Shown here: positions 1 to 64,000 of the stretch, one piece after another
Position numbering within the stretch: position 1 is the first letter of the stretch
Layout: each line of letters begins with the position of its first letter
Position numbers and translations under genes: made by a program
Notes under the pieces: model-generated
What the model saw: only the letters and a program-made list of their open reading frames with translations
Told to the model about the DNA's origin: nothing
Database searches by the model: none
Origin: Uloborus diversus
Lineage: Eukaryota
Direction: 5' to 3'
DNA: 64,000 nt
Assembly: GCF_026930045.1 (NCBI RefSeq)
Contig: NC_072731.1
Location: 138,010,156 to 138,074,155 of the forward strand

Positions 1-379
1 CTCTCTTTTTTTTTAATTGTAAAATACCTTTGAGACTATCTTGACCACTACAGTATTTTTAGGTCTGAGGTTCAATAGTTATGCTGCATTGAGAATAATT
101 CATGAATTAGCACTGAAAGAGCTTCATATTATGAAAAGTCAGAAAACTTCATTTGGTCAATTTCATTATTATGCAAATTGCTGAACAATAAACGAGAAAG
201 GCCACACAAGCATTTTCTATTGTTAACTAAAGTGAATTTCGTTATTTTTTTTAATTAAATTTTTTAAGCCCTTTTTATCAAGTATTTATTGTTTTTTCTT
301 AGCTCATATTGCAACTGTTCTGTTGTTTAAAGCTTTGTTGATAAGAAATACTTATTTGTTTCTATGCTTAATATTGCAG

Positions 380-455
380 CTCTACACCCAGTGGACCTGC
401 TTCTGATCAGATTCAAGCTGTAGTGACCCTTGTTGGTGATAATATTAGTCATGCC
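380..455 (+). CDS. Host gene internal exon (product unknown); translates ...STPSGPASDQIQAVVTLVGDNISHA
   Basis: Open frame bounded by polypyrimidine tract + AG acceptor (ttaatattgcag|C) and GTAAGA donor (GCC|gtaaga); ends in phase 0 and joins in frame with the next exon; codon usage is protein-like against AT-rich flanks. Confidence 0.45.
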
Positions 456-769
456 GTAAGAGATTTTTGTATAATCTTTTTTTTTATTTTTATGTGTACA
501 GCAAGTTTAGAAGTACTGCATTTTGTAAAAATTAAAATTTTCTTATATTTCATTCCTTAGAAACACATTATATTCCAAAATTCAGCAAATGTTTCCTGCA
601 TATTTTCAGAATATTTCGGTACCTATTCCAAATAAACATTTGATCATAATTAATGTGTGATTTTTTTTAATATCTGTACAGTGTATGTTACTGTTTTGTG
701 TGTAGTTACCTAACAAAATTTTTTTTTATGTATTGTGCATTGATACATAAATTTATTCATCTTTTTCAG

Positions 770-853
770 GACATACACTTAAAATTACATAAACATGCAA
801 TACCATCTCATCGAACTTTAGTACAAAATGATTGTCAATGGAAACTTCAGCAG
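770..853 (+). CDS. Host gene exon; DIHLKLHKHAIPSHRTLVQNDCQWKLQQ
   Basis: Acceptor catctttttcag|G, donor CAG|gtattt; 84 nt, phase 0/0; lies inside six-frame ORF 698..934. Confidence 0.45.
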
Positions 854-933
854 GTATTTGTTTTGATTTTTCTGATTCTTATGCATAAAATATTATGCAG
901 TTTTATCAATTCTAAATTTCAACTGTGCAATTG

Positions 934-1165
934 AGGCAATGAGACGCAAAGGAATGCTAGTGGACTATTTTAAGTTTCGAGTAAAACATGTTCATAAATC
1001 AGATCCTATGTAGGCTTTCATTGAAATTTTTTTCTAAATCATGCTATACGGCAGCACCTACCAGGGCTACTAGTACAATCTCTTGCCCCAAGACAGAGGA
1101 GGGATTCACCTACCATTTGTACTGGTTATCTACAAATTTTTAATTTTGCCACATTAGTCTCATTT
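934..1165. mobile_element. Degenerate copy of a short MITE family (TIR ~GAGRCAGTGAGAAGCAAAGGGATG...)
   Basis: Left TIR and internal core (ctaccagggctactagtacaatctcttgcc) match the copies at 4650..4897, 58287..58398 and 63745..63899; the right TIR is decayed. Confidence 0.5.
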
Positions 1166-1998
1166 TTAGCCTACTTTCCCAGTAAAAGTCAGAGAAAGAA
1201 GAAAAAAGTATGAAAGAAGGCTTAATGCATCTTAAAAATATCCCGAAAAAAACAAAAAAAAAGTCAAAAATAAATAAAATAGTTAGATAAATATTGAAAA
1301 ATTAAAAATTGGAAAGTAGGGTATTGAGATGGGGGAAAATGTCTGTCGGTCTGTGTCCCCCTAATAACTTTTGAATGAATAGTCCAATTCGAACAAACTT
1401 TTTCTTGTTCGAAAGATCTCGGCGAGGATACCTCATTCCCATATTTCACTTTTTGATTTGAACTATTTTTTGTTCAATTTTGAACAGTTAAAAAAAACTT
1501 AACATTAGCGCTTACGGGGAAATTCAAGGCAATTCCGAACTGTGAAGCGAATTTGCTTCAAACAAACTTTGTAGAAAAAAACTTTTGATGAAAAACTTGT
1601 ATATAAAATATCTTTTTGATTTGAACAATTTTCCGTTCAATTTTGAACAGTTCAAACTCCTTAACATTAGCGCCTAGGGGGAAACTGAAAGTCAATTTAG
1701 ATTCTGTGTTTGAAGGCGGATTTACTTCAAAACAATTTTGTTGGAAAAAGCTCTTGACGCCAAACTCCAGACTCTGATTCCGAGAATTTAGGGGCACCTG
1801 ACTCCGACTTCGTTCTTATGCCCGATAATTAATCGGGCTCCGACTCCCCGACTTTGACTCTGATTTCTTAGCTTTGGCAAACATTTATACACGGAGGACA
1901 GATGACTGAGACTGACTCCGATTCTTGGCTATTTGACTCCGACTACTTTATCCCAAAATGAGATTGACTCCAACTCCACAGCTATGGTTTTAACTATG
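1143..1998 (-). repeat. Copy A of a ~850-bp dispersed repeat. It is rich in GAGTCG hexamer runs and carries an internal ~180-bp tandem duplication. It is inverted relative to copy B at 57347..58186
   Basis: Reverse-complement identity to 57347..58186 over about 850 bp. The six-frame ORFs 1264..1449 and 1558..1797 are mirrored by 57896..58093 and 57547..57786. Confidence 0.8.
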
Positions 1999-2751
1999 AA
2001 ATAATTATTGTTGATATGACTTGTTTTTATTTTCACGCTAAAGTTTTAATTTAGGTATTCAGTTTTTGGCGAATAAACTCGAAGTCATTCATGTTTCTAC
2101 ATAAAGGTATGCACAGATGTTTTTTTTTTTTGACAATGAAAATTATTTCTTTAAGTTGACCAGGGTTCGTACGCTCCTTCAAAACTCCTTCATTTGGGAT
2201 TTTTTTTTGAAGGGCCCTTCAAACTCCTTCATTTTCGTTTGAACTCCTTCAAAACTCCTTTTTTAGTTCAAGACCATATAATCTCCCTCTATGACAGTAA
2301 CTTATAACACTTTGACCAACAATTAACTTTGTCACAAGGGCGATTTTAATGTAGTAATTTCGTACATTTATTTTTTTCATAAAGATGTGATTTACAAATT
2401 GATCAGTTTTAAGTCGTAAAAGTTGAAGGCGAAAATTTTTTTAGAGGACTAAAACATTTCATAAGTGAAGTAAAACATGCTTAAATGGTGCTTTTCTAAT
2501 TTTTCAAGTTTTATGATTATTGTTTTTTCCTCCACCACATTCTCAGCAGCAAAAGTCAGGTTGTCTAATTATTATTTAAATATTCAAAACTACATAGTTA
2601 GATGTCCTACATTAACTGATTGTGTTAAAAAACAAATTGTTTAGTAAATTGCAGTTATGATATAATAAAAAGGGTCATCCACAAGTGATGTCATGCCTAG
2701 AGGATGAGACGGGCTCCTGAAATTCAGACGTGACAAAAAGTGACATCACAT

Positions 2752-3800
2752 CATGGGCGGATTTATGAAGGGTCAGAGGGGGGGCAATGCCCCCCCAGTT
2801 TTGGAAGGACTTTATGTAGTAACAACACATCTTCCAAAAATTAAAAAAAAAATCATTATTTTTTCGTTTTTGAATAGTTTAGAAGAGCATGGGTGAATTT
2901 ATAGGGGGGAGGGGACAATGCCTCCCTCCCCAATTTTGGGAGGGGTTTATATAGTAACAACTTATCTTCCAAAATCTTATAACAAAAAAAAAAAATCATG
3001 ATTTTTTTCTTTTTTGAATTGGAAATTAAAGTTTATTTTTTCTTTTAAACTTAAAATAGCCGTTTCTTACAAAGTTTGAACAATACTGCACAAGTGTATA
3101 ATCTACTACTCAATTTCAGAGACTGGAAAGTGCAAATTATTGATAGGTTCTAAAATCCCTGAAAAGAATTGGCGTAGTATATCCTACAAGGGCTCTTGAA
3201 CCAAAAACCCAATCTAACCAACCAAACCTTGAAAATAATTAGACAAGTCTTTGAAACTCCTAAGCAAAGTGTGCTTCAATTTCATTTCTTATCAAGTGTA
3301 TATAAATTAAGAATTGTTCAAATGGGTAGTATGTTACTCTCTTGATACCTATTCTCTAAATCTGTGCACCATTTCTTTTAAAGTATTAACTTTTATCACA
3401 AAGCACTTTTAAAGCGTAAAACTTAAAAAAAAATATTTGCCTATTATTACCAATTAACCCTTATAAGACTTAAAAATGCAGAATTTTATATCCATTTTAG
3501 ATCATTTCCTCCGGGGGGGAGTAACCCCCAGGACCCCTAAAACTGGAGATATTCTATATCCCACTTAAAAGGGAGCACTGCATTACTTTATTAATACCAG
3601 CCCCCTCTCTTTTAAGGTCAATTTAAAAAGGACAGCATGATTACACACAGTAATGAAAACGACACATAAAAAAGAAAAGAATGGCCTTACGCATCACAGA
3701 AAACAGACAAAAACATGGGGGGGGGGGGGGGGGCAATTAAAAATGTTGCTCTAAAAAAAAATCCTACCACCCCAGGAACTCAGTCCTAAATCCGCCTATG
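2752..3800. mobile_element. Non-autonomous DNA transposon (hAT- or P-like), internally deleted member of the CATGGGCGGATTTATG-TIR family
   Basis: Termini catgggcggatttatg / cataggcggatttagg (inverted). A perfect 8-bp TSD CATCACAT lies at 2744..2751 and 3801..3808. The internal sequence is homologous to the ends of the 5.3-kb copy at 37082..42410. There is no long ORF. Confidence 0.7.
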
Positions 3801-4649
3801 CATCACATAGTTATTGTAACAATATGTTTATAATAAATACGACATGTGTCAAGAGGAGGAGTTAGCTGAAGTGTGACACTTTGTGATAATGGGGAAGGGG
3901 GTCAAATATGTTGAAAAAAAGTGCGACATCATTTAATGACAGCCCATTAGTACTCCTTCAAAACCTCATATCACTCCTTCAAAACTCCTCCAAAACTCCT
4001 TCATTTTATTTCTGAAATTGAGTACGAACCCTGGTTGACATTTTATTGTTTTTGTTTATTTTGGTAATTGCATTAATTCATTTAAAAAATTATTTTTGGC
4101 AACAGGGAAAAAGAAACGATTTTTTTTGATATGATGTATTTATTTTAATAAACTTATTAATTTTAATTATTATTTTTCCGTTTTGAAAGCTGTTAAAGAA
4201 TTTTTTTAATGGAAAAAAGTGTATAAGCTGCTTTGTTTAAAAAATGCTGCTTTTTTTTTTTTTTTAAAGATGAGTGAGGAATATTTTATTTCTAGAAATC
4301 AGCTTAAAATATTAAAAAAATATTTTTGAAACAATTTGCAATTTTAGCTATTTTTGAGAATATTGATCAGGTACTAGAAAGTAGTATGGGTATAAGGGAA
4401 AGTAGGCTCGTTTAATTCTAGACAGAACTTCTTGTAAAGTTTACATTAGTAGATATATTTTACAGTAAATAAAATGTGGGGTCAATCAAATTTTTTGAAG
4501 GAAAAAAAAGTAAGGCTGTCTACCTGTAGATGTACACTGCCCTGCTAACCACAAAAGTCATATCTACACTTTTTGTCAAAATTGAGTTATGGTCACCATG
4601 TGGTTTTTTGTCACATACATCACCTAACTACAATGTTTTATGGTCATTT

Positions 4650-4897
4650 GAAGCAGTGAGAAGCAAAGGGATGTAAGTGGCAAAATTACAAAATTGGAGA
4701 TAACTAGTACAAATAGTAGGGGAACATTTTCTCTGTCTTTGGGCAAGAGATGGTATTAGTAGCCCTGGTAGGTGCTGCTGTACAACATGATTTAGAAAAA
4801 AAAAATCTAGGAAAGCCTACCTAGGACATTATCTTTTTATGCATTTTACTCAAAACTTGAAAATGTCCACTTACATCCCTTTGCTTCTCACTGTCTC
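4650..4897. mobile_element. Complete MITE (~248 bp) of the short MITE family
   Basis: About 30-bp TIRs: ...cagtgagaagcaaagggatgtaagtgg at 4654 and its reverse complement ccacttacatccctttgcttctcactg at 4867..4893. The internal core is shared with three other copies. Confidence 0.7.
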
Positions 4898-6900
4898 ATT
4901 TGTGAATGGTAAATATTTTTAAAAAATTCAGAAACAGTTGCATAAAACTTTAAACGGCAATTACTAATTTTGAACTCAGCTGCAGATACGACTTTTGTGC
5001 TTAGCATGGCAGTATACTCAAACCTGTAATTTGATGAATTGAGAGTTAAATAAACTGGGAAACAAATGGAACAATAGCTTTAGTTAACCTAATCAAGTCA
5101 ATTCGCAACGTTAAGGTCGAAGTGTTTATAGCACTATTGTAATGCACTTGACACAGAACTAGAAGGTTTAGACTTCTAATAGTAGCTTTTAATCCTTATT
5201 TTGAAAATATTTTAATTCCCAATAATTAATTCCAAATGAAGCCACTGCGAAGCGTCATAGGCTTTAGCTTGTATGTGTACTTATGTGCATTTTCCCTGTG
5301 CTATATATCTCTCATTGTTTTTTGCTTTTTTTTTAAATGTGTCTTAGAAAGTCTTTCAGAATATTTTATGAAGTTCCGAAAACTTTGTTTGTCACTGAAT
5401 TACCCCTTGTGACATGTTGCCTAAAATCAATTACATTATTTCAAAGTAAGCTCTCAATTTTTATGTGGATAATATCCGAGTAAAATCACATCCAATGAAT
5501 GCTCCTTGCCAGAATATTCACATCTGAGTGTTTAGTGTTATTTCAGACAATATTGAAGAAGCCATGAGCAAAACTAATCTCTATTCGCCTATTAGAGTAC
5601 TGTAGAAGCGGGTGACTATGGTACAATTTTATTACATTTTTAACCATAATTACTCAATAATTTTTCGAAAAAAAAAATGAAAGTGCATTATTATTATAGT
5701 TTAGGACATTGGATTTCGATTCAGATCCTAAAATAATTTTGAAACTTTACCCACACCCCCTCCAGAGCAATTTTTTCTTTGTACTTTTCTCACCCTCTCA
5801 TTGCGGGTGAGAATGGTACAGCACATGTTTCAACGTTTTCATATAGGTTTTGGTGGTTTGTACCACCCTCTACCTCTCTTATATTTTGACGGGAGAGTTG
5901 TAGATGTAAGTTATGCTGAAAATTGAACTTTGAAGAGTCAGGTACATCATAAAATCGAGATAAAACAAAGGCTTTATTTTCTTCATAATTTTTGAAGATA
6001 GATGCCAAATCATATCATCTTTTTCTGGCCACTGGCAAAATTTACCTCGTTTTTACATTGTTGAAACTTCCAACTCACTTTCATCTACCCCCGAGATTTT
6101 TCCTGGGTAATTTTTCCCCTGATAACCCAACGCACCCTCCAAAATTTCGACTAATTACTGTACCACACTCACTCTCCAAATTGTAAACTTTACACATTTG
6201 TAACTGTAGCAACATCAAAATGTTTTAGTTTTGAATGAAAATTGTAGATAACTTTCTTTATGTAATATGAAAGCGAAAGGTACTTACAAAAGTGCGATTC
6301 CTCCTGCACTAAAAGTCCACCAACATGAATTTCCGGGCTACCTACAAGCGCGTAGCACCAGTTGCTCACAATAAATAAATTCACAATCACTCGGTTATTC
6401 ATCTAGCGGGCCGTTTTGACAGTTATAACAGCTCTCTCATGACCAGAGACGGTTGCACAATAGTTCCTATTGAAACTGAGCTAGGACAGAATGCACTACA
6501 AGCGCTTATTACCTCAAAACTGAGGTTTGTATCATTCTCACCCTCTAAACCATTCTCACCGGCTTTTATGGTAAGTAATTTTAAAACGAATCAATCCTGT
6601 GAATCCTTATTATGTCATAAAAAGTTTATAATAAAAAAATTTAATTATTCTTTTATTTATTTATTTATTTATTTTTTGGCTGAAATCAATACGCTTGACC
6701 AGGATATTGATGTATTTTCTGGTACCACATCATTTCTAAACAAATGTATATTACTGTTTACCTAATTTCATGCTTATAGTATTTGGTTCTCTTTAGATTT
6801 ATAACAAGAGTTTCCTTCATGTGTTTGTCCAGTTAATTTAAACTTAAAACTTATTGGTTACTGCATTATGAAACAAATCATGTGATCATTTTCTATTTAG

Positions 6901-7011
6901 ATTCAAGATGCTGGAAACCACCTGTCTCAAGCTTTGCAAATATTTTCTTCACTGCCAGAGATAACTGCAAGTGGTAAACTAGATTTTCATTCTGCAGATG
7001 AAGTAGTTCAT
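6901..7011 (+). CDS. Host gene exon; IQDAGNHLSQALQIFSSLPEITASGKLDFHSADEVVH
   Basis: Acceptor ttttctatttag|A, donor CAT|gtaaga; 111 nt, phase 0/0. Further exons between 853 and 6901 cannot be excluded. Confidence 0.5.
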
Positions 7012-8372
7012 GTAAGAAATCTCAAACCTTTCATTTTGTATTTCTGATGATAGTTCTTAATAAATTTCAGACATTTTAATATGTTAGCAATTGTCCTTTA
7101 ATTATGAATAAATTATATTGCATTATAATTTCATTATTAATTCCTTTTTTAGGGGGGGAATTACAGATAACCAGAACATAAATATACAGTGATTTTTTTT
7201 AAAATTTATTTTAAAGTCCTGTATATTACTCAGTTCATTTTGATATGGAAAAAAGAAATCCTGCTTCATTTATTTATGAAGTACATTCCGATTTTGGCAG
7301 GACAGTCCTGCTGACCAAATGTCCTGCCAAAATGTTTTGTTTTTCCTTTAAAGTACCGCTCAAGTCCTGATTTTGTGTTAAAGTACCACAAAAAATGTAA
7401 ATAAATTAAATCATTCAATACTTTTAGAAAGTATTCATCATTTTAATGAAGTTTAGTTTTTTAAGTGAAATTACGGCTATAGCATAATTTTTCTTTTATT
7501 TTTATTTTGTCCCTTTGACTTCACTGTAAACAAGAGCAACTGTGTGTGTATGTTACATGCACATTTGAAGTAAATTGAAGGGCTGTTAGACTCTGTCCCC
7601 CTTTCAGTTTTCGACCTTGCACCGGCCCTAAAGAGAAGCAGATATCTTAAGAACAACATCATTTGATATAATATGGCATAAAATAAATTCGGTGCTTTCA
7701 TCTAATTTCTACCTGACCATTCACAAAAAATATGCCTGTATACAGTCAATTATTATATTTTAAATAACTACATAAGATATTTTTAATTATTATTAAAAAA
7801 TGCACATGCTAGTGTACCCCATCATTTCTAATGCCTATGGGCCTATTAATATTTACTCCGATCCTGTATAAATATTTTGAGCTTACAAATAACTGAATCA
7901 CTGCAAAATGCAATAGGTGTTTTACCAAATGTGAATCTTGCCACTGGAGTTAGAATCTTGTGATACAATTCAACCATAGGCATTAGAGATTTGACGCCAT
8001 GGAAACAGAGGCACAGAGGTGAGAGGTTCCTTTCATACAGTAAATCTGTATCTTAAAACCAGATCAACGCAAATCACATTATCACTACTTTGCAGGAGAG
8101 CTTAAAAATGTTTGTTTGGTGCATGCGTACAAAGGTTTGGACTAGTGCTGTTGTAACACTAGTAAATAATGTCAAAGGATTTTTTTTTAGCAGAATTATG
8201 TTATTATAACTCAATGCAGAAAATTTTCGACATATTATGCAGTAATAACCTGAAAATCACTATTTTCGGACTTACATTAGTCTGGCCTTAGGGTATAGAA
8301 ATATGAATTGATGCTTCCAATCTGATGGAGATTTTTCTTATGAGCAGTCTCATTGGAATGGTGAGCTCCTTG

Positions 8373-9379
8373 CAGGGCTGGCAAGTTTCTGCCAGGGCGG
8401 TTAAAACCACTGGTAGAAACCGGTTAAAACCGGCATGGCAAAAACCACTTTCTGCCACATTTTCGACCAAAACTGGCAAAAACTCTCAAAATGACAAAAA
8501 AAAAAAAAAACTATTGACAGACAGTAGAAAATGCATGGAAAAAATAATTAATTGTTAACCAAAGCACAGTTTAATTCACAATATTATCACAATTCAGAAT
8601 CAAATGGTACATTGTTTGGACCCTTCAGTTGCTTCATGGAAAAGGTGGTTCCAAAAATCTAAATAGTTTCTCAATTTAATATGCACGAATGAGAAACTTT
8701 AGAATATTCTTGCAACAAAAGAGCTAGCAGGCTCTTTTGTTGCAAGAATAGTCTAAACTATCAAGTATCTATTGTATCAAGGAACAAGCAATATTCATAA
8801 AACATTCAAATTGTATTTATATTTTTTAAACTGGTCCATCATGTAGTAACTAGGGTAGTGGTAAAAATTCGACTGGAAAAATGAGTTTCGAGAAGTGGGG
8901 CCAATTTGTTTTGCAAAGCTGTGACATTAAGTAGAAAATCTAGATTAATATTGGCAAGTAAAATTTGACACTTTCTTCTGGAAGCACATGATAATTTCAA
9001 TCCCAAGCAATTTAGATGAAGCTTATTTGTGAGCAAATTACAAACAGTAATGCCAGTTTAATTTTTTATGTCACTCCTCTATCCTAAGAACCCTAGGATT
9101 TTCGTCCTTTGTTAGATTAATCCAAATAATACGAACATCAGCAATTGAAAAGTTCCCTTTCTGAACTAAATCAAGGGCACTAGCATAACATTTTATTTTT
9201 TATTTTTTAAATGAAGTTAAATTTTTTTGTTTATCTAAACAAATATCATTTAGTAATTACTTTAGTTTTTTAAGAAGATTTTAAGTTTTTGCCAGTTTCT
9301 GCTGGTTTTAACCGGTTATAACCAGTTTCTGCCACTGGCACGGCAAAAACTAGTTTCTGCCGGCAGAAAGCCAACCCTG
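8373..9379. mobile_element. hAT-like MITE (1007 bp) in an intron of the host gene
   Basis: TIRs begin CAGGGCTGGC... / ...GCCAACCCTG and extend about 90 bp with rearrangements. A perfect 8-bp TSD GCTCCTTG lies at 8365..8372 and 9380..9387. There is an internal 19-bp-arm hairpin at about 8700..8750. No ORF. Confidence 0.7.
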
Positions 9380-9530
9380 GCTCCTTGTGGAGAATAAGAC
9401 AGTGACTGCTTTGGAATCAAACTGTGAATTCTTCTGAATTTAATTGTTTTTTTCTTTTTATTTAATAATTATCTGCTTTTGTAGACTCAATCTTTTGATG
9501 GACTTAACTCAGTAACATTTTCTTCCATAG

Positions 9531-9629
9531 GTCATGAATAACCTTATGGGGTGCTTGCAAAGAGGAAGAGCTTGTCTATTGATTCCAAAGAAGCGCACCA
9601 TTAATGAGCTTCAGCATAGTCGCAACATG
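9531..9629 (+). CDS. Host gene exon; VMNNLMGCLQRGRACLLIPKKRTINELQHSRNM
   Basis: Acceptor ttttcttccatag|G, donor ATG|gttagt; 99 nt, phase 0/0. Confidence 0.5.
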
Positions 9630-10372
9630 GTTAGTAACTGTCCCTTTTAAAAATTCTTAACCCAATATCCCCCCCCACCCCTTTTTTTTGTAAGGAGTAT
9701 TTTTACAAAATTTTTATTAGTAGAAATTTTGAAAGAAAGTTTAAAGAATGTTGTCTGAGATAAATGAACATTTTGATCAAGTCTTTTGATGTTTGGTTGA
9801 AATGTTTCACAAAATCTATGCTCTGTTTGAACTTATTTTCCCCCTAATGAATTTTTTTAAATTAAAACATTTTGATTCTTCCATTTTGATCTCTGAACCA
9901 CCTTATAATCATTAATATAACTGTCATGTAATCTAATGTTCATGATGTTTTTAATTAAATATTGCAAATTGCTTTTTGAAGAAAGTTTTTACATCTATGA
10001 GCCATTACAGGTGTCGAATTGAAGTTGATTTTAATATTTATTTTAAAAAGACTTTTAAGGTTTGATGCATTGAAAAGAGATAAAATGGAGGGAGTGAAGA
10101 CTTTCATTCTAGAAGGAAAGACCTCAAGTTACGTGATAATTTTAAAGCAAAGCATTGGAAGAAATCAGGTTTCCTTCGCTAGTTTCATGCAAAACATGTC
10201 AACCATTCATCGTTTATTGAGTCACGTGACTTGAGCTCTTTGCCCAATCTTTTGCTTAGCCAATGATTGGACTAGCTCCCTCCATTTACAATTCCTGCTC
10301 TTCGATTTGAAGGCAACCAAATTTTGAATTTTAGAAAAGGAAAAAAAAGTTTTTGATGGTGAACTCACTTAA

Positions 10373-10385
10373 CCGTTTACCCGCC
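10373..10385 (+). repeat. piggyBac-like left 13-bp TIR, preceded by the TTAA target site
   Basis: Sequence ttaa|ccgtttacccgcc. Confidence 0.7.
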
Positions 10386-11120
10386 AATGTTCCAAAAATG
10401 GAACATCATATTTAAGTGAAAATTTTCCCAAGAAATAACGTTAAAATAAACAAGTTTTTTTTAACACAGTTTAGTCTTATTTCAAAGTATTTTTTGATTT
10501 CCTGCTTGATTGTTTATATGTTTTCAATTATTTATTGCGATTTTTCAAAGATGAGTGTTTTTTTAGCTTTTTGCAACTTTTTCTTATAAAATTTACCAAA
10601 AATTGACTTTTTCAGAAAATGTGATGATCATTATTATAGTTGAGAAAAATACTTCAATGTACGATTTTAAAATGCTTGTCGAAATGTACATTGATATTTC
10701 CGAAAAGTGTGCCCCTTCAAAATAGCATGTTCCAATTTTGGAACATTGGCGCTTTTAGGGAGTCAAATTTCCAAGAAGTAAATCGTTCGACTTCCAAGGG
10801 GAAATTTCATTTTTCGTAATATATGTTTCTTTTTTTTTCTCATTTTGAATGTACTCTGATGTAGATGTTGGCAAAACCAAGTTTATATTTTGAAAGGATA
10901 TGACGTTTCGTTAGCAAAGAAAATAATAACAGTCTTCTGTTTGACGGACTATATGGCTCCGAATCCACACCTGCTCGGACAGCTGCATTGTCACGTGATA
11001 ATAAAAAATAATATAAGTGAGCGTTTTATTCTTCATATTTTAAATGCAGTTCAATAATTCGCTAGCTTTGCTTTCGAGCGAAACGAAATTCTGTTTGACG
11101 TATACCAACTGTTCATAAAT

Positions 11121-11445
11121 TGATTCGGCGATATTCTAAGTGGACTGTAAGTTTTGTTTTCAGTGATGACTAATTGCTTTAAGAACATGATTCCAGTAAT
11201 CATTTCCAGCTAACCAATATAGCTGTTCAAAATTTAGGGACGAATACCCTGTTGCAAAAGAAAGCTATGCTCCGTAGCAGGAGCTCTACAAAAACACAAC
11301 CATATTCGAGCAAGTCGGCGAACAAGCTGAAACCAAAAACAGAGCTAGGCGCGCAGGCTGCGTTGAATTGTTCTTCGGAGGCTCGCAGACGATTTCTAGA
11401 GTCCGTTAAACAATCAAGGCTTGTCTGTAGCGTAATGACGCAACA
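11121..11445 (-). repeat. 3' LTR of the BEL/Pao element (325 bp)
   Basis: It matches 16953..17312 with about 1 substitution plus one 35-bp indel. On the plus strand it starts tgattcggcg and ends cgcaaca (TG..CA in element sense). Confidence 0.9.
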
Positions 11446-11590
11446 TACCGGCCCCCGTTGAGATGTCTCAACATGCAATGAGATTACAATCTGGACTAAA
11501 TATATAAACTAAGATAAATTCAAGTATGCAAAATAATATAAGACAAAAATACAAAATAATAAGAAAATTTGAAATTTCCATGAATACTAA

Positions 11591-14500
11591 TTATTCGTTC
11601 CCTTCTAGGGGAAGAGGGCAAATTTTCGATATTGCTCTTTTTACTACACCTGATAGTGTTTTAATTTCTAGCACTCTAACCTTTCCATCAGAACCAGCAA
11701 TGATCTTAAGGATTCGACCTAGAGACCATTTACAAGGGGGTAAATTTTCATCTTTAATGATCACCATGGTTCCTTCTTTAAGATTTTTCTTTTCAATGAA
11801 CCATTTATTTCGTTGTTGAAGGTGGTTAAGATAATCGTGCTGCCATCTTTTCCATAGATTTTGTGACATTTTAGTGATTTTTTGCCAACTAGACAGCTTG
11901 TTATCACTAATACTACTGATATCTGGTTCCACTATCGACGTTATTGGACGACCTATCAAGAAATGAGCTGGCGTTAAGACTTCAATTTCGTTAGGGTCCG
12001 ACGACAAAGGGAGTAAAGGGCGAGAGTTTAAAATGCCTTCTATTTGGACAATCAAGGTCCAAAATTCCTCTAAAGTTAAAGGGGAACTACCTACTGATCT
12101 TTTGAGGTGGTGTTTAAAAGATTTCACCCCAGCCTCCCATAATCCACCAAAATTGGGTGAGCGGGGAGGGATGAATTTCCAGTTAATAGCCTCAGAAGCC
12201 AAATAATCACTTAAAGTGTCGTCAGGATTTTTAACTAAGGCATGCAATTTTTTAAGCTCAGTATTTGCACCAACAAAAGTAGTGCCATTATCCGTTAAAA
12301 TTGTGGAACTTTTACCTCTGCGAGCGAAGAATCTTTTAAGGGTAGCAATGAATGATTCTGATTTTAAATCAGTTACTATATCTAAATGTATTGCCTTGGT
12401 TGCGAGGCAAACGAATAATGCTACAAAAATTTTATTGAGAGTCCCTTTTCTTTGATTTTTGTATTTAATGGAGAAAGGACCACAAAAATCAATTCCACAC
12501 TCCTTAAAAGAGGGACTAGGGTTTACTCTTTCTGAGGGTAAATTTCCCATTATTTGATTGATTCCTCTAGGTTTATTTCTAAAACAGACAAAACACTTAT
12601 GAACAATTTTACGAGCTAGTGATCTTCCATTAATTATCCAATAACTTTGCCGGACATGATGCAATAAAGCTTGTGGTCCAACATGAAAAAACTTCTTGTG
12701 AAAATATTCAAAGATAATTTCACTCAATTTGTGGTCGTGGGGCAATACAATTGGGTGTTTTTTCTCATAGCTAAGATTAGAATGGTCCAAGCGACCTCCT
12801 ACTCGAAGTACACCTTCTGGATCTAAAAAAGGGTTCAAATACTTTAATTTACTCTTACCTGAAAGACAACTCTCATTTTTCAGATTTTGGATATCTTCAG
12901 CAAAACAAATCGTTTGTACCTGTTTAACCAAACAGGTTTCACTACTTTTAAGCTCTATTGCTGTCAGTGGTCCTGACCTTCTGCTATTTAAATTTCGACA
13001 GTTATAAACAAATCTAAAAATAAAACTAAAATTTCTAATTAGTTTCATAAAATTATTGCTTATAGAAAAAAGATCATTTCTAAAGTCATTAGGTGTTGGT
13101 GAAACAGCTAACTTTGTAAGTCCACACAGGCTGGTAGTTTCTTTAGTGGAAGTATCAGTAGAAATGTCCTTCATTTCTTTCAATATTATTACCTGGTCCT
13201 CTGAGGATAGATGAGGGCTTGCTGGTTCAGGGAAACTATTAGGACGAGTGAGAAAGTCCGGGCCATACCACCAAAGGGAATTGTCCACCAAGTCTGTAGC
13301 ATCTAAGCCGCGCGATATTAAATCACTGGGATTATCTCCAGACGCAATGTGGTGCCAATGAAAGTTCTGAGTATGGTGCTGAATTTTAGCCACCCGATTG
13401 CTCACAAATGTCTTTAGTTTCCATGGCGGGGTTTCGATCCATGCTAAGGCTATTTTAGAATCAGTATATAAATAGATACTTCCAATGTCCAGTTTTAAAG
13501 ATTTCAAAACTTTGACGACTAACTTGCTTAATAGCAGGCATGCTGAAAGCTCTAGTCTAGGTATAGTTAAGGTTTTCAAAGGAGCTACTTGAGATTTGCT
13601 ACTTATTAAGTGGCAAGACGTTTTGGAAGGAGATGAAGATTGGAGGTAGACAGTGGCTCCAAAGGCAATAGATGAGGCATCTGCAAATCCATGCAACGCT
13701 ATAAGTTTTGCACACGGGGTCAAAATGTAACGACTAATGGTCAAACTTTCTAAAGATTTCAAAGAGTTTGTGAAACGTATCCAGGAATTCGCTATAAAAT
13801 CTGGAACCGGGTCGTTCCAGTCTAATTTTAGTTTCCAAAGTTCTTGCATGAAGGTTTTGGCTCTGGTTATCACGGGTCCAATTAGACCAAGGGGATCGAA
13901 GAGTCGCACAATGTCCGAGAGTATAGTCCTTTTAGTTAATTTTTCACGGTGTTCAATTTTTACCTTGAAAGTGAAGACATCCGGTGTGGGTTTCCAAGTC
14001 ACTTCTAATGCTTTAGTTTCATTCTCTAAGAAAGAATGATTTTCCGAAGATCCATTATTGACACAATCAAGTAATTTGGAATCATTTGCTTTCCACTTAT
14101 GAAGGTGCATTCCAGCAGACTTCAAAAGTTCTATTAGTTGGCATTGAAGTTCTTGTGTAGCTTCAATACTGTCTTCTCCACTTAAGACATCATCCATGTA
14201 ACAATCATTCTTAAGGACTTCAGATGCTTTGCTAAATTTTTCTATTTCTTCTTCAGCCAGCTGTTTCAAAGTTCGTATTGCTAAGAACGGTGCGCACGAT
14301 GTGCCGTAAGTAACGGTGTTTAACTCAAAGGTGTCTACCGGGCCTTTAGGATCGGATTTCCATAAAATTCTCAATAATTTTCTTTGTTCTGGATTTATCA
14401 ATATTTGTCTGTACATCTTTTCGATGTCAGCGAGAAACACGAACCTATGTTTTCTAAAACGAATCATTATTTCGTAAAGCTCTTCCTTAACTTGACCCTT

Positions 14501-16885
14501 AAAAAGAATATCATTCAATGATTTACCATTCGTTGAAGGGCTTGAAGCATTAAATACTACACGGAGCTTGGTTGTAGGATTTTCAGAACGGTAAACTCCA
14601 TGATGTGGAAGATAGTAACAACCTGCATCTTCTTTGTTAACCTTGATTTTTGTCATGTGACCAAGAGTTTCGTACTCATCAATAAACTTATAATAAAGTT
14701 CTCGCATTAGGGGAGTTTTCTCCAGACGATTCCACAACTGCTGCAAACTTTTCTCAGCAACTAATTTTGAATCCCCTAAAACTGTCGGATCTTCTTTTAG
14801 CGGCATAGTAACTACGAATCTTCCTGTGTTCTCTCTGTGATATGTTTCTAAAAAATGATTTTCGCATTTTTTTTCTTCGTCACTGAGAGGAATAAATTCG
14901 TCCTCAACACTTTCTATTTTCCAAAATTTTTGAAGATTTTCTTCTAATACATCAGTTTGTTTTGTTAAACCGCAAAATGTCTGCAAACCTTGATTCCCTA
15001 GTGATCCGGAAACTATGTACCCGAAGACGGTGTTTTGAAATATTAAGCTAGAAACTTTTTGTTTTTCAAATTTTAGGATTTCGAAAAAAAGTTCAGCTCC
15101 AATAAGCACGTCTATTCTAGCAGATTTTCCAAAGTTAGGATCGGCTAGTTCTATATCTTTTGGTATTTCTAAATTGGTTGTATCCAGATCATTTGAAGGT
15201 ACCCAAGTTGTTATTTTTGGAACAATGTAGAATTCAATTGTTTTACTAAAAGAATTATCTTTATTTGAGATCCGTATTTGCATTTTGGATTTTATACTAG
15301 AAACGGTTCCGTTGATCCCCGAAACTAATACTTTAGCTTTCTTCTTCTTCCCTGATAAAGACTGAGCTAATCTATTCGTGGTCAGACTTAATTGACTTCC
15401 ACAATCTAAAATTCCACGAACTGGAATTCTAACGCCGTTTAAATCTTCCACATAAATAACAGAAGTTGCTAACAACACCTTATTTGAAATATGTTCTGAT
15501 CGAGAAATCTCGCTGCATAACGATTGCGAAATTTCAGACGATACGTCATTCCTAGTGCCGGGATCCTTTGAAGCGGAAGGAATATCCTTTTTATTTATGA
15601 GGCTATTACTGTCGCTATTTAGACTACGATTCCTAATTGGCGCCAAGGACTCCTTTCGATGAAGCAAACTATGATGTTTTTTCGAACAGATGGAACAAAG
15701 GAATGTTGATGGGCACTGCACAATTTTATGTTTAGTACTCAAACAATTCAAACAAAGATTAAGTTTTTTAGCTGTTAAATATCTATCATATCCTTCTAAT
15801 TTTAAGAATTTATCACACTTGAAAATAGAATGATTAGGTGATTGACAAACACTACAACTTGTATTTCTTTCACCGGCATTATTCTTCACCATCAAATTCT
15901 TAAATTTTTGGTTCTTTTCGTATGTTAAATTCTTAGATTTTACGGTTGCATTGCTATGTAAATTTTCTAGAACTAAGCATCGTTTTTGCAAAAAGGCTAT
16001 AAATTCTTCCCAAGCGGGTAATTCCGTGGAGGTCAATGAAAGTTCAAACTGCTTTCTCGTTTCTTTATCTAATTTTTTGAGAATGTTATTGATTAACATT
16101 ACTTCGGAAAATTTATTAAGTTCCAAACCTATCGTTTTGAGAGCCCGAATGTGCTTAAGACATCCGTCAACTACCGATCTTAGACTTTTTGCTGGATCTT
16201 GATTTGACACTTCCATTAATAATATTTCATTCATGTGAGAATTTACAATGAATCTTTTATTTTCAAACCGATCTTCTAAAGCCTTAAAGAGGGATGTATA
16301 AGAATCATCTTTACTAACTACCTCTAATGCACTATGACTTAAAGTCGATTTCAAATAATATAATTTCTGCGTGTCATTTAAGCTGTCATTAGAATCTATT
16401 AATGTGAGAAACTGCTCCCTGAATGTGTACCACTCCTGATAACTTCCAGAAAATTTTGGCAATGGCATTTCAGGCAATTTAAAATTAACATTCGAACTAA
16501 ATATTTTGTAATTATTCAAATCATTTCGATTTTCAATTTGATTACTACTAGTATTAGAAAGTAAGAATTTTCTCAGTCTTACCTCTAAGTTTTCAGAGAG
16601 TTCTTCAATTTCTGTGAAGACGGCTAGGTCCTTTTCTAAGTCTGATTCATCAATTACCACTTCAAAATATTTTAATTTTAATTCATCCAAATTTGAAACG
16701 AGCTTGTGCAGATTATCCAATTTCACTTGATATTCCAAGGAATCCTTTGTTCTTCCATCCTCAAGGAATGTTGCTATTCTTGTTATTTGTCCTTTGTAAG
16801 CACCTCTTTGGCGATTAAGAGTCACTAATTGTTCTTTACTCTGACGAGTAACTATACTATCTTTTTCCGTCATGATTAGTAACAA
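11591..16885 (-). CDS. BEL/Pao Gag-Pol polyprotein, 1764 aa, uninterrupted
   Basis: Motifs in the protein (aa position in brackets) are as follows. CCHC knuckles CSVCQSPNHSIFKC / CLNCLSTKHKIVQC (aa 344-391). Protease LDCGSQ (D494). RT core with YMDD (aa 896-899) and FLADIEKMYRQI. RNase H FADASS ... TDSKIALAWI (aa 1066-1150). Integrase zinc finger HH...C..C (aa 1409-1434) and DDE residues in GIDFCGP (D1465), LTDNGTTF (D1532) and E~1565. This domain order and the Pao-type protease are diagnostic of BEL/Pao rather than Gypsy or Copia. Confidence 0.92.
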   Translation of the reverse strand: MLLIMTEKDSIVTRQSKEQLVTLNRQRGAYKGQITRIATFLEDGRTKDSLEYQVKLDNLHKLVSNLDELKLKYFEVVIDESDLEKDLAVFTEIEELSENLEVRLRKFLLSNTSSNQIENRNDLNNYKIFSSNVNFKLPEMPLPKFSGSYQEWYTFREQFLTLIDSNDSLNDTQKLYYLKSTLSHSALEVVSKDDSYTSLFKALEDRFENKRFIVNSHMNEILLMEVSNQDPAKSLRSVVDGCLKHIRALKTIGLELNKFSEVMLINNILKKLDKETRKQFELSLTSTELPAWEEFIAFLQKRCLVLENLHSNATVKSKNLTYEKNQKFKNLMVKNNAGERNTSCSVCQSPNHSIFKCDKFLKLEGYDRYLTAKKLNLCLNCLSTKHKIVQCPSTFLCSICSKKHHSLLHRKESLAPIRNRSLNSDSNSLINKKDIPSASKDPGTRNDVSSEISQSLCSEISRSEHISNKVLLATSVIYVEDLNGVRIPVRGILDCGSQLSLTTNRLAQSLSGKKKKAKVLVSGINGTVSSIKSKMQIRISNKDNSFSKTIEFYIVPKITTWVPSNDLDTTNLEIPKDIELADPNFGKSARIDVLIGAELFFEILKFEKQKVSSLIFQNTVFGYIVSGSLGNQGLQTFCGLTKQTDVLEENLQKFWKIESVEDEFIPLSDEEKKCENHFLETYHRENTGRFVVTMPLKEDPTVLGDSKLVAEKSLQQLWNRLEKTPLMRELYYKFIDEYETLGHMTKIKVNKEDAGCYYLPHHGVYRSENPTTKLRVVFNASSPSTNGKSLNDILFKGQVKEELYEIMIRFRKHRFVFLADIEKMYRQILINPEQRKLLRILWKSDPKGPVDTFELNTVTYGTSCAPFLAIRTLKQLAEEEIEKFSKASEVLKNDCYMDDVLSGEDSIEATQELQCQLIELLKSAGMHLHKWKANDSKLLDCVNNGSSENHSFLENETKALEVTWKPTPDVFTFKVKIEHREKLTKRTILSDIVRLFDPLGLIGPVITRAKTFMQELWKLKLDWNDPVPDFIANSWIRFTNSLKSLESLTISRYILTPCAKLIALHGFADASSIAFGATVYLQSSSPSKTSCHLISSKSQVAPLKTLTIPRLELSACLLLSKLVVKVLKSLKLDIGSIYLYTDSKIALAWIETPPWKLKTFVSNRVAKIQHHTQNFHWHHIASGDNPSDLISRGLDATDLVDNSLWWYGPDFLTRPNSFPEPASPHLSSEDQVIILKEMKDISTDTSTKETTSLCGLTKLAVSPTPNDFRNDLFSISNNFMKLIRNFSFIFRFVYNCRNLNSRRSGPLTAIELKSSETCLVKQVQTICFAEDIQNLKNESCLSGKSKLKYLNPFLDPEGVLRVGGRLDHSNLSYEKKHPIVLPHDHKLSEIIFEYFHKKFFHVGPQALLHHVRQSYWIINGRSLARKIVHKCFVCFRNKPRGINQIMGNLPSERVNPSPSFKECGIDFCGPFSIKYKNQRKGTLNKIFVALFVCLATKAIHLDIVTDLKSESFIATLKRFFARRGKSSTILTDNGTTFVGANTELKKLHALVKNPDDTLSDYLASEAINWKFIPPRSPNFGGLWEAGVKSFKHHLKRSVGSSPLTLEEFWTLIVQIEGILNSRPLLPLSSDPNEIEVLTPAHFLIGRPITSIVEPDISSISDNKLSSWQKITKMSQNLWKRWQHDYLNHLQQRNKWFIEKKNLKEGTMVIIKDENLPPCKWSLGRILKIIAGSDGKVRVLEIKTLSGVVKRAISKICPLPLEGNE

Positions 16886-16952
16886 AGTTCTTCAACTAGA
16901 AATATTTTCAATAAAAATTCAGGTTCAATTTACCTGCGGCTGACGTGACCAA

Positions 16953-17312
16953 TGATTCGGCGATATTCTAAGTGGACTGTAAGTTTTGTTTTCAGTGATG
17001 ACTAATTGCTTTAAGAAAAAAGACTTTATAAACTATTTACACATATTTACAACATGATTCCAGTAATCATTTCCAGCTAACCAATATAGCTGTTCAAAAT
17101 TTAGGGACGAATACCCTGTTGCAAAAGAAAGCTATGCTCCGTAGCAGGAGCTCTACAAAAACACAACCATATTCGAGCAAGTCGGCGAACAAGCTGAAAC
17201 CAAAAACAGAGCTAGGCGCGCAGGCTGCGTTGAGTTGTTCTTCGGAGGCTCGCAGACGATTTCTAGAGTCCGTTAAACAATCAAGGCTTGTCTGTAGCGT
17301 AATGACGCAACA
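16953..17312 (-). repeat. 5' LTR of the BEL/Pao element (360 bp). It contains a 35-bp segment that the 3' LTR lacks
   Basis: It is a direct repeat of 11121..11445. The extra 35 bp (about 17018..17052) includes TTTATAAA. Confidence 0.9.
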
Positions 17313-17325
17313 TAAATGTTAAAAA

Positions 17326-18729
17326 ATGTCTACAAGATTTCTTACTGTAGAACAAGCTGTGGCTTATTTAGAGACATTGTCAGATTCGGATTTGTCAGAT
17401 GTAGATATATGCCAATTACCCCTGATGAACTAGGCAATATCACTGAGGAAGAATAGATGTTGACAAAGATAAAATCCTACAATTTTTTGGTTTGTTGCTT
17501 TTCAGTGGGTACCATTCTGTTCCTTCTGAAGATATGTATTGGAGCAGTTTAGAAGATACATCTGTGCCAATTGTACCAACAGTTATGCCTCAAAATCGTT
17601 TTCGAAAAATAAAAAACAACTTTCATTTGATGGACAACCATGAATTAAAACAAAATGATAAACTAAGAAAAGTTTTCCCTATTTGCGAAGAATTGTGTAA
17701 AAACCCTCAACAATTTGGTGTATTTTATGAAAAATCGAGCATAGATGAATCTATGGTTTCCTATTACGGACGGCATTCATGTAAAATGTTTATTAGATGA
17801 AAACCAATAAGATTCGGCTTCAAAATTTGGATGCTGTGCTCTTCAAGTGGATACCCATATTCCATGGAGATTTATTCAGGCAAAAAAGAAGGATCCCCTG
17901 ATGTGCAATTAGGATCCAGAGTTGTAAATGATCTATTATCAGTTTTGACTGACACGTCTAAGCATGAAGTATACTTTGATAACTTTTTTACATCATATGA
18001 CTTATTTTCTCAGCTATCAAAAAAAAAAAAAAAAAAAGTGTACGAGCAACAGGAACAATTCGTGAAAACCGAACTGGCCATTGTCCACGGAAATTCAAAA
18101 AAGCCCTTTCTCAAGAAGATCGAGGAAATTTTGACTATCGATCTGATGGATCAGTGTACATGTGCAGCTGGAATGATAATGCAGTGGTTACAGTAGCATC
18201 TAATTGTTATACACATGAGCCACTTGCATCTGTAAAATGTTACTCAAATGCGCAGAAATGCAAGATAGATGTGCCACAACCTCATCTTATCAAGAGATAC
18301 AATGAAGGAATGGGGGGTGTGGACATTTAGGATAAACTTTTAGGCTGCTACAGACGTCATTTGAGGAGTAAAAAATGGTGGTGGAATCGAGTAATTTTTA
18401 GTGATGTTCTGAATGTTTCAGTTGTAGCTAGTTGATTACTTCATTGTGAGTTACACGAAGTCATGATGAAGCATTTAGAGTTCCGAAGAGGAATAACAAC
18501 TGACCTCTTAAAAAGAGAAGTACTAGTAGAAAGTCATCCAGGGCCTCGTTGTCATTTACATAAACGATCAAGAATGTCTGACGGACATTATATTGTATCT
18601 GCATCCCAAGGACGTTGCGCGGTGTGCAAAAAGATACGACTAAGAAATGTGACAAACGACTTCACCAGCAATGCTTCCTTTCATATCATGGGCATTAGAT
18701 ATTTCTGTATTGGATTTTCTGAATTCTGA
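17326..18729 (+). pseudogene. piggyBac-family transposase pseudogene with multiple frameshifts and stops and an N-terminal deletion
   Basis: Fragments at 17326..17430, 17492..17800, 17831..18196, about 18198..18330 and 18463..18729 lie in different frames. They contain an acidic N-terminus (LSDSDLSDVD) and the motifs FSGYHSVP, MPQNRFRKI..LMDN, YYGRHSCKMFIR, KPIRFGFKIWML, VRATGTIRENRTG, YNEGMGGVD and a C-terminal Cys-rich CAVCKK. These are hallmarks of piggyBac (PGBD) transposases. About 70 aa are missing between the N-terminal tail and the FSGYH block. Confidence 0.8.
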
Positions 18730-18995
18730 TATGTACATAAATGCAACTTAAAATATTATTTTTTCCGTAATAATGTATGCTAAGATAAAAACCGCATTCA
18801 AAACCTCTTAGTTTAAAAAAATTCTCTGAAAAAAAAAAACTTCATGCAAAGCGCCAATGTTCCAAAAATGGAACACACTGAAAAACATAGTAAAAATTTT
18901 TTTTTCTGGAAATTTTATTTTATTTCTGTATTTACTAGACATAAATAGACATAATTTCAAAAAATTACTCAAATTTGATCATCCGTCAATAGTTC

Positions 18996-19008
18996 GGCGG
19001 TTAAACGG
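18996..19008 (+). repeat. piggyBac-like right 13-bp TIR, followed by TTAA
   Basis: Sequence ggcggttaaacgg|ttaa. Its reverse complement ccgtttaaccgcc differs from the left TIR ccgtttacccgcc at one position. Confidence 0.7.
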
Positions 19009-19164
19009 TTAAGAAGAAATTTATTAAGAATTCACTCAAAAATCAGGCAGGGCCCCCACACTGGCCCCTTTAGTTTTTTCTTAGTATAATACTAGTGGTA
19101 CCCGCACGGCTTTACCCAGCAGAATATTAAAAGGTCATCTGGTTCTCCTGACAGGGTCCGTACG

Positions 19165-19290
19165 GGTCGTGGGAAAACCTGGAAAGTCATGGGAAAAAAT
19201 AAACAAGTTTCAGACCTGGAAAAATCATGGAAAATTGATATTTTCATTAAAAGTCATGGAAATTTATTTTAAATCATGGAAAAATGTCTT
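19165..19290. repeat. Short tandem, low-complexity (C)ATGGAAAA-type repeats just outside the piggyBac right end
   Basis: catgggaaaa / catggaaaat / catggaaatt / catggaaaaa recur at roughly 25-30 bp spacing. Confidence 0.5.
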
Positions 19291-19997
19291 GGGCAATATG
19301 AAAGTAACAATAGCTAAAAGAGCCCTAGAAATATTGAGTGATTTAGTAATATTGCATATAAAATGAACAATCTCAAAAACAAATCTGAGTTTTGATATCC
19401 AATTTCATCTGCTTCTGCAACAGCCGCTCGCCTTTTTTTGTAATGTAATTTTACTACTGGGGCATCGCTTAGCTGACACAAGCTCGTCTACGTAGCCACA
19501 ACGTGTGAAATTTAAAGTTTCTGAGATTTCTCTGGGACCCCCTCATCAGATCACAAGACAAAATTATCATGGGACCATTTGGGAAGTCTACCCTTTCAAA
19601 CAAAAAAATAATTTCTCAAATCAGTCCAGGGGTTTAGGAGCAATTGGAAAACATACATAAAATGCCGCAAGACAAAATCATAACCTCCTTTTTTGAAGTC
19701 GGTTAAAAAGAAAAGTCAGGTTAATGATTAGAGCATTGCCTTTCAAGAGTTCTATAATTGTGACAAATGTGCATTAACAAGATTCTAGAAACATAAATGT
19801 ATCTGTATAAATTCTACACATGTTAATTTTTTACAAAATATATTGGGAAATCTCCTTCCCCCCCCCCCCCCCAAAAAAAATCTGTTTAATTGTGCACTCT
19901 ATTTATGCACATTTTTTTTTGTGTTTGCTTTGAAAGTTATAAAGAACCAACTTACTGCACTGAAAAATAAATATTTATGATTTACTTATGATTTTAG

Positions 19998-20033
19998 AAA
20001 TCTCTTCAACCACCATTACCTGGAGATCTAGCT
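19998..20033 (+). CDS. Host gene micro-exon; KSLQPPLPGDLA
   Basis: Acceptor tatgattttag|A, donor GCT|gtaagt; 36 nt, phase 0/0. Small exon, so lower confidence. Confidence 0.35.
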
Positions 20034-21365
20034 GTAAGTTTTTATGTGCAATCCCACAAATTAGTCTTTGCTGTCTACCACATATATTCTAAAGAAGCCA
20101 AGGGATCACCTAAATTTGATGTATTCCAGGTATAAAATCACACATTTTTTTTAAAGCCTTTTTAAAAAACTGTTTTCTTTTATTTATTTGCTTTTTATCT
20201 TGGTTAGCTATTTTGTAGTTAAATATTTAATGTCACTTCTAGGTTAAGTCCAACATTTTTCCTACTGTTAATATTGAATCCAAAATGCATTTCTTCAAAT
20301 ATCTTGAAAACTTATTTCTGCAGACACAGCCATTTACTTGCCCATGGCAGTATAAATGCAAACAAATCAAGTATAAAAAGGCTATATTTTATTTAAAAGC
20401 ATATGTTTCAAAAGATGATTTCTTATTATAAGTTTTACCAGTTGTGAAAGATCAAAACTTATGAGTTTATAAGGTGGTGGTATCTAGTTGAAAAGGGGAA
20501 AAAATGTGAGAGAGAGTTCTCTGTCATCTAAAATTGTCCAAATCAACCCTTTGTAAGGCCACATTCATCCATTAGTGCTACATTAAAATTGGTTTTTGCA
20601 TAAAGATAGTTAAAGAACATTAATTCATCTATGCCAGTGATGGTGGATCTATGACACGCAATCCCAATTGGAGTAATATGCCTCATACTATTCCGAAGTT
20701 ACTGGCAGAGACAAAATCTCAAAGAATAAAATTAAACTTGTATTGACTTATTTTTCTGTAATATTTGAGTCATGTTAAATTGTGAAAAGACATATTGTTT
20801 TCTATAAAAGAGTTAAACTCCCTGAACAAAATGTGTTTTGCTTTTTTGAAACTAACATGTCTACTGATTTTTTTTTTTTTTTTTTTTTTAACATAATGCT
20901 GCTGCAATTTTACTCTAGTATCAGTCATTTATCATTGTTTTTCTAGTTTTTCTAATATTAATTAATATAGAAATATCAAATACAACTATCAGAAATCAAA
21001 AGATCAAAAGTAAATACTATAGAGCTGCAAATATCAAAAATTTATTTCTATATATGGCATTGCATCAGAGTTGAATTAGGATTTTTCTGATTTCTGGCAT
21101 ATCGAGCTCAAAAGGTTTGCCATTACTTATGCCTGTAGTTTGTTGAAAGTATTTAACTTCACTTTTAACCTTACTCTTTTCTGATCGTAAGGAGGGACAT
21201 TTTAGCTAAATTTAAGCATCAATGTATTAGATGTCCTTTAAAAAGTGTTTAACAATCAAAGATGGTCAAACAATTTATTTTAGTCTCTAACATTGGTTGA
21301 AATTGTAGGAAAATTTTGCCCCCCTCTGCCTGATAAATAGTTAAGCTCTGGTACATAAACATATA

Positions 21366-21713
21366 GGTTACATTCGCATAGAGCTACTGATCGACCTCAT
21401 TCAAACGGTGACCAACCAGTAATGTTCCAGTAGAGCTACCAGTTGACCAGTTGTTGCCAAAGTCGTTCCAATGGCTTCAGCAGAAGTTCCACTGGTTGAC
21501 CACAATTTAAGCTGGTTGATTGAACCACATGACATTTTTGACCAATAATGAATATTTTTCACCTGCGCGGTATTTGTCTGTGCAAGTAACCGCATTACCA
21601 AGGAAAAGCGTTCGATTCAGCATCAGTTGGTGAACAACAATTTAGTAACCACTGACTTCATTAGCTGTCATGTGATCAACCAACCGCGGTCAACTGGTAG
21701 CTCTATGTAAACA
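21366..21713. mobile_element. Fold-back / MITE-like element (~350 bp) in a host intron
   Basis: About 30-bp TIRs: ggttacattcgcatagagctactgatcgacc and its inverted match gcggtcaactggtagctctatgtaaacataacc. No coding capacity. Confidence 0.5.
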
Positions 21714-21990
21714 TAACCATAGATACTAATTTCTTTTTTTTTTCCCTTTTTTTCCCTCTTGTGTTCGTGAAAATAAAATATTTCACACTTACATGTAGTT
21801 AGAGAATAAAAAGTTTTAAATGATATAAACGTATTTATTATGCATTTTTTTCATGTTTAAATTAAATTTTTTTCCCTTTTTTCTTTTTACAAAACATGAA
21901 AATAAATTTTAAAAAACTCAAATGTAACCATAATTTTAGTAAATAGATTTTGACCTAATGCCGATTAGTATTTGTCTTCTTTTTCAATAG

Positions 21991-22074
21991 GCTGAGTCAT
22001 CCGTTCCCTGGCTCAGCGAAGCTTTAGTCCTCTTCACTGTGTCTTTGCAACTGTGTCAGCAATTAAAAGATAAG
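21991..22074 (+). CDS. Host gene exon; [28 protein letters not shown]
   Basis: Acceptor cttctttttcaatag|G, donor AAG|gtaata; 84 nt, phase 0/0. Confidence 0.45.
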
Positions 22075-22163
22075 GTAATACATTATTTTTCATTCCTCTG
22101 AATTTTTATTACTATTTCCATTCGAAGACTATGCTTGATCTATGTATACATTTCTCTTGTAGG

Positions 22164-22199
22164 TTGCTGTATTTGCTCAGTACAAAGAAATGAATGATG
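22164..22199 (+). CDS. Host gene exon; VAVFAQYKEMND. The 3' boundary is uncertain. It either uses the GAT|gtaatt donor at 22200, or it is the terminal exon reading through to the TAA near 22247
   Basis: Acceptor tctcttgtag|G. Downstream sequence offers both a GT donor and an in-frame stop about 16 codons later. Confidence 0.35.
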
Positions 22200-24279
22200 T
22201 ATAATTCTTTTTTTCTCTGTAATTAACTTTCTTTGTTTAAGAAGGTAAAAGTTATAGTTTTGAGTCTGAATGAAGGGGGGGGGAAATATTTTGTTGTTTC
22301 CACTATTTTTCTCTGAATGGCGTTAAGTTTAAGATGTTATTGAATAGATTGATGTAACTTCTTAATATTTTTAAGTTGTTTTGTTTTCATTTAACTTTAT
22401 AGGAATTTCATTTGTGCCTGAGATATTTTAGTCTTTTATATTGTTTTGTATTACTATTTCCAATGATCTGAGTGAGAGTATTGTGAAAACATTCTATTCA
22501 TTACTTATATGTCTAGTGCAATATGTAAATTTCTTTTCTGATGCATTAGCAGCTGTTTAATTGTTGAAATCTCATGTAAAATATCAGGAATGCTCATCTC
22601 CTAAACTATATTTTAGGAACGATGGCATGTCCCCTCAAATGCTATAGCTGATTCCCCCAACCCCCCAAAATAAATAAGTAAAAAACCCTAAACATTTCAC
22701 CCTAAAAATTTCAAAGGGGCACTGTACAAAATGGACCCCTGTTTGGCTTCCCCAAAAGTATACAAGTGCGCAATGCAGTTTAGTATTCTTTCATCCAACT
22801 TATCGTCACTACTGAGCAGATATTATTTTCATTTTAAAGAAAATATTTATAAATTTATAATAACATGGGAAACGGTTTTCTAATGAGGGGTTGTGACCTA
22901 ACTCTCTAAATCTAATAAACAATTTAAATGATTTTTTTTTTCCACTGCAGATTGAGATTGTTATATTTCAAAATAAATTAAAAATACCTTTTGTATTTTT
23001 TCAACATACATAAAGTCACCAAAAGAATATTTAACTTATTTTTTTCAATCTTAGCACAATATTTGCTTTGTACTACAAAATTAATTTTAAGTGGTCAAAT
23101 TTTGTTAACAATACACTAAATGGGTGGTAATGCTCTTCTCATAAATATTTCTTTTGTTATAGTGAAATATTTATTGTATTTTATTGATCCATTTATTATT
23201 ATTACAATTATACAGTAAAATAATAAATTTTTAAAACTATTTTGGAATTCAATTTCTTTTCTCATAATTATATCCCAGAATATATGCATTAAATACTAAA
23301 ATATTACAAAAATATACATTAAAAATTCCTAAAATATGCACTAAAGATAAAAAGTATACCCTTATATCCTTTTTTTTTACTTACATAGATGTTACATCTG
23401 AATAAAAAAAATGTTGCCGCCCCCGCCTTCTTATTTTATTTATTTATTTTTTTTTTATTTGAATTTTGATACTATTGGTGATAAATATATTAAAACAATT
23501 ATTCACAAGAAAAATTTCATGCATATTAGTTATTTGTATGCCAATAAATCTCAATATTTTCTTCAAAGTTTTCTCCAATTAGTCATTGCCTTGTGACCTT
23601 TAATTTTGCTTTTCAAAATGAAAATACTGTTTCTAATTCTGCGGATGTTATTGAGAAATGTTTGCAATTTTTAACATTGTTCTCAATTTTCTCAAAATTA
23701 AATCACATTTTCATCTTCATCATTGAAAATTCCAACTTTTGAGTACACATTTGCTTCTTTAAATATATTCATGTGGGAGTATTCGAATAACTGTTCTATA
23801 TATAGAGAATGGTAATATGAGTTTTTAAACTTTCAGTCCCTCTGACCCATAAGATGTGTGCGGAATAAACACTCTTAACTTAGTACACTGAGTTACTGAA
23901 AATCAACAATAATTACCCCAAGGGGTAATTATTGTTGAAGGCGTAGTGTTGAATTTCCATGAAATGGCTTTAACTGGTTTATCCATATTCAGTTCTGTCA
24001 TTTCAAAATTTTCCAATTAAGGGCTGCAAAGGGAAAAAACTCAATGTAAATTATCCCCAAAAAGCCATAAAACTACACCCACTTACATGCAAGTGCATTT
24101 CCCAAAGCTAACAGGGTAATTGCTCCCCCCCCCCTCCAACTCCCTAAATAATGAGCCTGTTTGTAATTCATTTAAATTTCTTAAATTTTGAAAAAAATCT
24201 TTTAGGTTTTTTTTTCGGAGTAAAAAGAGCAATGGTGAGCAATTATTTTAAAATTTCCGTTTTTGGCTATTTCCATGCT

Positions 24280-26328
24280 TGACTTACACTACATTTGGAA
24301 AACTTTCAAACACTGTATGGTTGATTTAAAAAAAATTTAGTGTTTTATAAAATATCTGTGGCTTTGGTTTTCTCGACACATGTACTATTTTTAGCAGTGC
24401 ATAAAGTTTGTTTACATATTTTACTTTAATATTTACAAATGAAATTGCGATGATGTGACTTACACTAACGGAAAAAAAGTCGTTTTTCGGCTATCATTTC
24501 AACTTATGTTTTCTTCCTCATACATTGCCTAAACAAAATTCTATTAATGCAGTCTTATTACTAAGGTTCTGAATATCAACAGGTGGAAAACAAAAAGATT
24601 CTAGATTATATAATTTTTTTAATGAATATTATTCTGTATGACTTACACTACCACTGTAGTGTGACTTACACTACATTAACATAAACGGTACAGTTAAAAT
24701 GTGAAACATAATTAAACTAACCTATCACACATTTTTAAAAATCAAAATTAGGAAAAGTATAGGGGGTTTAAGTAATTTTATTATGTCCTTTAGTCAAATC
24801 AATATCTGAAAGTCTTCCTTCTCAGGCCATATGAAGAAAAAAAATCCTTTCCATTGCAGACATTTTCTTTCCTAACAATTTATGCAGTAAAATGCTTAAC
24901 AACCCTTTTTCGCACGAATGGGACTAATGGTATAGATTTGCATGTTTCTGCATCAAGAAAGTAAGCCATTGCAGTGATTTGAAAAATTTTTTGAAACCCA
25001 ATGGGCTGATTAAATTTCATCTTGAAAACAAAAGTTATAATTTTCACTAAAATCGAAAAAAAAAAAAGTTTGGGGGATGAGGGGGGGGGGGGGAGGCTGT
25101 ATCCCTTTTACTTCCAAGAAAAGGTTTCTTGTTGGCTTTTAATATAAACATGTTGTAGGAACTGTGGCTTTTTTTTTTTTCAACATTTTCTTCCAACGTT
25201 GAAAAAATGCTTTGCCTTGAGACTTTTTGTCTCATCTGCTATCCACTGGAAATATTTGATCTCCTCTTCTAGTTCTTTTTCAGCTAAAATCTTGAGTAAT
25301 ATTGTGCAGATTTTTTAAGTTTCCACAGTGAACCACAATTTTGGTAGAAGCAGTCTTCACAACTTTCCTCACACATGAATTGGTCAAAGTTCACAAAATT
25401 TAGACAGACCAATGTTGAAATCAGAGCATTTTCATTTTTGAAATTTGCACATTTTTCTCCTAAAGTCATGAATAGATATATATTTTATGTGCTTTTGCTT
25501 TCTTGACATCTTTATGTCTGATGTTTGCTAAATCTTTTACTTCAGGTTCCTGAAAAGATATGCTATCTTTTTCAGAAAAACCTTTTTGCTTGCTATTTAC
25601 TTGCACTTTTATTTTGTCACTTATTTTTGTGACTCTTGATTGTTGAGGGGTGGTGATGACAACATGTACGGTACTAACAGGTGAGCCATTTTTTAAAAAA
25701 GAACTTTGCTTTCATTTGTTCTTCAGTCCAGGCTTCTCTTAACTTTAGCAATGACTTTTTCAAATGAACTTGGACTTCTGCATGCTTTTCTAGGAGAATC
25801 CAAATTTGAATTAAAAGACTTACTAGCTTTACTGGCTTTTTAAGCTTTCTTTGCTTTTTACAATTTTCTTATTGTTTTCTCTTTTCTTTGCATTTTTCAG
25901 CTCTTTTTTCATCAATAGTCATCGTTTTTCCTCTTTTATCTGTGTCGATTCTTTGGACTTTTTTGATTCATCATTATCTTTAAAAGCTTGAAAATTTTCC
26001 ACTCGCTTTTAATCTTTCTTTGTTCTTTTTTTCCTTCAGATGCTGTTTTTGCCATCTACAGAAAAAAAAAATGAACAAACATAATAATTTTGGTGGCAAA
26101 ATTACTTCAGACAACGAAGAAATGGCAGTGACTTACACTACATTGTGACTTACACTACAAAACCAAAATGATTAAAATTCGAGGGAAAAGATTTATTCTA
26201 ATAAATGAAAACTTATGTTTATGAGGAGGTTAGAATAGAGGGGGAGATATTTAAAACATTTTGAAAATCCAATTTAATTTATGAAATTTAAGCAAACTTT
26301 AGTATTTTTTTTTTGTGACTTACACTAC
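24280..26328 (+). repeat. Array of seven direct copies of the 13-bp motif TGACTTACACTAC with unrelated spacers
   Basis: Copies at 24280, 24456 (one mismatch), 24639, 24662, 26129, 26146 and 26316 are all in the same orientation. Spacers are 163, 170, 10, 1454, 4 and 157 bp and show no mutual similarity. Confidence 0.6.
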
Positions 26329-26834
26329 AAGCTAAAACGTGTAATTTCATATGTATGCTTGCTAAGCCATAATTGCATTAAAGTAATCTTTTGAAAAGTT
26401 CATTTATAATAGTATAGATAGTGTATTTCAGGAATTCATGCTTGAAAATCTCAAAAAAAATTAACTTACCTTTTGTATCAGCTATTCAAAATGGACCAAA
26501 AATAAGCAACCACTTTTCTAAAACACAGCAGCCATTTTGAAACAATAGTGTTCATACTAAATAACTTCAAAATTGCTGTTAATTGCAAAATTTAATAACT
26601 TCAGATATCCCTATAAGATATATCATAATATGAACTCTGGAAAAAAAATGTTTTTTAAATACACTTTGGTATATATTTGCATAGAATTAGCCTTTTATGA
26701 ATCTTCATACACTTTGGTCAAACAAAATAAAATATACTATTACTTATACACATATGAATTTTTTTATAATCTGAACTCTCGGCAAATAATTCGAATCAGT
26801 AACTAACTTTTTAGTAACTTACTCAGTGCTAGTA

Positions 26835-28037
26835 CAGTGAAACCTCCCTTAACGAACACTCCCGAATAACGGACACCTCTAATTAACGGACAATTTTGCA
26901 AGTCCCAGTCCCTCAGTATAGGCCATTCCATGTAATTCACTCTGAATAACGGACACTCCGAATAACGGACAGTTATTTCACAAAAAATTTCCCTTGCGAT
27001 CGTAGCACTTCCGTTTTTTTTCTTTTCACAGAATATCTTAGTAACTGCTTGCCTTACAAAGCTTTTCATCCTCCACAGCTGATATTCTCCACCCCCCCCC
27101 CCCCCCCCCCCCGTCATTTCCTTATCACTGTTTCTTGGAATTAAAAGGGTGGTAATGGGCAGAGGCAGCGATTGGGGCTTAAAAGTGGGGGTCAGAAAAA
27201 AAAACTAAAAGACATGGTACTTTTTGCGAGCAGCGAAAAATAAAAAAGAAAAAAAAAGTCATAATTTTGTTACGGCTAGTTTTGAGAGTGTTGAAGCAGA
27301 TAAGTGAAAGCTGATGTCAGTCTAACAATTAACATACGTTTTTCTTAAGATTTTAATGAATTTTGTACACAATAACTATTCAAAAGTTAAGATAAAAAAG
27401 AGGAAACTGGGTGTTTTTTCTAACTGGGGCTCTCGGGAGATGCAATTGAGCAGACCAGCGCCGGTAGTAGTCGGCTTTATGGCGCCGTGGTTTCGTTGGG
27501 TTGTTTAATTTTTAGACAAGAAAAAGATTTGCTCATATTCAAGGTCATTTTGCCAACTGTCAATCATGCAATAGTGATACTCGAGATAAAATAAATAAAT
27601 TAACCATAAAAAATTTGCACAAGTAGAGAATTTTCGGAAGCACTGAAATACAGTATAGAATTGAAAAACTTTTTCCTGAGCAAAGGGGACACTGAAGGAC
27701 TTGCTAAGGTAAATGATTTAAATATTTATATTGAGAAACAGTCTTGTAATGCAAAAAAGAGATGTCAAACTGTTTTAACTGATTACTTTAATTGATTAAA
27801 TGCTTTTTAAGACAAGTGTGTGCTGTCAGTATACTTTTATTAAGAAAAAACAGATTAATTACTCTTGACGTAAAATGTAGTAAACCTTTCGCAATTGTTT
27901 CGATTGTGTTCTACAAAGGGTACAACAGCCCATTTTGTAAAAAGGTAAATTAAGTAGTTCCTCCTAATAGCAGACACCTCCCAATAACGGACAAAACTTC
28001 TAGTCCCTTGACTGTCCGCTATTCGGAGGTTTCACTG
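26835..28037. mobile_element. Tc1/mariner-type non-autonomous element (1.2 kb) with IR/DR-like ends
   Basis: Termini CAGTGAAACCTCC... / ...GGAGGTTTCACTG are flanked by TA at 26833..26834 and 28038..28039. There are multiple sub-terminal copies of AATAACGGACA (four within 120 bp at the left end, two plus one inverted at the right end), resembling transposase-binding DRs of IR/DR Tc1 elements. Only short spurious ORFs. Confidence 0.7.
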
Positions 28038-31000
28038 TATAATGTTCTCTACCAGCAGCTAAATCACAATTTTATGGCTCAGATGCTGATCAACTACGAA
28101 GCCATTAAAATAACAAAACATGCTATCTGCTTTGAGTTTCATCCAGGGGCGGATACAGAAAAATACTTGGAGAAGGCTCGGGAAATTGACTAGCCCCCCC
28201 CCCCACACACACACATTTGATGTTTCATAACATAGTTTTCACGACTTTATTAAAAAAATTTTTTTATTAATTAATTTTTTTTAGGAATCCTTTAAGTCAA
28301 ATGACTCTTCTTCTAAGTACTACATAAGTAATATGCTGCACTAATATACCTTGAACGACGAAAAACGTCTTTAATGTTTCAAGCCAATTAAATACTAAAC
28401 CCAACATAATGTTACCGAGATGTTATACAATAAGCAGGGTTTTAATTAAGAACATTGTCATAATGTTTATAACACGAGGGCTAGGTTATTAAATAAACCC
28501 ATACCTCATTTGAGTTTTTATAAATTAATTTATATTTTAACTAAAAAATATTATTTGATGAAAAAAAAATCATAACTTCATAACATATAAGTTTTATTGA
28601 AAAATTCTTAAACTATTTATGTGAATTTCAAAGCAGTTGCTGATTTGTTCTTAAAGCTATAATACAGTTGAGATAACATATTGATACTGCTGGCGTTTCC
28701 ATTATTAATGGTTTTTTCCAGAAACTACCATATGATTTCTTTCATTTTATATTTTTGATAAGCTGAAATATAAATCTATTATTTTGCAAATAGACTCCTG
28801 GATCAAAATGACTCTTTTAGGTGTGCCTACACATGTTTTGAAAAAATTTTAATTATTGATTCCATCAAAGAAAAATTAGTGAACGAATTGAACAATACGT
28901 TCCCTTGAATTCGAAACCAGTGAGTTAGTTAAATGTATTCTGCAACTCTAGGCCTCTGACTCCAGTATTACTTCTTTAGTAAACAAAAATGCTTTTATTT
29001 AAAATATGCTGTGTGTGTTTTGTGTTCTTTTTAATTAACAACATATATTTTAAAAATGCAAAAGAGAAGTCATTTAAAAAATAATAAATAAAATAGTTAA
29101 ACTATTCATCCTTGGGGGGGAGTCACTGCCCGCCTGACCCCTTTCCACTAAAATCCACTACTGGTTTCATCTGATCATACTTAGCAACAAAATTGGCAAA
29201 TGAAGTAAATGTACAAGTTTAATTAAGGACGCTACTAATATGCATGCCTAACTATATTCTGTTTGATAGAATTGTGTTTAAGCAGCATCATAGTTTATTA
29301 ATATTAGTTGAAACATTAGAAGCAAATTTAAATTGAATTTTCTTAGCCTGGTTTGGAATAAATTACAAATATTTATCACTTTTGCTTTGCCTATATACTT
29401 TCTGTGTAATATGTTTGTATTTTATATGGTGCTGTTTTTCTTTTGAGTCAGCTCTTAAATTTTATCATATTATTGGTGCTATTGAATTTTTCCAAAGGTT
29501 TTTAAAATTATTTTGGCATACTTCTTTATACATATATTTTTTTAATTTGAAATACTACCTAGCATTTTGGTTATTGAAGTTCTTTTTTTTCTTGCAACTA
29601 TCATTTTAATTATGCAATATTTTCTGTACATGAAGCAACAAGGCATAGCATCAATATTAATTCTTAAACTACCAGAAAGTATCATATCAAAACTAGATTT
29701 AAAATTGAAAACTCCACAATCATAATGAAAAAGGACTTGAACTAATATTTGATTACTCCTGTTGTTTACAACATGTTCTTTTAGTTAATGATTTGTTTGA
29801 CAATAATCATGTATGAAAAAATCCAGAAATGTAAGTACTGAGTCATTCAACTCTTAACATCTGCAATGGACCACAGCCTGCATACCAGAAAAGTAGTTAC
29901 ATTATCTACTCAGAAATGAACTCATTTTATAATCCTTTTTCTTACTTTTCATTTTAGATATGACTTAAATTTTGTTTACTTAGCAAGCTGTTTAGAACCA
30001 GCTTTATGACTATTTTCTATAAATCACTTGTGTCACAACCCATTTGCTTCATATCTAAGCTTTCCATTGTGTTATGTTGAATTACAGTTCAATATTTATT
30101 TATTGTGATATTTCTCAAACAGTACTGTTGAATATTGTTTCACTTAAACTTTCAGTTCTGTTATGTGAAGAACATGTTGAGTATAACTTTATAAATAGTT
30201 CAATATTTATTTTATTAATTGCTTTTTTTATCAAACAGTACAGTTAAGTATTGTTCCACAAAAAGGCTGAATGAATTTTTCATAAGTTCCTATTTATGTT
30301 TGGGGAAAATACTATAAAAAGTTTCATGCAGTATGTTTTGTAACTAAAAGAATTCATATCTCGCTCGCTATTATTTTATTTTTAAGAATGCTAATAACTA
30401 AGCTTTTATGTAATTTCTTAAAAGTCAAAGGTGTTAGTAAACATTTTGTACACTAGAATGAATGTATTTCACATCTCTAATTAAATGTTAGTCTGTTTAG
30501 TGTCAATTTGGAGCTGTTTGAGATACAAGATGTTAGTGTAAAAATCAATGCATATTAAACATGTTAACTCTCAGGGGCAGATAAAACTTGCAATCTAAAA
30601 TATATTGTATGTCAAGTGAGGATTAAACCAGGTGCATCTTCTCTAGTTTGTTTTAGACATTCCATTGTTTTAGACATTCGTTTTAAGTGGACTTAATATT
30701 TTCTTTATTGATTGAGTCTCAATGTTCGATTTTTTTTTTTTTTTCAACTATCACTTGTATTCCTTATTGAATTTTGAGAATAATACATACATCATGATGA
30801 ATATGAATTTTGAATTAAACTCGAGTGCCCAATTTTTGAAAATCGGGCACAGGCTTTAAGCCCAAATTCGGATAAGAGAGGGCAGGGAGAAATAGGTTTA
30901 CGTTCTTCAAATTAGTTCTCATAAAAATTTGCTGAAATGAGTTCTTTTTACTTTAAAAGAGTACCTGACGAGAAAACATTAGGAATTTTTCATCTTTGAA

Positions 31001-31084
31001 TTGGGTGAAATTGTTCAAAAAAAGGAAGTAATGCCAATTATATGTATATTTTGAGTACAAATAATTTATTTAAGCAGTTTCCTG

Positions 31085-31085
<1 letters not shown>

Positions 31086-31123
<38 letters not shown>

Positions 31124-31124
31124 T
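31086..31124. repeat. (ATT)n microsatellite, about 13 units
   Basis: Direct reading. Confidence 0.95.
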
Positions 31125-32104
31125 AAGTTTCTTAATTGTTTCCAAAACATAAATTGTTCACATTGTATCATAGTACCATATGGAGTAGTTCTACTGGCAT
31201 GAAAGTTGTATTGCTTGCACTTTTAATCTACCCCTGGTTACTATCACTATGTTATTGTGGCAATCTACAGTGTCTTCCATCATTTTTTGTGTCTGCTAAT
31301 ACTAAGAGGCTTGAAGGATACTAGCAAACAAAGTTGCCTTTCATGTAAGTTGTCCAGATGCACTATTCACAAAAAAACTTGTTGCATCACATACACTGGA
31401 CATTAGTGTGTGTCTATTTCTTTGGTAGTTGATGTTGATTTTTGAGTGAACTGTGATAATATCCGTAATAAGTGGATTTCAAAACCGTCTCACTGGTAGA
31501 TTTTTAGTCGTTATCTTGTAGAAGGTGAGGAAATAGTTATTTGAAATAGCAATAAAATGCATGAAATAGTTTAAATATCACTCAGAACTATATTATGCAT
31601 TAATACTGCTTTTTACCTTGATCTCTTCATGAACTTGCTGTGTATACAATGCAAGAAAATCTTTTTTTTATTGTTGGCATTGTGCAGAGAAAAATTAAAG
31701 AATGAGGATTTGAAGTGTTTCAAGTGACTTATGTTTTCTTTTTCTACTAAATAGTAACTGTTTATTAAAATTTGTATTTTATTGTGTTCAAATATTGGTA
31801 CTACATATAGAACTTTTTCTCAATGTGAGACACATTTAAGGGTACACCTTGAATTTTTATTAGCTACAAAGCGACTCTGTGTTGATTAGCAATGCCGTAA
31901 TAGAACTAAGTTCTTCTTATTCAGTAAGTTACTGCCCTATAGCCAGGGCTAAGGCAGAAATACATGAAATACACCGCCAGCTGAGTCAATTCTAGCCGAG
32001 GACTGCAGTTTCGTGCTAATTAGCACGAATCTGCTAATTAGCACGAAAAAGAGAAGACTAGCACTAGAATCAAAATTGATTCTTCAAATTTTTCGGTATG
32101 GAGC

Positions 32105-32107
<3 letters not shown>

Positions 32108-32140
<33 letters not shown>
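32108..32140. repeat. Poly(T) tract, about 33 nt
   Basis: Direct reading. Confidence 0.95.
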
Positions 32141-32141
<1 letters not shown>

Positions 32142-35100
32142 AACACTTATTATTTTAATGTTTTATGATTTTTACACAAAAATTAGCAAGTAATCAAACA
32201 CTTTTCTACCTCAGTGCAATGAGTTTCAACTGCAATGCTATGTTATTTTTTTATTGTAAAATAGTTAATTTTTAAAAACGTGTTTAAACTTACTTATAAA
32301 CAATATCTTGTTTAATGCATTGTGTAACTTTCAAATGACTATTTTAAATGAAATATTAGATGTTTTAATTGACATAGTTCCTTGTGTATTACCTTGATAT
32401 ACATTTTAAAGCATTTAGTCCTTCAAACATAAAATGTCTTTTTAATTTTATATAAGTTTAAAATTATGTTAAAATCGAAAATTAAAATGAAAAAAATGTT
32501 GAATATCAACCAAAACTTTGCTAATTGACAAATATTTATCATTGTCTTTGTCTGAACTGTTAAAAGTCAATGTGATAAGCTAGGTAATTATGGAAGATTT
32601 TAGTTATATCCAATGTAATTCAAAAACTGATTAAAGTAATTGTTATGATACAGTTTTCTATGCAGACAGTTTGTATGTACCCTTCATAAAAAATAGTTTG
32701 ATGTTTTCTCAAAATACTCTTACCTAATCTGAAAAAATATTCTTGTTAACTAACACATTTATTTTGGAAATTTTCAGTTATATACCTTTCTGCATTTTGT
32801 CATTTGTGTTTCTATAGTATTCCGAAAGCTTAATCATTGTATATAAACTAAATTTTTATACTTTTAAAAATTCTAACATTCTTAGCATAGTTCTAAATTG
32901 AAGTAAAGTGATTTTTTAAGTCCAAATTTATATGTCTGAATAAAATTTTAAAGACTTAATTTTATTGCTCTTTTTTAATTTACAAAACTTTCTTATAAAT
33001 TATGACTGCAAATATCAATATTTGCTGAAAAGATTTAATTATTTTTCTCAGTTTATCAGAACAAAATTTTAAAAGTTATTTGTTTTAATCTTTATCCAAT
33101 ACAAATTCAGGAATCAGATTAGAGTCTTGATTTGTGCATTGTTTCATTTAAATAAATCAGAAAACAATTCACATCTGTGAACTTTCTCTTTTATAGTTTC
33201 ATTTCAACTTAAACTTTTAAAATGAACCTCTACGAATTGGAAATTATGTGAAAAAGAGAGAGGAAGAGGACAAGTTTCTGATACTGTGAGGTTTTCGACA
33301 GTTAAAAACATTTTTACTTAAATGTTGTTTTTTTTTACTAGTTTTCATATTGCAAAAAAGCTTTTACGATAGTTTTTTCTCTTAATTTTTAGGTAGTTCA
33401 TAGTTTAAGTTTTTACTCATAGTTTTCATTAGAATAAAAAGTATTTCAATTATAGTAATCTGCTTCACATTTGCTTCTTTCTAACTGTAGAACAAATGGA
33501 TTATTTCCGAATTCTATCCAAGATAATATGGAAGAATGTGTTGACCGTTTTTAAACCCTATTTTAAAGATTTAAGATAGCTTGATTCCCCCTCCCCCCAT
33601 TTTACTGACTTAGAATATCTAAAGTCTCAGAAACTATGCTCAATTTATGACCTGTACATTTCTCCAATATCTCACTAAAGGAAGCTACACACAAATATAA
33701 ACACATTTCTAATACATAAATATTCATATATTTCATTCATTTATTTGCTGAATATGGTTTTTTAGATGAATCCTAATTCAACACTGACTTGTTTTTATAT
33801 TACTTCTTCTTGTTTTCTTCTAGTGGTATAGAATAACTCTTTTATTAGATGAAAAACTAAACTTTCAAAGCATTAGTCTTGGTTTGCTGAGAAATAAAAA
33901 CGGCTAAATGTGCGATAAGATATCACAGATTTCATAATTTTATAAGCATCTTTCGAAGTCAAAAATTAAATCATTCTCTTCAAATAGTTACCTCCAGATT
34001 CAGAGTTTCCATTAATTTTGCACAAAGAGAGCAGCTCCTATTACAATGCTTGAAAGAAAAATTAGAATAAAAGTGGGATTCCCCCCCCCCTCTATTCATA
34101 AACAAAATATAATAATACAATGTGAACTGCATCTGAAAATTTCGGATTATATGTTCCTAGACAAGATAAAAAAAAAAGGTAATTTTTCTATCAATAGGGC
34201 ATAAAATGTTCAAATAATTATTAACTGATGAATTAATCAAATGCTTTGCACTGTTCTAAATAGAAAGTAAATTTTATATTCAATAATAAAGAGAAAGAGT
34301 TCATAAATCAAAATCTATGTATTTAAAAAATACCTTCTTCACAAATGTATAAAAAGAAAAAAAAACATTGACTGCATTTTTGTTTTCTTTAAAATTTAAC
34401 AATATGTAAAATTCAATAACTTGGTGTGACTTTTCTTTTTGATTGAGCCCAGCAAAAGCTCAGTTTTGCTGGACAACCAACAGGAATAGCAAACAGACCA
34501 AAACTATTGTCTCACCTTAGAGTTTCCATTTTTATTCCATTTCATCTTTTTCCTTAGTTTTTCTTTTTTTTTCTTTGTATCTTTATGGAGAGCAAACCTA
34601 TTTTTTTTCACAATCTTTGTTTTTGATGTTCATGTTCCTTTTAGCTTGTATATTTTTCTTTTGGCTGAACTAAAATGGGTTTAATTTTAAAATGGCTTTT
34701 GATATTGCATAGCAAAACACACAAATTTAGTTTTACTAATTCAACGATAATTTTTAGAAAAATAGTATTGAATATATACTCAAAATATGAAAAAGCAGAA
34801 AAATAAGAGAAAGCTTGTCCCTAATTAAGAAGTTTCCCTTAAACATTTTCAATACTATCCCTCCCAATTAAATAAACATTTATTCATAAAATCATTGTTT
34901 TTTCTTCCAATTTCTTTACTTAAAATTTATCTATTTTATGTTTGTGATATTGTGCACTGTTGTATGTTGATATATAAGAATTTAAAATGTATTTTATTCT
35001 GTTCTGTAAAAACTCTGAAATTATTTTGCTCTTTACAGTCGGTTCAAAACGTATTTTAAATCATATTTTAGAAATGTTCAGTCATAAAATAATGTGTGAA

Positions 35101-37081
35101 GAGGTATGAAATTAGTTTTTAAAACACAAATAGTTTGGGATAGGAAAAAAAGTTTTTAGTGCCTAGAATTTGATGATACAATTTAAAAGTAGTCAATGTC
35201 TGTAGGGACCAGTTGTTCTCAAAATACTGTTATAAGTGCTGTGAATTATAGAAATTGAATTTATGCAGAATAGTTAAGCAAAAGCATTAGTCACGTTTGT
35301 TATTAAATATGAAAATGATGTGTTCTTGAAAGAGCAGAAAAAGAAAATTTTTATATGCATTTTATTTGAGAATGTAAATCCTTGTGAGAAATTGAAATTC
35401 AAATTAATGATTACTTGCAGTATTTTGTGATTTTTATGTAGAATTAATGTCTATAATGTACAAGTAAAATAAATTAATTGAGATTTTTCTTTCGTGTCAT
35501 TTTTCACTGGTTGTTGTCCTTGGATTTTTTTAATTATAGCTATCAAAATAATTTTAAAAGGAGTAATTAGATTAAATGCTTTTAAATCACAAAAATTTTT
35601 TTTGAAACTTACTATCTATCTATCCAGGACCGATCCTAGCAGGTGTGCGCCGCACAAGGGCGGCCGCAGGCCGCATCATATAGTTCTTATAATCAAGCAA
35701 AATTCCTTAAGAATTTCTCACAAAATAACTTATAATAAGTAGAATAAACATGCTGATTTTTAAATGTTCAATTGTCAAAGTATGTGTCGATTTCCCGACA
35801 GCATAGCATACATAGTTTAAGAAAAATAGAATGTTAGGGAACATTATGTTGGTTTATTGTCCATTAATATCTTCTCTTAACACACATGCTTCATTTGGTT
35901 GAAAAGTTTGTGACAGAACCGGTAATCAGGCATGGATACAGGGGAGGGGAAAGGCCCCCTTTTGAAGCATGAAATGGTGCCGTCTAAAAGGAGCACTGAG
36001 GGCGGCCGCTAATGTCCCCCCCCCCCCCCAAGTTTTTATAGACCTAAACAATTAAGACATATTTTATTTATTAAAAAAAAAAGCTATACTGATTAGATAC
36101 TCTCGCAAGCATTTCAAACAACAAACTATGTAACAAACTCTGTGTTTAACAATCGTGGATGCCTGGAGAGAAAGTGGAAAATTACGACTCCCTTGAGAGT
36201 AACATATATGAATGACGAACTAAAATGTTGTACTTTTCCCCCTTTATGACAATTTTTCTGATTAAAATCTTGAATGAACTGCCCGGTTTCAGATCAGGTA
36301 GGAGGACAGGCCCCTTGCCCCGGGAAGCAAATTTAAATGTGGCTCCAAAACGAAGATCCTAAAGGATGCCATGACAGCCTTGACGAAACTAAAGAAGGCT
36401 TAAAATTGAGTTTCTAGGACTTTACTTTCGGAAAATTTCGCTGGTTGAACCATTGATCTTAAGGACTCAATTAAGTCTCTAATTCACCTCTTCCATCTTA
36501 ACTTAATCAAACATAGCCTAAAAATGTTGGCTCCAAAATCAAAACGTGTTTTTAGACGACAGCCCTTCCTATCATCAAACGTCATATAAAATTGCTTTGG
36601 CGTTTTTCGAAATTTTTGCAATGGAGGACCCCGAAATCCATTCGCAAACATTACTACTAAAAACAGCCCCCTTTTCTCCAACGCAATCACTATACCTGAA
36701 AATTTCGTTTTTAGACGGTTCCGTGGAGCTACAGCTTCCTGCCTAAACTAGCCTGAAATTGACTTCAGTTTCAAAAACACAGTTCGTGAGGGCACACTGA
36801 ACCCCCGCCCATTCTTAATCCCATCGTTATCAAACAATGCTTAAAGTACGATTTTGGGACTTATATTTCTTAACCCAGTAAGCAAAATATCTTGCCTCTG
36901 CATTGCATAAAGGTTGACATGCAAGAAAAATCATCTTGCATTAATGCTGCCTCAATATTGTTATGTTACTCCATTTATGCTGTCAGCAGGCTGCCACAAT
37001 ATTGACTGACAAGGTGCATGCAGCATAATATCAGGAAAATATCAAGGTATGCTGTTTTTGTAATATTGCATACGTATTGAT

Positions 37082-40000
37082 CATGGGCGGATTTATGGGG
37101 GGGCGGAGGGGGGCAATGCCCCCCCAGTCTAGGGAGGACTTTATTCATAGTAACCATAAACCTTCCAAAATCTTAAAAGAAAAAAATCATGATTTTTTTT
37201 CTTTTTTGAATAGTTCAGACGCGAAAATGAAGAGAATAGTGACTGTCCTTTTCTGGGGGGGGGGAGAGAAATCCATACAATATATTACAAGTAGTAAAGC
37301 GGTCACTGGGATACTGAAATGTGTTGAAAACGACTACTTTCAACTGAAAGCTATTAGGGCAAGTATATAAGTGAAAATATCGACTGAACGAGCTATGTAT
37401 TCAGCTGCAATACTTAAAATAATCAAGGATTATTTCAACAAATTAGAAACTGAAACAAAGATTTTAAAAAAGCGAATTTTCCTATAAACTAAACAAGCTA
37501 TACAGCTTAGGACACCCGCTTTGTTGAAGGCCTCCAACTCCAGAAATTTTCATGTTTTGTTCCTTATCCAAAAAAAAAAAAAAAGGAAGAACTTGAAAAA
37601 ATAAATTTTATTTTAAAGTGCTTGAAAATTTTGGGAAAATACGTATACAAACAATAAATTTAAACATTTATAACAAATGGGAGGGGATAGACGATAGAAG
37701 AATAAATGCCGAAATATGTTAAATTCAGTTCTTTGCCTCATCTTGCATCAAAAATGAAAAAAATCATGGTTCTCATGTTTTTGTAACACAGTACTTGATA
37801 TAAATTTTTGTGATTCACATGTTTCACATCTTGCTGTTTATTTAATCCCAAATGCAGTGCAATATTTTGGAAATTCTTTTGTACTGCTTGCTTCTATCTT
37901 ACTTCTACTGCATATTGTTAATCTGTTCAGCACACGGAAAAAAACACCACCTCTATTCCTTTTCATTTTCTGCACTGCTTGTAATTAAATAATTTTAATT
38001 TTTCTCAAGTCCTTGAAACGGATTAGATGAGTCTTTGAAATTCCCATAGGCGTCGGAACCGGGGGAGCTGAGGGAGCTTGAGCTCCCCCTGGAATATTTC
38101 AGACCGGCTTAGCTCCCCCGGAAAAATTCTTGCACTGCTGCTTTTTGCCGTACAGTGTTTACCTCAAACCTGATTTCAAAAATGTGATCTGCCTTTTTTG
38201 GGAATTTCGGAATTTCTACCCAATGAACAACAAATGTAGTGCAGATGGAGTGGTCAGTGCACTTGAATTCACCTTCACCTTTTTTTTCACTGTTTAGACA
38301 CTCCTGATTGCCGAAATGCGGGAAAGTGGACTCTACTCCGCGGCCTGCGAAAATTAGTACCAGTCAGAGGCGTAGCATAACCGAACATTTTGGGGGGGGG
38401 GGGCGCCATAGCCATCACCAAGAAGGCCTTTGCTACCCCCCGCCCTGTTTTTCTGAAATGGCGTCACCAATTTCATATTAGAAATGAAAAAAAAAAGCAG
38501 AAAGGAAACCTTTACGATCTTAAGAACATGTAATAGAAATGATAAATGAACAAATAGAATAAAAGTGTCAAAAAGAGTTTTTCTGCAAAATTTGAAACAA
38601 AATGCAATTTCTGAATATTATTTAGGAACATCCAAGCAAGGTTATGCATTATGATTTACCTCTGAGGAGCGCTGAAACGTACGTTTCGAGCATATTTTAA
38701 CGAAAAGAAAGTATTCACTGTTTAGTACAAATCTATGACAAGCGTCAGTCAAGTAAAAAATGAATACGTAAATAAACATAACTTCATAGGGGCTGCCGGT
38801 ATTTTTAAATTTTGTTTTCTTTTTCTTTTTTTTGGTAAAAATATCATCATGAAAATAGTGATTAAGTAGAGAAAAATATATGTGCCACCAAAATACATTT
38901 TAATTAGAGAAAAAGTTGAAACAGAGTAAGGCGAGATTTAAAAATGTTATGACTAGTCACACCACTGCTAGTGTGCTAGTTCTAAGTGTTTAAATACAAA
39001 AGGCGAAATTAAACAAAAATTTTATAGCGATGTTCTGGAGACATGACATCTAAAACAAAAGAAAGTGTGAAAACTAAGAAGTCTGAACTACCAAAAAATT
39101 CAAAATATTATTATTATTTTTTTTTTTTTTTTTTTTTTTTGACGGAGGCCGCAAACGCTTGTATTTTAAACAAATAAAAATATAAGGCTAGAAATTGAAA
39201 ATTTCATTATGAAAAAACCAAACCACTCAAATAATTTTGGAAATGAATAGCAGCGGAGAGCGAAGACACATTGGCTTGGTTGGATAAAGCAGCGTGCTAA
39301 TGAGGGAAAGGGTGGGAGTTCAAATCTGGGCCGAAAAATATCGTTTTAATGGGTTTTTGTTTGTTTCCACTAATATGCAAAATTCTAAGCTGTATATCTG
39401 TTGTTAAAATCAAGAAACAAAACATTGATTTTAAGAGGGTAAATCGAAGTTTGACTTTGCAGAAGGATAAATTTCAATTTATTTTGCTGCTTTACTACGC
39501 ATTGCTTTGGTCTATAGCATCTCGAGGTTGCATTGAAATCAGAAAATTCTTCCTTTGAACTCGAATAATTCGCGTGGGTCAACTAGTCATCTAAAATTCC
39601 GTTTCTGGAATTTTACTATTGGAAAATTGCTGAAGATGGATCCCGAACCTCTCCTCCAGTAACATAGCCAACTATCACCTAAAACTGCGTTTTGACAACT
39701 AACTTCGAAAATTTAATTAATGAGTTTCAGCCCCCCCCCCCCCCTCCCTCCACCTCCGCCAATATAATTTAAAATAATCTTAAATTTCGTTTAAGACCTT
39801 ACCTTTCAAATAATTACTGGGGTAAAGCACCCGAAAACTCACCCCTAACATCATTAAAAGTCAAATAAAATTGTTTTTCTAGCTCCAATTTGCAAAAATT
39901 TCCAGTCTTCATAACAATATCAAAGATGGCACACAGCTGCGTTTCTTAGATTGTTCATTTTCGACAAATTTCTGGGAGGGGGGCCCCGGATTTCTCCTCT

Positions 40001-42410
40001 AATTAACATCTCCGAATAATGTCTAAAACTGCGTTTTCAGAGCAACAATTTTGAAAAAATTTCCAGGAAGAACCCTAAAATAGTAACTCCTTAACGTAAT
40101 TAGAGAAAAAATATAAAATTTTTCAAGTTTAATTTTCGAAAAATGCCGAGGAAAACGCTCCCAGGCCACTTTTCCACCCTAGCATTAACAAAGATCATCT
40201 AGAATACATTTTTAAGACCACACAAATTAGAAAAAGCATCCTATTTTTGATTTTTGAGCTAATTTCTTTATAATTCTAGAACAAAAGATTAAGTGTCTAG
40301 CAAGCTGGGAGTGATGAGTCAGTTTGGCATTTAAATATGAATAGCATGGGTGCTCCAGATATAACTAAAAAAGATTGCTAAGGTTGTTTGTACTTGTTCA
40401 AATAATTTCAACTTTCCAAAAACTTATTTCATTTTAAGTTATCTGACCCCTCAGATTATACTTTACGAAGTTACAGTTATTCTTGTTTTTTTGCTTTCTA
40501 AATTACGATTTTTTTCGTCACTTACAGATATATTTTCATGACAAAATTGTTACTTTTCATCTGCTATTGCAGAAAAAAACCCCAACAATATTATTATATT
40601 AATATTTTATAGTTTCTATCAAAGACTTTTACAAAAACTTATCTGAACAATATAATATATAACGAACACTTCATTTTAACACATTTCCAACGTTCTGTTT
40701 CTCCGCCCTCCTGTTTCATCTATTCGCCTTTTTCTAGTTCTCAGAAAATAAGAAATTCTTCTAAATGCTACACTGTCGAAGCCTCCCCTTTCCTCCGAAA
40801 TTATTACAGAGCACCTCAAATTTTGTTTTCAAGGCTCCAATTCCCTGAAAATTGCCGGAAGAGAGTCCCTGGATACCTTGCCCTCCAATAACATGGGAGA
40901 TTATGTAATGTTCCGTTTTTGGGACTTCAATTTAAAAAAATTGCTGGGCCCCTAACGCCAACGAATATGATCCACAGTCGCGTGTTTTAGCGACTACAAT
41001 TTCGAAAAAATTAACGAGAAGGAACCTCTGAACCTTTTCTGATAACATCATTGAAAAACGCTCTCTAGTAGGACTTCAAGTTTAAAAGTTTCCAAAGTAG
41101 AGCCCTAGTACAATCTTTTCCTCTGACATCATTGAAGGTTGTCTACAATTATGTTTAAGACTCCAAAATCGAAATATTGGGCGGGAGATGTAAATCGATT
41201 CGAAAAATCGATCGACAATCCTTCGAGTCATATTTTCACTAAAGTCAACAAATATGGTATACAATCGCGTTTTTAAGACATTAATTTCGAAAAATTTTCA
41301 GGGAAGGTATTCAAACCTTTTCTCCCCTTAACATTACCAAAGATCGCCTAAAAATTCGTTTTTAGAACAAGAATTCTGAAAATTTTCCGGGGGAGGATCC
41401 CCAAAACTCCTATATTTCTACGTGCTCATCATCGAGTACTGACTGACCATCTTTCAAAACCAGAAGTTCTATCACCTCATTCTCTCCACAAAGAATTGAT
41501 ACAAGATAAAAAAGAGATGGAAGCTTCGAAGCTAATTTCATATGTGGAAAAAAAATTTAAAGTCCCCCCCCCCACCAATTATTTAAAGGGGCCACTGCTT
41601 CTGCCCCTTACATAACAGACACTTCTCATAATGTGTCCCAGCTCCCCCTACTTCTACAAAGTTCCTACGCCTCTGGAAATTCCTAAGCAAATTGTGCTTC
41701 AACTTAATTTCTTATCAAGTGTATAAATTACGAATTGTCCAAATGGGCAGCATGGTACTCTCCTGTTATCTATTTTCGAAATCTGTACACCATTTTTTTA
41801 AAAGCATTTTTTACTCTTGATCATTTTGTATTTAATTCATTGTTGTATTTGTGGGTGGGTAAAGGCTTGACCAAAAACTAATTGTGAATTCATATGTGTG
41901 TACTCATATTCCAGTCACTTTTGAAGTACACAACGTGTTTTACGTTTACGTTAAGTAAATATTTTCAAACCAATAAATATTGAAGTGTCATTTTTCCCTT
42001 TACATTATAAAGATTATCAGGTATTCATATCCGTAGTTTCATATAATATATCACGAAAACGCTGTGAAAATATTCTAATCACATTCATTAATTTGTTGGG
42101 ACTCTAGCTTAACCAAAATATAAACAAGTAACACAAAATCTTAAAACAGAAAGCACAAAAAGCTAAGTCCGCGCGCAAGCGCAGTTGAAATGGCAAATTT
42201 GTGATAACCGGGATTTAACGTCTACTCTTTTTTTGCTACCGAGAGAAAAGTTGTCCGGGTCTACAAAACATACCAAAAAGCTGAAACAGCTTAGGGCCAC
42301 ATTAAGTCTATATTATAAATCCAGTCTTGATTTCAATTAATATTGCTCAAAAAAAAAAAAAAAAAAAAAAATCCTGCCCCCCCAGAGACCCAGTCCTAAA
42401 TCCGCCTATG
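37082..42410. mobile_element. 5.3-kb non-autonomous DNA transposon of the CATGGGCGGATTTATG-TIR family (8-bp TSD; hAT- or P-like). It carries an internal satellite-like array
   Basis: Termini catgggcggatttatgg / cataggcggatttagg. A perfect 8-bp TSD GTATTGAT lies at 37074..37081 and 42411..42418. The insertion splits a copy of another repeat (36890..37081 plus 42411..42540; a third copy is at about 48630..48870). Sub-terminal sequence is shared with the 1-kb copy at 2752..3800. No ORF longer than 100 aa. Confidence 0.7.
39590..41440. repeat. Satellite-like tandem array of about 20 diverged ~90-100-bp monomers
   Basis: Each monomer carries the recurring motif (C)TAAAA(C/T)TGCGTTTT(T)(A/G)A..AATTTCGAAAAATTT(C/T)C..GG(A/G)AGG......CC. 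The same family occurs at 36540..36800, 45085..45513 plus 47188..47560, and 49000..49800. Confidence 0.7.
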
Positions 42411-42869
42411 GTATTGATATGACAGGATAATATCAAGATGTTGTCATGACGGCATGAAATCAAGGTCTAGGCAAGATGATCTTGCTTTTGTAATCTTGCA
42501 TACGTATTGATATGACAGGACAGTATGAAATCAGTACGTTTGCAAGGTGTTTTATCCATTATCCAGGTGTATTATTTATTTGTATTATTTTCACTTTAAA
42601 CTCGAGAGTTAAATTTCATTCTTTAATTATTTCTGTTATTCTTCAAGATAGTTTTCTAGTCTAAGAATATTTTCTTAAAGCTGACATCTGATCGGAAATT
42701 CATATAAAGATATTAATAGTACTCGCAATTTAATTCAAAAAATGAAACTTTCTTCGTTTTGCGTAATGCCAGTGGCGGATCATCGCATAGGCGCATGAGC
42801 CGCTAGCTGGGGCCTCCAGCTAAGCAGGGGGCCTCCGAGCCGCGAAGTGTCACATACTCAAAGCCAAAA

Positions 42870-43470
42870 TTTTTTTTTTGTTTTAGGATTTGCCATGGAA
42901 AGTTATAGTTTTTTGTACAAAATGCTCAAAACTCATGGAAATTGACAGTTAGTCATGGGTTTTAGGCGCGGGCTGATTGCTCCCAATAGGGCCGTGTCTA
43001 TGGGGGCCCCTGCTTTAGGTGCCTTTGTTTGGATTTTTTCCAGGAGAAAAAATTGCTTGTTTAAAGAATTTGCAACAGAAAGTTATAGTTTTGAGTGGGA
43101 AATACTCAAAACTCATGGCATCGCCCAGTTAATCATGGATTTTAGGCGCGGGCTGACTGCTCCCAATAGGGGCCCCTGCCTCTAAAGGGGCCCCAGGCTT
43201 CAAGTGCGTTTATTTGGATCTTTCCAGGAGAAAAAAAATGTTTTTTTAGAGGATTCGCAATAGAAAGTCATAATTTTGAGTGGAAAATGCTCAAAAGTCG
43301 TGGAATCGACAGTTATTAGTCATGGATTTTAGACGCGGGTTGACTGCTCCCAATAGGGCCCCCCTGCGTCTAAAGGGGCCCGATGCTTCAGGTGCCTTTT
43401 TTTTTTTTTGGATTTTTTCCAGAAGAGAAAATTGGGACATTAGAAAAAAAAAGTATGTTTTTTTGTACGT
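42870..43470. repeat. Tandem repeat of about 3.3 units of ~185 bp
   Basis: Units start at about 42954, 43133 and 43319 (tcatggattttaggcgcgggctgactgctcccaatagg...). The six-frame ORFs 42955..43185 and 43280..43616 are translation artefacts of the repeat. Confidence 0.85.
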
Positions 43471-45084
43471 ACAGGTGCAAATTTCAAAATATATTTGTTT
43501 CTTTCCTCCGGAATGCTTCATCAAAACAAGCAGCAGATTTCGTGCTCCCCCTTGCCATCACTTTTTCTGAGATCGGAGAGTTCCCGCTTTTTTGTTCAAG
43601 GTCGTGTGTCCCCTAGAGAAAGTGTCGTGTTAGATAAGAAGTGACGAAAGGAAAGGCATTACTATGGCTCAAGTTCAACGCTAAATGGAATCACAAACAG
43701 GGGAGTTGACCTTGGGAAAATGACCGGGAGCACCGTTCTTCTGCCCTGTACATTCCAATCCGATTCAGTAGTGCAATGTTATCTTGTCTTGCAACAGTGG
43801 TCAGAATCTTGCTAGTTTAATGAAAGAAAAAATACCTTCTAACTAATAATACAGTCCTGGAATTTAGGTGATCAATGAAACTTTTTCTCTAATGCCTTAA
43901 CTTACTTTTTAGTCCTAAGTTTAAAAACGAAATTGTCTCTCAAAAGAGTCGAAAAAGAAGGGAAATGTGGGGCAAAGTGAAAAAAAATGGTTAAGATCAC
44001 TTACTTTTTCCCAATATAAACAAATTGGAATTTTGTTCTAAAATATACGGCTCATAAAGTAGGAGCAATATAATAAAAAAAAAAAAAACCGCTTAAACAT
44101 TATTTTTAGTTTTTGGCTATAACTTTGTACATCCAAAGAACGTGGAAAATTTTCACTTTCTTTCTCTATGGGTTTGCACCATATGAAAAAAAAAAAAAAG
44201 AAATTTTTTTCGAATGAAATTTTTTTATTTGATTAAAAGATATCGTTGATCAAATGAATGAGTAAATAAAAGGAAAAGGAAAAAATAAACAAATAAAAAA
44301 TAAATTAATCAATTAATATACGAGAAAAATTAAAGGATGAGAATACGAGTGAATAAAATAGTGAATGAATATGAAAATAAATGAATGAATCAATAAAAAA
44401 AGAATTATTAAATGAAAGAATGTAAATGAGAGAAATAATTAATAAACAAATGAAGCAAGTGATTTTATAAAGTATTAAACAAGTAAATGAAATGAGCTAT
44501 TTCACTTGGCCCAGCATGCACTTGAATAACTGTACAAATTATTTGAAACAACAAATAAGCTTAATATTAAACAAATAAATACTTCGCCGGATATTAGTTA
44601 ATCTCAATTAATATTTAAAACGTTAATAACAGGAACTTTATCCTCTAGTAAGAACAAAAATAATTTTTGACTTGCAGCAAAATATTACAACATATAATAT
44701 ATATTTTTGATATTTATTCGTAATTACAACAGTGGCGCAACCAGAGGGGGGAGTGAGATCACAGCCTTCCCCTCAGATTGCTGAGTTGAAAATTTTTTTA
44801 AACTATTCTTTATTATTGAAGCAAAGAAAAGAACACGTCTTGGGAAAACACAGTGATTGTTAAAAAAATAATAATAATAATGATAGGAATTTTTTAAAAT
44901 TTCTCTTTAAAAGAAATCTTTGAATTAAAAATAATTCAACAGTATAGCTTACTGTTCTTATTGCCCGCCTCCCATCTTATTTCGTTCTTATCTTCTCTTT
45001 TTAAGTTTAAAATTGCCACTTCTCTAAAGCCCCCCCCCCCCCCCCCCACACACACCGAAATCATTATGGAGAGAAGAGCAAGCA

Positions 45085-45513
45085 TCTGAAATTCCGTTTT
45101 TGAAGATCTTCAATTTTACCAAAGTGCGAGGGGAAAGCCTCCAAACACCTAAAACCATCGAAAATCGCTTAAAACTGCGTTTTTGGAACTTTAATTTCGA
45201 AAAATTACTTTCCCTAATGTTACAAAATATGGTCTTAATAATTGCGTTTTTAAGACTTGAATTTCAGAAATTATTCGAGCAATGGTCCCTGAACCACCTT
45301 CCTCTAATATCATTAAAAAAAAAAAAAAAGAACCTAGAATCTGTTTTCTGTATAAAATTGTTTATCCCTTAACACTTGTCTACAATTGCGTTTTTGAAAC
45401 TTCAGTTTCGGAAATTGGAAAGGTGGGAGGAGTAATTGATTTTGATCTATTTAAAAAAAAAACTCGATTAAAGGCAGTCCCTGGGCTCTATCCCTTACCC
45501 TAACGTTAATAAA
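45085..45513. repeat. Satellite-like array (same family as 39590..41440), left part, interrupted by the Tc1 insertion
   Basis: Monomer motif taaaactgcgtttttggaactttaatttcgaaaaatt.... It continues after the Tc1 element at 47188..47560 as a ~225-bp higher-order unit repeated twice. Confidence 0.7.
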
Positions 45514-45515
45514 TA

Positions 45516-47185
45516 CAGTGGCCCCCAAAAGTGTTCGTACACTTTGAAATTTTTTAGTAAAACCAAAATAACTCGAAACTGAATTCGAATATGAAGTCCA
45601 ATATTTTTTCACATCATTCCTATATCATTCTAAATACAACCTATTGGTTTTTTCAAAATATTGACGGATCTTCTTTTTGAAATGGGTCAGAAAACGAAGA
45701 TACAGAGAAATAACACTCCACAAAAGTCATCGTACACTCAAATATTTTCGAATAAATTCATGATTAAAATTATCATATGCCGTTTTATTAATATTTTTGT
45801 ATTGTGTTGACCCTTTTAAGTCATTTGGCTTAAATTTTTTGTTTATTTATTCCTTAATATTGTGCTTATTAGTGTAAAATGGCTGGTATTCGTAAAAAAC
45901 AGAAAACACCATTCAAAATTTGAATTTTTTCCCCACAGTAGTGGTAAATTGGTTTGAAATGTCTCTAAATTAGTTAATTTATTTGTTTGTATAGTAAAGT
46001 GCTTGATAAAATGCTTCAAAGAAAGGAATCGGACCGAAAACAAGGTAAGAAAAGGTCAACCGGCAAAGTTGACAAAACGTGATCGGAGATTTAAAGTTAA
46101 AAAAATTATGAAAAATACACATTTGAGTGCTGTAAACGTTTCTGCAGAGTTAAATGAAACATATAACATTTAATTTTCAACTAAAATTGTTCGCCAAGTT
46201 CTCTGATTAGCTGCATTAAATAAGACCTCTTCCCGCAGAAATTTTCTTGGTCGTGCGAAAAACAGAAAGCTTACGCTTTTCGTCGCAAAATCAATTATAA
46301 ATAAGTTAAAAACGTTTTAGAATCACGTCTTACTTACACATAAAAATTAATTTAACATTTTTGGTTAAATTGTTGTATAACTGCAAGTAGAGGAAAAAAT
46401 TAGGCACTTAATCTTAAGAACTTATTTGGATCAGTTAATCAGGACGGTGGAGGTGCTCCAGTGTGAGGGTGCATATCAGCATCAGGATTTGGTAGTTTGT
46501 AATTTTTTGATGAAATAATGAATCATGCTGTTCCTTTAAATATTTTAAAAACCAATTTTGAACTCTTAGCCAAAAATTTGGTTATTGGAAACATCTTTGT
46601 TTTTTATCAAGATAACGATAAGAAGCACACGGTTTTCAACATTTGCGTCTAGTGTCACGAAAATTGTCCTAAAATTTCAAAAATACCCCCTAAATCTCCA
46701 GGTTTTAACTTAATGTAACGTATTTAAAGTTATCTGGAGGCTAGATTACGAAAATAGGGCTTTAAAACGAAAATAGAGCTAGAAACAGCAAGACTCGAAC
46801 TGTGGTAGAACACTTACTCAGAAATTACGCAAAAAAAGAAAGAAAAAGAATGAAATCTTTTCCCAGACGTTTAAAAGGTGTTATGAATATTGTATGATAT
46901 TCTACTAATTAATAACTTAATCAAAAGTTAGATTATTCAATAATATATAGACATTTTAGAAAGTGTACGAAGACTTTTGTGAGATAAAATTTCCCACACT
47001 TTTTGGTTTTTGATTTTTAAAAAATTAAGTTTTAATATTTCTTAAAAACTTTTCATGTAGTTTTGTTAAAAATTGATCAAAGATCTTATAATTAAATACC
47101 TATATCGAAATATTAATTCTAACCAATTGATTGGGGCCTATTTCGTTGAAAGTCGCAACTGTACGAAGACTTTTGGGAGCCACTG
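45516..47185 (+). mobile_element. Tc1-family DNA transposon (1670 bp) with a decayed transposase
   Basis: TIRs CAGTGGCCCCCAAAAGTGTTCGTACA / TGTACGAAGACTTTTGGGAGCCACTG (compare C. elegans Tc1 CAGTGCTGGCCAAAAAG). TA TSD at 45514..45515 and 47186..47187. The uninterrupted paralogous site at about 47406..47440 reads gttaataaaTAtggcctataatcgcg with a single TA. Confidence 0.8.
45990..46900 (+). pseudogene. Tc1 transposase pseudogene
   Basis: Frameshifted translation retains Tc1 transposase signatures: GKKRSTGKVDKT..RRFKVKKIMKNTHLSAVNVSAEL (paired-like N-terminus), ...FYQDNDKKHT (FQQDNDPKHT-like DDE core) and PKSPGFNLM..YLEARLRK (SPDLNPIE..LW..LK-like). There are many stops. Confidence 0.7.
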
Positions 47186-47187
47186 TA

Positions 47188-47560
47188 TGGCCTATAATCG
47201 CGTTTTTAAGGCAACAACTTTCCGCTGAGACCCCTGCACCTTTTGCCCCTTTATGCTGATGTTAGCATCAGCAAAGAAAGACTAAAATTGCGTTTTTGAA
47301 ACTTCAGTTTCGAAAATTGGGAAGGTGGGAGGAGTAATTGATTTCGATCTTTTTTTTTTTTTAATCGATTAGAGGCAGTCCCTGAGCTCTATCCCTTACC
47401 CTAATGTTAATAAATATGGCCTATAATCGCGTTTTTAAGGCAACAACTTTCTGCTGAGACCCCTGCACCTTTTGCCCCCTAACATCAGCAAAGAAAGACT
47501 AAAATTGCGTTTTTAAAACTACAAAGTTTTAAAATTCTCCCGGGGATAACCCCCGGACCC
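47188..47560. repeat. Satellite-like array, right part, after the Tc1 insertion
   Basis: Continuation of the 45085..45513 array. Contains the empty Tc1 target site paralog. Confidence 0.7.
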
Positions 47561-48999
47561 CCCCTTTCTTATCTCCCCTATCCGATTACAGGTTCTCTCT
47601 CTCTCTCTTTTTGCCAAGTCCCCCCCCCCTCGAAAAAAAAAAAAAAGAAAAGAAAAATAAACACTTTTCTCTGGTTGCGCCACTGAATTACGCGCATTGG
47701 AAAACTGGGTAATGCTGGAATTTTGCTAGATGCCAGAAATCGGGGATCTCACCCCCTGCACTAACTAAATTACAAAAAAATAAAAAAGACAAAATTTTTA
47801 ACTAAAATTTTATTTTTTGTTTTGTCGGAAATGTCGTTTTTCTCCTTTTAGATAAGGATGTAACCACCTCCCAAGCTTGTTGATTCAAAAATAAAAAAAG
47901 TTATGATTTTCTGCATCGTTAATATTAGTAAACTATATAATTTTTGTTGTGTCAATTAGAGGGCCTTTGGATCAGGTTGCGCCTGGGGCCTCAAAATCGT
48001 ATGATCCGCCACTGCGTAATGCTTGACTTATTTTTTAAATTCATGCTTCTAATTGTACTATAAAGACATAAAATGCCTAGTTAGGAATAATTGCGGAAGG
48101 TTTTATAGCACATTTAAGAGTAAAGATAGCAAAATAATAAATAAATAAATACAATAAAGTACATTTTCAAATCGATGTCACATGTCAGCATTGAAAATAT
48201 CCCATAGACAAAACATATGAATTTATCTTAAAGAATAACATAAATAACCATTGAATAAAATTAATCTTACTCGTGAGATTGAAGTGATAATACGAAATTC
48301 TGGGCTTCCATGTCCTTTGTTTCGAAGTCTAGGGGAAAAAGTTATTTTCGGCCATTTCTAACATTGATCGCACATCGTCTGCGATATGACTTGTTTAGTA
48401 CTGTATTAATAAACAAATACAAATATCAGTCATTCATAAGTTATTCCTAAAACAATACTATTCCATACTAATAACTAAGCAACCAACTTAACGAAGCCTA
48501 AAAAAAGCAACGCCACGTGCAGCTCCTCTGAACCGACTGAATCGATGTGCCAGCAATGAAAGGGACGCTGGGTAGAAAGAACTGTGCGCATGCGCAAGTA
48601 TCAACGAAGGTCCACCTGTTCTATTGTGTACTAATTACCTTGACGGCGACAGCATGAAATCAATATCATCTTTTGACGGCGTCAACATGTATGCAATGTT
48701 GTTATTGTAAGGTAATATTGATATTTTAAGATGAATGCAATGTTGCATACGTGTTATTATTGTAATATTGCCTTTTAATCTTTATGCAAGCTTTATGCAG
48801 TATGAAACACGTCAATATTGACGCCGTCAGTATGATATCAAGATCTGTCAAGGTTGATGCAAGAAATTTTGCTAGTAGGGAAGAATTCCGGAGGAGAACC
48901 GCCAGGCTTATGTAACTTTTTACGGCGCTAGGGCATATCCATCAATCGCCGAGGTGAGGTAGACAAAAGTCTATAGTTATATTTTTCAGATATTAATGT

Positions 49000-49800
49000 T
49001 GAAAAATATCCGAAAGATCCGTAGAAGCTTCCCAGTTTTGTTAACGTCGCCAAAGATAATATAAAACTGCGATTTTAGAAATATCCGCTTAAGAGCCCCA
49101 AAATCTTTCCTTCTCAAAAATAGCATATAATGGATTTCAGTTCCGAAAAATATTTTGGTTCGGAATACTTTCACGTTTCCCCTATTGTTTTCAAATCTAG
49201 CCAAAAACGGGTTTTTGAAAAAATAGTGCCGAGAAATTACCAGAGGATAACCGCCAGATCGCCTACCGTCACCAAAGACGGCTTAAATTTGCGTTTTAAA
49301 CTTATATTTCGAAATCTTTCGATGGGAGACGATTGAATCACCCTCTCTCTTGCAACGTCAACAAAGGTAACCCAAAATTGCGAGTTTAAAATTTCAGTTT
49401 CGGAGATTTTTCGGGAAGAACACCGATCCTTCCTAAGCTACGGTCTTAAAAAATAACTTCAAATTGATTTCAAATTTGAAAGAACTTTAGGAAAGAATTG
49501 CATCATAGTGCTTTCACCTAAAGTCTCGAAAAAGCTCCTAAAATTGCGATATTTGACGTCAATTTTGAAAATTTCTCCATGCGTCTTGAATATACTTGAC
49601 TCTTTTGTCCTTTCAACCAAACACAACTAAAGATTAACTAAAAATATTTTTCATGCGCCAATTTCGATAATTTTCTTGGAGCAGTCCTCCTCCCCTGAAT
49701 CCTTGACACCTCCCCCCACGCTTCCCCTTCCTCCGTCCCTTCTCTGATGTCAGCGAAGAAAAACTATAAAATGCGTTTTTACGACTAGTAAATTTTGGCA
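49000..49800. repeat. Satellite-like array (same ~95-bp monomer family), about 8 monomers
   Basis: Recurring taaaa(c/t)tgcg(a/t)ttt.a(a/g)a..atttcgaaa... monomers. Confidence 0.65.
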
Positions 49801-50359
49801 TCTATTACTTTCTTCAAAGATATAAGTTGTACCTAAAGAGTTTCTTACTATAAAAAATGTCTTCCTTTTTATAAGATAATTCTTCTGTCCCCCCCCCCCC
49901 TCCTTTTTTTTATTTCAAACTTGGCATAGAAATTTAAAGAAAGATTTATATAGACGTTAAAGATTTGTCAAAACATGCAAATTACTCTTGAGGGGCGGCA
50001 CATTAGGTCTTTGCACACGGGCGGCCGACACCCTAGTTATCTCACTTTCATATTTGTTAAACTAAGAAATTGTATAGTTTGCTGTTAAAATCTAGAAATT
50101 GTACATTTTTTTAAGTAGCAGTAATGGGAAATCATGGTTGTATATATTGAAATATAGTTTTTAGAAACTCCTAATTTCGTGCTTGGATAATCATGTTTGC
50201 TTGAAAAAGCAAACATGAAAGAATGGGGTCGTTTTCAAAATTTTAAAAGTATTTTTTTTTTTTCGGACAGAGCATGCTTAAAAATATAGAATCTGGCCAT
50301 TTTTAAATAATTTGTTTAAATTTCATATTTGAAAAAAATTATTTAAATCGGTGCGCTTT

Positions 50360-51800
50360 CATTGTTTACCATAGACTAATAATAAGAGTAGACCAAGCTT
50401 TCCCAGACTTGCTGATGAAAAAATTGGTTCATGGATACATCATGTGACTGGTGGAAGGCTTGGCGAAAACTTAAGGCAGCATGGTTGCTAGACGGCAACA
50501 TTATCTATAGTTTGGCACTCGACATGTATTTTAAGTAATGTGTTTTCATTATAAATTTTTTCCAGGTGCAGAGATTGAACTGTTTTTCTTTTAGTTATGA
50601 ATTATTTTGACATTAGTAATTAGTTTTTGATCACAGTTTTCAGTAACTTTTATTTCATTTGGAACTGCTACGTCAGCGTTGGCGTGAACGTAATGGAGTA
50701 AACGTTTTGCGTTAACGCAAAAATGTACTAATCGGAATCTTAAATTGAAATTGTGGGCAAAAATCTTACCGTTTGCCAATTCTATTTGGGCGCTTGCATT
50801 TTTAATTGCTTAGAGAGTTATTGAAATTGACTAAAGAAAATGCACAATACTATCTAAACAAAAAACTCACTATATTAACAAAATATTTACAACTTAGAAT
50901 AACAAATTTACAAATCGGACTCCATAAATATTCCGCGTTCCATCAATTCTATTTATTTTATTTCTCGCGGGCGTTGATCGTCTGCTACGCTCAACGCCTG
51001 CTGTTGCTAGGATATCCACTAGTCACATGGTTTGGTTCATGAGCAGCAAAGGGTTGCCATCATAGACTAATAATAAGAGTTGACCGAGCTTTTTCATTCT
51101 TGCTGATGAAGAAAATTGGTTCATAGATGTATCACGTGACTAGTGGAAGGGTTTGGCGAAGACTTTGGCAATAGTTTGACACTCGACATGTATTTTAAGA
51201 CAATGTGTTTTCATTAAAAAAAATTTTCCAAGTGCAGAGATTGAACAGTTTTTTTTTTTTTTTTAGTTATGCATTATTTTGACACTAGTAATAGTTTTTG
51301 GTCACAGTTTTCAGTAACTTTTATTTCATTCGGAACTACTACGTCAGCGTTGGCGTAAACGTAATGGCGTAAACGTTTTGCGTTAACGCAAAAATGTACT
51401 AATCGGTATCTTAAATTGAAATTGTAGGTAAAAATCTTACAGTTTGCCGATTCTTTTTGGGCGCTTGAATATTTAATTGCTTAGAGAGTTATTGAAATTG
51501 ACTAAAGAAAATGCACAATACTTTCTAAACGAAAAACTCACTATATTAACAAAATATTTACAACTTAGAATAACAAATTTACAAATCGGTCTCCATAAAA
51601 GATCATTCTTCCGTGTTCCATCAATTTTTATTTATTTTATTTCGATCGTCTGCTACGATCAACGCCCGCTGTTGCTAGGATATCCACTAGTCACATGGTT
51701 TGGTTTATGAGCAGCAAAAGGGTTGCCATAGCTCGGTCTATTCTTATTATTAGTCTATGGTTGCCATAGCTCGGTCTATTCTTATCATTAGTCTATGTTG
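50360..51800. repeat. Two tandem copies of a ~670-bp TIR-bearing (MITE-like) unit plus two extra terminal-repeat copies
   Basis: Units at about 50360..51058 and 51059..51728 each start catagactaataataagag(t/tt)gacc and end ggttgccat. 51729..51800 repeats the inverted terminus twice (agctcggtctattcttat(t/c)attagtctatg). The internal inverted pair is tcatgtgactggtgga / tccactagtcacatgg. ORFs 50806..51042 and 51477..51710 are repeat artefacts. Confidence 0.75.
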
Positions 51801-51879
51801 TTTACGCTTCTGTCCGGTGACATCACAAATGATGAAATGCCATTCAGTGTTGCCATTCACAGAGCAAAATTTTTAATTC

Positions 51880-52150
51880 GCATCTTTACTCACGTGTATT
51901 GGCAACGATATGGTTGATAGTAAGCGTAGAGCGCAATTTTAATGCGCTTTTTGATTATCATAACGTGGAAACGTGGTAGAAAGATGTGCCAAAGAGCATC
52001 ATTTGTGACTGCATCAAGACCACGCTGTTGAGAAAATAAAAGTATTTTCTGTGTCTATGTTTTTTTTTTTTTTTTTTGCTTATTCTATCAATTTTATTTG
52101 ACAAAAAGTACTACTTTTGACTGAAGGAAACAACCCCATTATCCCCCTCA
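51880..52150. repeat. Dispersed ~270-bp repeat; second copy at 53865..54135
   Basis: The block agagcgcaattttaat.cgct...gattatcataacgtggaaacgt.gtagaaagatg...catcatttgtgac..catcaagaccacgc...tattttctg.gtc.atgtattttttttttttttgct.attctatc is shared. Confidence 0.7.
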
Positions 52151-53153
52151 GCGAACAGTGGGTGGTGAGAGCATTGCAAAATGGTTATTTTTTTAAAAAT
52201 TAATCATGATGTTGTGCTCATATTTTATCATTCTGTAATATTCGGAGTTTTATTCGTAATATTCGGGGTTTCCTTCCGCAATTTGAGAACTCTCGCCCTG
52301 CCAAAAACGTAAATTTCAGAGCCTCTGTATGCAGCTGTAATTCTCCTTTTTTTTAAAAAAATAGATTTGTTTTATGTTTGAACATAAGAAAAAACTATTA
52401 ATAAAAATAGGTTCTATTCTGGCATTTCCATAATTCATCATAATCTAAATAGAATCGATCCTTTCCTCGGAGTCTGTCGGGGAGTTCCATGTTGTCTGCC
52501 ATATAACATTTTAGAAAAGGCGGGATGTTGCAGTCGTCTTCGGTTTGTTTTTTGCATCGCTTGCAGATTTTTTTTTCTCGTCGAAAAAAATTGTCTGCTA
52601 AATTACATTTAGTTCCTTGTCTTATTCGATTGCGAAAAGAATCGAATGTCTAATTTCGTTTCAGTTTAATTTCATTGCACTGGAAAATTACCGTCTGTTT
52701 TACTAAACTGAAATTTTGCTTTTTTATAAAAATAAATCTAGAACGAAGAAGAGTTATAAGCGTGTCATACGATGAAAAGATTACGTAATCGAAATGAAGT
52801 TGAGTGTTTGATGTGTGGAACTACTTTTGAATATTATTATAAACGAAAACATGAACAATTTTGCCATGATGGCAGACAAATCTTCGTAAAAGTTGTTGGA
52901 GATCCAATAAACGCGTATAATGCTGAAAGAAAGAAAAGAAAGATTTCTACATGTAGCGAATTATCGCCATCAACGGTAAGTTTCAAATTAATCTTTTTTT
53001 TTTTTTTTTTATAAAATATTCGTTCAACTGTTTAGATGCATTTTTAATTCGTTGACTTCTGAAATGGGGTCGTTTCCAAAATTTTAAAAGTATTTTTTTC
53101 TGAAAGAGCATGCTTAAAAACATAAGATCTAACCATTTTTTAAATAATTTATT

Positions 53154-53614
53154 CAGGGGTGCCCACAAAAGAGGATTATGGCGCAAGTTGCGCCATCAAT
53201 TTCTTTTTTTTTTTTTTTTGGGGGGGGGGTGGATTTTTAAAATTGCTTTTTATTTCTGTATTTATTGATTTATTTTTAGTTTAAATTAGTATTTATTTTA
53301 TTTTATTTTATTCTGTTTATTTTCTATTTCATTTATTTAGTTTGTGTGTGTGTGTGTTATTGGCGTAGCACAGAAATTTTTTAATAAAATAATAATAATA
53401 ATTAAAAATAATTAAATACATAAATAAATAAAAAAATATTTAAAAGGATAAATAAATAAAAAATATTAAAAAAACAACAATATATTTTTAAAAATAAATA
53501 AATAAAATAAAAAAAAGAACTTAAAACAAAAAAAAAGGGGGGGGGGGGGAGATGAGAAAATTCGGGGGTGGATTTGAGCCATTAAACTTTGGGGGGGGGG
53601 GATGGGCACCCCTG
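53154..53614. mobile_element. hAT-like MITE (461 bp)
   Basis: TIR CAGGGGTGCCCA... / ...TGGGCACCCCTG. A perfect 8-bp TSD AATTTATT lies at 53146..53153 and 53615..53622. The interior is AT low-complexity with G-runs. A paralogous flank at about 50310..50345 (ccatttttaaataatttgtttaaatttcat) lacks the insert. Confidence 0.7.
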
Positions 53615-53656
53615 AATTTATTTAAGTTTAATATTTAAAAAAAAAAATTCTTAAAT

Positions 53657-53870
53657 CGGAACCACGGATTGTATGGAATTTTCAAATGTCCAGCTAAGAC
53701 GAATCTGTCTGAATGAGGGGGGAAAATAAAAAAATTGATGCCGGTATTCCGCTCATTTGAATGAGACTCTGCTTCTGCAAAAGCTGGCATCGCTGAAAAA
53801 TAATAGATTCGTCCATTTTCGGCTGTAAAACGGATGTTTGTCTTTCCATACAATCCGTGGTCAGACAGTA
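53657..53870. mobile_element. Small fold-back element (~215 bp)
   Basis: TIR CCACGGATTGTATGGAA at about 53661 and its reverse complement TTCCATACAATCCGTGG at about 53846. It is inserted after aaatcgg, relative to the paralog at 50345. Confidence 0.55.
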
Positions 53871-54925
53871 GAGCGCAATTTTAATTCGCTGCTTGATTAT
53901 CATAACGTGGAAACGTAGTAGAAAGATGCGCCGCAAATTGCATCATTTGTGACGTCATCAAGACCACGCCTTGTTTGAAAAATCGAACATTTTAAAAAAA
54001 TAATTAAAAAAGAAACTGTTGGGAAAATCAAAGTATTTTCTGGGTCCATGTATTTTTTTTTTTTTTTTGCTCATTCTATCCATTTCAAAGACTAAAAGTA
54101 ATACTTTTGACTGCAGGAAACCACCCCTTTTGAAATAAAATGATTAGTCGGTAATGGTCGTCATGGGTTCTGTGCTAAATGCTGTTCAAAGTGCAAAAAT
54201 CTTAACAATAAATTTATTTCAAACTTTTACCCTTGCACTGAAATTATTTTAACGACCAAGCTTTCCCAATGAGAAAAATATGCATGTTTCAACGCTCAAA
54301 CTTATGATTGAAAGCTAGATAATGATAAGAGAAATTCTCTTCATGACTTGAGCCGCACTTTTCTTCGTTTGTGATGTCACTTTCTTGGACTTTTCGAAAA
54401 CTACAGGAATTCTTAAATTGCCCTTTCTGACCCAGAAAAGTTATTTTGTCCTTTGGAGTGCATTATGAAAAGTGCTGAGTATTTTTAAAAAAAATTCTGT
54501 TAATTTTTAAAACTTCGGTTATGCATATTTCTATCAAGTTCCTTTTGTCTTTGGGTGAGAGCGCGATTTTGTTCTAATTATGAGCTCTTTACTTAAATTC
54601 CATTTTATACGAGAGGGAGAGGGGTATTTTCTTTTTGCTCGAAATGGAACTCGTAACGCGTTTTTTAATCTGATTCTTTCTAATATCCGGTTTAAATCTG
54701 TGCGAATCAAATAAATCTTCGGAGGTTGGCGAGCACGAACGAGCAGAGAGGGGAGTCCCCTAGTTTATTTAATAAAAACTGCAGATTTATTCTTAAAAGC
54801 ATTTTATTAAAAATAATTAGGAAAAAGGACAGTGACTATGTCAAAAATATACTATGTGCAAATAGGTTATGGATGTAATGGTCACATAAAAGTAATGATA
54901 CTGTGAACGAGTGGGTACGAGAAAA

Positions 54926-55132
54926 CTATTCTTCTTCAAATATGTTACTTGTCCGAGGACTACTAGTAGATCTAGGGAAAATAGATAATGTTCTTCTTCT
55001 TATTCCAGCTGAGAAACGGCGTACTTTTTCATTTTTAGAGCACAAGAGAGTTGCCACGCACATAATAATGAGCAATATCACAATCAGTAGTGCGAGAATG
55101 ATCAATACAGTAGCACCTTTTCCTCCTCCTCC
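54926..55132 (-). other. Possible terminal coding exon of a minus-strand gene encoding a single transmembrane helix plus a short tail (speculative)
   Basis: A minus-strand acceptor-like ttgttgttttag|GAGGAGGAGG precedes an open frame ...GGGGKGATVLIILALLIVILLIIMCVATLLCSKNEKVRRFSAGIRRRTLSIFPRSTSSPRTSNIFEEE*. It has a strong hydrophobic segment followed by a basic stretch, but no homology is recognised. Confidence 0.2.
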
Positions 55133-57346
55133 TAAAACAACAAAGAAGGTTATTAAATTATCTATCAAATCAATGTATTTATCTAACGAATAACGAATAA
55201 ATACCTTTGTGCTTGAAAATCAAATGAATCAATTGACCAGCTTTTTGATGCACAAAATATTGCAAATTACTGAACACACGTGTTTCGCTGTTACATGGAA
55301 CACTTTTTCAATGCAAAGAAGTGTGAGCTTTTGGATAAAAAGTCACCCGAGAAAAGCTTCGGATGACTTTTCATCACTGGCGTAGCAGCATGGGTGACAC
55401 CTAGAGTGGCAATTGATGGTGTCATCCCATAAAAACTGTTTAAAACGAGCTGATGTGTACATCACATGACTTCCTTTTACACCAATTTAAAGTTATTTCC
55501 CCATTATTGGATATTTTAATGTGATTCAATAGTTAACTCTTTAAATGTCTTTTAGAATGGTCAAATGGAAACAAGAGTTTTAAAAAAATCGCCAAGTTGG
55601 CGACAAAACTTGGCGACCAGAAGCTTGGCGATATATTGCCAAGTGTTTGCATAAATTATAACACCACTTGAGTTTGCATTGAAATTAACATTGATTTCCC
55701 CACAAAAAGGTGTAAAAGACCCCCTTTGGAACATTCGAATACAACCAAAGAGGGAGGTGCACAACTAGACCCCACTAGGAGTCTACGTACCAAATTTCAA
55801 CTTTCTAGGACTTACCGTTCTTGAGTTATGCGACATACATCCGCACATACGCACCATGGGCGCCCATATGCAAAATTGTAAGGGGGAGGGGCTCAGAGAT
55901 CTTAACCATGGTTTAGCAAGATATTTTCCCCATGAAAACTAATTTCAGGACAGACTTAGAGTCATTAAAATTTGACATTTTTAATAACTTATTCATTAAT
56001 GGTTGTAGCTCATTTTATGAAATATTTTTACATTTTGCAGAGAAAAAAGTACTAAAAGCAAGGAAGTTCTAATTTCTAAGGGGGGACTCGAGCCCCCCTT
56101 GCCCCCTATATGGGCGCCCTTGATACGCAATACGTTCATATGGACGTCACGAGAAAAGTCGTTGTAATTAACTCGGGGAATGTCAAAATGGATACTTCGG
56201 GTGTTTATACGTTCTTAGGCACTTATCCGCGTGTGGTGGGGTTGAAAAAAAAAAAAAAAAAAACTCAACATTAATTCGGGGGTTGGCAAAATGGAAATTA
56301 AGGCCGAATTTTGAGGGAAATTTTTTTCGCGAATACAATACTTCCTTTTTTGTAAAAGGAAGTAAAAAAAAAAAAAAACATGTAAGCGTAGAGAATATAT
56401 TTTAATCCAACATATTAAACATTTTAAAAATATATAAATCATTCTTCATCCAACTTCCTTACTGTCGATCAACCTTATTTTGAAGAAACTATCTGAATAA
56501 CCGGGAACTAAACAATTATCGACCAATGAAAAAGAGTGTTAATACGTGTTTAAATAAAACTTAGTTTATCTTTGAACGTTTTAGAATTCACAGCTGTCGG
56601 TTTGAAAATCTTCCAATGAATAGAACTTTAAAATAAAACTTGACATTTTAAGGTTACTGAGTGCCATTAAAAATACATTTTTGGGGTGTTAGGACGCTTC
56701 CAATGACTCTCTTTCGACAAGATTGCTACTGTGCATGTAAAACACAGCAAACGTAAAACCTAGAAGTGTTTTTCCAGTTCATTTTCTACTCTTTTGAAAT
56801 CTGAATTTCCGTCAATGGTTTTAGCTTTTAACAAGAAGTTCTGTCTAGAACTAGACGAGCCTACTTTCCCGTATACCCATACTACTTTCTAGTACCTGAT
56901 CAATATTCTCAAAAATAGCTAAAATCGCAAATTTTTTCAAACATATTTTAAAAATACTTTAAGCTGATTTCTAGGAATAAAATAAAGCAGCTAATACACT
57001 TTTTTCCATTAAAAAATTCTTTCACAGCTTTCAAAACGAAAAAATAATGATTAAAATTAATAAGCTCATTAAAATAAATACATCATATAAAAAAAAAATC
57101 GTTTCTTTGTCCGCTGTTGCCAAAAACAATTTTTTAAATGAATTAATGCACTTACCAGAATAAATAAAAACAATAAAATGTCAACTTAAAGAAATAATTT
57201 TCATTGTCAAAAAAAAAAAAAATCGTCTGCGCATATCTTTATGTAGAAACATAAATGACTTCGAGTTTATTCGCCGAAAGTTGAATACCTAAATTAAAAC
57301 TTTAGCGTAAAAATAAAAACAAGTCACATCAATAATAATCTTTTCA

Positions 57347-58186
57347 CAGTCAAAACTATAGCTGCGGAGTCGGAGTCGGAGTCAGTCTCATTTTGGGGTA
57401 AAGGAGTCGGAGTCGAATATCCAAGAATCTGAGTCAGTCATTTGTCCTCCGTGTATAAATTTTTGCCAAAGCTACGAAGTCATAGTCGAAGTCAGGGAGT
57501 CGGAGTCCGATTAATTGTCGGGCACTAAAGTCGGAGTCGGAGTCAAGTGCCCCTAAATTCTCGGAAACGAAGTCTGGAGTTTGGCGTCAAGAGCTATTTC
57601 CAACAAAATTTGTTTGAAGTAAATCCGCCTTCAAGTACGGAATCAACATTGATTTTCAGTTTCCCCATAGGCGCTAATGTTAAGGGATTTGATTTGTTCA
57701 AAATTGAACGGAAAATTGTTCAAATCAAAAAGATATTTTATATACAAGTTTTTCATCAAACTCTTTTTCCTACAAAGTTTGTTTGAAGCAAATTCGCCTC
57801 ACAGTTCGGAATTGCCTTGAATTTCCCCCTAGGCGCTAACGTTAAGTTTTTTTTGAATTGTTCAAAATTTAACAAAAAATATTTCAAATCAAAAAGTGAA
57901 ATATGGGAATGAGGTATCCTCGCCGAGATCTTTCGAACAAAAAAAAGTTTGTTCGAATCGGACTATTCATTCAAAAGTTATTAGGGGGGGGGGGACAGAC
58001 AGACAGACCGACAGACACTTTTCCCCATCTCAATACCCTACTTTCCAATTTTTAATTTTTCGATATTTATTTAATTATTTTATTTATTTTTGACTTTTTT
58101 TTGTTTTTTTGCGATATTTTTAAGATGCATTAAGCCTTCTTTCATGCTTTTTTCTTCTTTTTCTGACTTTTACTGGGAAAGTAGGC
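57347..58186 (+). repeat. Copy B of the ~850-bp dispersed repeat, the inverted partner of 1143..1998
   Basis: See copy A. It is rich in GAGTCG hexamer runs at its 5' end and has the same internal ~180-bp tandem duplication. Confidence 0.8.
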
Positions 58187-58286
58187 TAAAAACACAGAAT
58201 GTATATTTGAAAGGAAAACCATTGGCTAGTTTAAAATAGTAAAGAAAAAAATATTCAAAAATGCACTTTTAGCTCCTCTTTAATTG

Positions 58287-58398
58287 CGGCAGTGAGAAGC
58301 AAAGGGATGCAAGTGGACTATTTTAAGTTTCGAGTAAAACGCATTCAAGATCAGATCCTAGGTAGGCTTTCATTATAAATTTTTTTCTAAATCACGGG
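58287..58398. mobile_element. Truncated copy of the short MITE family (left TIR only)
   Basis: gcggcagtgagaagcaaagggatgcaagtggactattttaagtttcgagtaaaac..., then it diverges. Confidence 0.55.
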
Positions 58399-59111
58399 AC
58401 GCGGGAGCGTCCCGCCCCGCCAAGGAAACCAAACGTCAGCAGCCAACAGAAGCAAATCCACCGCCAAAGACGAAAGAAAATAAAAGTGACCAAGAACAAG
58501 ATTACACGACAGAACAAGTTGGGGTTTTTTAGGTTTTTCACCCCTTGATTTTTGGTACACTCAATCTCTAGTGACCCCTGACGCCGTAAACCAAAATACA
58601 ATCCCCTGGACCATCAGGGGAGGAGGTATTAAAGTTATAAAATCGCTGTTCAAAAAAGTTTTCGCTTTCTTTGACAGGGCTACAGCCCAGACGAAAAAAG
58701 GAATCAAGCTGAAATTTCGCACACACATTCCTTGTGCCCTACTGATGTGCCTTTTGTGCCATTTGACCCCCCTCCCCTTCCCCCTCGTTTTTACCCCCCA
58801 AATTGTACCTTCCCGAGGTTCTATCGCAGCCCCCCCCCCCGGGGGTTACGGTAATGATTTTTTGTATACACATATTCCTGGGGGGCCATTGAGTACGTAT
58901 ACAAAAATTCAATCCCCAGGGACGTCATGGGCCGGAGTAATTAAAGTTTGAAAATCACTAATTTTTCCTAAATGCTGATGTACTTACTCTCAGCTCATAG
59001 GGTTGGTTTATCTCGGACTGCAATTGCAAGGTTAGAACAGATCTAACAGTTATTCCAAAGTTGTCTTAGGAAATGAAATTCAATCAAGACTGAAACATAT
59101 CCAACAGTTGC

Positions 59112-59653
59112 AACTAGACGTTAAATCGCGGATATCACAAATTTGCCACAGCGACTGCGCATGCGCGCAGACTAAACTCATTGGGCTTTCTGTTTTTAGA
59201 TTCTATGTTGTTTGTTTATACTTAAGCAGAGAAACAAATTAATGAATGAGATTAGAATAGTGTTCCCCCCCCCCCCCCAAGTTTTGCCGATACGAAATTT
59301 CCTGGAGGGAAGAAATTTTAAATGTCGGCGCGAAACTGGGGTTAAACCATTACAATATTTTACGTGACAAATAATATGAAACTGTACGCATATGAATACG
59401 GCACATATAACTTTTTAATTGAAAGCGAAAATAGCACTTTTTTTTATTGGTTTGCTTATTTTCTAAATTAATGGATTTTTCACTAACAACACATAATGAA
59501 TTGAAAATATATGAAATACGTGTGTGGATATCCGTGCTTTGCAGTAATTTGTTAGCTGAAAAAATTTTTGCAATTAATTTAAGCAAGACTTTAAATGAGC
59601 TTAGTCCGCGCGCAACATGCGCATTCGCTATGGCAAATTTGGGATATCCGCGA
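59112..59653. mobile_element. Fold-back element (~540 bp) with ~65-bp TIRs containing the palindrome GCGCATGCGC
   Basis: atcgcggatatcacaaatttgccacagcgactgcgcatgcgcgcagactaaactcattg (59116..59175) matches the inverted sequence aaatgagcttagtccgcgcgcaacatgcgcattcgctatggcaaatttgggatatccgcgatt (59590..59652). A solo related terminus is at about 42165..42225. Confidence 0.6.
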
Positions 59654-62600
59654 TTTGACATCGAGTAAAGTTGTATAGATCTTCTGACACATTCAAATTT
59701 AAAATATTTAATGGCTTAGTTTTTTTTTTTTTTTTTTTGCTTGGTGATAACATGCGTTATTTCGTTTTTTAAATGAACTTTTAAACAAAACTAGGTATTA
59801 AACAAGACAAGGACTTCTATCAAGAAAAAGATAAATCACCAAACAATTAAAATTCTCCCATAAAGCGTAAAATAATTCACGATTTAAGAAAAAATGTAAT
59901 TAAACAAAATGTTAAAAGCTAGATTAAAATAGCCCTCAAGCTGTAAAACATTTAAAGAAACCTTCATGAAAATATTGAATAATCTGTCAAATAAAAAAGC
60001 TGTAATAGAATTTATTGCGAAGTTGTAAAATACTCGAAAACAATATAATTTAAAATATAGTATTTTATTGTCCAAGAAGTTTTCTTTGCAACAGAGAGGA
60101 TACAAGGATTGCAATAAAATTCAAACCGCCCAATTCTTGCAAAATGAACATAGAATCTTAATAGTCAGAAAATAACTTGACGGAAAATTAGGCTAGCCAT
60201 TATTGTTCCTTTGAAAATTTTCTAACTTGAAGTTCTCAATTCTAAAAATACAGGCAAAGTAATAATATCAATGCAAAAAAATGTGATATCTCATCAAAAA
60301 CAACCCTGTTGTAAAAATTTCCCTACACTGTAAAAAATCTCGGAAAACTCTCTGAATATACAAAAAAGTTTTCCGTAATACACAGATTCGTACGCCCTCA
60401 GCAGTTTTCTGCTATAATCAAAAACCTTTCCCGTTTAGCAAGAAAGTAAGAGTCGACGCATGCGCAGCTCACACGGCAATTTTATAGTCCAGCAGCAAAT
60501 TCAAACTGAAACTTTCGAAAGCACGCAATGAAAACAAGTGCTGACTCATGTATGCGAAGTAACGCTCATCAAGGGGATTAGTAGAAGTTTTGTTCCTCGC
60601 GTGAATTCACTGAAGATAATTTTAAAGTCTTATACTTTCTTGCTTATGTATCGTCATGAGATTGAATTTGAAGCTATGTCACTTATTTTTAAGTACGAAG
60701 TGCAAATTTTCGACGCATGCTCGCAGAAGGAATACAAACTGAAATTAAAAACCAAATAACTGCCGAGAGGACGCCATGTAATTTCGTTGCGTCGCATAAC
60801 TTGTGTAGGTAATTTACTTTTTTCTTGGATACTTTTCTTCTTTCTACCAAATGGGTAATTTTTGTTGGCAGAATTTTATTCTGTCATAAAAATCACCTTT
60901 TTGGTGACCAAAGCCTGCAAAAGACCACCACCGACGAATAGGTATGTCGCTTTGCAAAACTCTATTACTTTAAAGAGATGTAGTTCATATAAATCTCGTT
61001 AAAAAAAACTTTTTCTCAGTATCATTTTTTCGTTGTGAACTATTGCAATTTGAAAATATTTTACATTACATGGAACACATATTTAAAGTGCAAGTGTGTC
61101 TAGTTTTATTCTGTAAAATTTATGAATTGAAGATTATAAAAAACTTTAAATAAGTTTTATTGTGTACTTTGTTTTTATGTGTCAATCTCAGTTAATATTT
61201 GGCTGAACATTTATGTATCAAGCATTATGAATTAAATGTTATAATATGCAAATTGTCAGGTTTGATGGTTCGTCTTTAAGGTTGCATGTTTTCATTCTCT
61301 TGTAAACAGTGTAGCTAGATTGTATGAAGTAAAAAAAAAACTATCTCTTGTAATTAGGAACATAGTGCTTCAGTATTATCTAAATGACGATATCTCTTTA
61401 AATATTTGCATTAGCGAAACGCTTTAAATTAGTTAAATGTGTATTAATTTCTTTAACTAATAGATACATATATGTATTTAAAAGTGTTTTCATTTTTTTC
61501 GTTTTACGAGCCTCAATTTTACCAAAAGCAAAAAAAAAAAAAAAAAAAAAAAAGACTTAGTAAAATAATTTTGTATTTTTACACCATATTAAAGTATTTG
61601 ACTTATAATTTATATGATACTTTGATTTATAATTTATATTATAAATGAAATATTATTTATCTCAGCAGAGCTTCATTAGTACGATTTATTTTAGTTGCAA
61701 TGTACCTGCCCTTAAGGGAAAGAAGCTGCAAATATAACAAACAAGAATTATTTCTCAATAATATATTTTTGTATATATATGAAATACACAAGCAATGAAT
61801 AGCAATGAGAAAAAGAAAATTAAAAGTAGCAATTATTAGAATAAAGTTGAAAGGTTGAATTCGGAGCTCATCAGCCGTGGAAGATTCGATAAATATGGTC
61901 AAAAGACCAAAAGATATTAAACTATTTACTAAATAGAGAGTGTTTAAGCTCTAATATATGCATTACATTGGGCCAAACGCACCATATGCTAAACTATATG
62001 CAATAAACAAGAGCTTAAACCTAAAATTAAAAGTAGGGGTTTTTTACCTTGGCTAAATTAAGAAACAAGTCCCTATAATTTGTCTTCCTCAGGACAGTAC
62101 CTACTGCATGCATACTAGTTTAATGTAGGACAGTCAGGAGGAATGAGTCAGTGGCAAAAATGGAACAGCTGCATTTACATGCCAAAATAAATAGTAATAT
62201 TATTTCATGTCATTGTTTTAAAAGTGATCATTTTTAAAAAACTATGTTATTAATATGCAATGTACATATATGGGGAGAAGACGAGGGGCGTTCAACACGC
62301 AGCCTGTGCCATTGACATTTTCAGGGGGTTGCTTTTTCAAGGGGGGGGGGCGCTTCATAGCATTTTATGGGTGCACCATCACTCTTATGGTGGGGGGGGG
62401 GGATAATCGTATATATGAAATGGAATAATCATGTAATAGAGTTCAATGTTTTAATAAATAAAATATATAATGCATTTTGCGCACACTGTAAAAATAAAAT
62501 CAGTAACCTAATTTGAATAAGTATTTATATTTGTGATGAGCTGGAAAAGGGCAAGAACAGAAGAATCAACCCGAATGGTTCCAGTAGGGGGACTTGGTGT

Positions 62601-63122
62601 CATATTTAAATTCATCAATTTCTCTGTTGGTACTTTTCGGTACACTTTGTTCGTCAGAGAAATTGACTTGAGGTGAACGAATTCCGGAACGCGAAGGGTA
62701 GATAAGTCCTGTCAAATTTTATCCGAAGATAAAAGCTATCAAGTTTGATACAAGATATGTTTTTAAGTTCTGCATTAAAAATACAATATGTTGATAGTTT
62801 TGTCTTGAAAATATTGAGAGAAAAAATGAAGTTTAAGATTGTTTAACAAACAATCCCCACTTTTCAGAAGGTACCCCCACTCCAATTCCCCGACGATTTT
62901 GTGATTAGGAATGAAACTACTAGATTATTTCATAATTTTTCAAAAATTTATAACTGTGCATTTGTTATGCTGTTAACCATGCTATTTGTCATTAGAAATT
63001 CAAAAAAAAAAAAAAAAAAAATCCACGAATGATTCTAAAATTGCTTGTATTATTGCTCTTAGATATGATATGGTATGCAATACTATAATAAAGAATTATA
63101 TTTTAGAAAAAATCACGGAAAA

Positions 63123-63420
63123 AGGATTCCGAAATTCTCGGAAACGTTTTTGAAAATTGTTTGGAGAATTCCGAAATACTCGGAAACGTTTTCGAAACTT
63201 TCATGAACCACAGCTGCACAGAATACTCAGAAACATTTCTGGAAATTACGGAAAGAGGATTCCGAAATACTCAGAAACGTTTCTGAAAATTACAGAAAGA
63301 GGATTCCGAAATACTCAGACACGTTTCTGGACATTACAGAAAGAGGATTCCGAAATACTCAGAAACGTTTTTGAAACTTTCATGAACCAGAGCTGCACGA
63401 TATACTCAGAAAAGTTTCCG
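63123..63420. repeat. Minisatellite of about 6 units of ~47 bp (aggattccgaaatactcagaaacgtttctgaaaattacagaaag)
   Basis: Direct reading. ORF 63157..63510 is a repeat artefact. Confidence 0.85.
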
Positions 63421-63744
63421 GATTTTTTTTACAGTGTACCAAGAAAACCTTTAACTTTTCCGCACAAAAAAGAAAACCTGCATCCTAAACCCAAAAACCC
63501 TCAGCCATAAAAAGTTATGATACCTAGTTTGCCCGCCAAATATCTGCCAAACTATCATCCTCCCTCTTCTCCTTTTTCATCACAACTACTTCCATTTGAA
63601 CCTCCTCCCACCTTCAACTCCTCAGAAATATTTATAGATCTTTTAAATTGTTTATCTTGTTTGGCGGGAAGCTTTTCAAAGTGAAGTGGTTGCTTGTTGA
63701 GCAAAAAGCTTCTCGCCAATTTACAACAGGGTTGTTTTTGATGA

Positions 63745-63899
63745 GATCATGCTATACAGCAGCACCTACCAGGGCTACTAGTACAATCTCTTGTCTCAAG
63801 ACAGGGGAGAGGTTCACCTACCAGTTGTACTGGTTATCTCCAAATTTTTAATATTGGGACTTGCATCCCTTTGTTTCTCACTACCTCAATTTCAATTTT
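63745..63899. mobile_element. Truncated copy of the short MITE family (core plus right TIR)
   Basis: catgctatacagcagcacctaccagggctactagtacaatctcttg...gggacttgcatccctttgtttctcactacctca. Confidence 0.55.
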
Positions 63900-64000
63900 T
63901 CTTCCCGCATTATGTCCGGGTGTCACCCTTGGCAGCTTAGGGCACTGCCCCCCCCCCTCACACATTTAGCTACAATCTACGCCACTGAAAATATTTTGGT

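Follow-up and report, generated by a model that had tools for sequence, protein, structure and literature searches.

A BEL/Pao retrotransposon nested in a decayed piggyBac-type transposon within an intron of a rogdi homologue of Uloborus diversus

An intron of a rogdi homologue in the genome of Uloborus diversus very probably carries a two-layer nest of mobile DNA, in which a young BEL/Pao retrotransposon lies inside a dead piggyBac transposon as the result of two successive insertions. Both elements are found in the window, by which we mean the whole stretch of 64,000 nucleotides that was analysed. The boundaries of the elements, their family identities, the order of nesting and the location in the intron were established directly, and the three-level nesting claimed in the preliminary description holds on the evidence of Pfam identities, of TSD, TIR and LTR boundaries and of the alignment of Rogdi proteins over the splice junction. 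The plus strand carries the gene and the piggyBac ORF, and the minus strand carries the BEL/Pao ORF, in agreement with the orientations proposed earlier (LTR element antisense to the host gene, piggyBac in sense).

The piggyBac-type element and its relatives

The outer element begins with a TTAA target-site duplication of the piggyBac type (10369-10372) and a 13-bp TIR, CCGTTTACCCGCC, at 10373-10385 on the plus strand. It ends with the opposite TIR at 18996-19008 on the minus strand (GGCGGTTAAACGG on the plus strand) and the second TTAA at 19009-19012. The TTAA copies were read directly, and the TIRs, complementary at 12 of 13 positions, were recognized as an inverted-repeat pair. A search with the TTAA+TIR 17-mer, allowing up to three mismatches, returned only two sites in the window, which are the two ends of the element in inverted orientation, against 0.08 expected in a shuffle control (none of 100 shuffles reached two). 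The ends are those given in the preliminary description. The in-silico removal of 11121-17317 leaves a contiguous element of 2,447 bp (about 2.44 kb had been predicted), with the layout of L003, a relative from another sample. Its left arm (10373-11120, plus strand) is 5' non-coding sequence as far as the BEL/Pao insertion point and is collinear with L003.

Three copies of a subterminal repeat, the palindrome ATGTTCC-N-GGAACAT, are present at fixed offsets, which match those of L003 exactly. The first (ATGTTCCAAAAATGGAACAT) is at 10387-10406, or element positions 19-38, the same position as in L003 and L005; the second, inverted and with its flank, is at 10727-10746 (element positions 359-378, again the same in L003); and the third, at 18857-18876, lies 136 bp from the right end, compared to 136 bp in L003 and 134 bp in L005. 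Identical 24-mers occur at 10382-10405 and 18852-18875.

A decayed transposase gene occupies 17326-18729 on the plus strand. Its assignment to piggyBac, already made in the preliminary description, is borne out by the Pfam profile DDE_Tnp_1_7 (E=5e-68), by solved structures (piggyBat 9c0f, E=4e-24; piggyBac 6x67, E=8e-16) and by protein alignment, in which the remnant shares 69% amino acid identity with the intact 575-aa protein P0001. Judged from its reading frames, the gene is a pseudogene of the DDE_Tnp_1_7 (RNase H-fold DDD) type. About 114 codons are deleted, the frame changes four times, and in-frame stops occur at three places (17798-17800, 18328-18330 and 18433-18435). An A19 run at 18019-18037 is a further lesion.

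The piggyBac copy may have been defective already at the time of its own insertion. It would then have entered the intron as a non-autonomous element mobilised by the transposase of another copy, with the nesting as described here, and the preliminary description, which puts insertion ahead of decay, would have these two steps the wrong way round. The combination of well-kept ends and subterminal motifs with a heavily damaged ORF is typical of internally deleted copies that are mobilised in trans, and abortive gap repair could account for the loss of about 114 codons. However, the three stops, the small frame shifts and the expanded A-run resemble slow decay in place, and we regard entry in a defective state as possible but rather doubtful.

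Six relatives from other samples have the same type of TIR. L003, L004 and L005 are relatives at 55-60% amino acid identity, and L006, L007 and L009 were retrieved by pattern; all of them carry TTAA, CCnTTTAnnnnCC and AATGTTCC..GGAACAT in succession. The transposase ATG, which has element position 761 in this copy, is found at position 752 in L003. The closest piggyBac relatives, L001 and L002 (67-69% amino acid identity), are on contigs that stop short of the TIRs. In each of them the subterminal motif occurs once upstream of the ORF, and the end of the L002 contig also matches the region of the right-hand motif over a short length. The palindromic subterminal repeat defines a piggyBac clade that is also present in marine and other metagenome contigs.

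If the pairing of TTAA and 13-bp TIRs were a coincidence, the transposase stretch would be a relic without boundaries and 10369-11120 would be ordinary intron DNA. The lack of coding content in the left arm would agree with this, as would the result that no further copy of the piggyBac element was found elsewhere in the window. However, the confinement of the 17-mer to the two ends, the conserved offset of the ATG and the six relatives, which share the TIR and the palindromic motif at matching offsets, make a coincidence very unlikely. Related copies from other samples do share the termini, whose absence from such copies had been named beforehand as grounds for rejecting the element.

The BEL/Pao element

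The inner element is a BEL/Pao LTR retrotransposon of 6,192 bp at 11121-17312 on the minus strand, and it is flanked by copies of a 5-bp TSD, TAAAT, that were read directly at 11116-11120 and 17313-17317. This confirms the 6.19-kb element and the TSD reported before, but the distance from the insertion point to the transposase ATG downstream of it is 8 bp instead of 6 bp (ATG at 17326, TSD end at 17317). The LTRs were detected as a repeat pair on the minus strand, both with TG..CA termini. In the orientation of the element, the 3' LTR (325 bp) is at 11121-11445 and the 5' LTR (360 bp), which has 35 extra bp at 17018-17052, is at 16953-17312. Identity extends to 324 of the 325 aligned bases (99.7%), with one substitution and the single 35-bp indel separating the two. 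A single nucleotide separates the 5' LTR from a TGG-initiated 16-mer downstream (TGGTCACGTCAGCCGC, 16936-16951, minus strand), which is PBS-like. A short G-rich stretch, AACGGGGGCCGGTA, adjoins the 3' LTR at 11446-11459 on the minus strand and is a weak, polypurine-tract-like candidate by position only. A tRNA scan of the window found no tRNA gene as a partner for the PBS. Because the PBS is a candidate and the polypurine tract is weak, we use the word intact for the ORF and the LTRs of this element only.

A single uninterrupted gag-pol ORF of 1,760 codons plus a stop was called at 11591-16873 on the minus strand. Pfam identified DUF1759 (residues 141-278), Asp_protease_2 (478-531), RVT_1 (790-929), Peptidase_A17 (Pao; 980-1139, E=4e-47), Integrase_H2C2 (1380-1436) and DUF5641 (1662-1754) in it. 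A search with a sub-sequence added the rve core at E=7e-7 and 29.9 bits, below the cutoff of 32.6. The order fits the succession gag, protease, RT, RNase H and integrase with Pao-specific domains, and this canonical arrangement on one stop-free frame agrees with the identity and intactness ascribed to the element earlier. The ORF is 98.6% identical to the Uloborus diversus protein XP_054711310.1, and the two copies with full-length ORFs in Uloborus encode 1,760 and 1,759 aa. Exact-protein look-ups with this ORF and with its Uloborus paralogue (P0121) gave no match. This copy is young and apparently coding-competent. That the family is still transposing in Uloborus, and that the insertion is recent, possibly a polymorphic allele, and could alter the expression of rogdi, is a tentative suggestion that we consider unlikely. 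If it were true, expression could change through an antisense LTR promoter or through the mere size of the insertion, with which intron length rises from 1.7 to 10.4 kb.

The order of the two insertions could perhaps be reversed, with the LTR element arriving first and the flanking piggyBac-like pieces being unrelated fragments. Nothing specific speaks for this, apart from the insertion junction, which could not be aligned to the relatives because the DNA immediately upstream of the transposase ATG is unconserved between species. On the other hand, the pieces are complementary and do not overlap, and their layout is that of the full-length relatives; the TAAAT of the LTR element itself consists of piggyBac sequence; and the piggyBac TIRs and TTAA enclose the whole composite. 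We find a reversed order hardly credible.

The host intron

The intron is flanked by two exons of the rogdi homologue, both on the plus strand. The upstream exon (VMNNLMGCLQRGRACLLIPKKRTINELQHSRNM, 9531-9629) was mapped by tblastn with tick and mite Rogdi proteins; it has the acceptor ccatag/G and the donor ATG/gttagt, a GTTAGT in which the T at +3 is unusual. The downstream exon (KSLQPPLPGDLAVSFYVQSHKLVFAVYHIYSKEAKGSPKFDVFQ, 19998-20129, tblastn) has the acceptor ttttag/A and the donor CAG/gtataa, and over 43-44 aligned positions its identity to Rogdi proteins of ticks is 73-77%. It had previously been ended at 20033, but the GTAAGT at 20034 is in-frame coding sequence for Val-Ser. A HMMER scan gave 47 matches of the Rogdi family, the best with 77% identity and gapless over both exons. 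In all, six colinear rogdi exons with canonical splice sites were mapped by tblastn, and the concatenated exons match Rogdi_lz (PF10259) at 68.5 bits (cutoff 29.4; E=8e-19). Because arthropod Rogdi proteins align unbroken over 9629/19998, we take 9630-19997, with a length of 10,368 bp and delimited by tblastn and its splice sites, as a genuine intron of the rogdi homologue on the plus strand, and the placement of the composite in a host intron of roughly 10 kb is upheld by the continuity of the homologues over the proposed junction. The composite and one TTAA copy account for 8,640 bp of the intron, and 1,728 bp remain without them.

It is extremely improbable that the composite is not intronic and the proposed exons are chance ORFs: a word-index search for proteins matching the 44-aa peptide of the exon gave no result and the downstream exon was first drawn, mis-delimited, as 36 bp, but the colinear exons with splice signals, the Rogdi_lz match and the full HMMER scan, with its 47 matches colinear over the junction, stand against this and expose the empty search as a false negative.

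The last rogdi exon was not found in the window, and Pfam gave no significant match for the ten longest stretches without stops in the rest of the window. An exon finder based on AG, an open frame and GT produced mostly noise, yet a real exon (21991-22074) was among its output. We also considered a fourth layer, in which the flanks of the composite would belong to another TE, and rejected it; the flanks occur only once in the window, so that nothing speaks for such a layer.

Origin of the nest and comparison with known systems

A transposon of the piggyBac superfamily was very probably inserted first, by cut-and-paste at an intronic TTAA and in sense with rogdi. With its transposase gene wrecked, the copy is unable to move by itself. 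Since both ends are intact, mobilisation by a transposase supplied from elsewhere is possible in principle, but it would be less likely now, given 6.2 kb of extra cargo. The BEL/Pao element was later integrated by its integrase into the 5' non-coding region of the piggyBac copy, with duplication of 5 bp (TAAAT). Both elements are probably spliced out along with the intron of the rogdi pre-mRNA, which would leave rogdi unaffected. The preliminary description had also placed transposase decay between the two insertions. The succession of piggyBac first and BEL/Pao later stands, but decay before the second insertion could not be read from the boundaries; it is made likely because the LTRs are nearly identical.

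The genome of U. diversus consists of 66.6% repeats, 29% of the sequence being unclassified repeat, and its annotated repeat pieces include 10,210 of BEL/Pao and 11,411 of PiggyBac (PMC9912274). In a genome so rich in repeats, such a nest of mobile elements is nothing out of the ordinary. It has little significance beyond annotation and raises no new biological question. It does offer a clean example, delimited throughout, of a BEL/Pao family that is young and possibly active, and it delimits in a spider genome a piggyBac clade in which the palindromic subterminal motif is conserved. It also shows that 83% of a large rogdi intron is recent transposon cargo. Both elements could be used as seeds for a Uloborus TE library.

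The host gene is like ROGDI/rogdi, the atypical leucine zipper (PF10259), in that its six exons are 45-86% identical, exon by exon, to the tick homologue P0244. Compared to a complete rogdi, the window holds only the middle of the gene, and the N-terminal exons are upstream.

As in the piggyBac superfamily (piggyBac/IFP2 of Trichoplusia ni, piggyBat of Myotis lucifugus and PGBD3-like elements), the outer element has a TTAA duplication, 13-bp TIRs starting with CC, asymmetric subterminal repeats, a total length of about 2.4 kb and a DDE_Tnp_1_7 transposase with a C-terminal cysteine-rich region. It differs from those systems in its pseudogenized transposase, in its TIR, which in known piggyBac is CCCTAGAAAGATA, and in the palindromic nature of the subterminal repeat, with its three copies at fixed offsets.

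The inner element shares with BEL/Pao elements (Pao of Bombyx mori, BEL and roo of Drosophila) the TG..CA LTRs, the 5-bp TSD and a single gag-pol ORF with CCHC knuckles, protease, RT (YMDD), a Pao-type region, H2C2, rve integrase and DUF5641 in canonical order. Hundreds of BEL/Pao polyproteins from arthropods are 35-46% identical to the ORF at the amino acid level. In contrast to the known members, it represents a species-level family, with at most 46% identity to anything in the library searched other than the one Uloborus diversus protein. Its protease motif is DCG instead of DSG/DTG (with the same residues in the Uloborus paralogue), and its LTRs are short and differ by the 35-bp indel.

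Nested insertions are known from the retrotransposon nests in maize intergenic DNA and from TE nests in large animal introns. In the nest described here, as in those, a younger element lies within an older one, intact TSDs reveal the order and the LTR element runs antisense to its host gene. It does not differ from them in kind, and is only two elements deep.

Ends and relatives of the piggyBac element

The piggyBac-type element begins with TTAA (10369-10372) and the terminal inverted repeat (TIR) CCGTTTACCCGCC (10373-10385), and ends with the TIR GGCGGTTAAACGG (18996-19008) and TTAA (19009-19012), with 12 of the 13 positions complementary between the two arms. Tolerating as many as three mismatches, a search for the TTAA+TIR 17-mer hit just two sites in the 64-kb window, namely both element ends, in inverted orientation; shuffled sequence gave a mean of 0.08 matches, and none of 100 shuffles had two. 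In-silico deletion of 11121-17317 left an element of 2,447 bp and, because the TTAA sites, TIRs, long terminal repeats (LTRs) and target site duplications (TSDs) could all be read directly, the coordinates assigned to both elements in the preliminary description are correct. The transposase ATG, placed there 6 bp past the insertion, lies at 17326, 8 bp beyond the TSD.

Because there was no second copy of the piggyBac element within the window, contigs encoding transposase relatives were retrieved. Three from other samples (L003, L004 and L005; 55-60% amino acid identity) all start with TTAA, CCTTTTA(C/A)A(C/G)(G/T)CC and then AATGTTCC...GGAACAT, and in L003 and L005 the contig reaches the right end as well (...AAAAGG before TTAA). 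The subterminal motif is a palindrome, ATGTTCC-N(4-6)-GGAACAT, usually with CCA before it, and occurs at 10387-10406, 10727-10746 and 18857-18876 in the window. The first two copies occupy positions 19-38 and 359-378 of both the reconstructed element and L003 (19-38 and about 365-382 in L005), and the third is 136 bp from the right end in the reconstructed element and in L003, where it spans 3018-3037, and 134 bp in L005. The transposase ATG is at position 761 in the reconstructed element and 752 in L003. A pattern scan of metagenome contigs added three members with an identical layout (L006, L007 and L009), the L009 element being complete at 2,412 bp. The preliminary description had made its reading depend on ends shared by related copies, and L003-L007 and L009 do share the TTAA/TIR and motif layout. 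The matching ends and motif offsets show that the TIR/TTAA pairing is not due to chance, that the 748-bp left arm is part of the element and that the excision restores a canonical piggyBac element. The layout shared with full-length relatives also rules out an origin of the flanks as separate, unrelated piggyBac pieces.

The threefold palindrome at near-invariant offsets from the ends is also seen in L005 and L009, and is common to elements of a spider and of metagenomes, marine ones among them, whose proteins are just 55-60% identical. By analogy with the internal repeats of piggyBac, the palindrome is a plausible candidate binding site for the cysteine-rich C-terminal domain of the transposase.

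The frame-corrected translation of 17477-18697 matched Pfam DDE_Tnp_1_7 (E=5e-68), and the remnant matched the solved transposases piggyBat (9c0f, E=4e-24) and piggyBac (6x67, E=8e-16), bearing out the proposed identity; those of its relatives that have names are "PGBD3-like" proteins of spiders and ticks. Compared with its closest intact relative (P0001, 575 aa, from a Logan contig; 69% identity), the window copy is without about 114 codons (aa 45-158) and has four frame changes, in-frame stops at 17798-17800, 18328-18330 and 18433-18435, and an expanded A19 run at 18019-18037. The gene is a pseudogene.

The BEL/Pao element and the order of insertion

The LTRs, 325 bp at 11121-11445 and 360 bp at 16953-17312, each run from TG to CA and are flanked by the TSD TAAAT (11116-11120 and 17313-17317). 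A 35-bp indel (17018-17052) and a single substitution separate them, 324/325 positions being otherwise identical. In the 5' LTR these extra 35 bp read AAAAGACTTTATAAACTATTTACACATATTTACAA on the + strand; the 3' LTR lacks them, and the difference may be an insertion or a deletion. A single stop-free ORF of 1,760 codons runs from 16873 to 11591 on the - strand and encodes, by Pfam, DUF1759 (gag; residues 141-278), aspartyl protease (478-531), RVT_1 (790-929), Peptidase_A17, the Pao signature (980-1139; E=4e-47), Integrase_H2C2 (1380-1436) and DUF5641 (1662-1754). The integrase core (rve) gave E=7e-7, slightly below the Pfam cutoff, when its stretch was scanned alone; two CX2CX4HX4C knuckles and YMDD are present in the translation. 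Candidate priming signals are a TGG-initiated, PBS-like 16-mer 1 nt past the 5' LTR and a short G-run directly before the 3' LTR; a tRNA scan of the window found no tRNA gene to match the former. Therefore, the term "intact", as used previously, covers the ORF, LTRs and TSD and does not extend to the priming signals.

The closest protein, XP_054711310.1 of the spider Uloborus diversus, has 1736/1760 identities and one 1-aa gap; the next best match has 46% identity. Since the LTRs diverge by just 0.3%, a protein differing by 1.4% is most simply explained as a paralogue and not as an allele, and two or more members of the family would then carry full-length ORFs.

Since the BEL TSD is itself piggyBac sequence and the whole composite lies between the piggyBac ends, piggyBac inserted first and BEL/Pao second. 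In the chronology proposed before, this order stands, but the decay of the transposase prior to the BEL insertion cannot be read from the boundaries. With one substitution per 325 bp between the LTRs, each lineage would have changed by about 0.15% after the BEL/Pao element integrated. At that rate the 1.4-kb transposase remnant should have gained roughly two substitutions; the confidence interval is very wide. As this is far below the lesions seen, most of the damage probably predates the BEL insertion. The piggyBac copy may equally have been defective already on entering the intron; its ends and subterminal motifs are far better preserved than the transposase ORF.

The rogdi intron and its surroundings

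When the 44-aa peptide encoded by the proposed exon pair was searched with HMMER against the full set of 1.84 billion representatives, 47 proteins passed E<=1e-3, among them "rogdi atypical leucine zipper" (mite) and "ROGDI" (sandfly). The best two were tick proteins with 75-77% identity over residues 1-44, so that the alignment is unbroken across the proposed splice junction. A word-index protein search with this peptide gave no candidate, a false negative against the HMMER scan; the query shares many exact 5-mers with the proteins found, such as MGCLQRGRA and SRNMKSLQPPLP in a tick Rogdi homologue (P0244), and a negative from the word index is not to be relied on when the query is short.

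By tblastn of Rogdi homologues, six colinear exons were mapped on the + strand, at about 378-455, 770-856, 6901 to about 7011, 9531-9629, 19998-20129 and 21991-22074, with a GT donor throughout (GTATAA for the fifth) and an AG acceptor from the second onwards. Their concatenated translation matched Rogdi_lz (68.5 bits, E=8e-19). The colinear exons, splice sites and domain match indicate that the intron 9630-19997 (10,368 bp) is real and uphold the placement of the composite within it; with one TTAA, the composite measures 8,640 bp, 83% of the intron. The downstream exon, previously ended at 20033, extends to 20129. GTAAGT at 20034-20039 encodes Val-Ser in frame and is part of the conserved "A[VAI]SFYVQSHKL", through which the homologues read straight; this perfect donor-like sequence inside the exon led to the earlier 36-bp call. 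The orientations were as described: the piggyBac ORF shares the + strand with rogdi, and the BEL ORF runs on the - strand. The last exon (expected ...VSVFS.Y...) was not found by tblastn in the 42 kb past the sixth (22075-64000), and the window has no N-terminal exons; therefore the gene is much larger than the window, or the 3' exon is too short or divergent for tblastn.

Other repeats are present. An inverted pair of about 1 kb (1163-2160 and 57180-58192; 89.5% identical, 55 kb apart) is another dispersed family, with short tandem sub-repeats at 1449-1597 and 1612-1766 and at 57578-57732 and 57747-57896. A short dispersed repeat that looks SINE- or MITE-like has four copies (928-1152, 4677-4902, 58282-58394 and 63746-63889; 110-230 bp, 80-92% identical, both strands), one lying just downstream of rogdi exon 770-856. 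Downstream of the mapped exons are tandem duplications at 42878-43236/43057-43431 (about 180-370 bp, 78-80% identical) and 50370-51060/51061-51729 (about 690 bp, 85% identical).

Relation to known systems

Genomes rich in repeats commonly have nested insertions in their large introns. The antisense preference of LTR elements in introns is established, and one antisense BEL case is no test of it. The earlier observation is confirmed and, once three small points are corrected, its interpretation is supported; the nest is an ordinary finding. Of practical interest are a BEL/Pao family that is young and possibly active, and a piggyBac clade whose palindromic subterminal motif is sharply conserved. 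The U. diversus genome has 66.6% repeats, with 10,210 BEL/Pao and 11,411 piggyBac pieces (PMC9912274). Nothing in the nested composite suggests a new mechanism, and in the defining features tested the two elements are ordinary members of the BEL/Pao and piggyBac superfamilies, respectively.

Follow-up and report, generated by a model that had tools for sequence, protein, structure and literature searches.

A recently inserted, structurally complete BEL/Pao element in the spider Uloborus diversus that is probably not autonomous

In the uloborid spider Uloborus diversus, the 64-kb stretch of DNA analysed here (the window) contains a full-length BEL/Pao element of 6192 bp (11121-17312, minus strand). 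The most likely reading is that its insertion, into a decayed piggyBac-like element, is recent, and that the copy is itself decaying and probably not autonomous. Its autonomy is doubted because a glutamate replaces an invariant glycine of the reverse transcriptase (RT) and because the 3' LTR is without a 35-bp segment that is present in the 5' LTR. The features of the element are as follows, in order along the forward strand.

11116-11120, strand not applicable: left copy of the target-site duplication (TSD), TAAAT, the same as 17313-17317
11121-11445, minus: 3' LTR, 325 bp, TG..CA, without the 35-bp segment; direct repeat of 16953-17312
11446-11460, minus: PPT-like G-rich block, in element orientation CAACGGGGGCCGGTA followed by TGT; motif common to relatives
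11457-11472, minus: hairpin GTTGAGA-ca-TCTCAAC directly 5' of the PPT block; MFE -7.1 kcal/mol, z = -3.0
11591-16873, minus: single gag-pol ORF, 1760 aa from ATG, free of stops and frameshifts, with its stop codon at 11591-11593
11612-11890, minus: C-terminal DUF5641, aa 1662-1754 (Pfam PF18701, E = 1.4e-33)
12134-12490, minus: integrase catalytic core, D1462, D1528 and E1580, all three columns being conserved across 38-39 of the 39 outgroups
12566-12736, minus: integrase zinc-binding HHCC domain, aa 1380-1436 (Pfam PF17921, Integrase_H2C2, E = 4.8e-8)
13457-13936, minus: Pao-specific Peptidase_A17 region with RNase H, aa 980-1139 (Pfam PF05380, E = 4.1e-47)
13979-14506, minus: RT palm and fingers up to the L-G-x-x-W hairpin, aa 790-965, with YMDD at 892-895 (Pfam RVT_1)
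14003-14005, minus: codon 957, GAA, encoding Glu in place of the Gly of relatives (G957E), a change private to the window copy
15281-15442, minus: aspartic protease, aa 478-531, active-site D490 in LDCGSQ (weak match to Pfam Asp_protease_2; D490 invariant)
15659-15856, minus: gag zinc knuckles, three Cys/His motifs, aa 340-405, from the alignment
16040-16453, minus: gag domain DUF1759, aa 141-278 (Pfam PF03564, E = 1.4e-25)
16933-16951, minus: candidate primer-binding site (PBS) TGGTCACGTCAGCCGCAGG, read from the sequence itself, 1 nt (16952) past the 5' LTR
16953-17312, minus: 5' LTR, 360 bp, TG..CA; direct repeat of 11121-11445
17018-17052, minus: 35-bp segment TTGTAAATATGTGTAAATAGTTTATAAAGTCTTTT, in the 5' LTR only (LTR alignment and motif scan)
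17313-17317, strand not applicable: right copy of the TSD, TAAAT, the same as 11116-11120

Both LTRs run 5'-TGTTGCG...GAATCA-3' and form TG..CA direct repeats as in other BEL/Pao elements, and both ends are flanked by TAAAT, a perfect duplication within the 4-6 bp usual for the group. The LTR-LTR alignment contains one substitution (A11367 versus G17234 on the plus strand) and one 35-bp indel and is otherwise free of differences, which corresponds to 99.7% identity over 325 aligned bp, or a divergence of 0.3%; no further match to the LTR pair was found within the 64-kb window. The sole TATAAA of the LTR sits inside the 35-bp segment, according to a motif scan, and is hence absent from the 3' LTR. 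A second copy of this segment, which would be a possible source if it had been inserted, was not found in the 64-kb window. The pre-insertion (empty) site reads ...CATAAAT/GTTAAAAAATG..., its junction being also written ...TGTTCATAAAT/GTTAAAAAATGTC..., and belongs to a frameshifted piggyBac remnant, within which the element is nested.

The coding capacity of the element is unbroken, as would be expected of an autonomous active copy. The open frame spans 11591-16885 on the minus strand. Counted from a TTG it comprises 1764 codons, and the first ATG, at 16873, gives a protein of 1760 aa. No other ORF in the 64-kb window (33% GC) reaches 130 aa, the runner-up having 126 aa, and no env-like ORF was found in the element. 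The matches to Peptidase_A17/Pao, DUF1759 and DUF5641 all exceed the Pfam cut-offs, and the Pfam and motif positions give the pol order of protease, RT, RNase H and integrase that is typical of BEL/Pao elements. In an alignment of 41 sequences, the zinc-knuckle residues C340, C343, H348, C374, C377, H382, C387, C393, C396 and H400 are invariant, as are H1392, H1397, C1427 and C1430 of the integrase, while the catalytic columns of RNase H (D1065 in DAS and D1138 in TDS) are conserved; every catalytic residue is intact in the window copy. The presence of DCG instead of DSG in the protease was considered as a possible defect and dismissed, Cys491 being common to the closest Uloborus relative and 3 of the 39 outgroups.

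The assignment to BEL/Pao (Belpaoviridae, Semotivirus) and the structural completeness of the element are supported by its sequence. A protein search returned 200 matches, the best 120 of which all carry Pao-specific Pfam domains. The best match, XP_054711310.1 (LOC129220901), is from U. diversus itself and is identical at 1736 of 1760 positions (98.6% at the amino acid level). This protein belongs to the same family and length class as the window copy and has the same DCGSQ protease variant; since it differs by 24 substitutions and a 1-aa gap, it represents a different copy, known here as a protein. Among the matches listed, identity to relatives outside Uloborus is 34-46%, with the second-best match at 45%. 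A short-query protein search for near-identical fragments found none, the best reaching 52%, but it returned proteins of at most 355 aa and missed XP_054711310.1, so that it says little about copy number; a scan of IMG/VR for relatives found none. The family appears to be low-copy and distant from described relatives (about 45% identity or less, among the matches listed). In its TG..CA LTRs, its one gag-pol ORF, its PR-RT-RH-IN order and a PBS placed directly after the 5' LTR, the window element resembles the BEL/Pao superfamily at large, for example Achilles of Bactrocera oleae, a BEL/Pao element that uses tRNA-Tyr (PMC4580426). The G-rich block CGGGGGCCGGTA directly precedes the TGT of the 3' LTR and is a putative plus-strand primer of the kind found in BEL/Pao elements. 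Further examples of the superfamily are Pao, BEL and roo.

The structural claims of the original prediction were all upheld by exact re-analysis, in some cases with amendments. They comprised the BEL/Pao identity, with which both the Pfam profiles and the best 120 of the 200 homologues agree; the perfect 5-bp TSD; one uninterrupted frame of 1764 codons; the DCGSQ, YMDD, DAS/TDS, H..H..C..C and D-D-E motifs, all of which lie in invariant columns of the 41-sequence alignment; a TGG-initiated candidate PBS 1 nt from the 5' LTR, now established as a 19-mer; and an LTR pair distinguished by one substitution and one 35-bp indel. Hidden frameshifts, which would have spoken against that prediction, proved absent on exact re-translation, and the LTR divergence of several percent that would also have done so was likewise absent, at 1 substitution in 325 bp. 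The LTR lengths of 325 and 360 bp stand, while the description has been corrected: the element lies on the minus strand, and so the 360-bp copy is the 5' LTR. The tract described as G-rich and purine does abut the 3' LTR and is G-rich; it is not purely purine, although its motif is nonetheless conserved in relatives.

The same motif occurs in the same place in seven relatives, including CAACGGAGGCGGCA, CAAAGGGGGCGGTA and CAACGGGGGGAGTA. An equivalent of the adjacent hairpin, with compensatory changes in the stem, is found in seven other BEL/Pao elements, so that it is present in 8/8 of those examined; its distance from the LTR is 12 nt in the window, 11 nt in six of the seven relatives and 14 nt in one. 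No description of such a PPT-flanking hairpin as a cis-element was found in the literature. The candidate PBS shares its position and its TGGTC.....AGCCG frame with the tRNA-Tyr-type PBS TGGTCCTTCGAGCCGGA carried by relatives (ant, weevil and bee elements were examined), but deviates from this type at all five central bases. The tRNA 3' end that would fit the candidate is ...GGCTGACGTGA, whereas the canonical tRNA-Tyr end ...GGCTCGAAGGA pairs with it over just five contiguous bases. No tRNA or other RNA genes were found in the 64-kb window. When metagenomes were scanned for a tRNA gene ending in CCTGCGGCTGACGTGA, at least 120 matches were obtained, mostly on GC-rich contigs (median GC 0.61); they were attributed to chance and are uninformative, since ARAGORN recognized no tRNA and tblastn no BEL-like sequence among them. 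A literature string search with the PBS returned irrelevant primer matches only. We suggest, tentatively and with considerable doubt, that the hairpin may be a cis-element that positions the RNase H cuts for the plus-strand primer and, separately, that the changed PBS of the spider elements may reflect a lineage-specific tRNA-Tyr isodecoder or another primer.

An active copy would be expected to carry the ancestral residue at invariant positions, which, owing to G957E, the window copy does not. The 25 differences between the window copy and XP_054711310.1 were polarised against the 39 outgroups. Column 957 is Gly in 39/39 aligned outgroups and in XP_054711310.1, which has its own change, R1746T, at an invariant column. 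In a pairwise check of the full-length matches (the best 120 of 200), Gly was aligned at 957 in 117 of the 120, and in the remaining three the Gly of LGxxW is visible beside a misaligned column. Other changes derived in the window copy are I263N, A900E, A989V, I1281N and L1428F, and no outgroup has the window residue at any of these positions. The two copies can be told apart at aa 900, 904, 957, 989, 1036 and 1052, among other positions. Two of the 24 differences fall in columns that are at least 90% conserved, versus 3.3 expected at random. This lack of clear depletion at conserved columns is more in keeping with neutral decay than with selection for activity, and the window copy appears, from its sequence, to have begun such decay.

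The position of residue 957 was considered on an AF2 model of the RT fragment of the sister copy, XP_054711310.1 (pLDDT 76), whose top Foldseek matches are the HIV-1 and MoMLV RTs (E about 1e-6). In the model, the residue lies at the turn of a beta hairpin (E209-211/E214-217), which comes after the YMDD hairpin, one helix and one strand. L956-G957 would thus occupy the same topological place as the HIV-1 RT primer grip, which we take to be the beta12-beta13 hairpin with M230-G231; the comparison is one of how the two may work only. Compared with HIV-1 RT, there is an insertion of about 17 residues before the hairpin, and similarity is too low for a residue alignment past YMDD. No RT was retrieved when a profile of the RT region was searched against the sequences in PDB. 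An hhalign comparison with an approximate HIV-1 RT sequence aligned through YMDD only and with low probability; the equivalence with HIV-1 G231 hence rests on the AF2 topology and Foldseek. We know of no mutational data for any BEL/Pao RT. The conservation of the column, together with the analogy to the primer grip, indicates that G957E is probably a loss-of-function change, although a lone G-to-A difference could also be a sequencing or assembly error.

The claim that the element is very young holds, given one substitution per 325 aligned bp and the nesting in a frameshifted piggyBac remnant, whereas the claim of potential competence for transposition holds in part: the frame and catalytic residues are intact, but G957E, the lack of depletion at conserved columns and the 35-bp LTR difference count against it. 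That the copy is a fully autonomous and currently active master element is accordingly unlikely. The uninterrupted 1760-aa frame, the catalytic residues, the 99.7% LTR identity with its perfect TSD, the conserved PPT and hairpin, and a second near-identical intact copy in U. diversus would all suit such an element. They have to be weighed against the invariant RT position altered by G957E, several more derived non-conservative changes, differences not clearly depleted at conserved sites, a 3' LTR left without the only TATAAA by the 35-bp difference and an unmatched PBS. Moreover, only about 10 substitutions are estimated to have occurred since insertion (from the LTR divergence and the difference count), so that an unbroken frame would be expected even in the absence of selection and cannot be counted as a sign of it.

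The age of the insertion would be understated by the LTRs if they had been homogenised by gene conversion in an older element, as might be suspected from the 1.4% protein difference to the sister copy, which exceeds the 0.3% LTR divergence. This is very improbable: a single substitution has a very wide Poisson interval, 0.3% is statistically compatible with about 0.6% between the copies, the 35-bp indel was left unhomogenised, and both the frame and the TSD are flawless. A domesticated host gene, its ORF held open by selection, is scarcely credible; RefSeq does annotate a protein-coding locus, LOC129220901, for the sister copy, but the complete LTRs, TSD, candidate PBS and PPT, the nesting in another TE and the private radical changes at invariant columns in both copies all argue otherwise.

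For the element, the following life cycle is inferred from what is established for the BEL/Pao superfamily. The 5' LTR would drive the genomic RNA, from which a single gag-pol polyprotein would be made, to be processed by the aspartic protease that it contains. Minus-strand DNA would be primed by a host tRNA paired with the PBS beside the 5' LTR, and plus-strand DNA by the G-rich block beside the 3' LTR; the integrase would then attach the TG..CA ends to target DNA, generating the 5-bp duplication. The window copy may be copied in trans with proteins from another family member: its PPT and hairpin resemble those conserved in relatives and the ends of its LTRs are intact, the PBS being a candidate.

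A TE content of 65% is reported for the U. diversus genome (PMC12882449), spider genomes being TE-rich, and a young LTR element is to be expected there. The element is ordinary in that it adds a member to the known BEL/Pao kind. A copy cannot be called competent on the strength of an intact frame, catalytic motifs and near-identical LTRs; here, a probable loss-of-function change came to light when copy-specific changes were polarised against outgroups. The window copy can serve as a dated marker, recording a roughly sub-million-year insertion in a dead piggyBac element.

The BEL/Pao element, 6192 bp on the minus strand of the Uloborus diversus window, is real far beyond chance, as shown by structural re-analysis and by its frame, which is the sole ORF of at least 130 aa in a window of 33 % GC (the next longest has 126 aa). 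The features discussed below are the following.

Features of the insertion and its flank (window positions)
11121–11445, minus: 3' LTR, 325 bp
11446–11472, minus: hairpin and G-rich plus-strand primer block, flanking each other
11591–16885, minus: open frame
14003–14005, minus: codon 957 (GAA)
15403–15405, minus: aa 491 of the protease active site
16953–17312, minus: 5' LTR, 360 bp
17018–17052: extra 35-bp segment of the 360-bp LTR, from the LTR–LTR alignment
17326–18730, plus: piggyBac-like transposase remnant, frameshifted

The LTR pair was built from two direct-repeat blocks found in a repeat search, and both members have TG..CA termini, as read from their ends and their alignment; since the element is encoded on the minus strand, the 360-bp copy is the 5' LTR. 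Exact alignment reproduced the near-identity claimed in the original prediction, with one substitution (A11367 versus G17234, plus strand) and the one 35-bp indel. The perfect 5-bp TSD was also recovered, as TAAAT on both flanks, and the uninterrupted ORF holds at 1764 codons when counted from TTG; starting instead at the first ATG (16873), it encodes 1760 aa. No second copy of the element or of its LTR was found elsewhere in the window. The gag part of the ORF contains an imperfect 33-bp tandem duplication (15894–15964; 2.2 copies, 80 % matches), located in the linker that precedes the zinc knuckles. When the pre-insertion site was rebuilt by excising the element and one TSD copy, the element proved to have inserted 8 bp 5' of the ATG of the piggyBac-like transposase (Pfam DDE_Tnp_1_7, E = 6e-61), and is a nested insertion in a dead piggyBac-like element. 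At the far end of the window, a tandem array of a 44/88-bp unit (63109–63422; about 7 and 3.5 copies, 73–74 % matches) overlaps a 117-aa ORF with no Pfam match.

The protein matches the Pfam families DUF1759 (gag), RVT_1, Integrase_H2C2 and DUF5641, with a weak match to aspartic protease, and includes the Pao-specific region Peptidase_A17 (E = 4e-47). A protein database search returned 200 matches, 120 of them listed; all listed matches carry Pao-specific Pfam domains, and the named hosts among them are arthropods. The best match, XP_054711310.1 of U. diversus, is identical at 1736 of 1760 positions with one 1-aa gap, and is therefore another copy of the same family; the RefSeq 'gene' LOC129220901 that encodes it is accordingly a copy of the window retrotransposon. 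The second-best match reaches only 45 % identity. The U. diversus genome is reported to comprise 2.15 Gb, of which 65 % is TE (PMC12882449).

The predicted integrity of the catalytic motifs was borne out in an alignment of 41 sequences (the window protein, the sister copy XP_054711310.1 and 39 outgroups), in which the window copy retains all catalytic sites checked at columns conserved in 38–39 of the 39 outgroups.

Catalytic residues at conserved columns matched by the window copy
Protease: D490
RT: Y892, D894–D895
RNase H: D1065, D1138
Integrase: H1392, H1397, C1427, C1430, D1462, D1528, E1580

Across the alignment, none of the ten Cys/His in the gag knuckles varies. The protease active site reads D-C-G rather than the usual D-S-G; damage was considered and rejected, since the variant is common to the sister copy and 3 of 39 outgroups and is thus tolerated.

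Polarization of the 24 substitutions and one indel between the two copies against the outgroups assigned I263N, A900E, G957E, A989V, I1281N and L1428F, among others, to the window copy. Every column conserved in at least 36 of the 39 outgroups was then scanned in both copies, yielding eight deviations. Six are common to both copies and mostly conservative; the remaining two are radical changes, each confined to one copy: G957E in the window copy and R1746T in the sister copy (its residue 1745, which aligns with window aa 1746; Arg in 39/39 outgroups). The GAA codon at 957 is one transition away from GGA. Glycine occupies this column in the sister copy and in 39/39 outgroups, and a pairwise check aligned it in 117 of the 120 full-length matches listed; in the remaining three the column is misaligned, with a Gly of an LGxxW motif visible beside it. 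Only fragmentary remnants lack it (5 of 62 short spider proteins, one alignment shift allowed for).

In an AlphaFold2 model of residues 745–1005 (pLDDT 76), built on the sister-copy sequence with 18 aligned sequences, the YMDD hairpin is followed by a helix, a strand and a further beta hairpin, whose turn holds L956-G957. The PDB structures closest to the model are those of HIV-1 and MoMLV RT (E about 1e-6), and the topological counterpart of the L956-G957 hairpin in HIV-1 RT is the beta12–beta13 primer grip, in which M230 and G231 come within 4 A of the primer backbone and contribute to positioning the primer 3'-OH (PMC6462067; PMC3388302). Sequence methods stopped short of the hairpin and gave no alignment to the HIV-1 grip residues; on the model, G957 would be equivalent to the grip at the residue level. 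By this analogy, a Glu in this tight turn, beside the primer phosphates, is probably deleterious.

The G-rich tract predicted to abut the 3' LTR (CAACGGGGGCCGGTA|TGT) does adjoin it and matches the blocks of seven relatives, but it is not purely purine. Upstream of the 3' LTR, a hairpin of the form TT[G/A]A ... T[C/T]AA (CCAA in the relative L124) is present in 8/8 elements, namely the window element and the relatives L122, L124, L125, L127, L128, L130 and L131. It lies 11 nt from the LTR in six of the seven relatives, 14 nt in L127 and 12 nt in the window, where the spacer block CGGGGGCCGGTA (11446–11457, minus) has one extra C. The stem sequences differ, and pairs 3, 5, 6 and 7 show compensatory changes; RNAalifold returned a 7-bp consensus stem with double changes in three pairs, and in seven of the eight elements the hairpin is more stable than its shuffles (z -2.1 to -3.9). 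No earlier description of a PPT-flanking hairpin was found in the literature searched. This likeness to seven relatives supports the view that the window copy has the 3' cis-elements of its clade.

The candidate PBS, the 19-mer TGGTCACGTCAGCCGCAGG, was located 1 nt past the 5' LTR and compared with the same position in relatives. We assigned the tRNA types, presuming the tRNA 3' end sequences behind them.

PBS types among BEL/Pao elements
L125 (ant), L128 (weevil), L131 (bee): TGGTCCTTCGAGCCGGA, tRNA-Tyr type
L127: 11 nt matching TGGTCCTTCGAGCCGGA, tRNA-Tyr type
L001: one mismatch to TGGTCCTTCGAGCCGGA, tRNA-Tyr type
L124, L130 (fly and moth elements): TGGTGACCCCGA, tRNA-Trp-like
L122, L126 (two Araneus copies): TGGTCCGCAGAGCC, deviant
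Window: TGGTCACGTCAGCCG, deviant

PBS types thus vary among related BEL/Pao elements, and in the two spider families the central pentamer is deviant, CGCAG in Araneus and ACGTC in the window. Compared with the tRNA-Tyr type, the window PBS retains TGGTC and AGCCG but differs at every one of the five central positions. The tRNA end that it implies (...G72, A73, CCA, hence C1-G72) bears the hallmarks of eukaryotic tRNA-Tyr. No matching tRNA was found in the window or among the listed metagenome matches. The BEL/Pao element Achilles is primed by tRNA-Tyr (PMC4580426). Two related metagenome contigs (L026 and L071, GC 0.42) contain the 16-mer TCACGTCAGCCGCAGG of the window PBS, which was judged a chance or unrelated match, TGG and BEL-like coding being absent.

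The 35-bp LTR segment occurs once in the window and carries the only TATAAA of the LTR, while AATAAA and ATTAAA are absent from both LTRs. The 2-nt (TT) microhomology at its junction fits a deletion in the 3' LTR, and whether the segment is a TATA box or a poly(A) signal, the two LTRs would be functionally non-equivalent.

The predicted youth of the insertion is supported, at low precision, by an LTR divergence of K = 1/325 = 0.0031. With T = K/2mu and an assumed, not spider-derived, mu of 2–6 x 10^-9 substitutions per site per year, the age is about 0.26–0.77 Myr, widened to roughly 0.006–4 Myr by the Poisson interval on one event (0.025–5.6); gene conversion between the LTRs may also have produced their near-identity. 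Over the roughly ten substitutions that we estimate since insertion, the frame is expected to stay open by chance, so the open frame is no evidence of activity. The 24 substitutions hit conserved columns at about the chance rate, with a slight deficit at most (2/24 versus 3.3 expected at random in columns at least 90 % conserved, 4/24 versus 6.4 at 70 % or more, 7/24 versus 10.2 at 50 % or more), which, on these small numbers, agrees with weak or absent purifying selection after the split of the two copies. The BEL/Pao insertion in the window is genuine, young and complete, and belongs to a divergent, apparently low-copy spider family. Its proposed transposition competence is favoured by the intact catalytic residues, but opposed by G957E at an invariant RT column; autonomy of this copy is doubtful, while its mobilization in trans is possible.
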